Shown: piece after piece, positions 1 through 64,000 of the stretch
Layout: every line of letters begins with the position of its first letter
Position numbering within the stretch: position 1 is the stretch's first letter
Assembly: GCF_054482525.1 (NCBI RefSeq)
Contig: NZ_CM137006.1
Length of the DNA: 64,000 nucleotides
Direction: 5' to 3' (one strand)
Made by a program: the position numbers and the translations under genes
Notes under the pieces: model-generated
Databases searched by the model: none
Told to the model about the DNA's origin: nothing
The model's input: the letters and a program-made list of their open reading frames with translations, nothing else

Positions 1-23361: not shown

Positions 23362-24240
23362 TCAGGCCAGTTTATGGTTAGCCATTAATTCCAGCGCCTG
23401 CACTAACGCAGAGTGATCCAACTGGCTACCACCGTTTGCCGCACAGGTATTAAACAATTCCTGGCAGGTCGCGGTGTTTGGCAGATTCAGCGCCAGTGCT
23501 TTCGCACTTTGCAGTGCCAGGTTGAGATCTTTCTGGTGCAGCGCAATTTTAAAACCTGGATTAAAGGTGCGTTTAATCATGCGCTCACCGTGAACTTCCA
23601 GAATACGTGAGGAAGCAAAGCCGCCCATCAGCGCCTGGCGCACACGTACCGGGTCCGCACCGGCTTTTGAAGCAAATAGCAGGGCTTCAGAAACCGCTTC
23701 AATATTGAGCGCCACAATAATCTGATTTGCCACTTTGCAGGTTTGACCGTCGCCGTTACCGCCGACGAGGGTGATATTTTTACCGAGCAGTTCAAACAGC
23801 GGTTTAACACGTTCAAATACCGCTTCATCACCGCCAACCATAATCGACAACGTCCCTTCACGCGCACCGATTTCACCGCCGGAGACTGGCGCATCGAGAT
23901 AATCGCCGCCCAGTTCATTCACCTGACGAGCGAAACGCTTAGTTTCAATCGGGGAAATGGAGCTCATATCAACAATGGTTTTGCCCTTCAGCGAGGCTTT
24001 GGTACAACCATTTTCACCAAACAGAACTTCTTCAACCTGTGGTGTGTCCGGCACCATAATAAAAATGATGTCCGCTGCTTCCGTTACCTGGCGCGCAGTT
24101 TCAACACTGACGGCACCCAGTGACAGTAATTCATCAGCAACCGGACCAATGGTTGTGACATGCAGTTGATGACCGGCTCGCGCCAGATTAATGGCCATCG
24201 GTGTACCCATAATGCCTAAGCCAATAAATCCCAGTTTCAT
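23362..24240 (-). CDS. glxR: tartronate semialdehyde reductase
   Basis: 292-aa ORF MKLGFIGLGIMGTPMAINL... (NAD-binding GxGxxG of 3-hydroxyisobutyrate dehydrogenase family). Confidence 0.9.
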   Translation of the reverse strand: MKLGFIGLGIMGTPMAINLARAGHQLHVTTIGPVADELLSLGAVSVETARQVTEAADIIFIMVPDTPQVEEVLFGENGCTKASLKGKTIVDMSSISPIETKRFARQVNELGGDYLDAPVSGGEIGAREGTLSIMVGGDEAVFERVKPLFELLGKNITLVGGNGDGQTCKVANQIIVALNIEAVSEALLFASKAGADPVRVRQALMGGFASSRILEVHGERMIKRTFNPGFKIALHQKDLNLALQSAKALALNLPNTATCQELFNTCAANGGSQLDHSALVQALELMANHKLA

Positions 24241-24339
24241 AATTAACCTCTTTTAAATTTCGCTTTTCCTGAATTCAGACAACACGATCCCCTGCCAACT
24301 TAGCGGCCTAAAAAAGCATTGTCTGAATAGCGTTACGTT

Positions 24340-25116
24340 TTAACGGTACGGATCCATCCAGCCTAAACCAGCTTCCGTGGTGGTTTGGGGTTTATATTCA
24401 CAGCCAACCCAACCGTTGTAGTCAGAATTTTCAATTACCGTAAAGAGATATTCGTAATTAATTTCTCCGGTTCCCGGTTCGCCGCGATGCGGATTATCGG
24501 CAATTTGCAGGTGACCAATTTTATCGGCCCATTGAGTCATAGTGTTGGTTAATTCACCTTCCATCCGCTGCATATGATAAATGTCATACTGAATTTTCAA
24601 ATTGCAGCAACCGACATCATCAATCAGTTTCAGCGCCTGCCGAGTTCCGGTGAGATGGAAACCAGGAATATCAAAATGGTTGATAGGTTCAATCAGTAAT
24701 AAAATATCTTCTTTCATCAGCATATTCGCGGCATAACGCAGGTTTTCTACAAGCGTTGCGTGAATCTGTTCACTGCTGAAACCAGCCGGCGTTTTACCGA
24801 CCAGACAGTTAATTTTTTTATTACCCAGCGCACGGGCATAACGAATCGCTGCTGCTACGCCATCCCGAAACTCTTCTTCACGGCCAGGAATACAGGCAAT
24901 ACCGCGCTCCCCCGCCGCCCAGTCACCCGCCGGTAAATTGTGCAGCGTATGTTCGAGTTTATTACTCACCAGTACCTGTTTTAATTCTTCAATGTCGTAG
25001 TCATAAGGGAACATAAATTCAACACCGCGAAAACCACACTGCGCAGCTTTCTCAAAACGGGCGAGAAAATCATATTCACCAAATAACATCGATAAATTAG
25101 CAGAGAAACGTAACAT
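24340..25116 (-). CDS. hyi: hydroxypyruvate isomerase
   Basis: 258-aa ORF MLRFSANLSMLFGEYDFLARFEKAAQCGF...; TIM-barrel sugar isomerase family. Confidence 0.9.
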   Translation of the reverse strand: MLRFSANLSMLFGEYDFLARFEKAAQCGFRGVEFMFPYDYDIEELKQVLVSNKLEHTLHNLPAGDWAAGERGIACIPGREEEFRDGVAAAIRYARALGNKKINCLVGKTPAGFSSEQIHATLVENLRYAANMLMKEDILLLIEPINHFDIPGFHLTGTRQALKLIDDVGCCNLKIQYDIYHMQRMEGELTNTMTQWADKIGHLQIADNPHRGEPGTGEINYEYLFTVIENSDYNGWVGCEYKPQTTTEAGLGWMDPYR

Positions 25117-25128
25117 TATTTATCTCCC

Positions 25129-26910
25129 TTATTCATAGTGCATGAAGCAGGTTTCAGTCGGTGCGTCCACTGCGTTATCGGCGATATCTTCAAATTCCAT
25201 GACGTTATCCAGTTCGCTGCCCATCGAAATATTGGTCACACGCTCGAGAATAACTTCCACGACTACCGGTACCCGATATTGCGCCATTAAGGCTTTCGCC
25301 TGTTCAAAGGCTGGTGCAATATCTTCCGGTTTGAAGACCCGAATCGCTTTACAACCTAAACCTTCCGCTACTTTTACGTGGTCGACGCCGTAACCGTTCA
25401 CTTCACTGGAGTTAATATTTTCGAACGCGAGCTGTACGCAGTAATCCATATCAAACGCGCGCTGCGACTGGCGAATCAGCCCCAGATAGGCGTTATTGAC
25501 CAGTACATGGATGTACGGAATGTTGAACTGTGCGCCAACGGCCAATTCTTCAATCAGGAACTGAAAGTCGAAGTCACCGGAAATCGCCACCACTTTGCGC
25601 TCTGGATCAGCGGCACACACGCCCAGCGCCGCCGGAATGGTCCAGCCCAACGGGCCTGCCTGCCCACAGTTGATCCAGTGGCGGTCTTTAAAGACATGCA
25701 GCATTTGTGCCGCAGCGATTTGTGACAGACCAATGGTGGTGACATAACAAACATCGCGACCAAAGGCTTTGTTCATCTCTTCATACACGCGCTGCGGTTT
25801 CACCGGCACGTTGTCGAAGTGGGTTTTGCGCAGCAAAGTGCGTTTGCGCTGCTGGCAGTCGGCGACCCATTCTTTACGACACGGCAGACGACCCGCTTTT
25901 TGCATCTCCTGCGCCACTTCAACCAGCAGTGTCAGCGCCGCTTTAGCATCAGAGACAATGCCGAGATCCGGACACAGCACGCGGCCAATTTGCGTCGGCT
26001 CAATATCGATATGAACGATTTTGCGCCCTTCGGTGTATTTCTCTACCGAACCGGTATGACGGTTCGCAAAACGGTTACCGATACCAAACACCATGTCGGA
26101 CGCCAGTAGCGTTGCGTTACCGTAACGATGTGCGGTTTGCAGACCCACCATCCCGGCCATCAGTTCATGATCGTCCGGGATACAGCCCCAGCCCATCAGC
26201 GTTGGGATCACCGGAACGCTGGTCAGTTCAGCAAACTGTTGTAACAGTGCAGCTGCGTCAGCATTGATTACCCCGCCCCCGGCAACAATCACCGGACGTT
26301 CGGCCTGGATTAACATTTCTACCGCTTTTTCGATCTGCATACGGCTGGCAGCAGGTTTGTAGACCGGCAGCGGTTCGTACATGTCAGGATCAAACTCGAT
26401 TTCCGCAACCTGAACGTCGAACGGTAAATCCACCAATACCGGACCCGGACGACCAGAACGCATCAGGTGAAATGCCTGTTGCAGCACGCGAGGCACCAGC
26501 GCCGCTTCACGAACTGTAACCGCCATTTTGCTGACCGGTTTAGCAATTGCTTCAATATCTACGGCCTGAAAATCTTCTTTATGCAGACGGGCGCGCGGTG
26601 CCTGGCCGGTAATGCACAGAATAGGAATGGAATCAGCAGAAGCGGAATAGAGCGCGGTGATCATGTCCGTGCCCGCAGGACCGGAAGTCCCCAGACATAC
26701 GCCGATATTCCCTGCCGTTGCGCGGGTATAACCTTCCGCCATGTGCGAAGCACCTTCCACATGACGCGCCAGAATGTGACGAATACCGCCGTGCTTACGC
26801 ATCGCTGAGTAGAACGGATTGATTGCAGCTCCCGGAACGCCGAAGGCGGTGGTGATACCTTCTTTCTCCAGCACATACATTGCCGCGTCAACGGCTCTCA
26901 TTTTTGCCAT
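25129..26910 (-). CDS. gcl: glyoxylate carboligase
   Basis: ORF 25129-27000; probable start [21 protein letters not shown] (593 aa); ThDP-dependent enzyme. Confidence 0.9.
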
Positions 26911-26930
26911 TTTATTCCTACCTCTATTAA

Positions 26931-26947
26931 TTGGAAAAATTTTCCAA
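26931..26947. promoter_or_regulatory. candidate AllR operator in gcl promoter
   Basis: Perfect 17-bp palindrome ttggaaaaattttccaa about 20 bp upstream of gcl start. Confidence 0.7.
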
Positions 26948-26999
26948 CTTTCAAATTTTGTCAAAAAAACCCGCTCCGCAGAGCGGGATGCGACAGACA

Positions 27000-27815
27000 C
27001 TATGGATGTGCTTTCAGTCCCAACGCCGTGCTGATATCGCGGGCGGTGTCTCTGACCAGCTCACCCTGACTGACAAAACGATCTTCTGTCAGTCTTGATG
27101 AAGGCCCGGAGATGGAGATAGCGGCAACAACGCTACCTACATCATCGTAAATTGCTGAAGCTATGCAATTCAGACCTACAACATGCTCTTCTTTATCTAC
27201 GGTATAGCCCAGTTCACGCGCTTGTTCCAGGTCCTTCAGCAAGGTGGGCATATCCACAAGCGTAGTTGGCGTAAACTGCTGCAAACCGGTTTGCAGAATG
27301 ATGCTCATCAACTCCTCTTCCGCCAGCGGATAAAGCAACGCCTTGCCCGCACCGGAAGCATGCAGCGGCAGACGACTGCCCAGTGGCGCACACATCCTGA
27401 CCATCGATTTACACTCTAACTGACCAATTAATACTGCTTCATTGCCGTTACGAATCGCGACATTGACCGTTTCGCCGGAAAGTAACATCAGGCGGCGCAT
27501 AAACGGCCCGGCGACGGAGAGGACATCGCGGTTATGGATGTACGCCGCACCGACATTAAAGACACCTAATCCTATATGCCACCAGCCTAACTGACTGTCC
27601 TGATAGACAAAATCCGCTGCCTGTAAAACCTTCAGCAAGCGAAAGGTCGTGGAGAGCGGCAAATCCAGATTGAGAGAAATATCGCTAACCGACGAACTCC
27701 CCCCACTTTTTTCCAGATATTGCAGAATCGCAATTCCCCGCTCTAACGCCTGTGCGCCCTTCTGTGCCACAGGCTCCGCCTGTCCTGGCCTGCCGCGCCG
27801 TCTAACTTCCGTCAT
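27000..27815 (-). CDS. allR: IclR-family repressor of allantoin/glyoxylate regulon
   Basis: 271-aa [37 protein letters not shown]...; IclR HTH and effector domain. Confidence 0.9.
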
Positions 27816-27892
27816 ACCTACGTTAACTCCGACCTACAAGTGAGCATAAACAATGAACAATTAGTTTATCTTATGCAAGTCGGTTGCAGGCG

Positions 27893-28375
27893 TCACGCAA
27901 AACAGAGTTCCTGTTCAGGAATACTTTCAACATCACAGTTGTCACTGCCGCCGCGATCGATGGTCAGAAAATCGGTGACGCGCTGCCAGGCGAAAAGTGG
28001 GTGATGCCAGACGTTACGATGGTAATTCACTCCCTGTTCGCCGTTGGTAATAAACGCCCGCAGCGTTGACAGGTCTGGTTTGTCGTCACCTAACGCCACG
28101 ACCACCACAAACACTTCACCTTTCATCGGGATAAACGCCTGTGTACCCAGCGGATGACGTTCGAGTTCGTGAATGGTCAGCGGCAGATTCGCCGGTTGCG
28201 CGCGGTTAATGCTGATGAGCGTACGGTCTTGCTCAAGAATCTCAACCAGCGCCAAATCGTGGTAACGCTCCACCAGGCCATTGTTAATATGGAAAAAATC
28301 CCGTTGCTGCGTTTCGATTACGTCGCCATAAGCACTAAAGGCTTCCTGACTTAACGGTAATACCTGAAGTTTCAT
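27893..28375 (-). CDS. allA: ureidoglycolate lyase
   Basis: 160-aa [24 protein letters not shown]...; synteny. Confidence 0.9.
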
Positions 28376-28480
28376 CTTTTTGTCCTTATAACATAATTCC
28401 GTTCAACCACCGCCGACCGGTCAGCTTGGTTTCAATAACAGGCAATCTAAAACCTTAAGAGAACAACATCAACACAAAAG

Positions 28481-28497
28481 TTGGAATATTTTTCCAA
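28481..28497. promoter_or_regulatory. candidate AllR operator in allA-allS divergent region
   Basis: Near-palindrome ttggaatatttttccaa, same family as the gcl-promoter palindrome. Confidence 0.65.
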
Positions 28498-28604
28498 AAC
28501 TAGATTTAGTCCACAAATTGAACAGGGTTATCATGTAAAAATACTGATAAATCAGAGGATAAGAAAATCACGCAACTTGCGGATTTAAAAGGGGATACCT
28601 GAAG

Positions 28605-29531
28605 ATGTTCGATCCAGAAACCTTGCGGACTTTCATTGCGGTTGCTGAAACAGGAAGTTTTTCAAAAGCGGCAGAACGATTATGTAAAACCACGGCGACG
28701 ATCAGTTATCGCATTAAACTTCTGGAAGAGAATACCGGAGTGGCGCTGTTTTTCCGCACGACTCGCAGCGTGACGTTGACAGCGGCTGGCGAGCATCTAC
28801 TTTCTCAGGCCAGAGACTGGCTGAGCTGGCTGGAAAGTATGCCCAGCGAGCTGCAACAGGTGAATGATGGCGTGGAACGCCAGGTGAATATTGTCATCAA
28901 CAACCTGCTCTACAACCCCCAGGCCGTCGCCCAGCTGCTGGCGTGGCTGAATGAACGTTACCCCTTTACCCAGTTTCACATCTCCCGACAAATCTATATG
29001 GGCGTCTGGGACTCGCTATTGTACGAAGGTTTTTCACTGGCTATCGGCGTCACGGGAACCGAGGCGCTGGCAAATACCTTTAGTCTTGATCCCTTAGGAT
29101 CGGTGCAATGGCGCTTTGTCATGGCGGCGGATCATCCGCTGGCGAACGTTGAAGAGCCGCTAACAGAAGCTCAGTTGCGTCGCTTTCCGGCGGTCAATAT
29201 TGAAGACAGCGCCCGCACCTTAACCAAACGCGTCGCCTGGCGATTGCCAGGGCAAAAAGAGATTATTGTTCCTGATATGGAAACGAAAATCGCCGCCCAT
29301 CTGGCGGGCGTTGGCATTGGTTTTTTGCCAAAATCACTTTGCCAGTCAATGATTGATAATCAACAACTGGTCAGCCGGGTAATCCCAACGATGCGCCCGC
29401 CTTCGCCATTGAGTCTGGCATGGCGCAAATTTGGCAGCGGCAAAGCGGTAGAAGATATTGTGACCTTGTTTACCCAACGCAGGCCGGAAATCAGCGGATT
29501 TTTAGAAATTTTCGGCAACCCACGCAGTTAA
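28605..29531 (+). CDS. allS: LysR-family activator of allD operon
   Basis: 308-aa [29 protein letters not shown]...; LysR HTH. Confidence 0.9.
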
Positions 29532-29584
29532 AAATCAAGTTTCCTTGCGCGTTGGCGCGTAAAATAGCGCGCAAGCTGATTTGA

Positions 29585-30694
<1,110 letters not shown>

Positions 30695-30761
30695 TGGGCG
30701 GTATTCTGAAACGGCGATTGTCGTGAGAACAGAATGGTTGCACCAGAATACAGATATAAAA

Positions 30762-30790
30762 AAACCGACATGACAGTCGGTTTTTTTATT
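30762..30790 (+). terminator. rho-independent terminator after mnmH
   Basis: aaaaaccgacatgacagtcgg hairpin followed by tttttttatttttt. Confidence 0.7.
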
Positions 30791-31105
30791 TTTTCCGCCC
30801 AAGACTTGGTGGTTCCGGGCAGAAATGAAACAGTCCTCATCTAGCAAGTGAATTATAAGTCAGGATGCCTACATATTCAAACAGCTATGTTGGCGATACA
30901 ATCCCGACGCTAGTAGTGATACTGCCTCAAGGGATTACCGCAGTGCGGAAAAGTACTTTTAAGTCCTGGTCAGGATACAGGTGGTGCTGATTCTGGTGCT
31001 CTAATTTGGAGAGAGGCAGTCCTCATCTAGCACATGAAGAAAATCATAGTTACAGGCAACGTAAGGGTAAGCTGTGATTGTCTTTCTCCCTTAAGGGAGC
31101 AACGG

Positions 31106-31189
31106 ATGAAAACTTTTCTCGATAAAGTTCTCATCGTTCTTAAGGCGCTAATCGCGCTGCTGGAACTGATCCGTCAGTTTATTGAATAA
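31106..31189 (+). CDS. candidate 27-aa hydrophobic peptide (DinQ/TisB-like type I toxin?)
   Basis: atg preceded by agggag Shine-Dalgarno; encodes MKTFLDKVLIVLKALIALLELIRQFIE, a single amphipathic/hydrophobic helix; followed by a hairpin. Below the six-frame track length cutoff. Function inferred only from resemblance. Confidence 0.35.
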   Translation: MKTFLDKVLIVLKALIALLELIRQFIE

Positions 31190-31197
31190 CTGAGGAA

Positions 31198-31236
31198 ACG
31201 TAGCTAAGGCCGAAGGTTTACCACCTTCGGCCTTTA
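31198..31236. terminator. hairpin downstream of small ORF (possible bidirectional terminator)
   Basis: aaggccgaaggtttaccaccttcggcctt inverted repeat flanked by T-run on one side and A-run on the other. Confidence 0.5.
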
Positions 31237-31289
31237 AAAAAACCGACATGACAGTTGGTTTCATATTTATTGCCAAAATGCACACTGTT

Positions 31290-31390
31290 CATGCCAGATG
31301 CGGCGTAAACGCCTTATCCGGCCTACACAATCTTGCAAAATCAATATATTGCACGATCCTCGTAGGCCTGATAAGCGTAGCGCATCAGGC
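31290..31390. repeat. REP/BIME palindromic units
   Basis: gccagatgcggcgtaaacgccttatccggcctaca and gtaggcctgataagcgtagcgcatcaggc match REP consensus. Confidence 0.6.
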
Positions 31391-31406
31391 AATCTAACGC
31401 CTGTCA

Positions 31407-33821
31407 TCATCCCGCAAACTGCCTGAACAGCGCCTTACCCTTAACCAGTCGCGCACCCAGCCAGCCGCCGAAAAGCGACAGCAGCAGCGCACCGCTGCAC
31501 GGCAGCACAATCCACAATCGCCAGTCTGGCTCCCACGGGAAATCAAACACTTTCGCCTGCAACACTGCCAGCGCCGTTTCCGCACCAATTGCGGCTACCA
31601 GGCCAGAAACAAACCCAAGCATGGCGAACTCACACCACAATGTCGTGCGCAGCAGTTTTTTCCCCGCTCCGAGTGTGCGCCACACCACCAGCTCCTGATG
31701 ACGCTGACGCATTCCCACCTGCACCTGTGCCAGCAACAGCAACATACCGCAGGCGGTGACCAGCACCACCATCACTTCCAGCGCCCGACTTACCTGCTCC
31801 AGCACCTGGCCGACCTGTTTTAAAATCGCGCCAATATCTAACAGGCTAATTGTCGGGAACTGGCGGTTGAGTTGCGTCAACATGCCGTTGCCATTCTCCC
31901 AGCGGAAACTGGTAAGCCAACTCTGCGGTTGTCCGTCTAATGCCCCTTCAGGGAAAATAAAATAGAAATTAGGCCGCAGACTTTCCCAGTCCACTTTGCG
32001 AAGGCTGGTCACTTTAGCGCGGAACTCCTGGGTATCGCCCATAAAGGTGACTGTATCGCCGAGGCCAACGTTTAAGCGTTTCGCCAGCCCCTCTTCCATC
32101 GACACTTCATCGGCTTTTGGCGGCCAGTTACCGGCGACAATCGGATTATGATCGGGCCGCGTATTTTGCCAGGTAAGATTAAGTTCGCGATTGAGCGCCT
32201 CATCTTCATTGCCTTCTGTCGGCTTGCCGTTAATCGCCGTCAGTCTCGCCCGCACCACCGGATAAAATGATTCCGGGACTATCTGATGTTCCGCGAGGAA
32301 CGCTTTTAGCGGTGCTACCTGTTCTGTGGCGATGTTGATTAAAAAATAGTTCGGGCTTTCTGGCGGTAGCTGCTGTTGCCAGCGGTCGAGCAGATCACCA
32401 CGCAATACCAGCAACAGCGCCAGCAGCATAAAGGAGAGCGAAAATGCCGAAAGCTGGCTTAACGTTGACCACGGCTGACGTAACAGGCGGCTAACCGCCA
32501 GGCGCAGAGGCAGCGATTTCAGCGTCATGCGGCGAAGTACATTCAGCAGCATCCAGCCCAGCACACCGCACAGCAAAGCCAGTACTACCGCGCCCGCCAG
32601 CACCGCCCAAAGCAGCATGCTGCCACCCATTAATCCGGCGAGCAGCACCACAACCACCACACTGACAATCGGCAGATAAAACTTCAGCGGCCAGACGTTC
32701 GCTACCACATCATTACGTAATACGCGTAAAGGCTGCGTTGCCAGCAACAAGCGGTATGGTCGTAGCCCCACCAGCAGCGAGATAACCGTCATGGTGCCCA
32801 GCGCCCATAGCCACGGCCAGAGGCTGGCTGGCGGTAGTGCAGCAGGCAGAACGGGCTTGAGCAGCACCATCAACACGTTTTCGAACAACAGGCCTATCGC
32901 CCCGCCGGTAACGGCTGAAAGCGCCAGCACCATCAACCACTGACCGACGATTAGCTTACGCAGTTGCGCTCGCCCTGCCCCCAGCGTTTTGAGGATCGCC
33001 ACCAGATCGTAGCGACTGCGACAGTAATGATTCATCGCCACCGCCACCGCTGCCACTGCCAGCAGCAAGGTCAGAAGCGCCGAAAGCAGCAGGAACTGTT
33101 GCGAGCGTTCCATCGAGCGCCCCAGCGCGCCTTCGTCCTGTTCCAGACCGTACCAGCGTTGTTCGGGTTTAAGCTGGGGTAACAACCATTTCTCATAGCC
33201 GTCGAGCTGGTTCTCGTTGCCGCCGAATTTATAGCGCCAGGTGACCCGACTTCCCGGCTGCACGGCTCCGGTTTTATCGACATCCGCCAGATTCATCATC
33301 AGACGCGGAGCCATCTGGAAGGGGTTAAAACCGGAATCCGGTTCCTGAATCACTTCTCCGGCAATCCGCAAGGTGGCATCACCCACGTCGATGGTGTCGC
33401 CTGTTTTCAGGTTAAGCAGTGCCATCAGGCGTGGGGCCAGCAATACGCTGCCCGCCTGCGGTTTCAGGCCAGGGGGATTAGTTTGCAGATCGCCATACAT
33501 CGGGTAGATATCATCCACCGCTTTGACGTTCGCCAGCTGCGGTGTGTCGCCTGCAAATGTCATGGTGGCGAAAGTCAGCTGCTTGCCGACTTTCAGGCCG
33601 CGCTTTTGCGCTTCCTCCAGCCACGCTTGCGGCACTTCGCGCGAACTGCGCAACGCCCGATCGCCCGCCATAAACTCCCGGCTTTGCTGGCTTAAGCCCT
33701 TCTCCATGCGATCGCTGATATTGCCCAGCGCCAGCACGCAGGCCACCGCCAGGCTTAGCGCCAGCCAGACAATTAATAGCGACGGCGAGCGCCATTCGCG
33801 CCAGAACCAACGTGCAATCAT
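31407..33821 (-). CDS. ybbP: ABC transporter permease (FtsX-like, two-repeat)
   Basis: 804-aa polytopic ORF; 4-bp overlap with upstream ATPase gene ybbA. Confidence 0.9.
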   Translation of the reverse strand: MIARWFWREWRSPSLLIVWLALSLAVACVLALGNISDRMEKGLSQQSREFMAGDRALRSSREVPQAWLEEAQKRGLKVGKQLTFATMTFAGDTPQLANVKAVDDIYPMYGDLQTNPPGLKPQAGSVLLAPRLMALLNLKTGDTIDVGDATLRIAGEVIQEPDSGFNPFQMAPRLMMNLADVDKTGAVQPGSRVTWRYKFGGNENQLDGYEKWLLPQLKPEQRWYGLEQDEGALGRSMERSQQFLLLSALLTLLLAVAAVAVAMNHYCRSRYDLVAILKTLGAGRAQLRKLIVGQWLMVLALSAVTGGAIGLLFENVLMVLLKPVLPAALPPASLWPWLWALGTMTVISLLVGLRPYRLLLATQPLRVLRNDVVANVWPLKFYLPIVSVVVVVLLAGLMGGSMLLWAVLAGAVVLALLCGVLGWMLLNVLRRMTLKSLPLRLAVSRLLRQPWSTLSQLSAFSLSFMLLALLLVLRGDLLDRWQQQLPPESPNYFLINIATEQVAPLKAFLAEHQIVPESFYPVVRARLTAINGKPTEGNEDEALNRELNLTWQNTRPDHNPIVAGNWPPKADEVSMEEGLAKRLNVGLGDTVTFMGDTQEFRAKVTSLRKVDWESLRPNFYFIFPEGALDGQPQSWLTSFRWENGNGMLTQLNRQFPTISLLDIGAILKQVGQVLEQVSRALEVMVVLVTACGMLLLLAQVQVGMRQRHQELVVWRTLGAGKKLLRTTLWCEFAMLGFVSGLVAAIGAETALAVLQAKVFDFPWEPDWRLWIVLPCSGALLLSLFGGWLGARLVKGKALFRQFAG

Positions 33822-34504
33822 GCTTCCTCCTGCAACTGCCCGTTCATCAGCCGTAAGCAGCGGTCGCAGCGTGCCGCCAGTTGCAGGTCGTGGGTCACCA
33901 TAATCAACGTGGTGCCATGTTCACGGTTGAGGGAAAACAGCAGGTCGGCAATTTTATCGCCCGTCTGGCGGTCAAGGTTGCCGGTGGGTTCGTCGGCAAA
34001 CAGCACATCAGGCCGACCATTAAAGGCTCGCGCCAGCGCCACTCGTTGCTGTTCGCCGCCGGAAAGCTGTGCCGGAAGATGATCAAGACGTTTACCCAGC
34101 CCTAACTGTTCGAGCAACGCTTTCGCTCCGTTACGACTTTCCGCGCTACTCTCACCGCGCAGCAGCGCCGGAAGCTCGACGTTTTCCAGCGCGTTAAGGG
34201 TAGGAATTAACATAAATGACTGAAAAACAAAGCCGACGTGCTTCGCGCGCAACTTTGCCCGCGCTTCTTCGTCCATATTATGTAGCGGTTGTCCCACCAG
34301 ACTCACTTCGCCACTGCTGCCGTCATCCAGCCCGGCGAGGATCGCCAGCAAGGTTGACTTACCCGATCCCGACTCGCCCACCAGTGCGATGGTCTCGCCA
34401 CGTTTGACAACCAGCTCAACTCCGGTGAGGATGGAGAGTTCATGCTCCCCCTGACCGACGGACTTCTTAAGATGATGAACTTCAACAATGTTTTCCGCTG
34501 GCAT
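33818..34504 (-). CDS. ybbA: ABC transporter ATP-binding protein
   Basis: 228-aa ORF with Walker A (GESGSGKST), signature LSGGEQQR, Walker B. Confidence 0.9.
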   Translation of the reverse strand: MPAENIVEVHHLKKSVGQGEHELSILTGVELVVKRGETIALVGESGSGKSTLLAILAGLDDGSSGEVSLVGQPLHNMDEEARAKLRAKHVGFVFQSFMLIPTLNALENVELPALLRGESSAESRNGAKALLEQLGLGKRLDHLPAQLSGGEQQRVALARAFNGRPDVLFADEPTGNLDRQTGDKIADLLFSLNREHGTTLIMVTHDLQLAARCDRCLRLMNGQLQEEA

Positions 34505-35098
34505 TTGCCCTTCCTGTTCCTGGTCCTGTTAACCTTCCGTGCCGCCGCAGCGGACACGTTATTGATTCTGGGTGATAGCCTGAGCGCCGGGTATCGAATG
34601 TCTGCCAGCGCGGCCTGGCCTGCCTTGTTGAATGATAAGTGGCAGAGTAAAACGTCGGTAGTCAATGCCAGCATCAGCGGCGACACCTCGCAACAAGGGC
34701 TGGCGCGCCTTCCGGCTCTGCTGAAACAGCATCAGCCGCGTTGGGTGCTGGTTGAACTGGGCGGCAATGACGGTTTGCGTGGTTTTCAGCCACAGCAAAC
34801 CGAGCAAACGCTGCGCCAGATTTTGCAGGATGTCAAAGCCGCCAACGCTGAACCATTGTTAATGCAAATACGTCTGCCTGCAAACTATGGTCGCCGTTAT
34901 AATGAAGCCTTTAGCGCCATTTACCCCAAACTCGCCAAAGAGTTTGATGTTCCGCTGCTGCCCTTTTTTATGGAAGAGGTCTACCTCAAGCCACAATGGA
35001 TGCAGGATGACGGTATTCATCCCAACCGCGACGCCCAGCCGTTTATTGCCGACTGGATGGCGAAGCAGTTGCAGCCTTTAGTAAATCATGACTCATAA
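34472..35098 (+). CDS. tesA: periplasmic acyl-CoA thioesterase I / lysophospholipase L1
   Basis: ORF 34442-35098; probable start MMNFNNVFRWHLPFLFLVLLTFRAAAADTLLILGDSLSAGY (GDSL hydrolase motif). Confidence 0.9.
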   Translation: MMNFNNVFRWHLPFLFLVLLTFRAAAADTLLILGDSLSAGYRMSASAAWPALLNDKWQSKTSVVNASISGDTSQQGLARLPALLKQHQPRWVLVELGGNDGLRGFQPQQTEQTLRQILQDVKAANAEPLLMQIRLPANYGRRYNEAFSAIYPKLAKEFDVPLLPFFMEEVYLKPQWMQDDGIHPNRDAQPFIADWMAKQLQPLVNHDS

Positions 35099-35897
35099 AG
35101 CAACGGAGATCCTGACAGGTAAAGTTATGCAAAAATCGGTCTTAATTACCGGATGTTCCAGTGGAATTGGCCTGGAAAGCGCGCTCGAATTAAAACGCCA
35201 GGGTTTTCATGTGCTGGCAGGTTGCCGGAAACCGGATGATGTTGAGCGCATGAACAGCATGGGATTTACCGGCGTGTTGATCGATCTGGATTCACCAGAA
35301 AGTGTTGATCGCGCAGCCGACGAAGTGATCGCCCTGACCGATAATTGTCTGTATGGGATCTTTAACAATGCCGGATTCGGCATGTATGGCCCCCTTTCCA
35401 CCATCAGCCGTGCGCAGATGGAACAGCAGTTTTCTGCCAACTTTTTCGGCGCACACCAGCTCACCATGCGCCTGTTACCCGCGATGTTACCGCACGGTGA
35501 AGGGCGTATTGTGATGACCTCATCGGTCATGGGATTAATCTCCACGCCGGGTCGCGGCGCTTACGCAGCCAGTAAATATGCGCTGGAGGCGTGGTCGGAT
35601 GCGCTGCGCATGGAGCTGCGCCACAGCGGAATTAAAGTTAGCCTGATCGAACCCGGTCCCATTCGTACTCGCTTCACCGACAACGTCAACCAGACACAAA
35701 GCGATAAACCGGTCGAAAATCCCGGCATCGCCGCCCGCTTTACGTTGGGGCCGGAAGCGGTGGTCGACAAAGTGCGCCATGCTTTTATTAGCGAGAAACC
35801 GAAGATGCGCTATCCGGTAACGCTGGTGACCTGGGCGGTAATGGTGCTCAAGCGCCTGCTGCCGGGGCGCGTGATGGACAAAATATTGCAGGGGTGA
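35088..35897 (+). CDS. ybbO: short-chain dehydrogenase/reductase
   Basis: 269-aa ORF with TGCSSGIG NAD(P)-binding motif and YxxxK active site; synteny. Confidence 0.85.
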   Translation: MTHKATEILTGKVMQKSVLITGCSSGIGLESALELKRQGFHVLAGCRKPDDVERMNSMGFTGVLIDLDSPESVDRAADEVIALTDNCLYGIFNNAGFGMYGPLSTISRAQMEQQFSANFFGAHQLTMRLLPAMLPHGEGRIVMTSSVMGLISTPGRGAYAASKYALEAWSDALRMELRHSGIKVSLIEPGPIRTRFTDNVNQTQSDKPVENPGIAARFTLGPEAVVDKVRHAFISEKPKMRYPVTLVTWAVMVLKRLLPGRVMDKILQG

Positions 35898-35915
35898 GTT
35901 GAAGCGCGCACTTAA

Positions 35916-36812
<897 letters not shown>

Positions 36813-36840
36813 GTTTCCGTTGATCGGCACATGAACCACA

Positions 36841-36866
36841 ACGCCGGATGCGATGCTGCGCATCCG
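36841..36866. terminator. perfect palindrome between convergent cnoX and fetB
   Basis: gccggatgcg atgctg cgcatccggc; likely bidirectional terminator/REP. Confidence 0.6.
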
Positions 36867-36874
36867 GCATTGCA

Positions 36875-37654
36875 TCATTTCTTCTTCAATTGCGTCACCA
36901 CCAACTGGTGGCGCGAATTGTAAAACTTACGATAGGTTAAATAGCAGGCAATAATGGTCGACAGGCTGGCGGTTGAGAGCAGCATAAAGGTCACCATAAT
37001 CTGATATTTAATCGCCTTCACCGGATCAATCCCGGCAAATATCAGCCCGGACATCATTCCTGGTAAACTCACTAAGCCAACCGTTTTTGCTGAATCGACC
37101 GTCGGAATTAAAGCCGCGCGAATACTGTCGCGAATCAATATCGCTGAAGCCTGTTTCGGCGTCGCGCCAAGACTCAGTTTCTCCTGAATCTGTTGCTGTT
37201 CGCTAATAACCCGTTGCCCTAAATTGTTGTAACACAACCCCACCGCTACCATGGCGTTACCGGCTATCATCCCGGCGATAGGGATCACCTGCATCGGGAT
37301 AAATTCAATCGACCCTGAGAGAATCAGCACCGCCAGGGTAATTCCCGCCCCGACCGTAATGGCAATAAACGATGAGATAAAAGCTTTAGCAATATATTTA
37401 CTGCGTTTTTGCGCATTCCACGCCGCATTAAAGCAGATAAATAACACCATCAATAATGTCAGGCTGGCATCATCCACGCTGAAAATATACTTCAGCACAT
37501 AGCCGACAATAATCAGCTGAATTATCGCGCGCCCGACGCTCCAGAGAATATCTTTCTCCAGCGCCAGTTTTTCTTTATGGCTAATTAAGATTGCCACCAC
37601 CACCAGCATTAATGCCAGTGCCAATGATTCGTTAGTAATATTATGCGAGTTCAT
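36875..37654 (-). CDS. fetB: iron-export ABC permease
   Basis: ORF 36875-37681; probable start MNSHNITNESLALALMLVVV...; overlaps fetA. Confidence 0.85.
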   Translation of the reverse strand: MNSHNITNESLALALMLVVVAILISHKEKLALEKDILWSVGRAIIQLIIVGYVLKYIFSVDDASLTLLMVLFICFNAAWNAQKRSKYIAKAFISSFIAITVGAGITLAVLILSGSIEFIPMQVIPIAGMIAGNAMVAVGLCYNNLGQRVISEQQQIQEKLSLGATPKQASAILIRDSIRAALIPTVDSAKTVGLVSLPGMMSGLIFAGIDPVKAIKYQIMVTFMLLSTASLSTIIACYLTYRKFYNSRHQLVVTQLKKK

Positions 37655-38318
37655 AGCGTGCTTCCTGCATTTCTCCGGCATGCGGTTGCAGTGTAATCAC
37701 CTTATCCGCATGATTAATTTCGTCTTTATCGTGTGTCACCCACAGCACGGCAATATTTTGCTCGCGCACATAACGATGGATCATCTCATTAACGTTATGT
37801 TTATTACTTTCATCCAGCGCACTGGTGATTTCATCCAGCAATAAAACCTTCGGCATAAATTGCAGGTTACGAATCAATGAGATGCGTTGTTTTTCACCAC
37901 CAGATAGCTCGGCGATATTCTTCGTCAAAATGCTGTCCGGCAAAGCGAAGCGTTCAAGAAAATCGAGAAAAATGGCCGGGTCAGGCTGCTGGTTACGGAT
38001 CTGCCAGGGAAAGATCAGATTATCGTATACCGTATCGCCAAACAGCGTCGGCGTCTGGGCGCAGTAAGACACTTGCTGGCGGTAGATTTCTGGCTTTAGT
38101 GTGCTGACATCCTCACCTTCAAACAGTAACGTTCCGCTGGTTGGGCTGATCAATGAAGCAACTATTTTTAGCAGCGTACTTTTGCCACAACCAGAAGGAC
38201 CGGTAATTAACTTAAATTCGCCAGCACGCAGCGAAAAATTGATGTTATTAAGAATCTTCGCATCACCCGCCAGATATCCTACGTTTTGTAGCTGAAGCAA
38301 AGGACTATTTTCCTGCAT
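37641..38318 (-). CDS. fetA: iron-export ABC ATP-binding protein
   Basis: 225-aa ORF with Walker A (GPSGCGKST) and LSGGEKQR signature. Confidence 0.9.
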   Translation of the reverse strand: MQENSPLLQLQNVGYLAGDAKILNNINFSLRAGEFKLITGPSGCGKSTLLKIVASLISPTSGTLLFEGEDVSTLKPEIYRQQVSYCAQTPTLFGDTVYDNLIFPWQIRNQQPDPAIFLDFLERFALPDSILTKNIAELSGGEKQRISLIRNLQFMPKVLLLDEITSALDESNKHNVNEMIHRYVREQNIAVLWVTHDKDEINHADKVITLQPHAGEMQEARYELA

Positions 38319-38463
38319 CGCTGTTCCCTTTTTCTGATTTTTACTAAAAACAGTTTATCCTTCGCAGGAATAAGGGGGAACTCTCTTTCAGTAATCAGGT
38401 ATAATTTGTTTAATCAAGCAGCAATTTTGCTGATTATGGACGGTACAACAGGAGGTTTTTCCG

Positions 38464-39381
38464 ATGCTTATCTTTATCCCGATTCTCATTTTTGTCGCGC
38501 TGGTCATTGTCGGCGCGGGCGTCAAAATCGTGCCGCAGGGCTATCAATGGACGGTAGAACGTTTTGGTCGCTATACCAAAACGTTACAGCCGGGGCTCAG
38601 TCTGGTGGTGCCGTTTATGGATCGCATTGGTCGCAAGATCAATATGATGGAGCAAGTGCTCGATATCCCTTCCCAGGAAGTTATCTCGAAAGATAACGCC
38701 AACGTTACCATCGACGCCGTGTGCTTTATTCAGGTGATTGACGCGCCGCGCGCGGCTTATGAAGTCAGCAATCTGGAGCTGGCGATCATCAACCTGACCA
38801 TGACTAACATCCGTACCGTGCTGGGTTCAATGGAACTTGACGAAATGCTCTCTCAGCGCGACAGCATCAACTCACGCCTGCTGCGTATTGTCGATGAGGC
38901 CACCAACCCGTGGGGGATTAAAGTCACCCGTATTGAAATTCGCGACGTGCGCCCACCAGCAGAGCTTATCTCTTCAATGAACGCGCAGATGAAAGCGGAA
39001 CGTACCAAACGCGCTTACATCCTTGAAGCGGAAGGGATCCGTCAGGCGGAAATCCTCAAAGCCGAAGGTGAAAAACAGTCGCAAATCCTGAAAGCGGAAG
39101 GCGAACGTCAGTCGGCGTTTTTACAGGCTGAAGCGCGTGAACGTTCCGCTGAAGCAGAAGCCCGCGCCACCAAAATGGTGTCTGAAGCCATTGCCTCCGG
39201 CGATATTCAGGCGGTGAACTACTTCGTAGCACAGAAATACACCGAAGCGTTACAGCAGATCGGTTCCTCCAGTAACAGCAAAGTAGTGATGATGCCATTA
39301 GAGGCCAGCAGCCTGATGGGGTCGATTGCCGGGATTGCCGAGCTGGTGAAAGACAGCGCCAACAAACGGACTCAGCCATGA
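38464..39381 (+). CDS. qmcA: SPFH/band-7 (stomatin-like) membrane protein
   Basis: 305-aa ORF with N-terminal TM and band-7 domain. Confidence 0.9.
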
Positions 39382-39836
39382 TGGAGTTAATGGTCGTTCA
39401 TCCACATATTTTCTGGCTCAGTCTCGGCGGGTTGCTGCTGGCAGCCGAGATGCTGGGCGGAAATGGTTATTTGTTGTGGAGCGGCGTGGCAGCGGTGATT
39501 ACCGGTCTGGTGGTCTGGCTGGTGCCGCTGGGTTGGGAGTGGCAAGGGGTGATGTTTGCCGTCCTGACGCTGCTCGCCGCCTGGCTGTGGTGGAAATGGT
39601 TGTCGCGGCGGGTGCGCGAACAAAAGCACAGCGACAGTCATTTAAACCAGCGCGGGCAGCAGCTTATTGGCCGACGTTTTGTGCTGGAATCTCCGCTGGT
39701 CAACGGGCGAGGTCATATGCGCGTCGGTGACAGTTCATGGCCTGTCAGCGCCAGCGAGGATCTCAGTGCAGGTACGCATGTTGAGGTGATTGCGATAGAA
39801 GGGATAACGCTGATTATCCGTGCGGTCATCGCCTGA
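39378..39836 (+). CDS. ybbJ: NfeD-like membrane protein
   Basis: 152-aa ORF, 4-bp overlap with qmcA stop, hydrophobic N-terminus; classic SPFH-NfeD pair. Confidence 0.85.
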
Positions 39837-39854
39837 TGCGACGCTGATGCGTCT

Positions 39855-39901
39855 TTTCATGCCTACAAAATATGCCCGAATTGTAGGCCGGATAAGGCGT
39901 T
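39855..39901. repeat. REP palindromic unit, left part split by IS insertion
   Basis: gcctacaaaatatgcccgaattgtaggccggataaggcgttt; rejoining with 41335 onward reconstructs gccggataaggcgtttacgccgcatccggc. Confidence 0.7.
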
Positions 39902-39902
39902 T

Positions 39903-40657
<755 letters not shown>

Positions 40658-40761
40658 ATCAGCATACTTGTCCTTAGCCTTCTGCAGTGACAGCTGGTAG
40701 TACAGCGTGCTTCTGGCCAGCCCTGCAGCCTTTAACAGGTCAGACTGGCAGTGTCCGCACC

Positions 40762-41292
40762 TCAGGCTCCGGATGACTTTCGTTTTTTCTCCAGCTCCTG
40801 GCGCTTTTTTTCCAGGAGATGCTCCTGCATGGCTTTCAGATATGCATTTTCTGCGCGAAGATAACGCAGCTCATTCTTCATCTCTTCCGGCGTCATGTTT
40901 GCCTCGTTTTCATGGGTATCATCAGAACGGGTCATGCTTTTCTCCTTCCTGCGCCTGATAAAGGCCTCATTACCAGATTTGCGGTAGCCTTTTATCCAGT
41001 TTTTAACCGTGTTGTGGCTGGGAATGTTAAACCGGGCAGCTACCCGGGGTAGAGACTCAGAATGCCCGAGAGCATAAAGAACCACGCAAAGTTTATCTTC
41101 AGGAGAATAGCTACGCTTGTGTCTGCAATCCAGTGCCCGAGGACCGTGAAGAAGAAAAAGATTAATCCAGTGTGAGAGGCTGGTGTGAGAAAGTTGAAAG
41201 AGTTTTGCCGTAGAAATGATGCCTGCATGACCAGCCAGGTAGTGATTTACAGCGGCAAGTTTTACTTCAAATGAATGTTTCATAAACTGCAC
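40762..41292 (-). CDS. IS3-family transposase OrfA (HTH plus leucine zipper)
   Basis: 176-aa ORF; ends over ggaaaaaaagcg (A7G) frameshift motif near 40805-40815. Confidence 0.8.
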   Translation of the reverse strand: MQFMKHSFEVKLAAVNHYLAGHAGIISTAKLFQLSHTSLSHWINLFLLHGPRALDCRHKRSYSPEDKLCVVLYALGHSESLPRVAARFNIPSHNTVKNWIKGYRKSGNEAFIRRRKEKSMTRSDDTHENEANMTPEEMKNELRYLRAENAYLKAMQEHLLEKKRQELEKKRKSSGA

Positions 41293-41334
41293 CTTCAGAT
41301 GTCAGATTATGTCCAACATTTGGGGTGCAGTTCA

Positions 41335-41440
41335 GTTTACGCCGCATCCGGCGGTTATGCGCTGATGCCTGATGCGGCGCGGGCGCGTCTTATCATGCCT
41401 GGAAGTCTGCGCCCGAATCGTAGGCCGCCTCCGCTATATT
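41335..41440. repeat. REP/BIME cluster, right part
   Basis: gtttacgccgcatccggcg..., gcctgatgcggcgc..., cgaatcgtaggccg: several REP-like units. Confidence 0.65.
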
Positions 41441-41456
41441 AACTGGCATTGGCAAA

Positions 41457-41819
41457 TTACTCGTCACTACCTTTATTCATGTTTTTTTGGTCTTCATCCG
41501 GATAATGTTTTTTTAGATATTCCAGGACGTTTTTATTGACCTTGTGTTGCGTATACACCCACCCTTTCCAGTAATCAGGCTGGTCCAGGTAAACTTCTGG
41601 CGGAATGGTGAAATCAGAAAGCGTTAACCATTCGGCTAACAGATCGGGGTTTCGTTTCTGGATTAACTGCAACAGCATAATCAGTGACATAGCTGAGGCA
41701 GGAGCCGTACTATCACCACTCAAATATTTCCACACTGTTGACCGGTTCGAACGAAAAAGGATCGGTAGCAATGCCCGGTCCAGATTCATTTCATTAAAAA
41801 TCTTCTCAAATTCATTCAT
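41457..41819 (-). CDS. hypothetical protein (120 aa), not in K-12 map
   Basis: ORF MNEFEKIFNEMNLDRALLPILFRSNRSTVWKYLSGDSTAPASAMSL...; AT-rich context; divergent from the adjacent outer-membrane protein gene. No function assigned. Confidence 0.5.
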   Translation of the reverse strand: MNEFEKIFNEMNLDRALLPILFRSNRSTVWKYLSGDSTAPASAMSLIMLLQLIQKRNPDLLAEWLTLSDFTIPPEVYLDQPDYWKGWVYTQHKVNKNVLEYLKKHYPDEDQKNMNKGSDE

Positions 41820-42167
41820 TTAAATTTTCCTGCCTGGCGTAAACCTCTTAAAAATTGAGATTTATCAAAGAAACGCATTTTAGCACACATCAGGAACCGC
41901 TTCACGTTTAGTCCAGAAACAGAATTTATTTCGCTTATCAAAACAAGTCTTTACTCTTTTTTACATTGAAAGAGCACAAAATGATTTTCTATTTTATTTA
42001 TATAAGAAACATTTTTTGTTTCTTATTGGTGGTGTTTACGCTTACACCAAACAAAAATGCGCTTTACATCACACAAATGGCGGCGTAGATTTCGATCAAA
42101 TTGCAACGCAGATTAATTCTTATAACAACGTTTTACGTTGCTTATAGAAACAAATATGTGACTTACT

Positions 42168-43601
42168 TTGAAAGAGAAAAAATGCATGAAAACTGTAAAG
42201 CTGTCTTTACTGGCTGTCGTTGTTGCTACCGCGGTAAGTCCATCTGCGTTTGCGGGTGATACTGTTGAGGCGGCAACGACAGAATTAACGGCAATCCAGC
42301 CAGGAATGTCGCAATCGGAAATTGATCAGAAAATTGGTCGATTTTTAGAAAGGACAGGGAATAGTGCAGCCGCACAAAATTATCTGATTGCGCATGATTA
42401 CCGGACAACGACACCTCAGGAAAATACAGCTGCTTCTCCCGTACAGCCCACCAATACGCTGAACCCGATAACCAATCAAGCGCAGACCGACCGCGACAAC
42501 GGGCAGGATACCGCCATTCAGGACGCACAACATGCCGCCAACTGGGCTTCAATGAAAGCTGATGACGCGCAGCACGCCATTATGGTGGCGCAGACGGATA
42601 TTGATGCCAATAAAGCCGCCATCGCCGACACCCGTAATGATGTCTCCGCAGTGCAGTCAGACGTCACCAACATAAAAGGCGATGTCGCACATGCCCAGTC
42701 AACGGCTGACCATGCCAACGCTAACGCCAACGCCGCTCTGATGAACGGCGTCAAACTTTCCGGTGCTGTGACAGAAAACAAAAATAATATCGAACAGAAC
42801 CGCAGCGATATTGCTGACCAGCAGCAACAACTCGACGAAACCCGGAAAACCGTTGCCGCCACCGGTGATGTACAGACTGCCGCCCGATATCAGAGCATGA
42901 TTGACGCCAGACAGACTGCTGCTGCCAATGCGCAACAGGAACAAGCGGACACCCAGCAGCAACAAATGGACGATCAGCAGAAACAAATCGACGCGACGCA
43001 AAAAACGGTTTCCGCACTTGGCGATGACCAGACCAACGCACATTATCAAGAGATGGTTAACGCCGAACTGAGAGCACAAAATGATGCGAATGCGCGTACT
43101 GCAGCAGAACAAAAACAAAAAATAGATACTCTGGCGACTAACCAGGCAACACAACAGCATATCGATAGTGTGCAGTACGGGGAACAAATTCAGCGTCTGG
43201 CGCAAGACTCAACACAAACGCATGAACAAATTGACAGCCTGACACAAGACGTAACCCAAACGCATCAGCAGTTAAGCAACACGCAAAAACGAGTAGCGGA
43301 TAATAGCCAGCAGATTACTACGCTCAATAACCATTTCAGTTCGCTGAAAAACGAAGTTGAGGACAACCGTAAAGAAGCCAATGCGGGAACTGCATCAGCC
43401 ATCGCTATCGCCTCACAACCACAGGTGAAAGCCGGTGACTTTATGATGATGTCAGCGGGAGCGGGAACCTTCAACGGTGAATCTGCGGTGTCTGTCGGAA
43501 CATCTTTTAATGCCGGAACGCATACCGTGATTAAAGCCGGTGTCTCTGCGGATACGCAATCTGATTTCGGCGCGGGTGTCGGCGTGGGATATTCTTTCTA
43601 A
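42168..43601 (+). CDS. putative secreted coiled-coil protein with YadA-like C-terminal membrane anchor (trimeric-autotransporter-like)
   Basis: Signal peptide (MKTVKLSLLAVVVATAVSPSAFA; start may be 42186), Gln/Ala-rich heptad-like central region, C-terminus ...AGTASAIAIASQPQV...GESAVSVGTSF...IKAGVS...GVGVGYSF resembling the YadA anchor (4 beta-strands ending in aromatic residue). Confidence 0.6.
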   Translation: MKEKKCMKTVKLSLLAVVVATAVSPSAFAGDTVEAATTELTAIQPGMSQSEIDQKIGRFLERTGNSAAAQNYLIAHDYRTTTPQENTAASPVQPTNTLNPITNQAQTDRDNGQDTAIQDAQHAANWASMKADDAQHAIMVAQTDIDANKAAIADTRNDVSAVQSDVTNIKGDVAHAQSTADHANANANAALMNGVKLSGAVTENKNNIEQNRSDIADQQQQLDETRKTVAATGDVQTAARYQSMIDARQTAAANAQQEQADTQQQQMDDQQKQIDATQKTVSALGDDQTNAHYQEMVNAELRAQNDANARTAAEQKQKIDTLATNQATQQHIDSVQYGEQIQRLAQDSTQTHEQIDSLTQDVTQTHQQLSNTQKRVADNSQQITTLNNHFSSLKNEVEDNRKEANAGTASAIAIASQPQVKAGDFMMMSAGAGTFNGESAVSVGTSFNAGTHTVIKAGVSADTQSDFGAGVGVGYSF

Positions 43602-43686
43602 TATTCCAATCCTCAATATAAATAAGAGCAAGGAAGCTTGCCGGGTTTCACCTCTTCATTAATTTGTACATTATTTAAGGTTAACA

Positions 43687-44109
43687 ATGATGAATAGCTC
43701 CATTAAATCGTTTTCCCTGCTGGCGGTTATATTACTGGCTGGCTGTAGTTCACCCACTTCCCGCATCGCAGATTGCCAGGCGCAGGGCGTCAGCCATGAC
43801 ACCTGTTATCTCGCAGAACAACAGCGTCAGACGGCTATTTTAAGTGCATCCGAGGCGCAGGCATTTAAAAATGCAGAAGCCGCACAACATGCCCAGGCCG
43901 CTAAAAAATCTATTTATAAAGGATTTGGCATGACCTTTAGAATGAGCAGTAAGAACTTTGCTTATCTCAATGATTCATTATGTGCAATTGATGAAGACAA
44001 TAAAGATGCCACTGTTTATCAGTCAGGTCTTTATAACGTCATTGTTTATCACCACACGGGAAAAGTCGCCTTAATGAAGGAAGGTCAGTTTGTGGGTTAT
44101 TTAAAATGA
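43687..44109 (+). CDS. hypothetical lipoprotein (140 aa)
   Basis: Signal peptide with lipobox LLAGC; several Cys; no recognised family. Confidence 0.55.
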   Translation: MMNSSIKSFSLLAVILLAGCSSPTSRIADCQAQGVSHDTCYLAEQQRQTAILSASEAQAFKNAEAAQHAQAAKKSIYKGFGMTFRMSSKNFAYLNDSLCAIDEDNKDATVYQSGLYNVIVYHHTGKVALMKEGQFVGYLK

Positions 44110-44309
44110 AGGAGCAAAGGAAAATCCCCCTGACGCATATTATGATTATCGGTGCGTTTATTTTTGCCTTCTTGCAAGTGGTGTTATTAGCCTCCCTGGT
44201 TCACGCTGTGAATGTTAACAACGAAATCCAGGAAGGCTTATTTCAATCGGGGCGCATAATGGTAGAAAGTTTGCAGCATATTCTTTCGGTGCAAACGGGG
44301 ATTAACTGA
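44106..44309 (+). CDS. hypothetical small membrane protein (67 aa)
   Basis: ATGA start/stop overlap with preceding lipoprotein gene; one predicted TM helix (IMIIGAFIFAFLQVVLLASLV). Confidence 0.45.
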   Translation: MKEQRKIPLTHIMIIGAFIFAFLQVVLLASLVHAVNVNNEIQEGLFQSGRIMVESLQHILSVQTGIN

Positions 44310-44312
44310 TTT

Positions 44313-44720
44313 TCACCCCGCCCGATGATGACAGCAGCCGGAGAGATTTTCGATAATCGGGCAGTCGGCGCTGTCATCACCAGGGCAGGCATTCGCCAGC
44401 GCCAGTAGCTGGTCGCGCATGGATTGCAGCTCCTCAATGTGCCGTTCGATCTCCGCTACCTTCTCCAGCGTGCGCCGTTTTACATCGGCGCTGTGACGCT
44501 GTGGGTCGTTAAACAGATTCACCAGTTCGCCGCTCTCTTCCAGGTTAAAGCCCACCTGGCGCGCCTGGCGCAGTAAGGTCAGTTCGTTGAGATGCTGCTG
44601 CGTGTAGGTTCGATAACCATTTTCGCTGCGCATCGGCGGCGTCACCAGCCCCTTCTCTTCATAGAAGCGAATGGCTTTGCTGGTCAGGCCGGTAATTTTT
44701 GCTACATCGCTAATGTTCAT
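44313..44720 (-). CDS. cueR: MerR-family copper-responsive regulator
   Basis: 135-aa [32 protein letters not shown]... with C-terminal metal-binding Cys pair (CPGDDSADC). Confidence 0.9.
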
Positions 44721-45892
44721 CGTTCGCGCAACGCCTCCTGTGCTTTATTAAAGGGTTTCAACAGATAATCCAGCACGCTTTTTTTGCCGGTGCGGATATC
44801 GACCGTCGCCACCATACCGGGGAATATCGGAAACTGCTGTTTATGTTTATTTTCCAGATGGTTGCTGAAAGTGCGAATGTACACCCGATAGTAATAAACA
44901 TCGCGCCGCACTTCATCCTGCACGGTGTCTGGTGATATCACCGCCACTTCTCCCGGCAGGCCGCCGTAGATGGAGTAATCGTAGGCGGTTATTTTCACCA
45001 GCGATTTTTGCCCCGGGTGGATAAACGCCACATCGCGCGGGGAGATTTTTGCCTCAATCAGCAGTTGCTCATCCAGCGGCACGATGGTCATCAGTTTACC
45101 ACCGGGGGCAATGACGCCGCCAACCGTGGTGACGTCAATGTCCTGAACAATGCCTCGCACCGGCGCGGTAAAGTTGAGCCTGGTGAGGGAGTCTTCCCGT
45201 CCACGGATCACCGAACGCTGGGTTTCTACTTCCGCATTGGCTTTCGCTAACTCTTCCCGCGCCTGTACGTAGTATTGCGTGCGCACGTCGCTGAGTTTGT
45301 TTTCCAGTTCATTGGCCTGGCGTTGCAGGCGCAGCACTTCAACGCTGCTCGCCGCCCCCTGTTTTACCAGCGGCTGGGTCATCGCCAGTTCGCGGTTGAC
45401 CAGGCTAATCCCCTGCGTCAGCCCGGTGGTGGCTTTGTTCAGCCCATCGCGGCGAGTGTTGTACAACGCCGTTTCCGACTCGATAAGTTCGGGGAATTTA
45501 TTCAGTTCGTCAGGGAAGACCAGCGGTTTATTACTCACTTCCGCCCGCAGCCGCGCCGAGGTTGCCAGCGCCGCGTACAGCCGCGACATTGCTTCCTGGA
45601 CGTCGGATTCCGTTTTGGTGCGGTTAAGCTGCGCCAGCGGCTGGCCCTGTTCAACAATATCGCCAACCTTGACGTCGAGATGATACAGAATTCCGCCTTC
45701 CAGCGACTGCACCACCTGTTCGCGCCCGGAAGGTTCTACCGTGCCGCTGCCGGTGGTGACTTCATCAAGCTGGAAGTACCACGCCCAGCCGAGAAAACAG
45801 AGCAGCATCACAGAGGTAACGCGTACCGCCAGCGCCGAACGCGGCAGGCGGGGTTCAGTCAGGCCACGGTTGTATTGCAGTTGTCCGTTCAT
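44717..45892 (-). CDS. type I secretion membrane-fusion protein (HlyD family)
   Basis: 391-aa ORF with N-terminal TM, long coiled-coil and C-terminal beta domain typical of HlyD/LapC; 4-bp overlaps with ABC gene upstream and cueR downstream. Confidence 0.85.

Positions 45893-64000: not shown

Follow-up and report, generated by a model that had tools for sequence, protein, structure and literature searches.

Two 17-bp palindromes on either side of allR in the analysed DNA, a window of 64,000 nucleotides, are almost certainly the two high-affinity AllR operators of the E. coli allantoin (ALL) gene cluster. One lies in the gcl promoter and the other in the allA-allS divergent region. A sequence-only reading had already proposed them as AllR operators, and this assignment is borne out by their fit to the published motif, the identity of the locus, the presence of an intact allR and the conservation of the sites. 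AllR binding and the response to effectors are taken from the literature, and the match of the window to the published sequences was computed here. The operators as such were already known, i.e. the AllR sites, the motif and the regulatory logic were described between 2002 and 2008 and later entered motif compilations. What our analysis adds is that the half-sites TTGGAA and TTCCAA are essentially invariant from Escherichia to Providencia, and that the terminator, promoter, operator and ribosome-binding site in front of gcl also keep their compact arrangement. Otherwise, it brings no new knowledge of E. coli biology; the regulatory signature is recognisable from the raw sequence.

The allantoin cluster and the palindromes flanking allR

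The window harbours the E. coli allantoin cluster in an orientation reversed relative to K-12. Several RefSeq E. coli chromosomes annotated with gcl, allR, allA and allS match the region from 26700 to 28800 with 100 % identity. The region is present in 5,401 of the 5,426 complete E. coli genomes, and its intergenic parts are near-identical to those of K-12 (Table 1). The AllR protein encoded between both operators is 100 % identical to K-12 AllR, contains the Pfam domains HTH_IclR and IclR_C and matches the solved AllR effector domain (PDB 1tf1, E = 2e-110). The gcl operator is found inside the 89-bp allR-gcl spacer, where it spans 21-37 nt ahead of the gcl ATG and is centred 29 nt ahead of it. 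The second operator lies mid-way between allA and allS, in a divergent region of 229 bp, at distances of 106 and 108 nt from the two start codons.

Table 1. Genes, operators and associated elements of the allS-allA-allR-gcl region, with window coordinates
Feature	Position	Strand	Evidence
gcl (glyoxylate carboligase), first gene of the AllR-repressed gcl operon	25129-26910	-	RefSeq and K-12 annotation; start codon set by K-12 alignment
Equivalent of the 82-bp K-12 AllR-repressed gcl promoter fragment	26918-26999	-	Primers PgclinsF/PgclinsR (PMC13300388) mapped by K-12 alignment
AllR operator, gcl promoter, TTGGAAAAATTTTCCAA	26931-26947	.	Sequence, motif match, conservation
Intrinsic terminator of allR and of the sRNA AllZ (stem 26970-26987, then T tract)	26963-26987	-	Terminator scan; end of K-12 AllZ annotation; hairpin kept in orthologous loci
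allR, IclR-family repressor, 271 aa	27000-27815	-	ORF, K-12 identity, Pfam, PDB
allA (ureidoglycolate lyase), reads away from the second operator	27893-28375	-	ORF, RefSeq, K-12 annotation
Predicted allA core promoter: TTGATG 28467-28472, 17-nt spacer, TAGATT 28444-28449	28444-28472	-	Inference from sequence; both hexamers conserved across genera
Equivalent of the 37-nt AllR recognition sequence (palindrome with 10-nt flanks)	28471-28507	-	PMC13300388, quoting Rintoul 2002
AllR operator, allA-allS divergent region, TTGGAATATTTTTCCAA (K-12 TTGGAAAAATATTCCAA on the other strand)	28481-28497	.	Sequence, K-12 identity, motif, conservation
allS (LysR-type activator of the allD and allF operons), reads away from the second operator	28605-29531	+	ORF, RefSeq, K-12 annotation; PMC12535856

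Both 17-bp sites lie exactly where the sequence-only reading had placed them and are near-identical, as it had claimed. Its description of both as palindromes holds in full for the gcl site, a perfect palindrome of 8+1+8 nt, and in part for the allA-allS site, in which one arm position is mismatched and seven of the eight are complementary. Compared on the + strand, the two sites share 15 of 17 bases, and reverse-complementing the gcl site raises this to 16 of 17. The pattern that they have in common, TTGGAA-N5-TTCCAA, i.e. TTGGAANNNNNTTCCAA, has exactly two matches in the 64-kb window, namely these two palindromes, and was matched in none of 100 dinucleotide-preserving shuffles of the window. 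When up to two mismatches to TTGGAA-N5-TTCCAA were allowed, no third site was found in the window, with 2.6 matches expected by chance at this threshold. Since chance matches are to be expected at the looser threshold, the weight of the finding rests on exactness and placement. Likewise, a lone perfect 17-nt palindrome is not rare, about one being expected per 64 kb by simple arithmetic under uniform base composition. The signal is therefore the occurrence of the same 12 specified bases twice, in both control regions flanking allR. A chance palindrome was ruled out by the shuffles (0/100) together with the cross-genus conservation described below.

Agreement with the published AllR sites

The AllR motif has been given as KTTGGAAWAWTWTTCCAAC (PMC8222616, Suvorova and Gelfand, Table 1, citing Rintoul et al. 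2002). The allS-allA site agrees with it throughout (19/19), and the gcl site, read on either strand, agrees at 18/19. In addition, a 37-nt ‘AllR recognition site’ has been quoted from Rintoul 2002 as AAATCTAGTTTTGGAAAAATATTCCAACTTTTGTATT (PMC13300388). This is K-12 sequence, and it is the reverse complement of window positions 28471-28507 at 36 of 37 bases, the single mismatch falling outside the palindrome. Regarding allS-allA, the quoted recognition sequence thus coincides with the palindrome proposed from the sequence and does not map elsewhere in this region. For gcl, an 82-bp K-12 fragment served as the AllR-repressed gcl promoter in a lux reporter (PMC13300388); when placed on the window, it has the gcl palindrome at its centre.

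According to the literature, gclP is bound by AllR, allA and allS are both repressed by AllR (PMC12535856), and AllR is freed from DNA by glyoxylate, with allantoin strengthening the repression. No AllR site has been predicted for allD-allF (PMC12535856), with which the lack of a third site at two mismatches in the window agrees.

In comparison with the K-12 AllR operators at gclP and allS-allA (Rintoul et al. 2002), the window shows the same genes, positions and motif. The allS-allA operator is identical to that of K-12, as is the AllR protein, and the gcl operator differs only at the base on the palindrome axis (26939; A versus T, in the direction of gcl), a change that leaves the palindrome perfect. 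One more difference from the K-12 gcl region is found at 26929, i.e. 2 nt downstream of the palindrome and 5 nt past the TTCC of the distal half-site. Both variants of the axis base are also found in other genera, suggesting that this position is neutral for binding.

Conservation of the operators across genera

Scanning for AllR in one genome per species yielded 23 syntenic loci with AllR identities of 66-100 %, distributed over nine genera (Escherichia, Superficieibacter, Klebsiella, Raoultella, Citrobacter, Buttiauxella, Izhakiella, Atlantibacter and Providencia), as well as one distant IclR-family locus that is 28 % identical. In the 23 loci, none of the 44 available orthologous positions lacked TTGGAA-N5-TTCCAA, with 40 exact matches and four containing one mismatch. 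The gcl operator was conserved in 22/22 loci covering the region (21 exact, one with one mismatch), and so was the allA-allS operator in the 22 loci covering that region (19 exact, three with one mismatch). No further occurrence of the motif with at most one mismatch was found elsewhere in these 23 loci, and the motif was absent from the 28 %-identical locus. The site accompanies allR orthologues and is subject to purifying selection.

In alignments anchored on the operator, the half-sites reach 1.98 bits at gcl and 1.94 bits at allS-allA, out of a maximum of 2, the central five bases 1.37 and 1.71 bits, and the 60-nt flanks 0.72 and 0.71 bits, respectively. No other 17-nt window within 60 nt was equally conserved in either region. 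This pattern, in which invariant half-sites containing G/C enclose a variable A/T centre, is what a dimeric helix-turn-helix regulator would be expected to leave.

As a rival reading, IclR, the paralogous glyoxylate-responsive repressor, might bind the palindromes wholly or in addition to AllR and thereby bring about a cross-talk between the glyoxylate-shunt and allantoin regulons. The published IclR box TGGAAATNATTTCCA, known from the aceBAK and iclR promoters, has the core TGGAA-N5-TTCCA and an A/T-rich centre in common with the window sites, which agree with it at 11-12 of the 14 positions that it specifies. IclR, the protein that reads it, is the closest AllR paralogue and, among relatives of solved structure, comes next after AllR itself (1td5, E = 1e-44); glyoxylate acts on both proteins. 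However, the window sites flank allR and accompany it at 44/44 positions across genera, linked to allR and not to iclR or aceBAK, and the literature consulted contains no report of IclR control of gcl or allS. Moreover, the T and A at the two ends of the 17-mer fall beyond the 15-nt IclR box and are nevertheless almost invariant, whereas the T-N-A centre of the IclR box is unmatched in the window sites. With an agreement of 11-12/14 and a location at gcl and allS-allA instead of aceBAK and iclR, the window sites do not qualify as IclR boxes, and we consider control by IclR highly improbable. That IclR might occupy both sites to a measurable degree via the common core appears unlikely as well, although the sequences by themselves are no proof of exclusive binding by AllR; if true, the glyoxylate shunt would be coupled to allantoin and glyoxylate assimilation by shared operators.

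A record labelled Chryseobacterium sp. 18061 (CACSKA010000001.1) was found to contain an allS-allA-allR-gcl locus of the Enterobacteriaceae type, with an AllR 86 % identical to that of E. coli and a layout nearly identical to that of Citrobacter sp. 18056 from the same project. This record is probably mislabelled or contaminated.

Organization of the gcl promoter

Reading towards gcl, the terminator hairpin with its T tract is followed by a -35-like hexamer (TTGACA in E. coli, 26959-26964). The operator comes after a gap of 11 nt and is separated by 5-10 nt from the Shine-Dalgarno sequence (26916-26925), which precedes the ATG at 26910. This layout is kept across genera. The 82-bp fragment comprises the terminator, the -35-like hexamer, the operator and part of the Shine-Dalgarno sequence. 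From the terminator to the ribosome-binding site there are only about 48 nt, the middle of which is filled by the operator. Considering this space and that the 82-bp fragment is sufficient as a promoter, any sigma-70 promoter located there overlaps the operator.

Promoter occlusion is therefore the most likely mechanism at gcl, the overlap following from the geometry and the steric step being inferred. Each helix-turn-helix of an AllR dimer would read one TTGGAA/TTCCAA half-site, and as the half-site centres are 11 bp apart, i.e. approximately one helical turn, both would be contacted on the same face of the DNA. AllR bound to the gcl operator would exclude RNA polymerase, and glyoxylate would relieve this occlusion.

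The hexamers and the transcription start of the gcl promoter are themselves putative. A consensus promoter scan of positions 26850-28700 gave two matches, no more than expected by chance, and a convincing sigma-70 promoter was found for none of gcl, allA and allS. One of these matches overlaps the gcl start codon and was set aside as implausible.

The allR terminator is also that of AllZ, an Hfq-associated sRNA (b4831) that extends from the 3' part of allR through the terminator (K-12 533629-533863; window 26963-27197, - strand), and the T tract leads directly into the -35-like hexamer, TTGACA, of the gcl promoter. Northern blotting confirmed AllZ, which is transcribed from starts of its own at 533631 and 533632 (PMC8175672); these are the only starts listed in the supplements of that paper, with none for gcl.

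A RutR site has been reported upstream of the gcl operon (PMC10163214). With up to three mismatches, the RutR box TTGACCANNTGGTCAA had no match near gcl (26911-27000); its best match in the window lies at 48854-48869, with two mismatches.

The allA-allS divergent region

Based on conservation and spacing, a core promoter is predicted for allA (Table 1), which was not called by the consensus scan, and conservation likewise points to a putative -10 hexamer of allS, TATCAT, at 28529-28534. The centre of the operator is located about 52 bp upstream of both predicted transcription starts. The palindrome itself overlaps neither of the predicted -35 hexamers, and the published recognition region of 37 nt extends just far enough to touch both of them. 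Simple occlusion at allS-allA would consequently need a footprint wider than the palindrome.

The relation of the two sites to the promoters also bears on whether the palindromes could be conserved as core promoter or UP-element, the A/T-rich part representing a -10 hexamer or a spacer, and not as a repressor site. For the gcl site, an overlap with the gcl core promoter is unavoidable, its A/T-rich centre could act as a weak -10, and both sites are A/T-rich, as is promoter DNA in general. However, the same 12 bases recur in the divergent region outside the predicted -35 and -10 hexamers of allA and allS, and invariant half-sites containing G/C around a varying A/T centre are the opposite of a -10 element. 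Together with the assignment of a published recognition sequence and motif to AllR, this leaves the promoter-element explanation with a practically negligible probability, and AllR operators as the preferred reading.

A single operator shared by divergent promoters is a general arrangement for local repressors. The allA-allS region likewise has one palindrome mid-way between the two genes; here, in difference to that arrangement, the operator keeps a distance of about 52 bp from both predicted starts and stays outside both predicted -35 hexamers. One AllR bound to this operator would repress allA and allS together. According to the literature, once allS is de-repressed, AllS switches on the allD and allF operons.

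For allS, a nitrogen or anaerobic regulator has also been mentioned (PMC12535856). On the allS side of the divergent region, two more elements are conserved across genera outside the AllR palindrome, i.e. CCACA at 28511-28515 (TGTGG on the other strand), which lies 14 nt from the operator, and a block of about 27 nt, tatcatgtaaaaatactgataaatcaga, at 28529-28556. These blocks may represent the allS core promoter and the start of its 5' UTR, or the site of this nitrogen or anaerobic regulator.

Follow-up and report, generated by a model that had tools for sequence, protein, structure and literature searches.

A probable DinQ/AgrB-type toxin-antitoxin module in the rhsD-free mnmH-ybbP spacer of Escherichia coli

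The closest described relatives of the locus analysed here are the dinQ-agrAB system of Escherichia coli K-12 and the DqlB/AgrB system of plasmid pOXA-48. In K-12 the dinQ RNA that starts at +1 cannot be translated, its sequences 1 and 2 being paired with each other in stem S1 and its ribosome-binding site being held in a hairpin of sequences 3 and 4, while the processed RNA that starts at +44 forms a duplex of sequences 2 and 3 and is translated (PMC5066626, PMC3567139). The small RNA agrB binds the region of sequence 2 and re-closes the hairpin, and cleavage by RNase III follows (PMC5066626, PMC3567139). The toxicity of K-12 DinQ towards the membrane and its rescue by the small RNA have been demonstrated experimentally (PMC3567139), as have the toxicity of the DqlB/AgrB system of pOXA-48 and its rescue by compensatory mutations (PMC12365149). 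Further dinQ-like (dql) genes, dqlA and dqlB, have been named on chromosomes and plasmids of Enterobacteriaceae (Kristiansen 2016, PMC5066626), and a similarity between the untranslated regions of the zor and dinQ families has been reported (PMC11264685).

The window (the whole stretch of 64,000 nucleotides that was analysed) carries mnmH, for tRNA 2-selenouridine synthase, as a 364-aa ORF at 29600-30694 on the plus strand, and ybbP, for an ABC transporter permease, as an 804-aa ORF at 31407-33821 on the minus strand. Between them lies a spacer of 712 bp (30695-31406). A segment of 1,312 bp around this spacer is 100% identical to E. coli PCN033, whose RefSeq annotation is the source of the names mnmH and ybbP and also places between the two genes a small CDS named 'dinQ' (WP_001308457.1). 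A preliminary description of this DNA had stated that rhsD lies between these genes in K-12 and had remarked on its absence here, and it was right on both counts: the gap in K-12 BW25113 measures 7,301 bp and contains ylbG, RHS fragments, ybbC and rhsD. The REP units, hairpins and small ORF that it had placed in a gap of about 710 bp are likewise all present; the hairpins and the ORF were listed there separately, and their unity as parts of one module was not recognised.

We propose that the spacer very probably consists of an ancestral Escherichia mnmH-ybbP region containing REP sequences, together with a type I toxin-antitoxin module of 568 bp that belongs to the DinQ/AgrB (dinQ-like, Dql) family, and that rhsD was never present in this haplotype.

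The AgrB-like RNA, the toxin gene and their predicted pairing

An AgrB-like antisense RNA, the putative antitoxin, is encoded on the minus strand at 30756-30845 and aligns with both agrA and agrB of K-12. The Rfam model RF02891 (AgrB) is matched over its full length at 30756-30844 on that strand, with a score of 53.6 bits (gathering threshold 40, E = 1.5e-7). Also on the minus strand, at 30852-30880, is the predicted sigma-70 promoter of this RNA, TTGAAT-17 nt-TATAAT, which agrees with the consensus at 10 of 12 positions and is the sole promoter-like site in 30600-31500; the start that it predicts, near 30845, agrees with the 5' end of the Rfam match. An AgrB-family RNA is thus found upstream of the toxin gene, divergent from it and not overlapping with it. 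The hairpin at 30756-30789 has a stem of 14 bp and a T-run on either strand, is terminator-like in both directions, and probably ends the transcription of mnmH as well. Terminator-like sites numbered four, against 1.1 expected from shuffled sequences.

The toxin gene is a 27-aa ORF of the DinQ family, MKTFLDKVLIVLKALIALLELIRQFIE, at 31106-31189 on the plus strand (NCBIfam NF041472; RefSeq WP_001308457.1). The NF041472 (toxin_DinQ) model, with a cutoff of 30 bits, gives 40.9 bits for this ORF and 38.4 bits for a 51-aa version of it (31034-31189) that results from the start chosen by PGAP. The score against the DqlB model NF041473 is 24.5 bits, below the cutoff of 35, which places the peptide outside the DqlB subfamily. 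A Pfam scan of the peptide returned no match, and the same copy of the library returned none for K-12 DinQ. The sequence GGGAG stands 6 nt upstream of the ATG of the 27-aa ORF, whereas the 51-aa version is without such a ribosome-binding site; and conservation in homologues is limited to the 27-aa core, the N-terminal half of the longer version being unconserved. On both grounds the true toxin is likelier to be the 27-aa product than the 51-aa one.

The toxin mRNA is predicted to start at G30909, downstream of a dinQ-like -10 sequence TACAAT at 30897-30902; on the plus strand these elements (30897-30909) align with the -10 sequence TATGAT and the +1 of K-12 dinQ. The putative promoter has a poor -35 and failed a consensus scan. 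A search of the spacer for a LexA box found neither CTG-N10-CAG nor a match to at least 13 of the 20 consensus positions, while the same scan finds TACTGTATGATTATCCAGTT in K-12. This leaves the 'damage-inducible' of the RefSeq product name unsupported for this copy, and the name is probably wrong for the gene between mnmH and ybbP.

Downstream of the ORF, an inverted repeat with a 12-bp GC-rich stem at 31206-31234 on the plus strand would form the terminator hairpin of the toxin mRNA; K-12 dinQ and relatives have homologous stems in their terminators. Inserted into the tail of this terminator is D1b (31235-31274, plus strand), a further, degenerate version of the hairpin that terminates the AgrB-like RNA, which parts the terminator stem from its T-tract. 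D1b is a 40-nt direct repeat of 30757-30796 with 83% identity, the hairpin itself occupying 31240-31261; its 26-nt core occurs twice in the window, where 0 occurrences are expected, and no equivalent was found at the same position in four related loci.

The predicted target of the AgrB-like RNA lies in the toxin 5'UTR at 31008-31031 on the plus strand, corresponding to sequence 2 of dinQ, and includes a 16-nt exact repeat shared with the small RNA gene. This 16-mer, CAGTCCTCATCTAGCA, is present at 30831-30846 and at 31017-31032, two occurrences in the 64-kb window against 0.01 expected; since the small RNA is read from the opposite strand, the direct repeat in the DNA makes its 5' end complementary to the toxin 5'UTR. 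The two RNAs can form 19 contiguous base pairs including G-U, and with G-U pairs 23 of 24 positions are matched. Duplex energies were calculated from the 34-nt 5' ends of the small RNAs against 50-nt target windows; duplexes of whole-length small RNA and mRNA computed with RNAduplex were set aside, having inflated energies and huge interior loops. The K-12 locus was labelled with agrB at 458-541 and agrA at 689-772, on the basis of the 30/31 versus 25/31 complementarity given in PMC3567139. Among five loci each small RNA 5' end favours its own target, cognate helices being of 19-23 bp and non-cognate ones of at most 15 bp. The window duplex, at -40 kcal/mol, involves the best partner available among the five, but none of the other four cognate pairs is as weak, their energies ranging from -46 to -58 kcal/mol.

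When the full-length RNA from 30909 is folded to minimum free energy, the 5' arm of the S1 'lock' stem (30909-30928, plus strand; sequence 1 of dinQ) pairs with 31012-31031, the stem beginning at nucleotide 1, and the hairpin CUCCC-UUAA-GGGAG also forms. This Shine-Dalgarno hairpin (31086-31099) and the counterpart of sequence 3 (31080-31089) occupy 31080-31099 on the plus strand; the hairpin is an inverted repeat, and both elements recur in all eight homologous loci. When the RNA is truncated to begin at 30958, the target region switches to 31080-31089, giving a 2:3 duplex of -21.4 kcal/mol; in the minimum-free-energy fold of this truncated RNA the ribosome-binding site is still paired, with an upstream segment. 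Three of the eight loci are on dqlB plasmids; the others are those of the window, of K-12, of a Yersiniaceae chromosome and of two Salmonella mobile elements, one of them an ICE. The 5-bp base of S1 is kept in all eight, as are the 2:3 duplex, the hairpin at the ribosome-binding site and the long S1 duplex, whose energies lie between -23 and -32 kcal/mol. Conservation of pairs was scored sequence by sequence; automatic alignment of the 5'UTRs mis-registers the columns of the ribosome-binding-site hairpin. The base of S1 in the window, GCUAG/CUAGC, differs from that of the seven homologues by a compensatory change from U-A to C-G, and the 2:3 duplex in the window carries a compensatory change from U-A to A-U. 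All parts of the 5'UTR switch, namely the 1:2 lock S1, the 2:3 duplex and the 3:4 hairpin, are therefore found in silico. As judged from sequence comparison and predicted folding, membership of the DinQ/AgrB family is well supported, and so is a shared mode of control.

From homology, folding and the conserved, covarying elements, we infer that the module would act in the following way. A strong constitutive promoter would give rise to a leftward AgrB-like small RNA of about 90 nt, and a weaker, LexA-independent one to a rightward mRNA of about 330-360 nt. The full-length mRNA would remain untranslated, its 5' end locking the target region in S1 and the CUCCC/GGGAG hairpin masking the ribosome-binding site. 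Processing at the 5' end would allow the target to pair with sequence upstream of the ribosome-binding site, so exposing that site and permitting synthesis of a hydrophobic membrane peptide of 27 aa. The 5' end of the small RNA, through 19-24 bp, would compete for the target, with re-closure of the hairpin and, probably, cleavage by RNase III.

A probable 568-bp insertion and the states of the site

Relative to truly empty alleles the module is an indel of 568 bp (30709-31276), missing from E. albertii, whose site has the empty form, and from E. coli A26, N12 and AF3. Six E. coli alleles that lack an island were aligned to give an allele series. Empty-type spacers measured 58 bp (A26), 140 bp (N12) and 240 bp (AF3), and in each of them, as in E. 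albertii and in the 584 empty E. coli genomes counted below, the junction between mnmH and the REPs reads ATTCT followed directly by GTGCAC; the 568 bases of the window sit exactly between these two motifs. What follows on the ybbP side (31277-31406) is a backbone of ancestral type, found in empty alleles of E. coli as well as in E. albertii, which consists of TGCACACTGTTCA and a REP, an IHF-like core and an inverted REP. The inverted REP pair, at 31291-31326 and 31362-31391, flanks a core that, by eye, we take to resemble the IHF consensus, and the Rfam model ES036 matches 31327-31369 with 40.3 bits (threshold 37.6). With inverted palindromes around such a core, and repeats of it throughout the genome, 31291-31391 is a REP/BIME element of the RIP type; on account of the REPs, the 1,312-bp query matches an E. 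coli genome at a median of 30 places.

Other alleles in the series add to or subtract from this arrangement. The spacer of IZSBS22, at 913 bp, has two additional REPs. The O169:H41 allele carries an internal deletion of 108 bp (window 31018-31125) between AGTYCTCATC microhomologies, which takes out most of the small RNA target, the ribosome-binding site and the start codon, and leaves no ORF. In SCPM-O-B-8794, a divergent E. coli lineage, both ends of the module are kept around a single hybrid hairpin; as D1b lies within what in relatives is the tail of the toxin terminator, this solo-hairpin allele is best explained as a deletion between the direct hairpin copies D1a and D1b. It had no match in complete genomes, in a search whose sensitivity is limited by the 86-nt, low-complexity query.

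Inspection of the module ends by eye revealed neither terminal inverted repeats nor target-site duplications, and the empty junction offers no repeat that could mediate precise loss. Genes for related peptides are carried by a Salmonella ICE and by another, integrase-bearing Salmonella element, with an AgrB match at each, which fits a horizontal origin. It might be supposed that the module is ancestral in E. coli and that the empty, RhsD and Hcp-ET haplotypes were derived from it by loss or replacement. It does occur in two GTDB-distinct Escherichia lineages, intact in Escherichia sp. E1V33 and as the derivative with both ends in SCPM-O-B-8794, and internal deletions such as the 108-bp one do arise. 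Yet E. albertii is empty, precise loss has no repeat to act upon, and the relatives are on mobile elements; moreover the E1V33 module is 99.5% identical to that of the window where mnmH is 94.9% and ybbP 97.2% identical, so that the module is about 10-fold less diverged between lineages than its flanks, which recent spread fits better than ancient residence. We consider the ancestral module unlikely. The polarity adopted here, drawn from parsimony and one close outgroup, is that of an insertion into an empty backbone, and it forms part of an explanation in which, taken as a whole, we place considerable confidence.

Complete E. coli genomes, 5,426 in all, were surveyed with junction-specific queries at the mnmH end. 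The K-12-type RhsD junction was found in 2,908 genomes (54%), the DinQ-like/AgrB-like module in 1,314-1,324, the truly empty junction in 584, and a DUF2931/Hcp-ET (tssD) island, as in ST131, in 574. These four junction states together cover 5,390 of the genomes (99%), which makes good the suggestion in the preliminary description that the site could serve as a strain marker. In 1,317 genomes the mnmH-spacer-ybbP query is covered over 80% or more of its length, from which it follows that the module and the large islands essentially never occur together. The module was matched at an identity of at least 99% in 1,315 records, and every sampled genome that bears it has two matching places, the second being the canonical dinQ, about 70% identical. 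Elsewhere in the genus, E. whittamii and Escherichia sp. MOD1-EC7003 have the Hcp-ET/DUF2931 type at the site. Outside Escherichia the convergent order of mnmH and ybbP is preserved; in Citrobacter and Kosakonia the two are separated by a MetNIQ-type transporter and one further gene, and in several Buttiauxella the gap is just 66-215 bp.

The 108-bp deletion of the toxin start is present in at least 138 module-bearing genomes, which have kept the small RNA; the toxin is therefore dispensable, and perhaps counter-selected. Such alleles bear on whether the locus is a decaying relic, homologous to dinQ/agrB but with a toxin-antitoxin pair that no longer works. The toxin promoter is weak, the antisense pairing is shorter and weaker than that of relatives, and D1b disrupts the terminator, all of which would suit decay. 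On the other side, the ORF and its ribosome-binding site are intact, as are the promoter elements and every pairing element, the pairings have been maintained by compensatory changes, and a full-length allele at least 99% identical is carried by about 1,180 genomes. A relic therefore seems improbable to us, and a working dinQ-like module is preferred.

Still less likely is a plain ancestral site, predating the arrival of rhsD elsewhere and without cargo of its own. The backbone next to ybbP, TGCACACTGTTCA and the REP pair, is indeed that of empty E. coli and E. albertii, and across Enterobacteriaceae the convergent pair of mnmH and ybbP is kept in synteny; but 568 of the 712 bp are missing in E. 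albertii and in the 584 empty E. coli genomes, and those 568 bp encode recognisable members of the AgrB and DinQ families. As to rhsD itself, the longest ORFs of the spacer (30695-31406) are of 51 aa at most, with no Rhs core ORF among them, and sensitive blastn against four islands, the 7.3-kb one of K-12, that of ST131 and two more, found no Rhs remnant, the best match being of 13 nt (E = 0.4), which is at chance level. In K-12 the element substitutes for the entire intergenic region, REPs included, with breakpoints 2-6 nt from both stop codons. Rhs elements have been gained and lost in E. coli, and 54% of genomes have RhsD at this site, but a deletion scar, left when a former rhsD element was excised, is scarcely credible, as nothing beyond that chance match to the K-12 island remains and excision of an element that had removed the REPs would not have restored a backbone common to E. 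albertii. Nor did any fragment of the Rhs core, of ylbG or of an AT-rich leader come to light in this spacer or in sister strains. The preliminary description had offered an ancestral empty site or a deletion scar, and the 568 extra bases relative to empty alleles, with no Rhs remnant, speak for neither; the alignment of the spacer to genomes with and without rhsD, which it had proposed, bears out the absence of rhsD while failing to support a plain empty site or a scar.

Relation to described systems

If the preferred explanation is correct, an apparently 'empty' Rhs site actually holds a second toxin-antitoxin system of the DinQ family, and a natural pair of DinQ paralogues, differently regulated, would be present within one cell. 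For typing, the four-state marker sorts 99% of complete E. coli genomes, and the alleles that have lost the toxin and retained the antitoxin are useful for asking why chromosomal type I toxin-antitoxin systems persist. More speculatively, the mnmH-ybbP gap may be a hotspot for toxin cargo, where RhsD, Hcp-ET/DUF2931 T6SS effector islands and an SOS-independent, orthogonal DinQ paralogue are mutually exclusive, and a horizontal sweep may have carried the module into about a quarter of E. coli, either because it stabilises or protects the site or because it brings about a DNA-damage-independent membrane depolarisation distinct from that of dinQ; we regard this as possible, though doubtful.

The RhsD element (rhsD-ybbC-ylbH-ybbD-ylbG) occupies the identical intergenic site and its cargo, too, encodes a toxin, but it is 7.3 kb in length, the toxin is an Rhs polymorphic toxin, and there is no sequence similarity to the window spacer. 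The zorO-orzO system of E. coli O157:H7 also has a divergent, non-overlapping small RNA, which pairs with a long toxin 5'UTR that needs processing before translation; yet the hairpin region of the window gives only a weak match to the Rfam OrzO-P model, far under the gathering threshold (24 bits against 60), and the window peptide matches DinQ and not ZorO, so that the similarity reported between the zor and dinQ untranslated regions is not taken to make the locus a member of the zor family.

The window module and dinQ-agrAB of K-12 each encode a hydrophobic peptide of 27 aa, with ...IVL.ALIALLELIR. in common, and a divergent, non-overlapping RNA of the AgrB family that pairs through its 5' end with the 5'UTR of the toxin. 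Both have the S1 lock, the alternative 2:3 duplex and the hairpin over the ribosome-binding site, and the alignment of the two spans promoter, UTR, ORF and terminator, with about 70% DNA identity over UTR and ORF. The two differ in that K-12 dinQ lies between arsR and gor with agrA and agrB in tandem, whereas the window copy lies between mnmH and ybbP with a single Agr gene. K-12 dinQ has a LexA operator and the window copy has none, so that the latter is not the SOS-regulated dinQ proper. The peptides end differently, in ...RQFIE in the window and in ...RFLLQLLN in K-12 DinQ, and antisense pairing extends over 19-24 bp with G-U in the window against 30/31 in K-12. K-12 agrB pairs poorly with the window target, in a helix of just 7 bp, which suggests that the window module and canonical dinQ/agrB are probably orthogonal in strains that have both.

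With Dql/DqlB-AgrB the window module shares family, architecture and independence of the SOS response, and DqlB peptides have in common with the window peptide the C-terminal motif LELIRQFI[DE]. They are, however, 31-32 aa long, with an extra internal segment, against 27 aa in the window, and DqlB-AgrB is plasmid-borne (pOXA-48) whereas the window locus has one fixed place on the chromosome. It may be one of the 14 dql sequences of Kristiansen 2016, probably 'dqlA'; in the literature, no paper among the matches listed mentions dinQ alongside ybbP, mnmH, selU or ybbB. The locus is of a known kind, combining an Rhs presence/absence polymorphism with a DinQ-family system already in RefSeq, and current understanding of Rhs elements and of type I toxin-antitoxin systems is unchanged by it; to this it would add a complete DinQ paralogue, probably SOS-independent and orthogonal to dinQ, together with a marker of four states and a set of natural toxin-deleted alleles.

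Extent and divergence of the toxin gene

The PGAP coding sequence at window 31034-31189 specifies 51 amino acids, with the family-profile match and the conservation both confined to the last 27 of these, and a ribosome-binding site is located 5' of the inner ATG at 31106. The annotated CDS probably over-extends the toxin gene. Some E. coli peptides (database proteins P0026 and P0019) are chimeras that combine the N-terminus MKTFLDKVLIVLKALIALLELIR of the mnmH-ybbP paralogue with the C-terminus FLLQLLN of canonical DinQ, and their composition suggests recombination between the two chromosomal dinQ paralogues.

Comparison of the module (window 30709-31276) with its counterpart in Escherichia sp. 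E1V33 (L012 3249-3816) revealed differences at only 3 of 568 positions, against 56 of 1,095 in mnmH and 67 of 2,415 in ybbP. Judged from these alignments, such low divergence would reflect either recent spread of the module via recombination or unusually strong constraint.

Deletion alleles and the additional terminator hairpin

In at least 138 genomes a 108-bp deletion, corresponding to window 31018-31125 (in compared locus L003, at about position 923), has eliminated the toxin start along with its ribosome-binding site and the region targeted by the sRNA; the AgrB-like gene and its promoter are kept. Microhomology is the route of this deletion. The PGAP label 'dinQ' persists on some of the deleted alleles.

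The sRNA terminator hairpin recurs as a degenerate copy at window 31235-31274, inserted after the toxin terminator stem and ahead of that terminator's T-tract; four related loci lack it at the equivalent position. This copy supplies a direct repeat through which the module can be lost in its entirety, as in the solo-hairpin allele of strain SCPM-O-B-8794 (L011). REP copy number at the site also differs among strains (L007 700-900 versus window 31290), with spacers of 58, 140, 240, 712 and 913 bp, and this variation is independent of the toxin-antitoxin module.

Other occupants of the mnmH-ybbP interval

In E. coli ST131 MNCRE44 (L008 9832-13834) and in E. whittamii (L013 1140-4467), the site houses an island encoding an extended Hcp (tssD) of 667 amino acids together with two or three DUF2931 genes, and the final codons of mnmH are exchanged for other sequence. 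The ST131-type junction is common to 574 complete genomes. Given this island, toxin cargo is present in three of the four site states. Separately, a contig of 4 kb assigned by binning to 'uncultured Alistipes sp.' (L046, CASFSC010000074.1) carries an E. coli mnmH (98% amino acid identity) fused to a K-12-type ylbG/Rhs junction, and almost certainly represents E. coli DNA placed in the wrong bin.

The equivalent interval in Citrobacter, Kosakonia and Superficieibacter (L016 11092-14992 and similar loci) encodes a 377-amino-acid protein without a Pfam match, and a MetNIQ-type ABC transporter (ABC_tran+NIL, BPD_transp_1 and NlpA); not every member of the family, therefore, has a short mnmH-ybbP spacer.

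What the first reader, a model, noticed from the sequence alone, without database searches (positions are those of the whole stretch)
31040..31240. Unannotated 27-codon hydrophobic ORF resembling DinQ/TisB-type type I toxins
At 31106-31189 an ATG with a good Shine-Dalgarno (agggag) encodes MKTFLDKVLIVLKALIALLELIRQFIE, a single amphipathic transmembrane-length helix, followed immediately by a stable hairpin. Its size, composition and the segment ALIALLELIR closely resemble what I recall of the SOS-associated membrane toxins DinQ and TisB, which map elsewhere in K-12. If real, this is a further member of that family at a new locus, in the spacer that replaces the rhsD element.
Basis: partly seen in the sequence, partly recalled or inferred. 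Interest (0 to 1): 0.65.

Follow-up and report, generated by a model that had tools for sequence, protein, structure and literature searches.

The report
Second DinQ-type toxin–antitoxin locus
The small ORF is real and belongs to the DinQ family of membrane toxins, with its own antisense RNA antitoxin gene next to it, but public E. coli annotations already name it dinQ and a 2016 paper already described the dinQ-like family, so it is a correct observation and not a discovery.

Summary
31106-31189 (+) encodes MKTFLDKVLIVLKALIALLELIRQFIE behind a good Shine-Dalgarno, and a strong hairpin follows.

It is one part of a complete DinQ/AgrB-type type I toxin-antitoxin module, a 570-bp insertion/deletion (30709-31278) between mnmH and ybbP. 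The module contains:
- a divergent AgrB-family sRNA gene (30756-30844, minus strand; Rfam 53.6 bits against a gathering score of 40) with a TTGAAT-17-TATAAT promoter;
- a ~197-nt toxin 5' UTR that keeps all four regulatory elements described for dinQ;
- an sRNA target that ends 75 nt upstream of the start codon, as in K-12 dinQ.

The peptide passes NCBIfam's curated DinQ cutoff and is 79% identical to DinQ over 19 residues. It shows no similarity to TisB. Six loci from other genera share the layout, show sRNA/target co-variation, and show purifying selection on the 27 codons (pN/pS 0.16-0.37).

It is not new. RefSeq names it dinQ in most carrier genomes. 1,331 of 5,426 complete E. coli genomes carry the module, 189 of them with a toxin-inactivating deletion. 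Kristiansen et al. 2016 defined the dinQ-like (dql) family.

Two differences from K-12 dinQ stand out: there is no LexA box, so the "damage-inducible" name is unsupported for this copy, and the continuous antisense helix is shorter. Toxicity was not tested.

The parts
30709..31278 (.). Whole toxin-antitoxin module, a 570-bp presence/absence polymorphism between the mnmH stop codon and the REP elements upstream of ybbP
   Evidence: Alignment with empty-site strains (L003-L005) gives the junction ATTCTG|TGCAC. 1,331 of 5,426 genomes carry it.
30756..30844 (-). AgrB-family antisense sRNA gene (putative antitoxin, ~89 nt): 5' single-stranded tail, internal stem-loop, and a 14-bp terminator hairpin that is bidirectional and may also terminate mnmH
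   Evidence: Rfam RF02891 AgrB scores 53.6 bits against a gathering score of 40, E = 1.5e-7, over the full model. Fold. Terminator. The same gene is found in the same position in 6 loci from other genera.
30852..30880 (-). Sigma-70 promoter of the sRNA (TTGAAT-17-TATAAT), placing the sRNA 5' end at about 30844/30845
   Evidence: It is the only promoter-like site found in the region (10 of 12 matches). It aligns with the K-12 agr promoter position.
30874..30902 (+). Inferred toxin promoter: -35 TATTCA (30874-30879, overlapping the sRNA -35 on the other strand) and -10 TACAAT (30897-30902). No LexA box.
   Evidence: It aligns with the -10 elements (TATAAT/TATCAT/TATGAT) of 7 homologous loci. The best LexA score in the locus is HI 14.6, against 4.4-4.7 for the K-12 dinQ box. 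The transcription start was not measured.
30909..31240 (+). Inferred toxin mRNA (~330 nt; 5' UTR ~197 nt)
   Evidence: The +1 is inferred by alignment to the mapped K-12 dinQ +1 (GUUAGC; GUG = G195 in PMC5066626). UTR lengths are 192-201 nt in all 8 loci.
30909..30928 (+). 5' arm of stem S1: element a (GCUAG, 30909-30913) and sequence 1 (ACUGCCUC, 30921-30928). In the full-length mRNA this arm pairs with and hides the sRNA target / sequence 2.
   Evidence: MFE fold of the full-length mRNA. Per-locus helix search shows a compensated a/a' pair, GCUAG/CUAGC here versus GUUAG/CUAAC in the 7 other loci.
31008..31031 (+). sRNA target, covering sequence 2 (GGAGAGAGG) and a' (CUAGC). There is an 18-bp continuous helix with sRNA nt 1-18 (31013-31030), and 22 of 23 positions pair over 31008-31030.
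   Evidence: 16-nt exact repeat between 30831-30846 and 31017-31032. Helix and position. Duplex -46 kcal/mol, z = -7.4 against shuffled tails. The target ends 75 nt before the start codon, as in K-12.
31076..31099 (+). Sequence 3 (GAUUGUCUUUCUCC), which can pair either with sequence 2 or with sequence 4, and the SD-sequestering hairpin CUCCC-UUAA-GGGAG (31086-31099). The Shine-Dalgarno is at 31093-31099.
   Evidence: RNAalifold recovers the 2:3 duplex, with a compensatory U-A to A-U change in the window sequence.
31106..31189 (+). Toxin ORF, 27 codons: MKTFLDKVLIVLKALIALLELIRQFIE
   Evidence: pN/pS is 0.16-0.37 against loci in other genera, and variable sites by codon position are 8/5/17. The start codon is ATG or GTG at the same position in all loci.
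31206..31234 (+). 3' stem-loop of the toxin mRNA, homologous to the dinQ terminator. It is not followed by a U-run.
   Evidence: The terminator scan did not flag it because there is no T tract.
31235..31274 (.). Degenerate second copy (83%) of the sRNA terminator. It is possibly the remnant 3' end of a lost second agr gene, and it can act as a second terminator-like hairpin on the + strand.
   Evidence: Direct repeat D1. Terminator-like site at 31240-31261. Fold.

Best explanation
This is a second, chromosomal DinQ/AgrB-type type I toxin-antitoxin module. By its peptide it is probably the 'DqlA' kind of dinQ-like gene. The + strand makes a ~330-nt mRNA whose 27-codon ORF encodes a small amphipathic inner-membrane helix peptide. 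That peptide would depolarise or damage the membrane if made in quantity. Synthesis is held off in three ways. (i) In the full-length mRNA, the 5' end (GCUAG...ACUGCCUC) pairs with GAGGCAGU...CUAGC, and the Shine-Dalgarno is locked in the hairpin CUCCC-UUAA-GGGAG. (ii) Only after the 5' end is trimmed can sequence 2 (GGAGAGAGG) pair with sequence 3 (CUUUCUCC) and free the SD. (iii) The divergently transcribed ~89-nt AgrB-like sRNA pairs through its 5' tail with mRNA 31008-31030. That occupies sequence 2, re-closes the SD hairpin, and creates an RNase III substrate. Unlike K-12 dinQ, the toxin promoter has no LexA operator, so transcription is probably not SOS-controlled. What is shown here: the sequence features, family membership, conservation, co-variation and coding constraint. 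What is inferred from DinQ/AgrB and DqlB/AgrB experiments: transcription starts, processing, toxicity and sRNA action.
For: - Peptide: NCBIfam toxin_DinQ 40.9 bits against a cutoff of 30; 15 of 19 residues identical to DinQ, E = 3e-8.
- sRNA: Rfam AgrB above its gathering score, with a near-consensus promoter.
- Annotation and distribution: RefSeq names the ORF dinQ. A canonical-type dinQ match is found in 5,415 of 5,426 genomes, and carrier records show two places, so this is an extra copy.
- Six loci from Salmonella, Yersiniaceae, Klebsiella aerogenes and Enterobacter share the layout, each with an AgrB hit.
- In each locus the sRNA pairs from its nt 1 with its own mRNA. The target ends 75-76 nt upstream of the start codon, and the cognate pair gives the longest helix in the 7 comparable rows; the K-12 agrA row is excluded, because its best match is the agrA gene itself inside the K-12 agrB intergenic column.
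- All four UTR elements are present, with compensatory changes.
- pN/pS is 0.16-0.37, variation is concentrated at third codon positions, and stops interrupt the upstream extension in 5 of 7 loci.
- Mechanism precedent: PMC3567139 and PMC5066626 for DinQ/AgrB; PMC12365149 for DqlB/AgrB, including compensatory-mutation proof of base-pairing.
Against: - There are no expression, processing or toxicity data for this copy.
- The continuous sRNA-mRNA helix (18 bp, 2 of them G-U) is the shortest in the family. K-12 has a 34-bp duplex region per PMC5066626, 23 bp continuous by my measure.
- By RNAduplex energy, the window sRNA pairs about as well with a Yersiniaceae mRNA (-47.5) as with its own (-46.0).
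- The toxin -35 is poor (3 of 6), and the promoter scan did not call it.
- The peptide is less hydrophobic than DinQ (GRAVY 1.23 against 1.79). It has Lys where DinQ has Gly10, and its longest uncharged run is only 6 residues, so membrane insertion and toxicity may differ.
- RNAfold did not predict an open SD in 5'-truncated forms, but it also failed for K-12 +44, so this test says nothing either way.
- 189 genomes carry a toxin-destroying deletion, so the toxin is dispensable.
Confidence: 0.85

Rival explanations
1. Decaying or silent relic: the module descends from a DinQ-type system, but in E. coli the toxin is no longer expressed or toxic. Only the sRNA, if anything, still functions.
For: A 108-bp deletion removing the target, SD, start codon and 7 codons is found in 189 genomes, while the sRNA gene is kept with 1 mismatch. 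The toxin -35 is weak. The antisense helix is the shortest in the family. The module is absent from about 75% of E. coli. The peptide has a charged Lys in mid-helix.
Against: By subtraction, about 1,140 genomes keep the module without the 108-bp deletion; the region is at least 99% identical in 1,318 records, but I did not check ORF integrity genome by genome. Every regulatory element is intact, including compensated base pairs. The same Lys and the C-terminus RQFI[DE] are conserved across genera under purifying selection, so they are family traits and not decay.
Confidence: 0.1
2. It is SOS-inducible like K-12 dinQ, through a non-canonical LexA site.
For: The best LexA-like 20-mer in the locus (GCCTACATATTCAAACAGCT, 30867-30886, HI 14.6) lies exactly over the two overlapping -35 hexamers. 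Only 9 positions in the 64-kb window score as well or better. RefSeq's product name says 'damage-inducible'.
Against: HI 14.6 is far from the K-12 dinQ box (4.4-4.7) and lies outside the range of the 24 functional sites used (0.7-10.1). The invariant CTG is CTA. The K-12 box position over the -10 holds no CTG...CAG here, and the six other-genus dql-type loci tested scored no better than HI 13.2. The RefSeq name is inherited from the HMM. The matrix was rebuilt from sites recalled from memory, although it reproduces the published dinQ value of 4.83.
Confidence: 0.07
3. The ORF is conserved only because the DNA or RNA is conserved, and it is not translated.
For: Within E. coli the region is >99% identical, so E. 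coli genomes alone cannot separate DNA conservation from protein conservation.
Against: Across genera, synonymous differences dominate (pS 0.34-0.56 against pN 0.07-0.19), variable sites by codon position are 8/5/17, the indel relative to dinQ is in frame (9 nt), and the start codon and SD spacing are conserved. The homologous DinQ and DqlB peptides are translated and toxic (PMC3567139, PMC12365149).
Confidence: 0.03

Closest known systems
dinQ-agrAB of E. coli K-12 (arsR-gor intergenic region; Weel-Sneve 2013, Kristiansen 2016)
   Same: A 27-aa peptide with an identical ALIALLELIR core. A ~195-nt 5' UTR with the a/a', 1:2, 2:3 and 3:4 elements. A divergent AgrB-family sRNA whose 5' tail pairs with a target ending 75 nt before the start codon. 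A homologous 3' stem-loop. A mRNA of about 330 nt.
   Different: One agr gene instead of two. No LexA operator (HI 14.6 against 4.4-4.7). ATG start three codons further upstream and a C-terminus three residues shorter (RQFIE versus RFLLQLLN). Lys instead of Gly10. An 18-bp continuous helix against 23 bp continuous in K-12 (34-bp duplex region per PMC5066626). A different chromosomal site, present in only about 25% of strains.
dql (dinQ-like) genes, group dqlA (Kristiansen et al. 2016, RNA 22:1739; taken into T1TAdb)
   Same: The paper describes chromosomal and plasmid dinQ homologues in Enterobacteriaceae that share the 5' UTR architecture and signature residues. [quoted passage not shown] All of this fits this locus, including the 51-aa RefSeq model.
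   Different: I could not see the paper's Fig. 3B or its supplement, so assigning this exact peptide to dqlA is an inference. It rests on the peptide failing the DqlB model and matching the widespread ...IVLKAL[IV]ALLELIRQFI[DE] group. No later paper in the searchable library mentions dqlA.
[quoted passage not shown]
   Same: The same family and layout, and the same C-terminal ELIRQFI[DE]. For DqlB, toxicity, sRNA rescue and dependence on base-pairing have been shown experimentally.
   Different: DqlB is 31 aa with a different N-terminal half (MINLLIIVLRAVAALANALIAILELIRQFID). The window peptide scores 24.5 bits on NF041473, below the cutoff of 35. DqlB is plasmid-borne and acts as an addiction module, with 35-nt complementarity.
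tisB-istR-1
   Same: The general logic: a small membrane toxin, a long 5' UTR activated by 5' processing, and a divergent trans-acting sRNA.
   Different: No sequence similarity. TisB uses a ribosome standby site and is LexA-controlled. This locus is not a member of that family.

Membership tests
DinQ/AgrB type I toxin-antitoxin family | Peptide matches the curated DinQ profile above its cutoff | tested here: met
   NF041472 toxin_DinQ scores 40.9 bits against a cutoff of 30, E = 1.8e-10. BLASTP against DinQ gives 15 of 19 identical residues, E = 3e-8. Homologues carry a precomputed PF28061 DinQ hit. The local Pfam scan gave no hit, perhaps because that library copy lacks PF28061 (not checked).
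DinQ/AgrB type I toxin-antitoxin family | AgrB-family sRNA gene upstream, divergently transcribed and not overlapping the toxin mRNA | tested here: met
   RF02891 at 30756-30844 (-) scores 53.6 bits against a gathering score of 40. The promoter is TTGAAT-17-TATAAT. The inferred transcription starts lie 65 bp apart, as in 4 of the 7 other loci.
DinQ/AgrB type I toxin-antitoxin family | The sRNA 5' tail is complementary to the toxin 5' UTR well upstream of the SD and covers sequence 2 | tested here: met
   An 18-bp helix starts at sRNA nt 1, and 22 of 23 positions pair over 31008-31030. The target ends 75 nt before the ATG, the same position as in K-12. The cognate pair gives the longest helix in the 7 comparable rows; the K-12 agrA row is excluded.
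DinQ/AgrB type I toxin-antitoxin family | Long 5' UTR with four elements allowing mutually exclusive 1:2, 2:3 and 3:4 pairings, plus an SD hairpin | tested here: met
   All helices were found, with compensatory changes in a/a' and 2:3. The switch itself, an open SD after trimming, could not be reproduced by RNAfold even for K-12.
DinQ/AgrB type I toxin-antitoxin family | LexA operator at the toxin promoter (the 'damage-inducible' property of dinQ proper) | tested here: not met
   The best site in the locus has HI 14.6, against 4.4-4.7 for the K-12 box. There is no CTG-N10-CAG over the -10. This argues against equivalence to dinQ itself, but not against membership of the wider dinQ-like family, whose other members also lack the box.
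DinQ/AgrB type I toxin-antitoxin family | Peptide is toxic or membrane-depolarising, and the sRNA neutralises it | not testable with these tools
   This needs cloning and induction. Precedents exist only for DinQ (PMC3567139) and DqlB (PMC12365149).
DqlB subfamily | Matches the curated DqlB profile above its cutoff | tested here: not met
   NF041473 scores 24.5 bits against a cutoff of 35. Only the C-terminal ELIRQFI[DE] is shared.
DqlA subfamily (Kristiansen 2016) | Peptide groups with the published DqlA sequences | not testable with these tools
   The figure and supplement are not held. Membership is inferred by exclusion and from the paper's description.
TisB/IstR-1 | Sequence similarity to TisB | tested here: not met
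   BLASTP finds no alignment at E <= 100.

The most novel reading that the evidence does not exclude
The chromosomal copy may be a LexA-independent DinQ paralogue whose main selected part is the sRNA. Its 5' tail (GUUUCAUUUC, rich in U) can form G-U-tolerant 14-15-bp helices with the GGAGUGAGAC element of dinQ-like mRNAs, including those on ICEs and a DqlB plasmid. That would let the chromosomal module act as an anti-addiction or immunity element against dql-carrying plasmids and ICEs. It would also explain why 189 genomes lost the toxin but kept the sRNA gene.
Probability: 0.08. Interest if true: 0.45.

Novelty: already known. Interest (0 to 1): 0.15.

Why it matters
The practical value is mostly in correcting annotation.
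- About a quarter of complete E. coli genomes carry a second DinQ-type toxin-antitoxin module that K-12 lacks. Studies of type I toxins, persistence or SOS-induced depolarisation in non-K-12 strains should take it into account.
- The RefSeq product name 'damage-inducible' and the 51-aa gene model both look wrong for this copy. There is no LexA box, and the conserved product is 27 aa.
- The ATT-start 'dinQ' called in deletion alleles is an artefact.
- No paper in the searchable library reports an experimental test of this subfamily, so a simple toxicity-and-rescue experiment would fill a small gap.

None of this changes the understanding of type I systems.

Tried and rejected
- RNAfold prediction of SD accessibility in full-length and 5'-truncated mRNA. 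The SD stayed paired in all forms of the window mRNA. The same test also failed for K-12 +44, which is known experimentally to be open, so I dropped it as uninformative.
- RNAduplex with the whole sRNA against the whole mRNA. It produced an inflated structure full of loops. I replaced it with ungapped-helix counts and a 36-nt-tail duplex.
- Looking up the peptide in the supplements of Kristiansen 2016. None are held.
- Literature search for 'dqlA'. Only unrelated hits came back.
- Local Pfam scan of the 51-aa form. No hit, although PF28061 is precomputed for homologues.
- Strict LexA consensus search with up to 3 mismatches. No hits anywhere in the window, so I used a heterology-index scan instead.
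- First attempt to count the deletion allele with a 91-nt junction probe. It failed because the tool joined the two halves into one place in intact alleles. A 50-nt probe worked.
- Transposition as the origin of the module. I rejected it because the 570-bp indel has no target-site duplication and no terminal inverted repeats.

Full report

Yes. The + strand has an ATG at 31106 that opens a 27-codon frame ending at 31189. It translates to MKTFLDKVLIVLKALIALLELIRQFIE. AAGGGAG lies 6 nt upstream of the ATG. A perfect 12-bp hairpin (31206-31234) begins 16 nt after the stop codon, and a weaker second hairpin follows. Together they fold at -29.8 kcal/mol, z = -4.8 against shuffles. The 27 codons are the 3' part of a longer in-frame ORF (31034-31189, 51 aa).

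**2. What is it?**

A megablast of the spacer against 5,426 complete E. coli genomes finds it in 1,331 of them, always on the chromosome. Every intact-allele record I inspected carries the RefSeq feature 'dinQ: damage-inducible type I toxin DinQ' (WP_001308457.1, the 51-aa model).

- The 27-aa peptide scores 40.9 bits on NCBIfam NF041472 toxin_DinQ (curated cutoff 30). It scores only 24.5 bits on the DqlB model (cutoff 35).
- A more sensitive blastn finds a dinQ-type match in 5,415 of 5,426 genomes, and two places in carrier records. So this is an extra copy in addition to the arsR-gor dinQ.

**3. The surroundings: a complete module.**

Rfam's AgrB model (RF02891) hits 30756-30844 on the minus strand at 53.6 bits (gathering score 40) over the full model. 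The only consensus-grade sigma-70 promoter in the region, TTGAAT-17-TATAAT at 30880-30852 (-), is placed to start that RNA at about 30844.

I aligned the locus to the K-12 dinQ-agrAB locus (L002; agrB at 758-841, agrA at 989-1072, dinQ at 1347-1430). Homology runs from the proximal agr gene through the toxin promoter, 5' UTR, ORF and 3' stem-loop.

Kristiansen et al. give the K-12 GUG as G195. That puts the K-12 +1 at the conserved GTTAGCTCTG, and the aligned window position is G30909. It is preceded by a -10 TACAAT (30897-30902) and a weak -35 TATTCA (30874-30879) that overlaps the sRNA -35 on the other strand. The inferred mRNA is about 330 nt with a 197-nt 5' UTR, the same as dinQ.

**4. 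Evidence from related loci.**

A protein search found a conserved group...IVLKAL[IV]ALLELIRQFI[DE], in E. coli, Shigella, Salmonella, Yersiniaceae, Klebsiella aerogenes and Enterobacter. I fetched six of these loci:
- one Salmonella locus next to a phage-type integrase gene;
- two Yersiniaceae chromosomal sites;
- three loci among conjugative-transfer genes, two ICE-like (Salmonella, E. hormaechei) and one F-like (K. aerogenes).

All six have an AgrB hit above the gathering score, upstream on the opposite strand. All have a 192-201-nt UTR, an SD at -10, and an ATG or GTG at the same position.

In every locus the sRNA pairs from its first nucleotide with its own mRNA, at a site ending 75-76 nt upstream of the start codon. 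The cognate pair gives the longest helix in the 7 comparable rows of the cross-matrix; I excluded the K-12 agrA row, whose best match is the agrA gene itself inside the K-12 agrB intergenic column. The window gives 18 bp, and the other cognate pairs give 19-32 bp. This co-variation between sRNA and target is the strongest computational evidence that the antisense relation is functional. Counting G-U pairs, the window duplex covers 22 of 23 positions over 31008-31030, which includes all of 'sequence 2'.

The four elements of the published dinQ switch are all present:
- a/a' is GCUAG/CUAGC here and GUUAG/CUAAC in the 7 other loci, a compensated pair;
- 1:2 is ACUGCCUC/GAGGCAGU;
- 2:3 is a 14-bp helix, with a compensatory U-A to A-U change;
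- 3:4 is the SD hairpin CUCCC-UUAA-GGGAG.

**5. Is the ORF coding?**

Between the window and the six loci from other genera, pS is 0.34-0.56 and pN is 0.07-0.19 (pN/pS 0.16-0.37). Variable sites by codon position are 8/5/17. The length difference from dinQ is an in-frame 9-nt indel.

The 24 codons upstream of the ATG contain stop codons in 5 of 7 loci, and no SD precedes the 31034 ATG. In K-12, translation was shown to start at the homologous internal codon (PMC3567139).

**6. How it differs from dinQ proper.**

- *No LexA operator.* I rebuilt a heterology-index matrix from 24 LexA sites recalled from memory. It reproduces the K-12 dinQ box at 4.4-4.7 (published value 4.83). The best site in the window locus scores 14.6. 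Nothing lies over the -10, where K-12 has its box, and the six other-genus dql-type loci score 13.2-20.7. The 'damage-inducible' name comes from the HMM name and is not evidence for this copy.
- *One agr gene, not two.* A degenerate 40-nt copy of the sRNA terminator sits just after the toxin 3' hairpin (31235-31274). It may be what remains of a second unit.
- *A less hydrophobic, more amphipathic peptide.* GRAVY is 1.23 against 1.79 for DinQ. Lys replaces Gly10, and D6, K13, E20 and E27 line up on one helical face (the helical phase is my own arithmetic). These traits are conserved across genera, so they belong to the subfamily.
- *A shorter continuous antisense helix.* By RNAduplex energy, the window sRNA's preference for its own mRNA is modest.

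**7. Population picture.**

The module is an exact 570-bp indel (30709-31278) relative to strains in which mnmH and ybbP are adjacent with nothing in between (junction ATTCTG|TGCAC). There is no target-site duplication and there are no terminal repeats. K-12-like strains have rhsD at this site, and their match stops just after mnmH.

189 genomes carry a 108-bp deletion (about 31018-31125, at an AGT(c/t)CTCATC microhomology). It removes part of the target, the SD, the start codon and seven codons, but keeps the sRNA gene with one mismatch. In some of those genomes PGAP calls a 25-aa 'dinQ' starting at ATT, which is an artefact.

**8. Comparison with what is known, and novelty.**

Kristiansen et al. 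2016 (PMC5066626) defined 'dql' (dinQ-like) genes in chromosomes and plasmids of Enterobacteriaceae, grouped as dqlA and dqlB. They noted that these genes are often unannotated or given a longer N-terminus, that they can coexist with dinQ, and that they share the UTR switch. T1TAdb predicted their antisense RNAs. DqlB/AgrB was validated on pOXA-48 in 2025, including compensatory mutations that prove base-pairing.

The window locus fits this description and is probably a DqlA-type member. I could not confirm that label because the figure and supplement are not held. No later paper on dqlA turned up.

It is wrong on 'unannotated', on 'new', on TisB and on the SOS link. I classify the finding as already known and of low interest.

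**9. Confidence and limits.**

I put the probability that this is a DinQ/AgrB-family type I module at about 0.85. I could not test whether the toxin is expressed and toxic, or whether the sRNA neutralises it. Those steps are inferred from DinQ and DqlB experiments. The alternatives are a silent relic (about 0.1), non-canonical SOS control (about 0.07) and a non-coding ORF (about 0.03). The SOS alternative concerns regulation only, so it can coexist with the main explanation and these figures are not meant to sum to 1.

Noticed in passing
window 30757-30796 and 31235-31274: A 40-nt direct repeat (83% identity). The bidirectional terminator of the AgrB-like sRNA, which may also terminate mnmH, recurs in degenerate form right after the toxin 3' hairpin. 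It looks like the leftover 3' end of a second agr gene or of an old tandem unit.
   Followed up: partly
window ~31018-31125 (allele seen in L006 and L017): A 108-bp deletion at an AGT(c/t)CTCATC microhomology removes part of the sRNA target, the SD, the start codon and 7 codons in 189 complete genomes. The sRNA gene is kept (1 mismatch), leaving an orphan antitoxin. In some of these genomes PGAP annotates an ATT-start 25-aa 'dinQ' with no SD.
   Followed up: yes
window 31034-31189: The RefSeq 51-aa gene model (WP_001308457.1) is probably over-extended. The upstream 24 codons contain stop codons in 5 of 7 homologous loci, and no SD precedes the 31034 ATG.
   Followed up: yes
window 30874-30880: The -35 hexamers of the divergent toxin and sRNA promoters overlap on opposite strands (TATTCA on + and TTGAAT on -). 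The two inferred transcription starts lie 65 bp apart here and in 4 of the 7 other loci examined, which suggests promoter competition. The best, still weak, LexA-like site (HI 14.6, 30867-30886) lies over this overlap.
   Followed up: partly
window 31287-31400; L001 3692-4672: REP/BIME-type palindromes lie downstream of the module. Rfam ES036 scores 40.3 bits against a gathering score of 37.6 at 31327-31369, and there is a sub-threshold naRNA4 hit. In strain 2014C-3075 an IS621 transposase gene lies between dinQ and ybbP; I did not map its exact insertion point relative to the REP elements.
   Followed up: no
window 30730-30787 (+); L008 1173-1242 (-): Weak, sub-threshold Rfam OrzO-P hits fall on the AgrB-like RNAs (24 and 37.5 bits, gathering score 60). 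This fits a 2024 remark that a dinQ 5' UTR on plasmids resembles the zor 5' UTR (PMC11264685). It hints at a distant zor/orz-dinQ/agr relationship.
   Followed up: no
window 31106-31189 (peptide): D6, K13, E20 and E27 are spaced i, i+7 and fall on one face of the predicted helix. The longest uncharged run is only 6 residues, and GRAVY is 1.23 against 1.79 for DinQ. The peptide is much more amphipathic than DinQ, and this is conserved across genera.
   Followed up: partly
window 30815-30844 (sRNA 5' tail) against L008, L009, L010, L013 and L015 mRNAs: The U-rich stretch GUUUCAUUUC of the window sRNA can form 14-15-bp G-U-containing helices with the GGAGUGAGAC element of dinQ-like mRNAs at two Yersiniaceae chromosomal loci, two ICE-like loci and a DqlB plasmid. 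Cross-talk with mobile-element toxins is therefore possible.
   Followed up: partly

What the first reader, a model, noticed from the sequence alone, without database searches (positions are those of the whole stretch)
30800..31060. Direct repeats upstream of the small ORF: candidate duplicated antisense RNA region
A 16-bp motif cagtcctcatctagca (22 bp with two mismatches) occurs twice, at 30826 and 31018, 192 bp apart, in an otherwise non-coding spacer between the mnmH terminator and the small ORF. Type I toxin loci such as dinQ/agrAB carry paired homologous antisense sRNA genes upstream of the toxin; the duplicated segment could mark such genes or a long structured 5' UTR.
Basis: inference. 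Interest (0 to 1): 0.4.

Follow-up and report, generated by a model that had tools for sequence, protein, structure and literature searches.

The report
Antitoxin RNA and its toxin-mRNA target
The two repeat copies are the business end of a small antisense RNA and the matching site in the leader of a tiny membrane-toxin mRNA, so this is an ordinary second copy of the known E. coli dinQ/agrB toxin-antitoxin system.

Summary
The repeat is real. The exact 16-mer CAGTCCTCATCTAGCA sits at 30831 and 31017, 186 bp apart, not at 30826/31018; shuffles never gave two copies.

It lies in a 570-bp accessory module (30709-31278) between mnmH and ybbP. The module is present in 1332 of 5426 complete E. coli genomes, alongside the core dinQ locus.

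- **Copy 1** is the 5' end of a minus-strand sRNA (30844->30756). This sRNA matches Rfam AgrB above its gathering score and has its own promoter and terminator.
- **Copy 2** is that sRNA's target, about 75-100 nt upstream of a 27-aa DinQ-family toxin ORF (31106-31189). RefSeq already calls this ORF dinQ.
- A direct DNA repeat plus divergent transcription gives RNA complementarity: 14 perfect pairs, then a G-U-rich extension, -35 kcal/mol against -17 for shuffles.
- Across 17 related loci the sRNA and target sequences change together (18 of 24 pairs changed on both sides).

There is one sRNA gene plus its target, not two sRNA genes.

Unlike true dinQ, this copy has no LexA box. About 10% of carrier genomes have deleted the toxin start and target but kept the sRNA.

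The kind is known and the interest is low. Expression and toxicity are untested here.

The parts
30709..31278 (.). 570-bp accessory module inserted between the mnmH stop and the REP elements before ybbP
   Evidence: An empty-site genome (O6:K2:H1, L004) aligns with the window up to 30708 and again from 31279. The module is present in 1332 of 5426 complete E. coli genomes.
30756..30789 (.). Perfect 14-bp palindromic hairpin flanked by an A-run and a T-run. It is the terminator of the AgrB-like sRNA (minus strand) and, read the other way, of mnmH.
   Evidence: The terminator scan finds it on both strands. It is the conserved terminator of the AgrB family. It is absent from the empty site.
30756..30844 (-). 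AgrB-like antitoxin sRNA, about 89 nt: a 5' antisense segment, stem-loop 1 and a terminator
   Evidence: Rfam RF02891 matches at 53.6 bits (gathering 40), full length 1-84. It aligns with K-12 agrA and agrB. Fold z-score is -4.9.
30852..30880 (-). Sigma-70 promoter of the sRNA (TTGAAT, 17-nt spacer, TATAAT). It puts the transcription start at about 30844.
   Evidence: It is the only promoter-like site found in 30650-31420, matching 10 of 12 positions. It aligns with the K-12 agrA and agrB promoters.
30822..30844 (-). Antisense segment of the sRNA (nt 1-23). Repeat copy 1 (30831-30846) covers its perfectly matching part.
30897..30909 (+). Predicted toxin promoter -10 (TACAAT, 30897-30902) and transcription start (G at 30909), placed by homology only
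   Evidence: It aligns with the conserved -10 and the mapped +1 (GTTAGC) of K-12 dinQ and 11 other loci. The -35 is weak, and the site is not called by the promoter scan.
30909..31105 (+). Toxin 5' UTR of about 197 nt, homologous to the dinQ 5' UTR
   Evidence: Alignments; folds.
30921..30928 (+). Element 1 (ACUGCCUC). In the full-length mRNA it is predicted to pair with the target region.
   Evidence: In the minimum-energy fold, +13..+20 pairs with +105..+112. This is analogous to the K-12 1:2 duplex (PMC5066626).
31008..31030 (+). Target site of the sRNA in the toxin mRNA (+100..+122). Repeat copy 2 is at 31017-31032. Element 2 (GGAGAGAGG, 31008-31016) is its 5' part.
   Evidence: Duplex of 23 bp at -35.0 kcal/mol, against -17.3 +/- 2.4 for shuffles. 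It aligns with K-12 dinQ G88-A119, the mapped agrB site.
31082..31099 (+). Element 3 (CUUUCUCCC) and element 4 with the Shine-Dalgarno sequence (AAGGGAG; GGAG at 31096-31099). These form the SD-sequestering hairpin.
   Evidence: the SD pairs with +178..+181 in the full-length form and again when the sRNA site is blocked. Element 3 pairs with element 2 in 5'-truncated forms.
31106..31189 (+). Toxin ORF of 27 aa plus stop: MKTFLDKVLIVLKALIALLELIRQFIE
   Evidence: NCBIfam toxin_DinQ at 40.9 bits (cut-off 30). RefSeq annotates it as dinQ. The SD lies 6 nt upstream. RefSeq's 51-aa version, starting at 31034, is probably over-extended, as shown experimentally for K-12.
31206..31274 (+). Toxin 3' hairpin (31206-31234) followed by a degenerate second copy of the sRNA terminator (31235-31274, 83% identical to 30757-30796)
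   Evidence: The second copy is probably the relic of a further sRNA gene from a tandem array, as seen intact in Citrobacter amalonaticus L020. This is inference.

Best explanation
The repeat is the recognition pair of a DinQ/AgrB-family type I toxin-antitoxin module.

**Why a direct repeat gives pairing.** A constitutive minus-strand promoter (30880-30852) makes an AgrB-like sRNA of about 89 nt (30844->30756). Its first ~23 nt are the reverse complement of repeat copy 1. The toxin gene is transcribed divergently from about 30909. Because the two genes point away from each other, a direct repeat in the DNA becomes complementarity between the RNAs. The sRNA 5' end therefore pairs with copy 2 (31008-31030) in the toxin 5' UTR.

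**Mechanism, by analogy with K-12 dinQ (inferred here).**
- The full-length mRNA is translationally inert. Its 5' end pairs with the target region, and the SD is locked in hairpin 3:4.
- 5' processing frees element 2 to pair with element 3, which opens the SD.
- sRNA binding to element 2 and the target restores the SD hairpin, and the duplex probably becomes an RNase III substrate.
- The result is that synthesis of the 27-aa membrane toxin is blocked.

This copy lacks a LexA operator, so it is probably not SOS-induced.

**What is shown and what is inferred.** Shown: the sequence anatomy, homology, complementarity and family covariation. Inferred: transcription, processing, toxicity and repression.
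For: - **sRNA.** Rfam AgrB matches above its gathering score on the minus strand, full length.
- **sRNA promoter.** The only promoter-like site in the spacer lies exactly upstream of that match.
- **Toxin.** The ORF passes the NCBIfam DinQ cut-off and RefSeq names it dinQ.
- **Homology.** sRNA, promoters, UTR and ORF align base by base with K-12 agrA, agrB and dinQ. Copy 2 falls on the mapped agrB-binding site.
- **Pairing strength.** The cognate duplex is -35.0 kcal/mol, against -17.3 +/- 2.4 for shuffles. K-12 agrB on this mRNA gives only -20.6.
- **Direction of the differences.** All four A/G differences next to the exact core run in the direction that keeps G-U pairs.
- **Family covariation.** In 17 distinct loci from Escherichia, Citrobacter and Serratia genomes and from plasmids:
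  - the sRNA 5' end and its target covary;
  - 94.6% of cells are paired, against 76.8% in shuffles and about 42% in slid controls;
  - 18 of 24 pairs changed on both sides, and 0 of 500 shuffles reached the observed values.
- **UTR elements.** The predicted folds reproduce the 1:2, 2:3 and 3:4 elements of the K-12 model.
- **Experimental precedent.** Base-pairing dependence was shown in K-12 (PMC3567139, PMC5066626). For plasmid dqlB/agrB it was shown with compensatory mutations (PMC12365149).
Against: - No transcript, toxicity or repression data exist for this locus.
- Its pairing is the weakest of the 17 pairs: 18 Watson-Crick, 4 G-U and 2 mismatches of 24, where others have 20-23 Watson-Crick.
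- The sRNA 5' segment is predicted to form a weak hairpin of its own.
- The toxin promoter has a poor -35 and is not called by the scan.
- Minimum-energy folding does not show an open SD in the truncated form. It also fails to show this for the experimentally validated K-12 +44 RNA.
- Covariation between the two copies could partly reflect gene conversion between direct repeats rather than selection for pairing.
Confidence: 0.87

Rival explanations
1. One reading: the two repeat copies mark two homologous antisense sRNA genes upstream of the toxin, like agrA and agrB.
For: K-12 does carry two tandem sRNA genes, agrA and agrB. Some relatives carry two or three.
Against: - Covariance-model and HMM searches find a single sRNA body in the module.
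- No minus-strand promoter lies downstream of copy 2.
- No minus-strand terminator lies between the two copies.
- Copy 2 aligns with the dinQ mRNA target site, not with an sRNA gene.
- In K-12 the motif occurs three times (agrA, agrB and the target). Here it occurs twice.
Confidence: 0.02
2. A decaying relic: the locus descends from a dinQ/agrB module, but the toxin, the sRNA or their interaction no longer works. On this view the repeat is a fading vestige.
For: - It has the weakest complementarity in the family, and pairing beyond about nt 23 is lost.
- The toxin -35 is weak.
- About 139 of about 1322 carrier genomes have a 108-bp deletion. It removes the target core, SD, ATG and 7 codons but keeps the sRNA.
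Against: - In the intact allele the ORF, SD, -10, sRNA promoter, stem-loop and terminator are all intact.
- The module is at least 99% identical in about 1320 genomes. In a cryptic-clade Escherichia sp. it has only one synonymous ORF change, while flanking mnmH is 94.9% identical.
- The 14 contiguous perfect pairs at the sRNA 5' end exceed the longest uninterrupted in-register run of the non-functional K-12 agrA on dinQ (9).
- Loss of the toxin with retention of the antitoxin is what is expected if the toxin is active.
Confidence: 0.1
3. A chance repeat, or a member of a dispersed REP/BIME-type repeat family.
For: REP elements lie nearby at about 31287-31400, where there are sub-threshold naRNA4 and ES036 matches.
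Against: The 16-mer has only these two copies in 64 kb, and 0 of 100 shuffles gave two. It does not overlap the REP elements. The same two-site arrangement recurs, with different sequence, in every family locus examined.
Confidence: 0.01

Closest known systems
dinQ/agrAB type I toxin-antitoxin locus of E. coli K-12 (arsR-gor intergenic region; Weel-Sneve 2013, Kristiansen 2016)
   Same: - Divergent, non-overlapping sRNA and toxin genes.
- The sRNA 5' end is complementary to the toxin 5' UTR about 70-100 nt upstream of the SD.
- Homologous sRNA body and terminator.
- Homologous UTR, with elements 1-4 and an SD hairpin.
- A 27-aa peptide sharing ALIALLELIR.
   Different: - One sRNA gene, not two.
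- The recognition sequence differs: UCCUCAUCUAG against UUCUUAUCUAA. Canonical sRNAs pair poorly with this target, at -19 to -26 kcal/mol.
- No LexA operator: 6.4 bits against 23.6 and 13.0 in K-12.
- Shorter, G-U-rich pairing.
- ATG rather than GTG start.
- It sits in an accessory 570-bp module at mnmH-ybbP, not in the core genome.
dql (dinQ-like) genes of Enterobacteriaceae chromosomes and plasmids (Kristiansen 2016). These include dqlB/agrB of pOXA-48, IncX3 and IncI1 plasmids, validated in 2025 (PMC12365149, PMC12317039).
   Same: - Non-SOS DinQ homologues with a conserved 5' UTR.
- A cognate AgrB-like sRNA, each with its own recognition sequence.
- No LexA box.
   Different: - The peptide is of the DinQ/Serratia oryzae type (27 aa). 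It scores below the DqlB cut-off: 24.5 bits against 35.
- It is chromosomal rather than plasmid-borne.
- I could not verify whether this exact locus is one of the 14 published dql genes, because the supplement is not held.
Other trans-encoded type I systems with a divergent upstream sRNA: zorO/orzO, tisB/istR-1 and shoB/ohsC
   Same: The same architecture: an sRNA gene lies 5' of and divergent from the toxin gene, with short complementarity to a long, processed 5' UTR (T1TAdb paper).
   Different: They are not detectably homologous at curated thresholds. OrzO-P scores 24 bits here against a gathering score of 60.

Membership tests
DinQ/AgrB type I toxin-antitoxin family | Small hydrophobic toxin matching the DinQ protein model | tested here: met
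   NCBIfam NF041472 toxin_DinQ scores 40.9 bits (cut-off 30) for the 27-aa ORF at 31106-31189.
DinQ/AgrB type I toxin-antitoxin family | sRNA matching the AgrB covariance model (5' single strand, stem-loop, terminator) | tested here: met
   RF02891 scores 53.6 bits (gathering 40), model positions 1-84, on the minus strand at 30844-30756. The consensus structure is shared by 14 family sRNAs.
DinQ/AgrB type I toxin-antitoxin family | sRNA gene upstream of, divergent from and not overlapping the toxin gene | tested here: met
   The sRNA 5' end is at 30844 (minus strand) and the predicted toxin start is at 30909 (plus strand). The promoters are back to back.
DinQ/AgrB type I toxin-antitoxin family | At least 15 nt of complementarity between the sRNA 5' end and the toxin 5' UTR upstream of the SD | tested here: met
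   14 contiguous Watson-Crick pairs, 22 of 24 positions paired when G-U is counted, -35.0 kcal/mol.
DinQ/AgrB type I toxin-antitoxin family | 5' UTR with mutually exclusive elements 1:2, 2:3 and 3:4 controlling SD access | tested here: inconclusive
   All three pairings are predicted. The same software does not reproduce the open SD of the validated K-12 +44 RNA, so prediction alone cannot settle this.
DinQ/AgrB type I toxin-antitoxin family | Peptide toxicity and repression by the sRNA through base pairing | not testable with these tools
   It has been shown only for K-12 dinQ/agrB and for pOXA-48 and pOXA-484 dqlB/agrB.
dinQ proper (SOS / LexA-regulon gene) | LexA operator in the promoter | tested here: not met
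   The best PWM score in the module is 6.4 bits, which is background for this window. K-12 scores 23.6 and 13.0. All canonical DinQ orthologues score 21-24 bits at one fixed position, apart from the promoter-deleted O150:H6 locus L008. No dql-type locus has a box at that position. The PWM was built from LexA boxes recalled from memory and validated on K-12.
agrA + agrB paired sRNA arrangement | Two tandem homologous sRNA genes upstream of the toxin | tested here: not met
   There is one sRNA body only. A 40-nt terminator relic at 31235-31274 lies downstream of the toxin, not upstream.
REP/BIME dispersed repeats | Multi-copy palindromic units of about 35 nt | tested here: not met
   The motif has two copies in 64 kb and is not palindromic. 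REP units are separate, at 31287-31400.

The most novel reading that the evidence does not exclude
The accessory sRNA may have a job beyond guarding its own toxin.

- Its U/G-rich 5' end is predicted to pair appreciably with the core SOS toxin dinQ mRNA. Values are -28 to -31 kcal/mol with 12-14 uninterrupted pairs, at or above the level of K-12 agrA.
- It is kept intact in the roughly 10% of carrier genomes that have deleted their own toxin start and target.

On this reading the module would tune the SOS-toxin threshold strain by strain. It would be a non-SOS paralogue cross-wired to the SOS one.
Probability: 0.1. Interest if true: 0.45.

Novelty: already known. Interest (0 to 1): 0.18.

Why it matters
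It matters little as a discovery. Both genes are recognised by curated models, and the toxin is already annotated in RefSeq.

It is useful in three smaller ways.

- **Annotation.**
  - The sRNA is not annotated in the RefSeq record I examined.
  - The 51-aa CDS is probably 24 residues too long.
  - The product name 'damage-inducible' is probably wrong for this copy.
- **A natural specificity series.** Each locus carries its own sRNA-target sequence.
- **Strain variation.** It is a strain-variable type I toxin in about a quarter of E. coli genomes, which could matter for persistence or membrane-stress phenotypes.

Tried and rejected
- **Two sRNA genes.** Rejected: there is one sRNA body, and copy 2 has no promoter or terminator.
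- **REP/BIME.** Rejected.
- **LexA control.** A PWM scan with a K-12 positive control found no box.
- **Internal promoter at TGCTCTAAT (30997-31005).** This would make a short primary transcript. I set it aside because the hexamer lacks the critical A at position 2 and the scan does not call it.
- **Full-length RNA duplex energies.** These are inflated by long interior-looped pairing, because the sRNA gene and the UTR are diverged duplicates over about 80 nt. I used the 5' 24-26 nt instead.
- **Minimum-energy folding of the SD switch.**
  - The truncated window RNA forms 2:3, but its SD then pairs with +91..+94.
  - The K-12 +44 control also failed to show an open SD.
  - So this step stays inferred.
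- **Is this locus a published 'dqlA'?**
  - The supplements of Kristiansen 2016 and T1TAdb are not held.
  - A search for 'dqlA' returned only unrelated papers.
  - Full-text search for the peptide or the repeat found no paper.
- **Target-site duplication at the module ends.** None was found.

Full report
**Observation.** The exact 16-mer CAGTCCTCATCTAGCA occurs at 30831-30846 and 31017-31032 on the + strand. The match extends to 22 nt with two mismatches. Spacing is 186 bp. With up to two mismatches allowed there are no other copies in the 64-kb window. The chance expectation is 0.01, and 0 of 100 shuffles gave two copies.

**What surrounds it.** The window is Escherichia coli. The gene order is allS, mnmH (29600-30694, +), a 712-bp spacer, then ybbP (31407-33821, -).
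- Rfam's AgrB model (RF02891) matches the minus strand at 30844->30756 over its full length, at 53.6 bits against a gathering score of 40. It is one of only three gathering-level Rfam hits in the whole window.
- The only promoter-like site in the spacer is on the minus strand (TTGAAT, 17-nt spacer, TATAAT, 30880-30852). It places the start at about 30844.
- The hairpin at 30756-30789 is a perfect palindrome between an A-run and a T-run. It scores as a terminator on both strands.
- The small ORF encodes MKTFLDKVLIVLKALIALLELIRQFIE from ATG 31106, with GGAG 6 nt upstream. It passes the NCBIfam DinQ model at 40.9 bits (cut-off 30).
- RefSeq annotates it as 'damage-inducible type I toxin DinQ', usually as a 51-aa form starting at 31034.

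**Homology with the characterised locus.** I aligned the module with K-12 agrA, agrB and dinQ (L002).
- The sRNA, its promoter, the toxin -10, the 5' UTR, the SD region, the ORF and the 3' hairpin all correspond.
- Copy 2 falls on the segment of dinQ mRNA (G88-A119) that agrB binds experimentally (PMC5066626).
- Copy 1 falls on the 5' end of the sRNA, where agrA and agrB carry their 31-nt antisense region (PMC3567139).
- Since the two genes are transcribed divergently, a direct repeat in the DNA gives complementary RNAs.
- So the repeat is one sRNA plus its target, not two sRNA genes. HMM and covariance-model searches find only one sRNA body.

**Strength and specificity of pairing.**
- sRNA nt 1-14 pair perfectly with 31017-31030.
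- The next nine positions give G-U, G-U, A-U, C-G, one mismatch, then G-U, A-U, G-U, C-G.
- All four A/G differences between the DNA copies run in the direction that keeps a G-U pair.
- The duplex is -35.0 kcal/mol, against -17.3 +/- 2.4 for shuffled sRNA segments.
- K-12 agrB on this mRNA gives -20.6. K-12 agrA, known to be non-functional on K-12 dinQ, gives -28.2 there.
- This toxin therefore depends on its own sRNA.
- In the other direction, this sRNA is predicted to pair moderately with core dinQ targets, at -28 to -31 kcal/mol.

**Family-wide test.**
- One DNA-pattern scan of species-representative genomes returned 21 loci. They come from Escherichia, Citrobacter, Serratia and Pantoea genomes and from some misassigned contigs.
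- Nearly every locus with enough upstream sequence has an AgrB-like sRNA placed divergently upstream of the toxin.
- I also used plasmid dqlB loci.
- Together these gave 17 distinct sRNA-target pairs whose central sequences differ widely but match within each locus.
- On a fixed-register alignment:
  - 94.6% of cells pair, against 76.8% in shuffles and about 42% with slid partners;
  - 18 of 24 pairs changed on both sides, and 0 of 500 shuffles reached the observed values.
- Caveats:
  - I chose the best-pairing nearby sRNA as cognate.
  - Related sequences inflate such counts.
  - Gene conversion between direct repeats could contribute.
- The window pair is the weakest of the 17, with 18 Watson-Crick pairs where others have 20-23.

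**Likely mechanism (inferred).** The homology-placed start is G at 30909, downstream of -10 TACAAT. This aligns with the conserved -10 and the mapped +1 of dinQ.
- In the full-length RNA, +2..+20 pairs with the target region and the SD sits in hairpin 3:4.
- Removing 30-60 nt from the 5' end lets element 2 and the target pair with element 3 (14 bp), which breaks the SD hairpin.
- Blocking the sRNA site restores the SD hairpin.
- Between K-12 and this locus the 2:3 helix shows a U-A to A-U swap, read directly from the sequences.
- The software does not predict an open SD even for the validated K-12 +44 RNA, so this step rests on analogy.
- Base-pairing-dependent repression has been shown for K-12. 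For pOXA-48 dqlB/agrB it was shown with compensatory mutants.

**Differences from dinQ proper.**
- A LexA PWM, built from boxes recalled from memory, finds both K-12 operators (23.6 and 13.0 bits). It finds a box of 21-24 bits at the same position in every canonical DinQ orthologue except the promoter-deleted O150:H6 locus (L008).
- In this module the best score is 6.4 bits, which is background. No dql-type locus has a box at that position.
- The closest toxin relative found is in Serratia oryzae: VKTLIDKVLIVLKALVALLELIRQFID.
- The locus therefore behaves like the published 'dql' class (PMC5066626). I could not confirm that it is one of the listed members.

**Genomic status.**
- The module (30709-31278, 570 bp) is an insertion relative to an empty mnmH-ybbP site in O6:K2:H1.
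- K-12 has rhs remnants at that site, and another strain has T6SS genes.
- 1332 of 5426 complete E. coli genomes carry the module, about 1320 of them at 99% identity or more.
- Carrier genomes listed also have the core dinQ locus, shown as two places per record.
- A cryptic-clade Escherichia sp. has the module at the same site.
- The 'mnmH terminator' belongs to the module. It is the sRNA's terminator, used in both directions.

**Verdict.** The repeat is the sRNA-target recognition pair, the defining and published feature of this known family. Interest is low. Expression, toxicity and repression at this particular locus remain untested.

Noticed in passing
window 31018-31125; L030 and L031: About 139 of about 1322 carrier genomes (estimated from identity bands) have a 108-bp deletion between the imperfect repeats AGTCCTCATC and AGTTCTCATC. 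It removes the sRNA target core, SD, ATG and 7 codons of the toxin. The sRNA gene stays intact as an orphan antitoxin. PGAP still calls a truncated 'dinQ' in some of these genomes.
   Followed up: partly
L002 3064-3145 (K-12 agrA) compared with L017, L014 and L009: K-12 agrA is regarded as a degenerate, non-functional copy. Yet it pairs without interruption over 23 of 24 positions (22 Watson-Crick, 1 G-U) with the dinQ target allele of E. coli E69, E. coli SCPM and E. albertii. In those genomes the sRNA at the agrA position is the cognate one, and in E69 the distal agrB-type copy pairs poorly. Escherichia thus has two dinQ target alleles, and which of the two sRNA types is cognate differs between them.
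   Followed up: partly
L008 735-900 (E. coli O150:H6 FEX669, arsC-gor region): This is a core dinQ locus in which the sequence between the sRNA's antisense segment and the dinQ target repeat has been deleted. The sRNA 5' end now abuts the dinQ UTR, and the dinQ promoter and LexA box are gone. The cause is apparently recombination between the direct repeats.
   Followed up: no
window 31235-31274: A 40-nt copy, 83% identical, of the sRNA terminator (30757-30796) sits directly after the toxin hairpin at the right edge of the module. It is probably a relic of a further sRNA gene from a tandem array like the one in Citrobacter amalonaticus (L020). On the minus strand it still reads as a hairpin followed by seven T and could terminate ybbP.
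   Followed up: partly
window 31034-31189: RefSeq annotates a 51-aa CDS from ATG 31034, which lies inside repeat copy 2. Homology, SD position and the K-12 experiments indicate a 27-aa product from ATG 31106. The product name 'damage-inducible' is transferred from dinQ although no LexA box is present. The sRNA is not annotated in the record examined.
   Followed up: yes
window 30694-31407 compared with L003, L004 and L005: The mnmH-ybbP junction is a variable spot. It is empty (140 bp of REP) in O6:K2:H1, holds rhs and ylbG remnants in K-12, holds DUF2931 and tssD (T6SS) genes in strain 4/0, and holds the toxin-antitoxin module here.
   Followed up: partly
window 30796-30852 compared with 30955-31038: The similarity between the sRNA gene and the toxin UTR extends, with indels, well beyond the 22-nt repeat (for example ACTTGGTGGTTCC against ACAGGTGGTGCTG). 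This suggests the sRNA gene arose as a duplicate of the UTR segment, read from the other strand.
   Followed up: no
window 17669-17735 (-) and 31327-31369 (+): These are the other two gathering-level Rfam hits in the window: STnc480 (84.9 bits) and ES036/CssrF (40.3 bits). The second lies within the REP elements next to the module.
   Followed up: no

What the first reader, a model, noticed from the sequence alone, without database searches (positions are those of the whole stretch)
41820..42185. Very AT-rich divergent control region between the 120-aa hypothetical gene and the YadA-like gene
About 365 bp with long A/T tracts (e.g. ttttctattttatttatataagaaacattttttgtttcttatt). Such curved AT-rich DNA is typical of H-NS-bound promoters of horizontally acquired adhesin genes; the divergently encoded 120-aa protein could be a local regulator.
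Basis: inference. Interest (0 to 1): 0.3.

Follow-up and report, generated by a model that had tools for sequence, protein, structure and literature searches.

The report
Control region of OI-29 adhesin operon
The AT-rich 366-bp gap is the control region of a small horizontally acquired E. coli island (O-island 29): it holds two back-to-back promoters and a conserved array of AGAAAC boxes, and the neighbouring 120-aa gene encodes a previously unrecognised helix-turn-helix protein that probably binds them.

Summary
Window 41820-42185 is 366 bp at 31.7% GC, against 54.1% for the window, which puts it in the lowest 0.1% of 366-bp windows.

The locus is the z0640-z0639 ("gmrA") spacer of E. coli O-island 29, present in 1413 of 5426 complete E. 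coli genomes.

It is not generic AT-rich filler. In 15 loci from several genera the spacer keeps its length (about 352-379 bp). The distant ones are only 50-57% identical overall, yet the same short blocks survive:
- an extended -10 for the 120-aa gene;
- a -35/-10 pair for the YadA-like gene;
- a TTGAx-N4-xTCAA palindrome;
- a TTTAC-N5-TTTAC repeat;
- at least 8 AGAAAC/GTTTCT boxes (43 observed, 3.1 expected), often 22/44/46 bp apart and lying on or just downstream of both predicted start sites.

"Local regulator" is therefore supported in silico. H-NS binding is plausible from AT content and published thermo/osmo-regulation only; curvature and H-NS motif tests were unremarkable.

This is a new member of a known kind, of moderate interest.

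Side note: the published "transcription factor GmrA" is, by sequence, this signal-peptide/YadA-anchor protein.

The parts
41457..41819 (-). z0640-type gene (120 aa): an uncharacterised small protein with a predicted XRE/Cro-C1-type helix-turn-helix N-terminal domain. Candidate local regulator.
41820..42185 (.). AT-rich divergent control region (366 bp, 31.7% GC). Its length is conserved at about 352-379 bp in 15 loci.
41855..41868 (.). Palindrome TTGAG-ATTT-ATCAA, a 9/10 match to the FNR-type consensus TTGAT-N4-ATCAA. It abuts box 1 and lies just downstream of the predicted z0640 start site. It could be an FNR site or the regulator's own operator.
   Evidence: It is conserved in most loci (10/10 in L014, 9/10 in L018, L004-6, L007, L016), by inspection of the alignment and sequences.
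41869..41874 (+). AGAAAC box 1, overlapping the predicted +1 of the z0640 promoter.
   Evidence: GAAAC is invariant in 12 of 13 aligned spacers; the A before it varies in 2. Hexamer enrichment z=23.6.
41877..41885 (-). Predicted extended -10 promoter of the z0640-type gene (TGCTAAAAT on the minus strand). The -35 is poor.
   Evidence: Read from the sequence. The TGnTAnnAT pattern is kept in nearly all of the 13 spacers and in L018 and L022. The start site itself is inferred.
41915..41920 (+). AGAAAC box 2. With 41928-41933 (ATTTCG) it forms an imperfect AGAAAC-N7-GTTTCT unit.
41940..41964 (.). Conserved block AAAACAAG...TTTAC-N5-TTTAC. The repeat at 41950-41964 is an exact match, on the minus strand, to the CpxR consensus GTAAA-N5-GTAAA.
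   Evidence: Consensus taken from PMC9603713. Binding not tested.
42002..42026 (.). Perfect palindrome ATAAGAAACA-TTTTT-TGTTTCTTAT (boxes 3 and 4), lying between the two promoters.
   Evidence: I6; 0 mismatches. Present in Escherichia, in Symbiopectobacterium and partly in L014 and L005.
42063..42091 (+). Predicted sigma-70 promoter of the YadA-like operon: -35 TTTACA, 17-bp spacer, -10 TAGATT.
   Evidence: Promoter scan. GCTTTAC and GGCGTA..TT are invariant across 13 spacers with no indels between them. Also present in L018. The start site near 42098 is inferred.
42102..42151 (.). Array of boxes in the DNA that encodes the 5'UTR: tGCAAC (42102-07, AGAAAC in other genera), AACAAC (42124-29, degenerate), GTTGCT-TAT-AGAAAC (42137-51). 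The boxes are about 22 bp apart. The array includes a 33-bp imperfect palindrome at 42117-42149.
   Evidence: I5
42163..42185 (+). Conserved translation-initiation block (TTAyTTTgAAAGAGAAA..), with a weak GAGA-type Shine-Dalgarno.
42186..43601 (+). YadA-like trimeric autotransporter gene (471 aa). Orthologue of z0639 'gmrA' / ECs0548 'Saa-like'.
   Evidence: Signal peptide seen by inspection. YadA_anchor 45.2 bits against a cutoff of 22.7. Primer mapping. Sakai annotation.
43687..44309 (+). Co-conserved downstream genes: a 140-aa lipoprotein (z0638) and an overlapping 67-aa membrane ORF.

Best explanation
The spacer is a compact, conserved divergent control region of the OI-29 adhesin module.

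Two promoters point outward about 200 bp apart. The 120-aa gene has an extended -10 (TGCTAAAAT, 41885->41877). The YadA-like operon has a TTTACA-17-TAGATT promoter (42063-42091).

An array of AGAAAC half-sites lies over and between the promoters. Most are the strong half of an imperfect 15-bp palindrome, rTTTmT-N3-AGAAAC. One is a perfect AGAAAC-N7-GTTTCT palindrome. The boxes are phased at about 22/44/46 bp.

The proposed mechanism is that the 120-aa XRE-type HTH protein binds these boxes as a dimer or oligomer. One box sits on its own predicted +1, and three or four sit at about +5 to +55 of the adhesin operon. The most likely effect is therefore autorepression plus gating (repression) of the adhesin operon.

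The very AT-rich DNA would in addition be a substrate for H-NS-type silencing. Host factors (an FNR-like palindrome, a CpxR-like repeat) may supply environmental input.

Shown here: composition, conservation, motif enrichment and phasing, synteny, HTH fold. Inferred: start sites, who binds what, and the sign of regulation.
For: Composition.

Identity of the locus.

Conserved module and spacer length in 15 loci at different chromosomal sites. The same holds for 45-46%-identical proteins.

Footprint: distant spacers are only 50-57% identical (chance is 28%), yet they keep the promoter hexamers and the boxes invariant.

AGAAAC/GTTTCT: 43 observed versus 3.1 expected in 10 spacers, z=23.6, the top hexamer. 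Commonest box spacings are 46, 44 and 22 bp. The left half is T-rich with C at -6, consistent with a degenerate palindrome. Four of five window-wide matches to GTTTCT-N3-AGAAAC fall inside this spacer.

Palindromes confirmed by tool.

Promoter scan.

HTH fold. Convergent weak HTH profile hits.

No conserved RNA structure in the leader, which favours DNA-level recognition.

One relative with an altered recognition helix (L021) lacks AGAAAC and instead has CCAATGAAGA twice, 22 bp apart.

Literature: z0639 transcript is highest at 37 C, neutral pH and low osmolarity, and the authors state its regulation is unknown. Deleting z0640 does not copy the z0639 deletion phenotype, which argues against an essential activator. 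H-NS represses other E. coli autotransporter genes.
Against: No binding, start-site or expression data for this spacer exist, and none could be generated here.

The boxes are mostly isolated direct repeats 22 bp apart, not canonical paired palindromes. In the window strain three of the eight are degenerate.

Conserved host regulators present in all these genera could explain the same conservation.

The HTH assignment rests on a predicted structure. Sequence profiles stay below threshold, and a shallow-alignment model was poor (pLDDT 57).

The footprint sequences are phylogenetically related, so the counts are not independent.

The H-NS motif and curvature tests gave nothing beyond AT content.

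The covariation hint is a single short contig.
Confidence: 0.55

Rival explanations
1. Generic xenogeneic-silencing target. The spacer is just AT-rich promoter DNA coated by H-NS/StpA, and temperature and osmolarity act through H-NS. The 120-aa protein plays no role, or only a minor anti-silencing one.
For: GC of 31.7% inside a horizontally acquired island. Published thermo- and osmo-dependence of the z0639 transcript. H-NS represses other E. coli autotransporter genes. One predicted bend upstream of the adhesin promoter.
Against: H-NS binding needs neither a fixed spacer length nor invariant hexamers. The 23-sigma enrichment and the phasing of AGAAAC are left unexplained, as is the strict co-occurrence with an HTH gene. 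The H-NS 10-mer motif is at chance. Mean curvature is not above shuffles. This rival is compatible with the best explanation as an added layer, but not as the whole story.
Confidence: 0.2
2. [not shown]
For: Exact CpxR-consensus match at 41950-41964, one of two in 64 kb. A 9/10 FNR-type palindrome conserved across genera. Direct-repeat phasing on one helical face. Published osmolarity and pH dependence. GAAAC-containing half-sites resemble OmpR sites (from memory, not tested).
Against: Response regulators normally bind adjacent repeats 10-11 bp apart, not 22. AGAAAC is not enriched elsewhere in the window: 28 copies in 64 kb is about chance, and the densest cluster is this spacer. The boxes persist wherever the HTH gene persists, including modules at unrelated chromosomal sites. 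They are absent where the recognition helix differs.
Confidence: 0.15
3. [not shown]
For: Local regulators of H-NS-silenced islands are commonly anti-silencers (general knowledge). Boxes 2-4 lie upstream of the adhesin promoter, at about -80 to -185.
Against: Boxes also cover +1 of its own promoter and +5 to +55 of the adhesin leader, which are typical repressor positions. Deleting z0640 did not phenocopy deleting z0639 in the published motility assays. That readout is itself indirect.
Confidence: 0.1

Closest known systems
H-NS-repressed promoters of E. coli autotransporter adhesins (upaG/ehaG, upaB/upaC)
   Same: AT-rich upstream region of a horizontally variable surface-adhesin gene. Expression depends on temperature and osmolarity.
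   Different: H-NS binding has not been shown for this locus. This spacer has a fixed length, a dedicated divergent HTH gene and a phased array of a specific hexamer. None of these is a described feature of those promoters, to my knowledge.
Lambdoid repressor/Cro and restriction-modification controller (C) protein operator arrays; Aca2-type autoregulators
   Same: A small XRE-type HTH protein encoded next to the DNA it controls. Short imperfect palindromic operators spaced about two helical turns apart and overlapping promoters. The best structural matches are Aca2, Aca1, HigA2, MqsA, C-proteins and lambda cI.
   Different: No sequence-level membership: all profile hits are below threshold. 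There is an extra C-terminal helical domain of about 50 residues with no matched fold. The target is an adhesin operon, not a phage, R-M, TA or anti-CRISPR module. At least 8 boxes spread over 300 bp is more than the 2-3 operators usual in those systems.
OI-29 / 'gmrA' locus of EHEC O157:H7 (Yang et al. 2018, PMC5826968)
   Same: It is the same locus. The spacer is 92.6% identical to O157:H7, with the same three genes.
   Different: That paper treats z0639 as a transcription factor and z0640 as a gene of unknown function. It does not analyse the spacer. The allele here encodes a longer stalk (471 versus 338 aa), and the window strain has an IS3 element next to the module.
Saa / Eib / YadA-type short coiled-coil trimeric autotransporters
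   Same: Signal peptide, long coiled-coil-like stalk and a C-terminal YadA_anchor. Listed as 'Saa-like' in Sakai.
   Different: No recognisable head domain by Pfam. It is followed by a dedicated lipoprotein and a small membrane ORF, and preceded by the HTH gene.

Membership tests
H-NS (xenogeneic silencer) target promoter | AT content well above the genome average, within horizontally acquired DNA | tested here: met
   31.7% GC versus 54.1%. The island is absent from K-12 and present in 26% of complete E. coli genomes.
H-NS (xenogeneic silencer) target promoter | High-affinity nucleation motif (tCGATAAATT-like) or intrinsic curvature above expectation | tested here: not met
   Two 8/10 motif matches versus 1.09 expected in composition-matched shuffles; 30% of shuffles reach 2 or more. 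Mean curvature is not above shuffles and there is one modest peak (wedge parameters recalled from memory).
H-NS (xenogeneic silencer) target promoter | H-NS occupancy in vivo and derepression in an hns mutant | not testable with these tools
   No ChIP or hns-mutant data for z0639/z0640 found in the searched literature.
XRE / Cro-C1-type HTH transcription regulator (for the 120-aa protein) | Significant match to an HTH_3 / HTH_XRE-type sequence profile | tested here: not met
   Only sub-threshold hits: MqsA HTH E=0.081; HTH_3, HTH_26 and YdaS at E about 0.02-0.03 in a distant relative. No PDB sequence relatives.
XRE / Cro-C1-type HTH transcription regulator (for the 120-aa protein) | Lambda-repressor-like helical fold with a helix-turn-helix | tested here: met
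   [not shown]
XRE / Cro-C1-type HTH transcription regulator (for the 120-aa protein) | Sequence-specific DNA binding to (pseudo)palindromic operators near its own promoter | not testable with these tools
   Candidate operators exist but binding has not been measured.
Divergent sigma-70 promoter pair | -35/-10 or extended -10 elements on each strand, conserved in orthologous spacers | tested here: met
   Plus strand: TTTACA-17-TAGATT, invariant core in 13 spacers. Minus strand: TGnTAAAAT conserved.
Divergent sigma-70 promoter pair | Mapped transcription start sites | not testable with these tools
   No start-site data were available; the +1 positions are inferred.
Trimeric autotransporter adhesin (type Vc) for the downstream gene | N-terminal Sec signal peptide and C-terminal YadA_anchor beta-barrel domain | tested here: met
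   The N-terminus MKTVKLSLLAVVVATAVSPSAFA|GD and its equivalents occur in all 15 loci. YadA_anchor scores 45.2 bits here and 43.7-51.5 bits in the three orthologues scanned, against a cutoff of 22.7.
cis-regulatory RNA in the leader (riboswitch / RNA thermometer) | Rfam match or conserved secondary structure in the 5'UTR | tested here: not met
   No Rfam hit in the spacer at E<=1. RNAalifold gives no consensus structure. Single-sequence z-scores range from +0.4 to -1.9.
Dam/Lrp-type phase-variation switch | Two conserved GATC sites in the regulatory region | tested here: not met
   There is a single GATC at 42094. It is lost in O157:H7, where the sequence reads GATT.

The most novel reading that the evidence does not exclude
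Probability: 0.3. Interest if true: 0.55.

Novelty: new member of a known kind. Interest (0 to 1): 0.4.

Why it matters
OI-29 is carried by about a quarter of E. coli genomes, including O157:H7, O55:H7, NMEC and APEC lineages. Its published description says how z0639 is regulated is unknown.

This analysis supplies a concrete, testable map of the control region: two promoters, about 8 AGAAAC boxes, an FNR-like site and a CpxR-like site. It also gives the 'hypothetical' z0640 gene a likely function as the local HTH regulator.

It further shows that the gene published as the cytoplasmic activator GmrA has the sequence hallmarks of an outer-membrane trimeric autotransporter. That calls for re-examining the assignment.

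In kind, though, this is an ordinary arrangement: a local HTH regulator plus an AT-rich adhesin promoter.

Tried and rejected
- **Rfam scan** of 41300-44400 at E<=1: nothing in the spacer. The only nearby hit is a sub-threshold REP-like naRNA4 match at 41340-41399.
- **RNA thermometer or riboswitch** in the predicted leader: no conserved structure.
- **Dam phase variation:** one GATC, not conserved.
- **Small ORFs** in the spacer (41 aa minus strand; 40 and 43 aa plus strand): they lie in stretches that are unconserved and carry indels between genera, so they were rejected.
- **H-NS 10-mer motif:** at chance.
- **Curvature:** not above composition-matched shuffles apart from one peak.
- **Second FNR-like site** at 42086-42099: it is mostly the -10 hexamer and is not conserved outside Escherichia.
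- **PDB sequence search** with the family profile: only noise.
- **First AF2 run** with 13 close sequences: pLDDT 57, unusable. It was rescued by adding distant relatives from the 1.84-billion-protein HMM search.
- **Genome-contig scan:** only 4 species.
- **afdb50 fold library:** unavailable.
- **Totsika et al. 2012:** not held, so a citing paper was used instead.
- **A 2772-aa protein (P0028)** matching residues 56-105 eleven times: a YDG/MBG-repeat T9SS protein, probably a low-complexity or repeat coincidence. Not pursued.

Full report
**1. The observation**

The 120-aa ORF runs 41457-41819 on the minus strand. The YadA-like ORF has its conserved ATG at 42186, followed by a signal peptide. 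The 366 bp between them are 31.7% GC, against 54.1% for the window. That is the lowest 0.11% of all 366-bp windows and one of four segments below 0.36 GC. The quoted A/T-rich string is present and contains a perfect 25-bp palindrome (42002-42026).

**2. What the locus is**

The stretch 41400-44350 is 100% identical to E. coli PCN033. The window strain additionally has an IS3-family element (39935-41292) between ybbJ and the 120-aa gene.

The gene cluster lies between ybbJ and cueR and is O-island 29 of EHEC O157:H7. The homology arms of the published deletion primers map as follows (PMC5826968 supplement):
- z0640 is the 120-aa gene;
- z0639 ('gmrA') is the YadA-like gene;
- z0638 is the downstream lipoprotein gene.

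Sakai ECs0548 is listed as a 'Saa-like' adhesin absent from K-12 (PMC2323221). The spacer occurs once per genome in 1413 of 5426 complete E. coli genomes, at 85-100% identity (92.6% to O157:H7).

The paper reports that the z0639 transcript is highest at 37 C, pH 7 and physiological osmolarity. It states that the mechanism regulating it remains to be established. The spacer itself has not been analysed in any paper I could find.

**3. A conserved module**

Homologues of the 120-aa protein are rare: 21 clusters in the word-indexed search and 23 cluster representatives among 1.84 billion proteins.

I fetched contexts in Escherichia, Pseudocitrobacter, Symbiopectobacterium and several metagenomic Enterobacterales. 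In every context where the neighbour is readable, the small gene is divergent from a gene encoding a signal peptide plus YadA_anchor. That gene is usually followed by a lipoprotein and a small membrane ORF. The module sits at different junctions: ybbJ/cueR, qmcA/fetA, qmcA/cnoX, next to nrdAB, and next to a TA system.

The spacer length is nearly constant, at 352-379 bp in 15 loci. Relatives only 45-46% identical keep the same arrangement, with spacers of 359 and 408 bp at 30-38% GC.

**4. Phylogenetic footprint**

I aligned 13 spacers. The distant ones are 50-57% identical to the window, against a chance level of 28%. Short blocks are invariant or nearly so:

- (i) TTGAG-ATTT-ATCAA then AGAAAC then g-ATTTTAgCAC (41855-41887). 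On the minus strand the last part reads TGnTAAAAT, an extended -10 for the 120-aa gene. This places its +1 at about 41870, inside box 1 (inference).
- (ii) AGAAAC at 41915.
- (iii) AAAACAAG ... TTTAC-N5-yTkAC (41940-41964).
- (iv) The AAGAAAC-N7-GTTTCTT palindrome (42004-42024).
- (v) GCTTTACAtCACA-N8-GGCGTAgATT, that is -35 TTTACA, 17 bp, -10 TAGATT (42063-42091). The consensus scan also found this. No indels occur between the hexamers in any sequence. The +1 is inferred near 42098.
- (vi) Three or four GAAAC/GTTTC boxes in the leader DNA, about 22 bp apart.
- (vii) A conserved ribosome-binding block.

**5. The AGAAAC array**

In 10 spacers, AGAAAC/GTTTCT occurs 43 times against 3.1 expected (z=23.6). 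It is by far the most enriched hexamer (the shuffles were approximately dinucleotide-preserving).

In the whole 64-kb window the hexamer is at chance (28 copies), and its densest cluster is this spacer.

The commonest box-to-box distances are 46, 44 and 22 bp, which places boxes on the same helical face. The flank upstream of each box is T-rich with C at -6. This fits an imperfect 15-bp palindrome, rTTTmT-N3-AGAAAC. Four of the five window-wide matches to GTTTCT-N3-AGAAAC lie in the spacer.

In the window strain five boxes are exact and three are degenerate (GCAAC, AACAAC, GTTGCT). O157:H7 keeps GTTTCT-TAT-AGAAAC perfect.

**6. The 120-aa protein**

It has no Pfam or NCBIfam family. Weak hits all fall on residues 6-63 or the equivalent region: MqsA HTH, HTH_3, HTH_26, YdaS, Xre-like-HTH.

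The motif L-x4-R-x-NRST-x2-KYL fits helix 2, turn and recognition helix. R26 is invariant. The C-terminal 50 or so residues are helical with no fold match and could mediate oligomerisation (inference).

**7. Mechanism proposed**

The published finding that deleting z0640 does not mimic deleting z0639 argues against an essential activator, though that readout is indirect.

One relative with an altered recognition helix (PRATLWKY) has no AGAAAC. It has CCAATGAAGA twice, 22 bp apart. This is a single, weak covariation hint.

The absence of any conserved RNA structure or Rfam hit in the leader favours DNA-level recognition.

**8. H-NS and host factors**

H-NS represses other E. coli autotransporter genes (PMC3966885). 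The reported thermo- and osmo-dependence is compatible with H-NS silencing.

The only sequence evidence here, however, is AT content. The H-NS 10-mer motif is at chance. Predicted curvature shows one modest peak at 41967, and its mean is not above shuffles (parameters recalled from memory).

Two host-factor look-alikes are conserved:
- a 9/10 FNR-type palindrome at 41855-41868, which could equally be the HTH protein's own operator;
- an exact CpxR-consensus repeat at 41950-41964.

These are leads, not findings.

**9. Comparison and novelty**

Functionally this resembles small XRE-type autoregulators with operator arrays (lambdoid repressors, C-proteins, Aca2), combined with an H-NS-prone adhesin promoter.

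Membership of the XRE family is supported by predicted fold but not by sequence profile. Membership of the 'H-NS target' class is untested.

The arrangement is a new member of a known kind. The regulator family and its box array are undescribed, but the logic is familiar.

**10. Verdict**

The regulator idea is strengthened, the H-NS idea remains open, and the 'curved DNA' claim is weak.

Interest is 0.4. It is raised somewhat by the clear, testable cis-map and by the conflict noted below.

Noticed in passing
window 42186-43601; L002 3867-4883 (O157:H7 z0639): The gene published as the fliA-binding transcriptional activator 'GmrA' (PMC5826968) is this YadA-like gene, as the primer arms show. 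The O157 protein has a Sec-type signal peptide (MKTVNVALLALIISATSSPVVLA|GD) and a YadA_anchor domain (45 bits, cutoff 22.7). It has no DNA-binding Pfam or NCBIfam domain. The only other hits are sub-threshold coiled-coil look-alikes such as SMC, Rad50, DndD and MukB. These sequence features predict an outer-membrane adhesin, so the published role deserves re-examination.
   Followed up: partly
window 42186 vs 42306: RefSeq/PGAP starts the YadA-like CDS of PCN033 at the equivalent of 42306 (431 aa, no signal peptide). In O157:H7 it starts at the equivalent of 42186. The upstream ATG, with its signal peptide, is conserved in all 15 loci, so the PCN033 start is probably mis-called.
   Followed up: yes
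window 39935-41292 and 41340-41399: An IS3-family element (orfA 40762-41292, orfB 39935-40657) lies between ybbJ and the 120-aa gene. It is absent from the otherwise identical PCN033 locus. A REP-like element follows it (sub-threshold naRNA4 hit, 27 bits). The IS does not touch the control region.
   Followed up: partly
window 43687-44309: A 140-aa lipoprotein (z0638) and an overlapping 67-aa membrane ORF follow the adhesin gene in most loci. This recalls lipoprotein helpers of trimeric autotransporters such as SadB (from memory). Neither has a family assignment.
   Followed up: no
window 44717-64000: On the other side of cueR lie a HlyD-type adaptor, a type I secretion ABC transporter and a giant GC-rich (about 0.6) 'BapA-related adhesin SiiEA' gene. 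The adaptor and the adhesin gene are annotated as frameshifted in PCN033. cueR is therefore flanked by two different adhesin islands.
   Followed up: no
L021 (SRR22022235 contig), spacer upstream of P0025: A 41%-identical relative with an altered recognition helix has no AGAAAC boxes. It has CCAATGAAGA twice, exactly 22 bp apart, plus a third CCAATG. This may be box/helix covariation. The contig is too short to identify the neighbouring gene.
   Followed up: partly
P0028 (2772 aa, metagenomic): A YDG/MBG-repeat protein with a T9SS CHU_C signal matches residues 56-105 of the small-protein profile in 11 stretches (E=3.6e-12). This is unexplained. It may be a shared short helical repeat or a compositional artefact.
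   Followed up: no
L007 (Symbiopectobacterium) 3520-4621: Here the partner of the small gene is split into ORFs of 174, 64 and 115 aa with no YadA_anchor hit. It is probably a decaying adhesin gene in a symbiont genome. The spacer still keeps the boxes and promoters.
   Followed up: partly

What the first reader, a model, noticed from the sequence alone, without database searches (positions are those of the whole stretch)
42168..43601. Small YadA-anchor-type outer-membrane protein with Gln-rich coiled coil
The 477-aa protein has a signal peptide, a long low-complexity Q/A/D/T-rich helical region with repeated motifs (e.g. DDQTNAHYQEMV / GDVQTAARYQSMI; QTHEQIDSLTQDVTQTHQQL) and a C-terminus with the hallmark pattern of trimeric-autotransporter anchors. 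At this size it would be a short stalk-only adhesin, similar in layout to immunoglobulin-binding or autoagglutinating E. coli trimeric autotransporters. It sits next to the giant-adhesin locus, so the region may be an adhesion island.
Basis: partly seen in the sequence, partly recalled or inferred. Interest (0 to 1): 0.5.

Follow-up and report, generated by a model that had tools for sequence, protein, structure and literature searches.

The report
Headless trimeric autotransporter published as regulator GmrA
The gene encodes a real outer-membrane, YadA-anchor type fibre protein of E. coli, and it is the same gene that a 2018 paper named GmrA and described as a cytoplasmic transcription factor for flagella, a role its sequence does not fit.

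Summary
The ORF is real. Its likely start is the ATG at 42186, giving 471 aa rather than 477. It has a Sec signal peptide, a small N-terminal three-helix domain, a Pro/Thr-rich linker and about 310 residues of heptad coiled coil. It ends in a YadA_anchor domain (Pfam E=3e-11; best fold matches Hia and YadA anchors). The trimeric-autotransporter reading therefore holds.

The window is E. coli and matches strain PCN033 at 100% identity here. The gene lies in O-island 29, between ybbJ and cueR. Published primers map exactly onto the O157:H7 allele, so this gene is z0639, named gmrA. Yang et al. 2018 reported it as a transcriptional activator that binds the fliA promoter.

I found no significant DNA-binding domain. 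The mature protein is strongly acidic (pI 4.6). The published tags sit before the signal peptide and after the terminal barrel residue.

Alleles range from 338 to 825 aa through duplication of stalk modules. The gene travels with a lipoprotein and a 67-aa membrane protein, and similar cassettes occur in other Enterobacteriaceae.

It is not Eib or Saa, and it does not form one island with the giant adhesin. It is an ordinary kind of protein; the interest lies in the conflict with the literature.

The parts
42186..43601 (+). Coding sequence of the trimeric-autotransporter-type protein: 471 aa plus stop. It is the long allele of z0639/gmrA of E. coli O157:H7 O-island 29.
   Evidence: ORF. Start inferred. 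RefSeq calls it 'YadA-like family protein'. Published gmrA primer arms flank it: the gmrA_F arm maps at 43602-43639, directly after the stop. BLASTP to the O157 allele gives 75% identity over residues 217-471.
42186..42254 (+). Sec signal peptide, residues 1-23 (MKTVKLSLLAVVVATAVSPSAFA, predicted cleavage before G24).
   Evidence: Read directly from the sequence: basic n-region, 12-residue hydrophobic core, A-F-A at -3 to -1. The pattern is kept in homologues of 30-50% identity. AF2 places a helix at residues 6-16.
42255..42401 (+). Small N-terminal domain, residues 24-72, predicted as three helices. It would sit at the distal tip of the fibre. Its fold family is unknown.
   Evidence: AF2 helices at 27-35, 43-57 and 61-69, pLDDT about 77-83. 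Seventeen invariant positions in five homologues, down to 44% identity. Found only on TAAs of this family. No PDB or Pfam match.
42402..42491 (+). Pro/Thr/Gln/Asn-rich linker, residues 73-102, probably flexible.
   Evidence: AF2 gives no secondary structure for residues 70-96, with pLDDT 30-50. Sequence and length vary between homologues.
42474..43412 (+). Coiled-coil stalk, residues 97-409. It has polar core layers (Asn, Thr or Gln at position d). Two conserved interruptions lie at residues 225-242 and 277-294.
   Evidence: AF2 helices at 97-223, 236-277 and 281-409. Heptad periodicity z=6.4 and 5.8 against shuffles. The register is continuous into the anchor.
42492..42833 (+). Stalk module of about 115-120 aa (RDNGQDT...SDIADQQQQ). 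It is present once here, absent from the 338-aa O157:H7 allele, and present two to four or five times in alleles of 577-825 aa.
   Evidence: Protein sequences of the length variants. BLASTP against the O157 allele.
42858..43067 (+). Two copies of a family-specific stalk motif, [AS][AL]xGDxxxxxxYQxM[IV][DN]A, at residues 225-242 and 277-294. AF2 breaks the helix at both.
   Evidence: Coordinates. The motif recurs in homologues P0177, P0197, P0200 and P0203. AF2 shows low-confidence breaks at 224-235 and 278-280.
43419..43598 (+). YadA-type membrane anchor, residues 412-471: four beta-strands ending in ...GVGYSF.
   Evidence: Pfam PF03895 E=3.1e-11. PDB phmmer hits AtaA 9vnj (4e-7) and Hia 2gr7/3emo. 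AF2 strands at 420-429, 432-442, 448-458 and 465-470. Foldseek top hits are Hia 3emo/2gr7/2gr8 and YadA 2lme, probability 0.97-1.00. G401 in the preceding helix is invariant.
41820..42185 (.). AT-rich (32% G+C) divergent intergenic region that presumably holds the promoters of the TAA gene and of the upstream 120-aa gene.
   Evidence: Composition. Only weak sigma-70-like matches, no more than expected by chance. The published complementing fragment starts inside it, at 41867.
41457..41819 (-). Divergent 120-aa gene, the homologue of z0640. Possibly an XRE-type helix-turn-helix protein.
   Evidence: z0640 primer arm maps at 41820-41857. Three weak hits fall on the same region: MqsA_antitoxin E=0.12, Xre-like-HTH E=0.047 in one member, and HigA-2 in the PDB E=0.43. 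None is significant. Homologues sit upstream of related TAAs in L002, L004 and L013.
43687..44109 (+). 140-aa lipoprotein, the homologue of z0638. Lipobox LLAGC with Ser at +2, a conserved Cys pair, a long helix, and a C-terminal 8-stranded small beta-barrel.
44106..44309 (+). 67-aa protein with one predicted transmembrane helix. Its start overlaps the lipoprotein stop (ATGA).
   Evidence: ORF, overlap sequence. It follows the lipoprotein in L002, L004, L005, L008 and L013. Lipoprotein plus 67-aa gene are present in 1416 of 5426 E. coli genomes, against 1412 for the TAA.

Best explanation
The gene encodes a type Vc (trimeric autotransporter) outer-membrane fibre protein.

Shown by sequence and models:
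- a cleavable Sec signal peptide;
- an anchor of four beta-strands of the YadA/Hia type;
- a heptad coiled coil that runs without a break into that anchor.

Inferred from what is established for YadA and Hia:
- The protein crosses the inner membrane through Sec.
- Three chains contribute four strands each to a 12-stranded barrel that BAM inserts into the outer membrane.
- The passenger threads out through the pore from C to N and zips into a trimeric coiled coil.
- About 310 helical residues at about 0.15 nm each give a fibre of roughly 45 nm.
- Three copies of a small N-terminal helical domain hang from flexible linkers at the tip.

Stalk modules duplicate and delete, giving alleles of 338-825 aa. 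The passenger diverges much faster than the flanking genes. Both are expected of a surface-exposed protein whose reach and antigenicity vary.

The most likely role is as a surface adhesin, autoaggregation factor or host-factor-binding fibre. The ligand is unknown.

The published dependence of motility and fliA expression on this gene (named gmrA) is, in this reading, an indirect result of making or losing an envelope protein. It would not reflect DNA binding by the native protein.

Confidence is about 0.9 for the architecture and secretion route, about 0.4 for an adhesive or aggregative function, and about 0.6 that the motility effect is indirect.
For: - Anchor: YadA_anchor E=3.1e-11 over the whole model, and the same in the O157 allele, E=2.6e-11. 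PDB sequence hits are only to TAA anchors. AF2 gives a helix followed by four strands. The top four Foldseek hits are Hia and YadA anchors. G401 and the PQV motif are invariant across 17 family members. The protein ends in the aromatic residue Phe.
- Stalk: heptad periodicity z about 6.
- Signal peptide: kept in divergent homologues.
- Charge: mature protein pI 4.6 with net charge -25; O157 allele pI 4.7 with net charge -16.
- No DNA-binding domain: no significant hit in Pfam or NCBIfam. Only sub-threshold coiled-coil matches appear (SMC, DndD, Rad50, and TMF_DNA_bd at E=0.16).
- Length variation: modular length variants.
- Divergence: the TAA is 60-90% identical in 1060 of 1412 genomes, while the adjacent lipoprotein gene is at least 90% identical in all 1416.
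- Relatives: all full-length passenger relatives that were read and carry a C-terminus end in a YadA-type anchor, except P0204, an unrelated repeat protein.
- Published constructs: the primers show the His tag was placed upstream of the signal peptide and the 3xFLAG tag directly after the terminal GYSF. I infer that both would disturb normal targeting.
Against: - Yang et al. 2018 (PMC5826968) report that the purified protein shifts the fliA promoter but not flhDC or rpoS. They report 7.75-fold ChIP-qPCR enrichment of the fliA promoter.
- They also report loss of flagella and motility in the deletion mutant, rescue by the gene alone, the same phenotype in eight strains, and increased motility when the gene is expressed in K-12.
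- Deleting the whole island did not change adherence to HeLa or Caco-2 cells.
- No localisation data exist.
- Only a monomer could be modelled, at mean pLDDT 61.5.
- There is no recognisable ligand-binding head.
- I have no evidence for the pathway by which an envelope protein would raise fliA expression.
Confidence: 0.72

Rival explanations
1. As published: the product (GmrA) is a cytoplasmic transcriptional activator that binds the fliA promoter and switches on flagellar genes. The signal-peptide-like and anchor-like ends would be unused or incidental.
For: PMC5826968 reports EMSA with competition, ChIP-qPCR (7.75-fold), mutants and complementation, epistasis with fliA, conservation of the phenotype in eight strains, and a CDD-predicted 'DNA-binding domain'. 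Orthology of the window gene to z0639 is confirmed.
Against: - A full-length YadA_anchor is present in both alleles.
- The Sec signal peptide is conserved.
- The fold matches Hia and YadA anchors.
- No significant DNA-binding domain is found. The only candidates are sub-threshold coiled-coil matches: TMF_DNA_bd E=0.16, and SMC far below its cut-off.
- The net charge is -16 to -25.
- Duplicating 120-aa stalk modules is hard to reconcile with a sequence-specific regulator.
- Both tagged constructs place tags where they should block export or barrel assembly. The protein that was assayed was therefore probably mislocalised (inference).
Confidence: 0.08
2. The protein is a surface fibre as described, but its main biological output is signalling. 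The TAA, possibly with the lipoprotein and the 67-aa inner-membrane protein, changes an envelope pathway such as Rcs, Cpx or sigma-E, or a contact-sensing relay. That pathway in turn sets fliA and flagellar expression.
For: The motility phenotype is reproducible, can be complemented, and transfers to K-12 (PMC5826968). The three genes are inherited together: 1412 against 1416 genomes. The lipoprotein and the small membrane protein are translationally coupled. The cassette is syntenic in Pseudocitrobacter, Enterobacter and unnamed metagenomic contigs.
Against: Deleting z0638 (the lipoprotein) had no effect on motility, and the TAA gene alone complemented the island deletion (PMC5826968). Lipoprotein homologues also occur without any TAA in 4 of 9 informative contexts. 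Surface adhesins usually lower motility rather than raise it (background knowledge).
Confidence: 0.15
3. The protein is a coiled-coil host-factor binder of the Eib type, binding immunoglobulin or complement regulators along the stalk and giving serum resistance, rather than a cell adhesin.
For: In Eib proteins binding is a property of the stalk (background knowledge). PHROG 17426 'adhesin' matches residues 281-471 at E=2e-20. The lack of an adherence phenotype on epithelial cells (PMC5826968) is compatible with this.
Against: There is no sequence match to the EibD passenger structures. The gene is not on a prophage. The PHROG match covers only the C-terminal stalk and the anchor. No binding data exist.
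Confidence: 0.1
4. The motility phenotype comes from something other than the protein. Candidates are the AT-rich upstream DNA or an RNA carried on the complementing fragment, or polar or titration effects.
For: The complementing clone carries about 320 bp of 32% G+C upstream DNA.
Against: An IPTG-driven ORF-only construct was used for ChIP, and purified protein was used for the EMSA. No Rfam family reaches its threshold in 41300-44400. The phenotype was reproduced in many strains.
Confidence: 0.05

Closest known systems
[not shown]
   Same: Same locus (ybbJ | z0640 - z0639 - z0638 - 67 aa | cueR) and same gene. The published deletion, cloning, tagging and qPCR primers map onto the TAA coding sequence. 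PCN033, which is 100% identical to the window here, is listed in that paper as carrying the island. Identity is 75% over the C-terminal 255 residues and 50% over the N-terminal about 100 residues.
   Different: The window allele is 471 aa against 338 aa. It carries an extra stalk module of about 115-120 aa. The published functional label (transcription factor) disagrees with the architecture found here in both alleles.
YadA / Hia / AtaA membrane anchors (Pfam PF03895; PDB 2lme, 2gr7, 3emo, 9vnj)
   Same: The C-terminal 60-90 residues share a coiled-coil helix with a conserved Gly, four beta-strands and a terminal aromatic residue.
   Different: The passenger has no YadA-like head, neck, Trp-ring or other catalogued TAA head or connector domain.
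Eib immunoglobulin-binding proteins (e.g. EibD) and Saa of Shiga-toxin-producing E. coli
   Same: These are small E. coli TAAs of a few hundred residues in which a coiled-coil stalk makes up much of the passenger. Similarity is limited to the anchor and the stalk just before it.
   Different: Eib genes are prophage-borne and Saa is plasmid-borne, whereas this gene sits in a chromosomal islet. There is no match to the EibD passenger. Plasmid TAAs match only residues 346-471 or less, at 36-41% identity, with one at 60% over residues 381-471. This protein has no beta-roll head. It has a small helical tip domain on a flexible linker instead.
SadA-SadB (Salmonella/E. coli) and AtaA-TpgA (Acinetobacter): TAAs with a dedicated accessory protein (PMC3953254; PMC12523085)
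   Same: A TAA gene sits in an apparent operon with a small lipoprotein. In E. coli the two are inherited together.
UpaG / EhaG, the large chromosomal E. coli TAAs
   Same: Chromosomal E. coli TAAs with a YadA anchor.
   Different: Those proteins are more than 1500 aa with repeated head and neck domains (background knowledge). This one is headless. Its passenger family is very small: 36 representatives at E<=1e-3 among 1.84 billion proteins, many of them fragments.

Membership tests
Trimeric autotransporter (type Vc secretion) | C-terminal YadA-type membrane anchor domain (PF03895) | tested here: met
   E=3.1e-11, residues 412-471, model 1-60 of 60. PDB phmmer hits the AtaA and Hia anchors.
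Trimeric autotransporter (type Vc secretion) | Anchor made of four beta-strands per chain, ending in an aromatic residue | tested here: met
   AF2 strands at 420-429, 432-442, 448-458 and 465-470. The top four Foldseek hits are Hia 3emo/2gr7/2gr8 and YadA 2lme. The sequence ends ...GYSF.
Trimeric autotransporter (type Vc secretion) | N-terminal Sec signal peptide | tested here: met
   An n/h/c pattern with A-F-A before G24, read from the sequence. It is conserved in homologues of 30-50% identity. No dedicated predictor was available.
Trimeric autotransporter (type Vc secretion) | Coiled-coil stalk continuous with the anchor, with a conserved Gly in the pore-lining helix | tested here: met
   Heptad z=5.8 for residues 330-409, in one register up to the anchor. 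G401 is invariant in 17 sequences.
Trimeric autotransporter (type Vc secretion) | Homotrimer forming a 12-stranded barrel; surface exposure of the passenger | not testable with these tools
   Only single-chain AF2 was available. No localisation experiment has been published.
YadA/Eib/UpaG-type TAAs with a head | YadA-like head, neck, or Hep_Hag/HIM repeats | tested here: not met
   No such Pfam hit even at E<=10.
Eib immunoglobulin-binding proteins | Passenger homologous to EibD; prophage location | tested here: not met
   No PDB hit to EibD chains at E<=0.01. The locus lies between ybbJ and cueR with no phage genes. Phage records match only the last 24-37% of the protein.
Saa autoagglutinating adhesin | Plasmid-borne gene with a homologous passenger | tested here: not met
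   None of the 1540 E. coli DNA matches is on a plasmid. Protein matches on true plasmids cover only residues 346-471 or less.
GmrA 'transcriptional activator' (PMC5826968) | Orthology to z0639 of EDL933 | tested here: met
   Primer arms flank the coding sequence exactly in O157, with one arm directly after the stop in the window. Cloning, tagging and qPCR primers map in sense orientation onto the coding sequence. BLASTP E=1e-132.
GmrA 'transcriptional activator' (PMC5826968) | A recognisable DNA-binding domain | tested here: not met
   Pfam and NCBIfam give only sub-threshold coiled-coil hits: TMF_DNA_bd E=0.16, and SMC at 19-22 bits against cut-offs above 560. The N-terminal domain profile finds nothing in the PDB.
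GmrA 'transcriptional activator' (PMC5826968) | Specific binding to the fliA promoter by the native protein in the cytoplasm | not testable with these tools
   Reported for protein with an N-terminal His tag and a C-terminal 3xFLAG tag. The sequence predicts export (signal peptide) and a net charge of -16 to -25.
TAA helper proteins (SadB, TpgA), tested for the adjacent lipoprotein | Homology to SadB, or BamE/OmpA-like domains as in TpgA | tested here: not met
   [not shown]
TAA helper proteins (SadB, TpgA), tested for the adjacent lipoprotein | Consistent genomic association with a TAA | tested here: inconclusive
   Adjacent to a TAA in the window, L002, L003, L004/L005 and L013. No TAA nearby in L006, L007, L011 and L012. 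L008 is cut at the contig end. Within E. coli the association is nearly 1:1.

The most novel reading that the evidence does not exclude
The published motility phenotype is real and depends on the exported protein. A headless trimeric autotransporter, with or without its lipoprotein and 67-aa membrane partner, would then act as an envelope-to-cytoplasm signalling device that couples surface state to fliA and flagellar expression. The more extreme version is that a TAA-architecture protein truly moonlights as a DNA-binding regulator. Either would be a new function for type Vc proteins.
Probability: 0.1. Interest if true: 0.8.

Novelty: new member of a known kind. Interest (0 to 1): 0.5.

Why it matters
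The protein is an ordinary kind of thing, a trimeric autotransporter, and RefSeq already labels it 'YadA-like'. What matters is the mismatch with the literature.

- The same gene is cited as the horizontally acquired transcription factor GmrA in the original paper and in at least four later papers, three of them reviews (PMC5826968, PMC10877973, PMC9387321, PMC8565820, PMC9308461). None of the passages I read mentions that it has a signal peptide and an outer-membrane anchor.
- If the architecture is right, the model of direct fliA activation needs re-testing, and the motility phenotype needs another explanation.
- About a quarter of complete E. coli genomes carry an allele (1412 of 5426). These include O157:H7, O55:H7, O145:H28, and strains that the paper lists as carrying the island: UTI89, RS218, UMN026, 042 and PCN033.
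- The locus also offers a compact, naturally length-variable, headless TAA. It could be used to study how stalk length and a tethered tip domain affect surface function.
- It is a candidate, with weak support, for a third type of TAA-associated accessory gene set.

Tried and rejected
- Eib or Saa membership: rejected. There is no passenger similarity and the genomic setting is wrong.
- One 'adhesion island' with the SiiEA giant adhesin: rejected. cueR separates the two loci and their distributions differ.
- SadB/TpgA-like helper: the lipoprotein is unrelated to both. Strict guilt by association fails outside E. coli.
- TraV or XAC1346 chaperone for the lipoprotein: the hits are sub-threshold and cover only the signal peptide and Cys-rich N-terminus. 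Not pursued.
- Identity of the N-terminal domain: a profile of five homologues against PDB sequences found nothing below E=0.45, and Pfam found nothing. It could not be submitted to a fold search on its own.
- Phage or plasmid origin of the cassette: only anchor-level matches.
- RNA element in the locus: no Rfam family reaches its threshold.
- Promoter and terminator scan: no more sites than chance, and no + strand terminator between the TAA and the lipoprotein gene.
- Literature under UMN026 locus tags: nothing found.
- The full-length AF2 model is of low confidence (pLDDT 61.5). I used it only for secondary structure and the anchor match.
Full report
**1. The observation**

An ORF runs from 42168 to 43601 on the + strand. 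Most database copies start at the ATG at 42186 and are 471 aa. A weak GAGA-type ribosome-binding sequence precedes that ATG. In the O157:H7 allele an in-frame TGA lies directly before it.

The N-terminus, MKTVKLSLLAVVVATAVSPSAFA|G, has the layout of a Sec signal peptide. The mature protein is rich in Ala, Gln, Thr and Asp.

The heptad pattern is well beyond chance. It gives z=6.4 for residues 97-223 and z=5.8 for residues 330-409 against shuffles. Asn, Thr or Gln occupy many d positions.

**2. The trimeric-autotransporter call**

- Pfam finds a complete YadA_anchor domain at residues 412-471 (E=3.1e-11) and nothing else significant.
- A phmmer search of the PDB hits only TAA anchors: AtaA 9vnj and Hia 2gr7, 3emo and 2gr8.
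- AlphaFold2, run on an alignment of 17 family members, gives a signal helix and three short helices at residues 27-69 (pLDDT about 80). An unstructured stretch follows at residues 70-96. Long helices then span 97-223, 236-277 and 281-409, and four strands span 420-470.
- The four best Foldseek matches in the PDB are the Hia and YadA membrane anchors.
- G401 in the helix before the barrel and the PQV motif are invariant in the family alignment.
- No head, neck, Hep_Hag or HIM domain is detected.

The protein is therefore a headless TAA with a small helical domain at its tip. Trimer formation could not be modelled.

**3. Origin of the window and the neighbours**

The region is 100% identical to E. 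coli PCN033. The annotated order in PCN033 is as follows:

- qmcA, ybbJ;
- a 120-aa gene on the minus strand;
- the 'YadA-like family protein';
- a 140-aa protein;
- a 67-aa protein;
- cueR;
- a HlyD-type adaptor, a type I secretion ABC transporter, and siiEA.

In the window an IS3-family element (39935-41292) lies between ybbJ and the 120-aa gene. PCN033 lacks it.

RefSeq starts the PCN033 protein at Met47, which removes the signal peptide.

**4. The gene has a published name**

A related 338-aa 'YadA family autotransporter adhesin' occupies the same site in O157:H7. This site is O-island 29, which contains z0638, z0639 and z0640. Yang et al. 2018 (PMC5826968) named z0639 GmrA and described it as a transcriptional activator.

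Their findings:

- Deleting the island or the gene reduced flagella, motility and fliA, fliC and motA expression.
- The gene alone complemented the defect.
- Purified protein shifted the fliA promoter.
- ChIP-qPCR enriched the fliA promoter 7.75-fold.
- The phenotype was seen in eight strains.
- Deleting the island did not change adherence to HeLa or Caco-2 cells.

I mapped their primers, taken from their supplementary table:

- The gmrA deletion arms flank the O157 TAA coding sequence exactly (L009 3602-4618).
- The z0638 arms flank the lipoprotein gene, and the z0640 arms flank the 120-aa gene.
- The pET28a forward primer begins with ATGAAAACTGTAAACGTAGCTTTA, which encodes MKTVNVAL, the signal peptide.
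- The 3xFLAG reverse primer ends on the codons for GVGYSF, the last barrel strand.

The O157 protein has the same YadA_anchor hit (E=2.6e-11). It is 75% identical to the window protein over the C-terminal 255 residues and lacks the stalk module of about 115-120 aa. PCN033 is listed in that paper as carrying the island.

The window gene is therefore the long allele of gmrA.

**5. How the two readings compare**

Neither allele has a significant DNA-binding domain. The only candidates are weak coiled-coil matches:

- TMF_DNA_bd at E=0.16;
- SMC and DndD, far below their cut-offs.

I suspect that one of these lies behind the 'DNA-binding domain' the paper took from CDD. The figure is not held, so I could not check.

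The mature proteins are strongly acidic: pI 4.6-4.7, net charge -16 to -25.

The His tag was placed before the signal peptide, and the FLAG tag after the terminal aromatic residue. Both positions are expected to interfere with export or barrel assembly. This follows from established knowledge of Sec targeting and the C-terminal beta-signal.

None of the five papers that cite GmrA mentions the anchor in the passages I read.

I cannot judge the wet-lab data. The motility phenotype looks reproducible and still needs an explanation.

The one gene in the island with a hint of a helix-turn-helix is z0640. Three weak hits to XRE-type antitoxin HTH domains fall on the same 50 residues, and none is significant. 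Deleting z0640 had no effect on motility.

**6. Variation and distribution**

Counts among 5426 complete E. coli genomes:

| Feature | Genomes |
|---|---|
| Any allele of the TAA | 1412 |
| At least 80% of this allele | 249 |
| Lipoprotein plus 67-aa genes | 1416 |
| Type I secretion ABC transporter | 962 |

- Every copy of the lipoprotein plus 67-aa genes is at least 90% identical to the window.
- The TAA itself is only 60-90% identical in 1060 genomes.
- Strain LWY24 has the cassette but only a remnant of the type I system.

Allele lengths of 338, 426, 457, 459, 471, 497, 577-600, 702-717 and 825 aa arise from gain or loss of two stalk modules. One is about 120 aa, the other about 40 aa.

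Outside Escherichia and Shigella the passenger family is tiny. Only 36 representatives reach E<=1e-3 among 1.84 billion proteins, and many are fragments. The full-length members are modular Enterobacteriaceae TAAs that mix the same stalk segments. Some carry the same N-terminal domain.

**7. The cassette**

The 140-aa neighbour is a lipoprotein:

- a lipobox LLAGC with Ser at +2;
- a conserved Cys pair;
- a long helix;
- a confidently modelled 8-stranded barrel.

The 67-aa gene overlaps the lipoprotein stop codon.

The same arrangement, a 111-125-aa divergent gene followed by a TAA, the lipoprotein and a small protein, recurs in:

- Pseudocitrobacter faecalis;
- Enterobacter asburiae (TAA and lipoprotein only);
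- unnamed metagenomic contigs beside fetA and qmcA.

Four other lipoprotein homologues, at 42-49% identity to the window protein, stand alone. A dedicated helper role is therefore only a hypothesis.

The known helpers SadB and TpgA are unrelated. A 2026 survey that found no further helpers looked only at TAAs with a head domain.

**8. Verdict**

The comparison with Eib and Saa and the idea of a single island are not supported.

The best-supported mechanism is type Vc secretion of a trimeric coiled-coil fibre of about 45 nm, variable in length, with a small tethered tip domain. Its ligand is unknown. Its published role as a DNA-binding activator conflicts with every sequence feature I could test.

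The novelty is low as a kind of protein. The interest lies in the conflict with the literature, which can be settled by localisation and separation-of-function experiments.

Noticed in passing
window 39935-41292 (-): An IS3-family insertion sequence with two ORFs (transposase hit E=6e-89) lies between ybbJ and the z0640 homologue. The otherwise identical PCN033 locus lacks it. It interrupts no gene.
   Followed up: partly
L001 20972-22267 (PCN033, WP_225103924.1); window 42306: RefSeq starts the PCN033 copy of this protein at Met47 (431 aa), which removes the signal peptide. Most other database copies start at the MKTVKL methionine (471 aa), and a few at the upstream TTG (477 aa).
   Followed up: yes
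[not shown]
   Followed up: partly
window 41457-41819 (-): The divergent 120-aa gene (z0640 homologue) gives three independent but non-significant hits to XRE-type antitoxin HTH domains (MqsA, HigA-2, Xre-like-HTH) on residues 4-62. It is the only gene in the island with any HTH-like signal.
   Followed up: partly
L002 1801-3702 and 3706-5532 (Pseudocitrobacter faecalis CP174503.1): The related 633-aa TAA contains a collagen-like run of eight Gly-X-Y triplets (GDTGATGAAGKDGSNGKDGLNGKDG) inside its stalk. A second TAA-like gene follows it. That gene's anchor-like C-terminus gets no precomputed Pfam hit. A serine recombinase gene lies nearby.
   Followed up: no
window 44717-45892 (-); L001 23383-24557 and 26720 onward: In PCN033 the HlyD-type adaptor and the giant siiEA adhesin gene are annotated as frameshifted pseudogenes. 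In the window the adaptor ORF is intact at 391 aa. The state of siiEA in the window was not checked.
   Followed up: no
protein P0062 (metagenome contig, 721 aa): One database protein joins HMA and P-type ATPase domains (as in CopA) to a YadA anchor at 97% identity to this TAA. It is most likely an assembly or gene-calling chimera of neighbouring loci.
   Followed up: no
window 41340-41399 (+): A sub-threshold Rfam match to naRNA4 (27 bits against a gathering score of 59.5), just beyond the end of the IS element. It may be a REP-like repeat.
   Followed up: no

What the first reader, a model, noticed from the sequence alone, without database searches (positions are those of the whole stretch)
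43687..44309. Translationally coupled lipoprotein / small single-TM protein pair of unknown function
The 140-aa lipoprotein gene (lipobox LLAGC) ends in ATGA, which starts a 67-aa single-TM protein gene. Tight coupling of a small lipoprotein with a small membrane protein is an arrangement seen in toxin/immunity, lysis or envelope-stress modules. Neither resembles a K-12 protein I recognise.
Basis: inference. Interest (0 to 1): 0.4.

Follow-up and report, generated by a model that had tools for sequence, protein, structure and literature searches.

The report
Adhesin-linked lipoprotein and small membrane partner
The two overlapping genes are real, conserved E. coli genes of unknown function (z0638 and an unnamed neighbour in O-island 29). 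In many enterobacteria they sit directly behind a short outer-membrane adhesin gene, so they are more likely periplasmic partners of that adhesin than a toxin or lysis module.

Summary
A 140-aa lipoprotein gene (43687-44109, lipobox LLAG|C, Ser at +2) overlaps a 67-aa single-TM gene (44106-44309) by ATGA. Both are under purifying selection and occur in 1416 of 5426 complete E. coli genomes.

The locus is O-island 29 of O157:H7. The lipoprotein is z0638, published only as a hypothetical protein whose deletion does not change motility.

The family is small and essentially confined to Enterobacterales. In 14 of 27 independent loci, across at least 10 named genera and several chromosomal sites, its gene lies directly downstream of a short, headless trimeric autotransporter (TAA).

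My best reading (confidence about 0.4) is a periplasmic accessory of the co-expressed TAA. It would work like SadB or TpgA but is unrelated to both. The small protein would be a lineage-restricted, co-translated partner.

The toxin/immunity and lysis readings have no support.

The parts
41457..41819 (-). z0640-type 120-aa gene, divergent from the adhesin operon. It looks like an XRE/MqsA-type HTH protein and is probably the island's regulator.
   Evidence: ORF. The knock-out primer arms for z0640 listed match the flanks of this ORF by eye; unlike the z0638 and gmrA arms, they were not run through the DNA search. There is a weak Pfam match to the MqsA HTH region (E 0.088). Homologues stand divergently upstream of the TAA in Escherichia, Pseudocitrobacter, Rahnella, Yersinia and L046, and next to the lipoprotein in Serratia.
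42186..43601 (+). [not shown]
   Evidence: Pfam YadA_anchor E 1e-11, above the gathering score. PGAP calls it a 'YadA-like family protein'. The gmrA knock-out arms map to its exact flanks. The passenger is mosaic and length-variable while the anchor is conserved.
43602..43686 (+). 85-bp spacer between the TAA and the lipoprotein gene. It holds a short hairpin (43627-43642) and an AAGG Shine-Dalgarno sequence 6 nt before the ATG.
   Evidence: Sequence. The scan finds no promoter-like or plus-strand terminator-like site here, which is consistent with read-through from the TAA gene. Co-transcription is not proven.
43687..44109 (+). z0638, the 140-aa lipoprotein gene. The signal peptide and lipobox are residues 1-20 (43687-43746). 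The N-module is residues 20-66 (43744-43884) and contains the conserved Cys30-x9-Cys40 pair and a helix. The C-terminal eight-stranded beta-barrel domain is residues 75-140 (43909-44106).
   Evidence: The z0638 knock-out arms map at 43648-43686 and 44110-44147. The AlphaFold2 model has barrel pLDDT of 82-91. dN/dS is 0.03-0.10.
44106..44109 (+). ATGA overlap: the stop codon of the lipoprotein gene and the start codon of the small gene.
   Evidence: The overlap (-4) is conserved in all orthologous pairs.
44106..44309 (+). 67-aa small protein gene. It has a basic N-terminus, a hydrophobic segment at residues 12-34 (44139-44207) that ends in the conserved L-[VI]-H-A-[VI] motif, and then a 33-residue amphipathic tail (44208-44306). 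It is either an Nin-Cout bitopic inner-membrane protein or a secreted peptide released by cleavage after VHA.
   Evidence: Orthologues were found only in Escherichia, Pseudocitrobacter and L046. dN/dS is 0.05-0.37. It has no family match.

Best explanation

z0638 is exported, lipidated at Cys20 and, having Ser rather than Asp at +2, sorted by Lol to the inner leaflet of the outer membrane. From there it faces the periplasm. It presents a disulfide-stapled helical N-module and a small eight-stranded beta-barrel.

I propose that the barrel domain acts on the co-expressed autotransporter in the periplasm. It could hold or order the long repetitive coiled-coil chains before export, or it could dock on the periplasmic face of the anchor. 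This would be functionally analogous to the two known TAA helpers, SadB and TpgA, but with an unrelated sequence and fold.

The 67-aa protein is made in fixed proportion by coupled translation. It exposes a roughly 33-residue helix in the periplasm and would act as a lineage-restricted partner of the lipoprotein.

Shown: gene reality, lipobox, coupling, modular architecture, recurrent synteny with TAAs, and co-regulated transcription. Inferred: outer-membrane sorting, periplasmic orientation, any physical contact with the TAA, and the helper activity itself.
For: **Synteny**
- Loci were fetched by similarity to the lipoprotein only. A YadA-anchor gene lies upstream on the same strand within 2 kb in 14 of 27 distinct loci that carry the C-domain.
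- These loci are E. coli, E. whittamii, two Pseudocitrobacter, Phytobacter massiliensis, UBA5654, Rahnella, Yersinia aleksiciae, Pantoea, Enterobacter chuandaensis, E. asburiae, L046, L048 and L050.
- Every TAA gene found in about 450 kb of fetched flanks sits in that position and nowhere else.

**Linkage is maintained over time**
- It survives relocation to several chromosomal neighbourhoods: ybbJ/cueR, fetA/qmcA, thiMD-scr, the wrbA region and others.
- It survives divergence of the anchors to about 20% identity. Anchor and C-domain identities correlate (Mantel r 0.35, p 0.012).
- In L046 the partner has lost the lipobox and N-module but kept its place in the four-gene module, so the TAA link belongs to the barrel domain.

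**Expression and exposure**
- z0638, the TAA and z0640 are transcribed together in DMEM and all are shut off on HeLa contact (RPKM 20, 96 and 44, each falling to 0).
- No plus-strand terminator-like site separates the TAA from z0638.
- The TAA passenger is mosaic and length-variable (331-579 aa), while z0638 is 97-99% identical across Escherichia. That is the pattern expected for a surface-exposed protein and a shielded periplasmic partner.
- Conserved Cys pairs fit an oxidising periplasmic location.

**Precedent**
- SadB is a lipoprotein in an operon with a TAA, and its paralogue YajI is not TAA-linked.
- 91% of tpgA-like genes lie downstream of a taa gene.
Against: - Twelve of 27 C-domain loci have no TAA nearby: Klebsiella, Raoultella, Pluralibacter, Erwinia, Serratia, Citrobacter and some Enterobacter.
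- At the thiMD locus the lipoprotein is the constant element and the TAA comes and goes.
- In an APEC genome the TAA carries an internal stop while both downstream genes are intact.
- In O157:H7, deleting z0638 did not reproduce the motility defect of deleting the TAA gene. The design also removes the small ORF's start codon. The TAA gene alone complemented a deletion of the whole island, so z0638 is not required for that phenotype.
- No structural or sequence relation to SadB or TpgA was found.
- No interaction was modelled or measured.
Confidence: 0.4

Rival explanations
1. z0638 is an autonomous periplasmic binding or inhibitor protein. Its small beta-barrel would bind a ligand or inhibit an incoming enzyme, as the lipoprotein MliC and its relative PliC inhibit lysozyme. 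On this view the adjacency to autotransporters only reflects shared residence in surface or virulence islets at recombination hot spots.
For: - Nearly half of the family loci lack a TAA.
- Many family members are C-domain-only secreted proteins.
- Deleting z0638 does not copy the TAA-deletion phenotype.
Against: - There is no Pfam MliC hit for any of 23 members.
- Profile-profile comparison with an MliC/PliC alignment gives 1% probability over 9 columns. The SxSGAxY and KG motifs shared by the three MliC/PliC sequences aligned are absent.
- Chance hitch-hiking does not explain why every TAA found in the flanks lies directly upstream on the same strand, in at least 10 named genera (plus several unnamed or metagenomic loci) and several neighbourhoods.
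Confidence: 0.28
2. z0638 is an envelope-architecture protein whose activity resides in the N-module. That module is a highly conserved, Lpp-like helical outer-membrane lipoprotein unit that tethers or spaces envelope layers. The barrel and the small inner-membrane protein would be add-ons that link it to the inner membrane. The TAA would not be its target.
For: - The N-module is the most conserved part of the family: R7, C11, G15, S17, C21, Y22 and Q26 are invariant (mature numbering).
- It exists alone as lipoproteins of about 65 aa in Buttiauxella, Atlantibacter, Aeromonas and Pseudomonas. Many of these end in Lys, as Lpp does.
- There is a weak match to the Lpp/OprI alanine-zipper model (E 0.019).
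- Fused and split versions both occur (Citrobacter L034/L035, and L048), which links the N-module and the barrel functionally.
Against: - The alanine-zipper match is far below the cut-off (15 versus 43 bits) and is not seen when mature sequences are scanned.
- N-module-only genes are never next to a TAA (0 of 13). The TAA-linked L046 protein lacks the N-module altogether. So this reading does not explain the synteny.
- No peptidoglycan-binding domain was detected.
Confidence: 0.12
3. The coupled pair is a toxin/immunity, lysis (spanin-like) or envelope-stress module, in which the small membrane protein damages the membrane and the lipoprotein counteracts or completes its action.
For: - A tight ATGA overlap joins an outer-membrane lipoprotein gene to a small Nin-Cout membrane protein gene.
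- The pairing superficially recalls o-spanin and i-spanin pairs.
- There is a weak PHROG 'Rz-like spanin' match (E 0.027).
Against: - The spanin match covers only residues 11-27, the signal peptide and lipobox.
- No PADLOC, PHROG or Pfam family fits either protein.
- No homologue exists in 50,697 phage records.
- No holin, endolysin or antitoxin-type neighbour is present.
- The small partner is missing or replaced by unrelated ORFs in most genera that keep the lipoprotein.
- The published deletion removed z0638 and the small ORF's start codon, and the mutant was viable enough for motility and qRT-PCR assays. Growth curves were reported only for the whole-island deletion, which also removes the pair and grew like wild type.
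Confidence: 0.05

Closest known systems
SadB (Salmonella/E. coli; PDB 4C47) and its paralogue YajI
   Same: Both are small enterobacterial lipoproteins encoded in an operon with a trimeric autotransporter. Both have the architecture lipid anchor, helical segment, C-terminal all-beta domain. In both families some members are TAA-linked and others stand alone, as YajI does.
   Different: - SadB lies upstream of its TAA, has Asp at +2 and sits in the inner membrane. z0638 lies downstream and has Ser at +2; no family member has Asp there.
- SadB has a nine-heptad trimeric coiled coil and a MATH-like beta-sandwich of about 100 residues. z0638 has a Cys-stapled helix hairpin and an eight-stranded barrel of about 65 residues.
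- SadB partners a long TAA with head domains; the TAAs here are short and headless.
TpgA (Acinetobacter AtaA partner) and tpgA-like genes
   Same: [quoted passage not shown] 91% of tpgA-like genes are downstream of a TAA gene.
   Different: TpgA consists of a SmpA/OmlA (BamE-like) domain and an OmpA_C peptidoglycan-binding domain. Neither domain is detected in z0638 or in any of 23 family members.
MliC/PliC lysozyme inhibitors (PF09864; PDB 2F09, 3F6Z, 3OE3, 4MIR)
   Different: There is no Pfam hit. hhalign gives 1% probability. The conserved MliC motifs are absent. Foldseek is not significant. z0638 also has an extra N-module and TAA synteny.
[not shown]
   Same: It is the same gene: the knock-out primer arms map to 43648-43686 and 44110-44147.
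   Different: The paper treats z0638 as a hypothetical protein with no effect on motility. It does not mention the lipobox, the 67-aa ORF or the autotransporter nature of the neighbouring gene.

Membership tests
Bacterial lipoprotein (Lgt/LspA substrates) | N-terminal signal peptide ending in a lipobox [LVI][ASTVI][GAS]C | tested here: met
   The sequence is ...LLAVILLAG|C20SS. The Cys is invariant across the lipoprotein members.
Bacterial lipoprotein (Lgt/LspA substrates) | Actual lipid modification and membrane localisation | not testable with these tools
   This needs palmitate labelling, globomycin treatment and sucrose-gradient fractionation. Outer-membrane sorting is only inferred from Ser at +2 under the E. 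coli +2 rule.
SadB/YajI | Sequence homology to SadB or YajI | tested here: not met
   phmmer and profile searches of all PDB sequences at E <= 10 return neither 4C47 nor 2JWY.
SadB/YajI | C-terminal MATH-like beta-sandwich | tested here: not met
   [not shown]
SadB/YajI | Inner-membrane retention (Asp at +2) | tested here: not met
   Residue +2 is Ser here and is S, T, Q or V across the family, never Asp. SadB has Asp at +2.
SadB/YajI | Homotrimer through an N-terminal coiled coil | not tested
   The helix at residues 37-66 is Ala/Gln-rich, but no multimer prediction was possible with the tools.
SadB/YajI | Operon with a trimeric autotransporter | tested here: met
   The TAA lies 85 bp upstream on the same strand. 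The same arrangement recurs in 14 of 27 loci. The gene order is the reverse of sadBA.
TpgA-like | SmpA/OmlA N-domain plus OmpA_C peptidoglycan-binding domain | tested here: not met
   No Pfam hit at E <= 1 for z0638 or for 23 family members.
TpgA-like | Gene directly downstream of the taa gene | tested here: met
MliC/PliC (PF09864) | Pfam model match and the conserved motifs (SxSGAxY, KG) shared by the known inhibitors | tested here: not met
   No Pfam hit. hhalign gives probability 1% and E 0.057 over 9 columns.
MliC/PliC (PF09864) | Eight-stranded beta-barrel fold | tested here: inconclusive
   [not shown]
MliC/PliC (PF09864) | Inhibition of lysozyme | not testable with these tools
   This needs an enzyme assay with the purified C-domain.
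Phage spanin pair (Rz/Rz1) | Family match beyond the lipobox, with phage lysis-cassette context | tested here: not met
   The PHROG match covers residues 11-27 only. No phage record has a homologue. The neighbours are a TAA, an HTH gene and cueR.
TraV (TIGR02747) | Model match above the cut-off | tested here: not met
   The score is 19.5 bits against a cut-off of 44.75. The match disappears for all 23 mature sequences.
Trimeric autotransporter (for the upstream neighbour) | YadA-type C-terminal anchor, signal peptide and coiled-coil stalk | tested here: met
   PF03895 E 1e-11, above the gathering score, in both the window and the O157 protein. The signal peptide and stalk are visible. No YadA head domain is detected.

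The most novel reading that the evidence does not exclude
z0638 and the 67-aa protein would define a third, structurally distinct class of dedicated trimeric-autotransporter partners. This class would be specific to short headless TAAs of Enterobacterales. An outer-membrane-tethered barrel protein, possibly trimeric through its Ala/Gln helix, would work with a small inner-membrane or periplasmic peptide to form a periplasm-spanning assembly that controls export, stability or signalling of the adhesin. Envelope signalling from this assembly, rather than DNA binding, could explain the reported effect of 'GmrA' (the TAA) on flagellar gene expression.
Probability: 0.15. Interest if true: 0.65.

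Novelty: new variant of a known kind. Interest (0 to 1): 0.45.

Why it matters
Only two helper or partner families are known for type Vc (trimeric) autotransporters: SadB and TpgA. A 2026 survey that looked for more found none, but it considered only TAAs with head domains, which excludes the headless TAAs seen here.

A third partner family, unrelated to both, would show that dedicated periplasmic partners arose repeatedly for this 'self-sufficient' secretion system. It would also give an experimentally tractable three-gene system in pathogenic E. coli: O157:H7, ExPEC and APEC carry it and K-12 lacks it.

The finding also flags a problem in the literature. The gene published as the transcription factor GmrA encodes, by sequence, an exported outer-membrane autotransporter. 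The mechanism behind the motility phenotype of O-island 29 therefore deserves re-examination, and z0638 and the small ORF should be included in that work.

Tried and rejected
- **TraV relationship.** NCBIfam gave E 0.0012 and JGI uses that name for one homologue. I rejected it because the hit vanishes when the signal peptide is removed from 23 members. No TraV-annotated plasmid gene matched.
- **MliC/PliC membership.** I rebuilt an MliC/PliC alignment from PDB hits and compared profiles. The probability was 1%, so I rejected membership and kept only a fold resemblance.
- **Phage or defence origin.** PHROGs and PADLOC gave nothing meaningful, and tblastn against phages found no match.
- **Plasmid origin.** The few plasmid hits are chromosome-like replicons without a TAA.
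- **Structured RNA in the region.** Rfam gave only sub-threshold matches.
- **Foldseek against PDB.** Nothing at E <= 0.001. The afdb50 library was unavailable.
- **Reverse association (TAA to lipoprotein).** The protein search with the O157 TAA listed only Escherichia sequences among its top 120 hits. Whether this TAA clade ever occurs without the lipoprotein outside Escherichia is still open.
- **Concatenated-trimer AlphaFold run.** I prepared the sequences but did not submit them. The tool returns only pLDDT and pTM, which would not discriminate a real trimer from a generic helix bundle.

Full report
**1. Observation**

The window is E. coli chromosome. The 2.3-kb query around the finding (42100-44400) is 100% identical to three E. 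coli genomes, PCN033 among them.

At 43687-44109 (+) there is a 140-aa ORF beginning MMNSSIKSFSLLAVILLAG|CSS, with a canonical lipobox. Its TGA stop overlaps the ATG of a 67-aa ORF at 44106-44309 within the tetranucleotide ATGA. That ORF has a basic N-terminus, one hydrophobic segment of about 22 residues and a 33-residue polar, amphipathic tail.

PGAP annotates both ORFs in every genome inspected, as 'hypothetical protein' or 'lipoprotein'. The pair is found in 1416 of 5426 complete E. coli genomes, always on the chromosome, at 94-100% identity.

Pairwise Nei-Gojobori estimates within Escherichia give dN/dS of 0.03-0.10 for the lipoprotein and 0.05-0.37 for the small ORF. Both ORFs, and the 4-nt overlap, persist in E. 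whittamii, two Pseudocitrobacter and a metagenomic enterobacterial contig.

**2. Where it sits**

The genes lie in a 2.6-kb insert between ybbJ and cueR. This insert is O-island 29 of O157:H7 (Yang et al. 2018, PMC5826968).

I mapped the published knock-out primer arms onto the sequence:
- z0638 is the lipoprotein gene. Its arms lie at 43648-43686 and 44110-44147, so that deletion also removes the small ORF's start codon.
- z0640 is the divergent 120-aa gene (41457-41819). I matched its arms by eye only.
- The 67-aa ORF is not named in the paper.

The paper reports four relevant results:
- Deleting z0638 does not affect motility or fliC expression.
- Deleting the island does not change adherence to HeLa or Caco-2 cells.
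- 'gmrA' alone complements the island deletion.
- z0638, gmrA and z0640 are transcribed in DMEM (RPKM 20, 96 and 44) and all are silenced on HeLa contact.

**3. The neighbour is a trimeric autotransporter**

The upstream ORF has a Sec signal peptide, a Gln-rich coiled coil and a YadA membrane anchor (PF03895, E 1e-11, above the gathering score) in both the window and the O157 allele. No YadA head domain is detected, so it is a short 'headless' TAA.

Its passenger is mosaic and length-variable among Escherichia (331-579 aa), while the anchor and N-terminal segment are conserved. The spacer to the lipoprotein gene is 85 bp, and the scan finds no plus-strand terminator-like site in it.

**4. What the lipoprotein is**

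It matches no Pfam, NCBIfam, PHROG or PADLOC family and no PDB sequence.

An exhaustive HMM search of 1.84 billion representative proteins finds only 133 relatives at E <= 0.001. A scan of 100,044 species genomes finds 33 loci. Almost all are in Enterobacterales, with a few N-module-only genes in Aeromonas, Pseudomonas and Skermanella.

The AlphaFold2 model (mean pLDDT 72; 82-91 over the C-domain) shows two helices, at residues 23-32 and 37-66, followed by eight strands at residues 75-139. The helices carry the invariant Cys30 and Cys40, which probably form a disulfide.

The family is modular:
- The N-module (lipobox, CX9C and helix) occurs alone as lipoproteins of about 65 aa.
- The barrel occurs alone behind an ordinary signal peptide.
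- The two modules are separate adjacent genes in Citrobacter and in L048.
- Some members carry a third Cys-pair module.
- Lelliottia, Leclercia and E. soli carry a different C-domain.

**5. The recurrent partner**

Loci were collected by similarity to the lipoprotein only. I then searched them with an HMM of YadA-type anchors over six-frame translations.

| Family gene type | Loci with a TAA upstream (same strand, within 2 kb) |
|---|---|
| C-domain-bearing | 14 of 27 (12 lone, 1 cut by a contig end) |
| N-module only | 0 of 13 |
| Alternative C-domain | 1 of 3 |

Most gaps between the TAA and the family gene are under 350 bp.

No TAA gene occurs anywhere else in the roughly 450 kb of flanks. 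The arrangement is found in Escherichia, Pseudocitrobacter, Phytobacter, Enterobacter, Rahnella, Yersinia and Pantoea, and with the alternative C-domain in Lelliottia. It is also found in the unnamed genus UBA5654 and three metagenomic contigs (L046, L048, L050). It occupies several chromosomal neighbourhoods: ybbJ/cueR, fetA/qmcA, thiMD-scr, the wrbA region and others.

The TAA anchors have diverged to about 20% identity, and their divergence correlates modestly with that of the C-domains (Mantel r 0.35, p 0.012). A z0640-type gene stands divergently upstream in Escherichia, Pseudocitrobacter, Rahnella, Yersinia and L046. In L046 the partner protein has no lipobox and no N-module, yet it keeps its slot between the TAA and the coupled small ORF. 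The TAA association therefore belongs to the barrel domain.

**6. The small protein**

Orthologues were found only in Escherichia, Pseudocitrobacter and L046. They conserve the overlap, the hydrophobic segment, an L-[VI]-H-A-[VI] motif at its end and a [FY]-[QE]-[SA] motif in the tail.

The VHA motif fits a signal-peptidase site, but the hydrophobic core is as long as a transmembrane helix. Either an Nin-Cout anchor or a cleaved 33-residue periplasmic peptide is possible.

Other genera differ. Rahnella has an unrelated small soluble ORF overlapping the lipoprotein stop by 4 nt, and Serratia has its homologue starting 5 nt after the stop. Pantoea has an overlapping but different single-TM ORF. 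Enterobacter and Klebsiella have nothing in that position. The lipoprotein and small-TM pair is therefore a lineage-specific elaboration, not the conserved core.

**7. Mechanism**

The best-supported reading is that z0638 is a periplasm-facing accessory of the co-expressed headless TAA, tethered to the outer membrane. Ser at +2 implies Lol sorting; no family member has Asp there. The small protein would be a co-translated partner.

This is what SadB does for SadA: lipoprotein, operon, all-beta C-domain, and a paralogue YajI that is not TAA-linked. It is also what TpgA does for AtaA: gene downstream of the taa gene and a stable complex with the anchor. Membership of either family was tested and failed.

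The contrast between the fast-evolving TAA passenger and the nearly invariant z0638 fits a shielded periplasmic location.

Several observations count against an obligatory helper role:
- Nearly half of the family loci lack a TAA.
- At the thiMD locus the lipoprotein is the stable element.
- An APEC genome keeps both downstream genes beside a TAA pseudogene.
- z0638 is dispensable for the TAA-dependent motility phenotype.

I therefore put this reading at about 0.4.

**8. Novelty**

The genes themselves are catalogued as hypothetical (z0638). The family, its modular structure and its linkage to headless TAAs are not described in the searched literature.

A 2026 survey of TAA neighbourhoods found no helpers beyond SadB and TpgA. 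It required a YadA head domain, which these TAAs lack. If the helper reading is right, this is a new variant of a known kind of system. If it is wrong, it remains an uncharacterised periplasmic protein family of moderate interest.

Noticed in passing
[not shown]
   Followed up: partly
window 39935-41292 (-): Two extra minus-strand ORFs lie between ybbJ and z0640 (39935-40657 and 40762-41292). One resembles an IS3-family orfA (MQFMKHSFEVKLAAVNHYLAGH...). They are absent from PCN033, O157 and the APEC locus, so this is probably an IS insertion specific to this strain's lineage.
   Followed up: no
L020, L022, L024, L025, L028, L031, L033, L036 (about 6000-6210 in each): Stand-alone N-module lipoproteins of about 65 aa occur in Buttiauxella, Atlantibacter and Aeromonas. 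They are helical and Ala/Gln-rich and end in Lys (...AVK, ...ATK), which recalls Braun's lipoprotein Lpp. Their Pseudomonas relatives end in ...RSQ. Whether the terminal Lys is cross-linked to peptidoglycan is unknown.
   Followed up: no
L034 6001-6604; L035 40-700; L048 1948-2665: There is gene fission or fusion within the family. In Citrobacter and in metagenomic locus L048 the N-module lipoprotein and the barrel protein are separate adjacent genes, and the barrel protein has its own signal peptide. In E. coli they are one protein. This is a 'Rosetta-stone' hint that the two modules work together.
   Followed up: partly
L011 6408-6650; L015 6492-6707; L017 3069-3278: The slot after the lipoprotein gene holds different small ORFs in other genera. 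Rahnella and Serratia have a conserved soluble protein of 71-80 aa (overlapping the stop in Rahnella, 5 nt after it in Serratia). Pantoea has an overlapping 69-aa protein with a C-terminal TM helix. None matches Pfam.
   Followed up: partly
window 44309-44313 and 44717-44720: cueR is squeezed between the two inserts. Its stop codon lies 3 bp from the convergent stop of the 67-aa ORF, so the 3' ends of the transcripts must overlap. Its ATG overlaps the stop of the upstream HlyD-family type I secretion gene by 4 nt, so cueR looks translationally coupled to an acquired T1SS gene here.
   Followed up: no
window 44717 to about 52000 and beyond (-); L001 22618-42301: Beyond cueR lies a type I secretion system and a giant BapA/SiiE-like adhesin gene (siiEA). 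The HlyD gene is intact in the window (391 aa) but is annotated as frameshifted in PCN033. The giant adhesin is annotated as a pseudogene in PCN033 and in the O157 genome.
   Followed up: no
L001 20207-21502 versus window 42186: PGAP's start for the TAA in PCN033 (431 aa) lies downstream of the signal peptide. The O157 annotation and the conservation of the sequence MKTV...A|GDT indicate that the start is at window 42186.
   Followed up: partly
window 41340-41399 (+): There is a sub-threshold Rfam match to naRNA4/CssrE (27 bits against a gathering score of 59.5). It is probably a REP-type element at the island boundary.
   Followed up: no
L003 1801-5532: Pseudocitrobacter faecalis carries two consecutive TAA genes (633 and 608 aa, with different anchor subtypes) before the lipoprotein. 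The module lies beside a large serine recombinase, which suggests it sits on an integrative element.
   Followed up: no

Follow-up and report, generated by a model that had tools for sequence, protein, structure and literature searches.

In a 64,000-nt stretch of DNA from contig NZ_CM137006.1 (the window), the gene for the copper-responsive regulator CueR begins within the stop codon of a type I secretion gene. How did a core regulator come to be joined to an adhesin export cluster, from where is it expressed there, and does the junction tie copper sensing to adhesion? The relevant features are as follows.

44313..44720, minus strand: cueR, Cu(I)-responsive MerR-family regulator, 135 aa (NCBIfam NF007590, 308.6 bits; cut-off 244)
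44717..45892, minus strand: HlyD-family type I secretion adaptor gene (hlyD28/Z0635 type), 391 aa (TIGR01843, 327.6 bits; cut-off 208.65)
45889..48051, minus strand: type I secretion ABC permease/ATPase gene (hlyB28/Z0634 type), 720 aa (TIGR03375, 836.4 bits; cut-off 693)
48055..64000, minus strand: giant adhesin gene siiEA (BapA-related), 3′ 15.9 kb, running off the window (SCU-102 annotation)
44721..44816, minus strand: last ~96 nt of the adaptor gene, the sole upstream sequence of cueR and a non-coding scar in K-12-type genomes (megablast and alignments)
44734..44739, minus strand: Shine-Dalgarno-like AGGAGG within adaptor codons (K-A-Q-E), 13 nt before the cueR ATG (read from the sequence)

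The cueR junction and its distribution

The 135-aa product also exceeds the cut-off of TIGR02044 (207.5 bits against 147.4) and is 100% identical over residues 1–135 to the Escherichia coli CueR of PDB 1Q05, C112 and C120 included. Because this match holds from residue 1, the cueR start codon is correct, and a wrong start or an annotation artefact was ruled out as a source of the overlap. The adaptor matches TIGR01843 up to the final profile position, and the last 600 nt of its gene share 97.7% DNA identity with EDL933. It is encoded beside the type I secretion ABC transporter gene, whose product matches the LssB-type ABC model TIGR03375, and the gene for the adhesin substrate. The window is 99.99% identical to E. 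coli SCU-102 apart from a 1432-bp insertion sequence and three small differences; in SCU-102 the NCBI annotation gives a TolC-family gene, the BapA-related adhesin SiiEA, the ABC and HlyD genes, and cueR.

The minus strand across the junction reads ...GCGCGAACGATGAACATT..., that is, GCG CGA ACG ATG AAC ATT, with an ATGA at 44717–44720 that can be read directly from the sequence. The TGA at 44719–44717 closes the 391-aa frame (44717–45892) and the ATG at 44720–44718 opens the 135-aa frame (44313–44720). A second ATGA (45889–45892) links the 720-aa ABC gene to the adaptor gene, and the adhesin stop codon TAG (ending at 48055) lies 3 nt away from the ABC start at 48051. A preliminary description of this DNA had reported the stop/start overlap, and had placed adhesin, ABC, adaptor and cueR genes on the minus strand with junctions of at most 4 bp; both observations stand.

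Four-nucleotide ATGA overlaps with termination–reinitiation coupling are a general feature of bacterial operons. The adaptor–cueR overlap has the same geometry, and the ABC–adaptor junction of the same cluster is another case, kept in other genera. Across the homologous 42 kb of strain SCU-102, genes on the same strand form 17 neighbour pairs, and 5 of these have overlaps of exactly 4 nt. As such, the overlap is an ordinary junction type and not more than would be expected by chance. Unlike the usual pairs of this kind, the adaptor and CueR are functionally unrelated and differ in origin, one belonging to an accessory island and the other being a core regulator.

The cluster corresponds to O-island 28 (OI-28) of O157:H7 (tolC28-rtxA28/rtxB28-hlyB28-hlyD28; ecs0540–ecs0544; also the 'siiCA-DA' cluster), with the same locus and gene order. 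In EDL933 the adhesin is annotated as two 'RTX' ORFs, whereas the window carries one gene with a single frameshift: near 62970 one G is deleted relative to SCU-102, breaking a 7227-codon frame about 31% of the way in. The gene may truly be a pseudogene here, or the break may reflect a sequencing error. Pseudogenes of the adhesin also occur in EDL933, O145:H28 RM13514 and YDC107, where the ABC, adaptor and cueR genes are intact. OI-28 has been presented as an O157 acquisition that is needed for early adherence, with a type I secretion adhesin system that RstA and Ca2+ activate via a promoter preceding the TolC-like gene; this 2025 study makes no mention of cueR, the ATGA junction or the K-12 remnant described below (PMC12758282).

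The adaptor–cueR arrangement is found in 959 of 5426 complete E. coli genomes (~18%, about one in six), and the island is missing from the other ~82%, K-12 among them. Both 4-nt overlaps, adaptor–cueR and ABC–adaptor, are annotated in all six of the further diverse island-bearing E. coli inspected, and both are present in Escherichia whittamii and E. coli strain 99-3311. Escherichia sp. E1V33, whose locus begins inside the adaptor gene, has the adaptor–cueR overlap. The ATGA itself is identical in K-12, E. albertii, E. whittamii and six other E. coli. This adjacency is kept within Escherichia and not wherever the cluster occurs: in Enterobacter and Pseudocitrobacter, adaptor homologues with 84% identity, also 391 aa and ending in ...EALRER*, are the last gene of their own cluster, which lacks cueR and is followed by convergent genes.

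Origin of the fusion and the K-12 remnant

No adaptor gene was found upstream of cueR in 75 non-Escherichia Enterobacteriaceae loci. The visible neighbour is usually copA, divergent and about 108 nt away, with copA further off or outside the compared stretch in some of the 75. Alignment of seven of these species places the CueR operator, CCTTCC-N7-GGAAGG, so that it ends ~10 nt before the cueR start and is followed by an AAGGGGG ribosome-binding site. K-12 and SCU-102 have the same operator upstream of glsA, and their similarity to Salmonella ends right after ...GGTCAAG; therefore, in Escherichia, the glsA-ybaT-island block sits between the operator and the cueR ATG. The copA-cueR divergon of Salmonella, Citrobacter, Klebsiella, Enterobacter and relatives, taken as the ancestral state, shares the flanks (copA on one side, ybbJ-qmcA on the other) and the operator sequence with Escherichia but, unlike Escherichia, has no adaptor gene, glsA or ybaT between operator and cueR. 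It also lacks an extra variable block that lies between cueR and ybbJ in six annotated E. coli records and in the Escherichia loci compared, K-12 and SCPM-O-B-8794 excepted.

In this arrangement ~8 nt of the native cueR leader have been lost. The Escherichia adaptor gene ends at the same residue as its homologues, which use TAG or TAA as stop codons; in Escherichia the adaptor codons CGA-TGA share bases with the ATG-A of cueR. By these alignments, Escherichia cueR has no native promoter, leader or ribosome-binding site, everything upstream of it being adaptor coding sequence.

The preliminary description proposed a comparison of the window with the ybaT–cueR junction of K-12. K-12 has no ybaT–cueR overlap; the two genes are separated by a 124-nt spacer whose last ~96 nt align to the adaptor 3′ end, so that the junction is specific to this locus and arose before the K-12 arrangement. 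Eight substitutions and the loss of 1 nt from an A-run separate the remnant from the adaptor 3′ end; the ...GCGCGAACGATGAAC junction is identical. K-12 shares with the window an identical CueR protein and the last 26 nt before the ATG, ATGA included, but lacks an overlapping upstream gene, its spacer consisting of a broken ybaT terminator and the frameshifted ~96-nt adaptor remnant. Megablast homology starts at window position 44816 in every island-less genome among the matches listed. Strain WB61 has an in-frame version of the remnant, which PGAP annotates as a truncated pseudogene that overlaps cueR.

The K-12 remnant is adaptor-derived, because the adaptor genes of Enterobacter and Pseudocitrobacter, at unrelated loci, share its C-terminus and have similar DNA. 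Since the K-12 spacer carries the 3′ end of the adaptor gene, K-12-type genomes are deletion derivatives of the island-bearing arrangement and not empty sites. The left-hand side of the spacer agrees with this. In SCU-102, 11 nt after ybaT, a 10-bp GC-rich hairpin is followed by a T-tract (−16.1 kcal/mol, z = −3.6), which is a predicted intrinsic terminator. Of this hairpin K-12 retains the 5′ arm but, on the 3′ side, just 4 nt, and its sequence folds no better than shuffled sequence. By this alignment the island deletion also broke the ybaT terminator in K-12-type genomes.

An opposite polarity, in which the K-12 order of ybaT, spacer and cueR came first and some E. coli gained the island by a later insertion, would fit the absence of the island from 82% of complete genomes and the description of OI-28 as an O157 acquisition (PMC12758282). 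An empty site, however, cannot hold the last 96 nt of the gene that was inserted, in a form common to adaptor genes elsewhere, nor would it keep one half of a terminator hairpin found whole in island-bearing strains. E. whittamii and E1V33 moreover carry the island, and E. albertii has a scar. These comparisons already contradict an ancestral K-12 order, which we regard as extremely improbable.

The E. albertii scar is shorter and more diverged (~60 nt, the last 27 nt identical) and is preceded by a ybaT terminator that is still intact. Either, then, the fusion is older than the split of E. albertii and E. coli, or recombination has moved it. The E. albertii spacer gave no alignment to the tolC28 upstream region beyond the ybaT terminator. 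In SCU-102 (locus L003), the ybaT terminator at 10773–10795 is followed 10 nt on, at 10805–10818, by TAATTCAAATTTCC, which agrees at 13 of 14 positions with the published RstA box TAATTCAAATTACC of the tolC28 regulatory region.

The following sequence of events would account for these arrangements. In an ancestor of Escherichia, a block comprising glsA-ybaT and the tolC-like, giant adhesin, ABC and adaptor genes would have been placed between the CueR operator and the cueR ATG. The ATGA would be the right-hand scar of this old, base-precise fusion, which kept the natural last codon of the adaptor (…EALRER) and cost cueR its own promoter and ribosome-binding site. Later, the island would have been lost from ~82% of genomes, K-12 included, by a single type of deletion that kept the last ~96 nt of the adaptor gene. 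This deletion would have destroyed the ybaT terminator, leaving cueR to be read from a promoter inside ybaT. We consider this account of fusion and deletion, together with the expression of cueR in present island-bearing strains set out below, to be the best explanation of the locus and, taken as a whole, a probable one.

Transcription and translation of cueR

Among the entries for this region in a genome-wide start-site table for K-12 (PMC3415461 supplement), cueR has one start, 292 nt upstream and with 31 reads, and the neighbouring entries place no start in the scar. This start maps to position 6702 of the K-12 locus (L001), inside ybaT and 167 nt before the ybaT stop codon, behind a promoter with a −35 element TTGTGG, a 17-nt spacer and a −10 element CATGAT at −304 to −299 relative to cueR. 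The same promoter sequence is found in SCU-102, where it is followed by the intact terminator. Because the published start lies inside ybaT, and the terminator is broken in K-12 and intact in SCU-102, K-12 cueR appears to use a borrowed promoter made usable by the deletion. A ybaS-ybaT-ybbI operon predicted by Permina 2006 (PMC1526738) and the joint acid induction of ybaST and cueR (PMC9628877) both fit this account.

In island-bearing strains cueR is physically the last cistron of the cluster, on the same strand as the adaptor gene, with no intergenic base and no room for a terminator. No intrinsic-terminator-like site was found on the minus strand from 45661 to 44313. With no native upstream region, any cueR mRNA therefore starts inside or upstream of the adaptor gene, and sharing a transcript with the adaptor gene, or at the least with its 3′ part, would be physically unavoidable for cueR. 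The last 96 nt of the adaptor gene are probably without a promoter in these strains; if so, cueR mRNA begins inside hlyD28/hlyB28 or at the tolC28 promoter ~25 kb away. The sources of cueR transcripts would then be the PhoB/RstA-controlled promoter ahead of the tolC-like gene, weak promoters within the ABC or adaptor genes, or a combination of the two.

A scan of 44100–46100 for terminator-like sites, as a separate observation, returned seven weak hairpin-plus-T sites against 2.0 ± 1.5 expected, all with 5–7 pairs. Three of them, at 45822–45661, belong to the minus strand and fall within 230 nt of the start of the adaptor gene.

How far transcripts from the distant promoter reach can be judged from published expression data. 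In an rstA mutant the expression of each of the five island genes, hlyD28 among them, drops 3- to 5-fold, in a study that measured hlyD28 and not cueR (PMC12758282); this is evidence for long read-through. PhoB control of ecs0540–ecs0544 is attributed to Yoshida 2010 as cited in PMC3978041. In rpoS arrays of EDL933, ybaST, Z0608 and Z0609 are 19/70-, 55- and 20-fold RpoS-dependent, and Z0615, Z0634, Z0635 and cueR are not reported as changed (PMC2907692). As the distal genes go unreported in these arrays, read-through from the far promoter may be weak. The interrupted adhesin gene of EDL933, RM13514, YDC107 and the window should, in addition, exert polarity on the distal genes. No cueR or OI-28 entries were found in the supplements of PMC2760140, PMC6131387, PMC7815308 and PMC3978041.

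The proposal in the preliminary description that cueR is transcribed as the last gene of the adhesin operon therefore survives in part: cueR is the last cistron, no terminator precedes it, and it would share RNA with the 3′ part of the adaptor gene, but the EDL933 rpoS arrays do not report the distal genes as changing along with the proximal ones.

The overlap might instead be incidental, with essentially all cueR mRNA arising from a constitutive promoter in the adaptor or ABC gene, negligible read-through, and copper sensing not tied to the adhesin. The arrays, which list only proximal island genes as regulated, are in keeping with this, as is the frequent decay of the adhesin gene to a pseudogene while the ABC, adaptor and cueR genes remain intact; a sensor would also be expected to need a steady basal level. 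A consensus promoter scan and a position-weight scan detected no convincing sigma-70 promoter in the adaptor gene, with matches at background frequency. The genuine ybaT-internal promoter of K-12, however, scores only 6.6 in the position-weight scan, and the adaptor gene holds matches as good or better at −372, −167 and −128. The scans cannot decide the matter, because the real promoter scores no better than background matches. Several observations speak against such an internal promoter. The K-12 scar has no listed start site; synonymous-site variability along the ABC, adaptor and cueR genes (eight alleles) shows no dip that would mark a conserved promoter and no extra constraint at the adaptor 3′ end; and hlyD28 mRNA follows RstA, with nothing to stop it before cueR. 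We hold exclusive internal transcription to be possible, if somewhat doubtful, and give more weight to the reading above, in which the far promoter, internal promoters or both may supply cueR mRNA.

For translation, the AGGAGG at −19 to −14 has been kept by 13 of 14 Escherichia sequences, the non-coding scars of K-12 and E. albertii among them. Homologues outside Escherichia have CGCGAAG or CGAGAAG at this place (KARE as against KAQE). This conservation fits a role as the cueR ribosome-binding site, although 13 nt is a long spacing. Translation of cueR would start from an AGGAGG that arose within adaptor codons, and reinitiation at the AUGA may help but would not be required.

CueR is functional in K-12. 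The remnant upstream of it is frameshifted and has no credible start codon or Shine-Dalgarno sequence of its own. Coupling between adaptor and cueR translation, which the preliminary description had put forward, is allowed by the ATGA but cannot be obligatory, because K-12 CueR works behind this frameshifted remnant. RNA structure does not mask the start region either: folds of −100 to +40 and −40 to +30 are no more stable than shuffled sequences (z = 0.23 and 0.90), and an Rfam search found nothing.

A strict dependence of CueR amount on adaptor translation could nevertheless draw on the ATGA overlap itself, on the unfavourable 13-nt distance between the Shine-Dalgarno-like motif and the ATG, and on short reading frames in the scars. 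An open frame of 19–45 codons ending at the same ATGA is kept in all island-less lineages (5944–6004 in the E. albertii locus L009 and 6937–6997 in the K-12 locus L001), and in E. albertii it opens with ATG where the adaptor gene has GTG (MLNYLFRSPNKLQEALRER). Retention of such a frame is, however, within chance (about 0.4 to 0.6). A coupled leader peptide may still lie upstream of cueR in these lineages. With functional CueR behind the K-12 scar and no stable structure hiding the start region (z-scores 0.2 to 0.9), we judge obligatory coupling very unlikely and favour independent initiation at AGGAGG.

Copper sensing, adhesion and the flanks of cueR

The preliminary description had further suggested that the junction links a copper-responsive regulator to adhesin or biofilm expression. 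No CueR operator (CCTTCC-N7-GGAAGG, in a promoter with a 19-bp spacer) occurs in the island, and the sole perfect site is at the copA promoter (8320–8338 in the SCU-102 locus L003); the idea thus gains no support from the operator search. Matches with two mismatches number five in the window against 1.8 ± 1.4 expected, which we call chance level. We treat a regulatory link between copper sensing and adhesion as hypothetical and unproven.

A wider reading is that cueR has been adopted by three successive promoter contexts: the copA divergon; the adhesin-export operon under PhoB/RstA/Ca2+ control, for early Escherichia and for strains that have the island today, O157:H7 included; and, after the terminator-breaking deletion, the ybaT-internal promoter in the acid-resistance locus of K-12-type strains. 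CueR amount would then differ between pathotypes. We put this forward tentatively and consider it unlikely in its full form. If true, the set-point and switching speed of copper efflux would vary by pathotype, CueR amount would answer phosphate, Mg2+/Ca2+ or acid signals according to lineage, and OI-28 deletion mutants would be cueR expression mutants too.

OI-28 and its PhoB and RstA/Ca2+ regulation are already known, and junctions of this type are common. What we have not met in the accessible literature is a coherent account that ties together the fusion to cueR, the scar left in K-12, the damaged ybaT terminator and the promoter borrowed from ybaT. This account matters since cueR is a textbook regulator studied almost only in K-12, whose cueR upstream region is, on this evidence, a deletion scar and whose promoter appears to be borrowed. 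The ~18% of E. coli with the island, O157:H7 included, have a quite different cueR upstream context, and the setting of CueR levels may differ by strain. Deletions of OI-28 or hlyD28, as made in adherence studies, take with them all of the sequence from which cueR transcription and translation start, and altered copper handling could confound their phenotypes. More generally, the locus would be a case of a core gene captured by an accessory operon and later released.

Downstream of cueR, between cueR and ybbJ (41335–44312), lies a second variable block with a YadA-like adhesin, a 140-aa lipoprotein and a 67-aa ORF whose stop codon is 3 nt from that of cueR. K-12 does not have the block, but some other island-less strains (WB61) do. 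Adhesin islands thus flank cueR on both sides. Across eight alleles of cueR, third positions vary in 5 of 40 codons at the 5′ end of the gene but in as many as 23 of 40 over codons 61–100, the 3′ half of the gene being 44313–44540. This suggests a recombination boundary with the variable downstream block.

In O145:H28 RM13514 (4009–5232 of locus L085) and 99-3311 (2089–3312 of locus L097), a 1224-nt convergent gene for a 'hypothetical protein' abuts the cueR stop codon without a gap. An extra 1.3 kb in 99-3311 was considered as an insertion sequence upstream of cueR and rejected, as it is a gene downstream of cueR.

The 1432-bp insertion sequence that is absent from SCU-102 occupies 39903–41334 of the window. 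It is an IS3-family element with two transposase ORFs, is bounded by imperfect terminal inverted repeats (TGAACTGAACCCCAAA... and TGAACTGCACCCCAAA...), and lies within a REP-like palindrome (GCCGGATAAGGCGTTT|ACGCCGCATCCGGC), where its insertion duplicated GTTT. In size and target it resembles IS1397.
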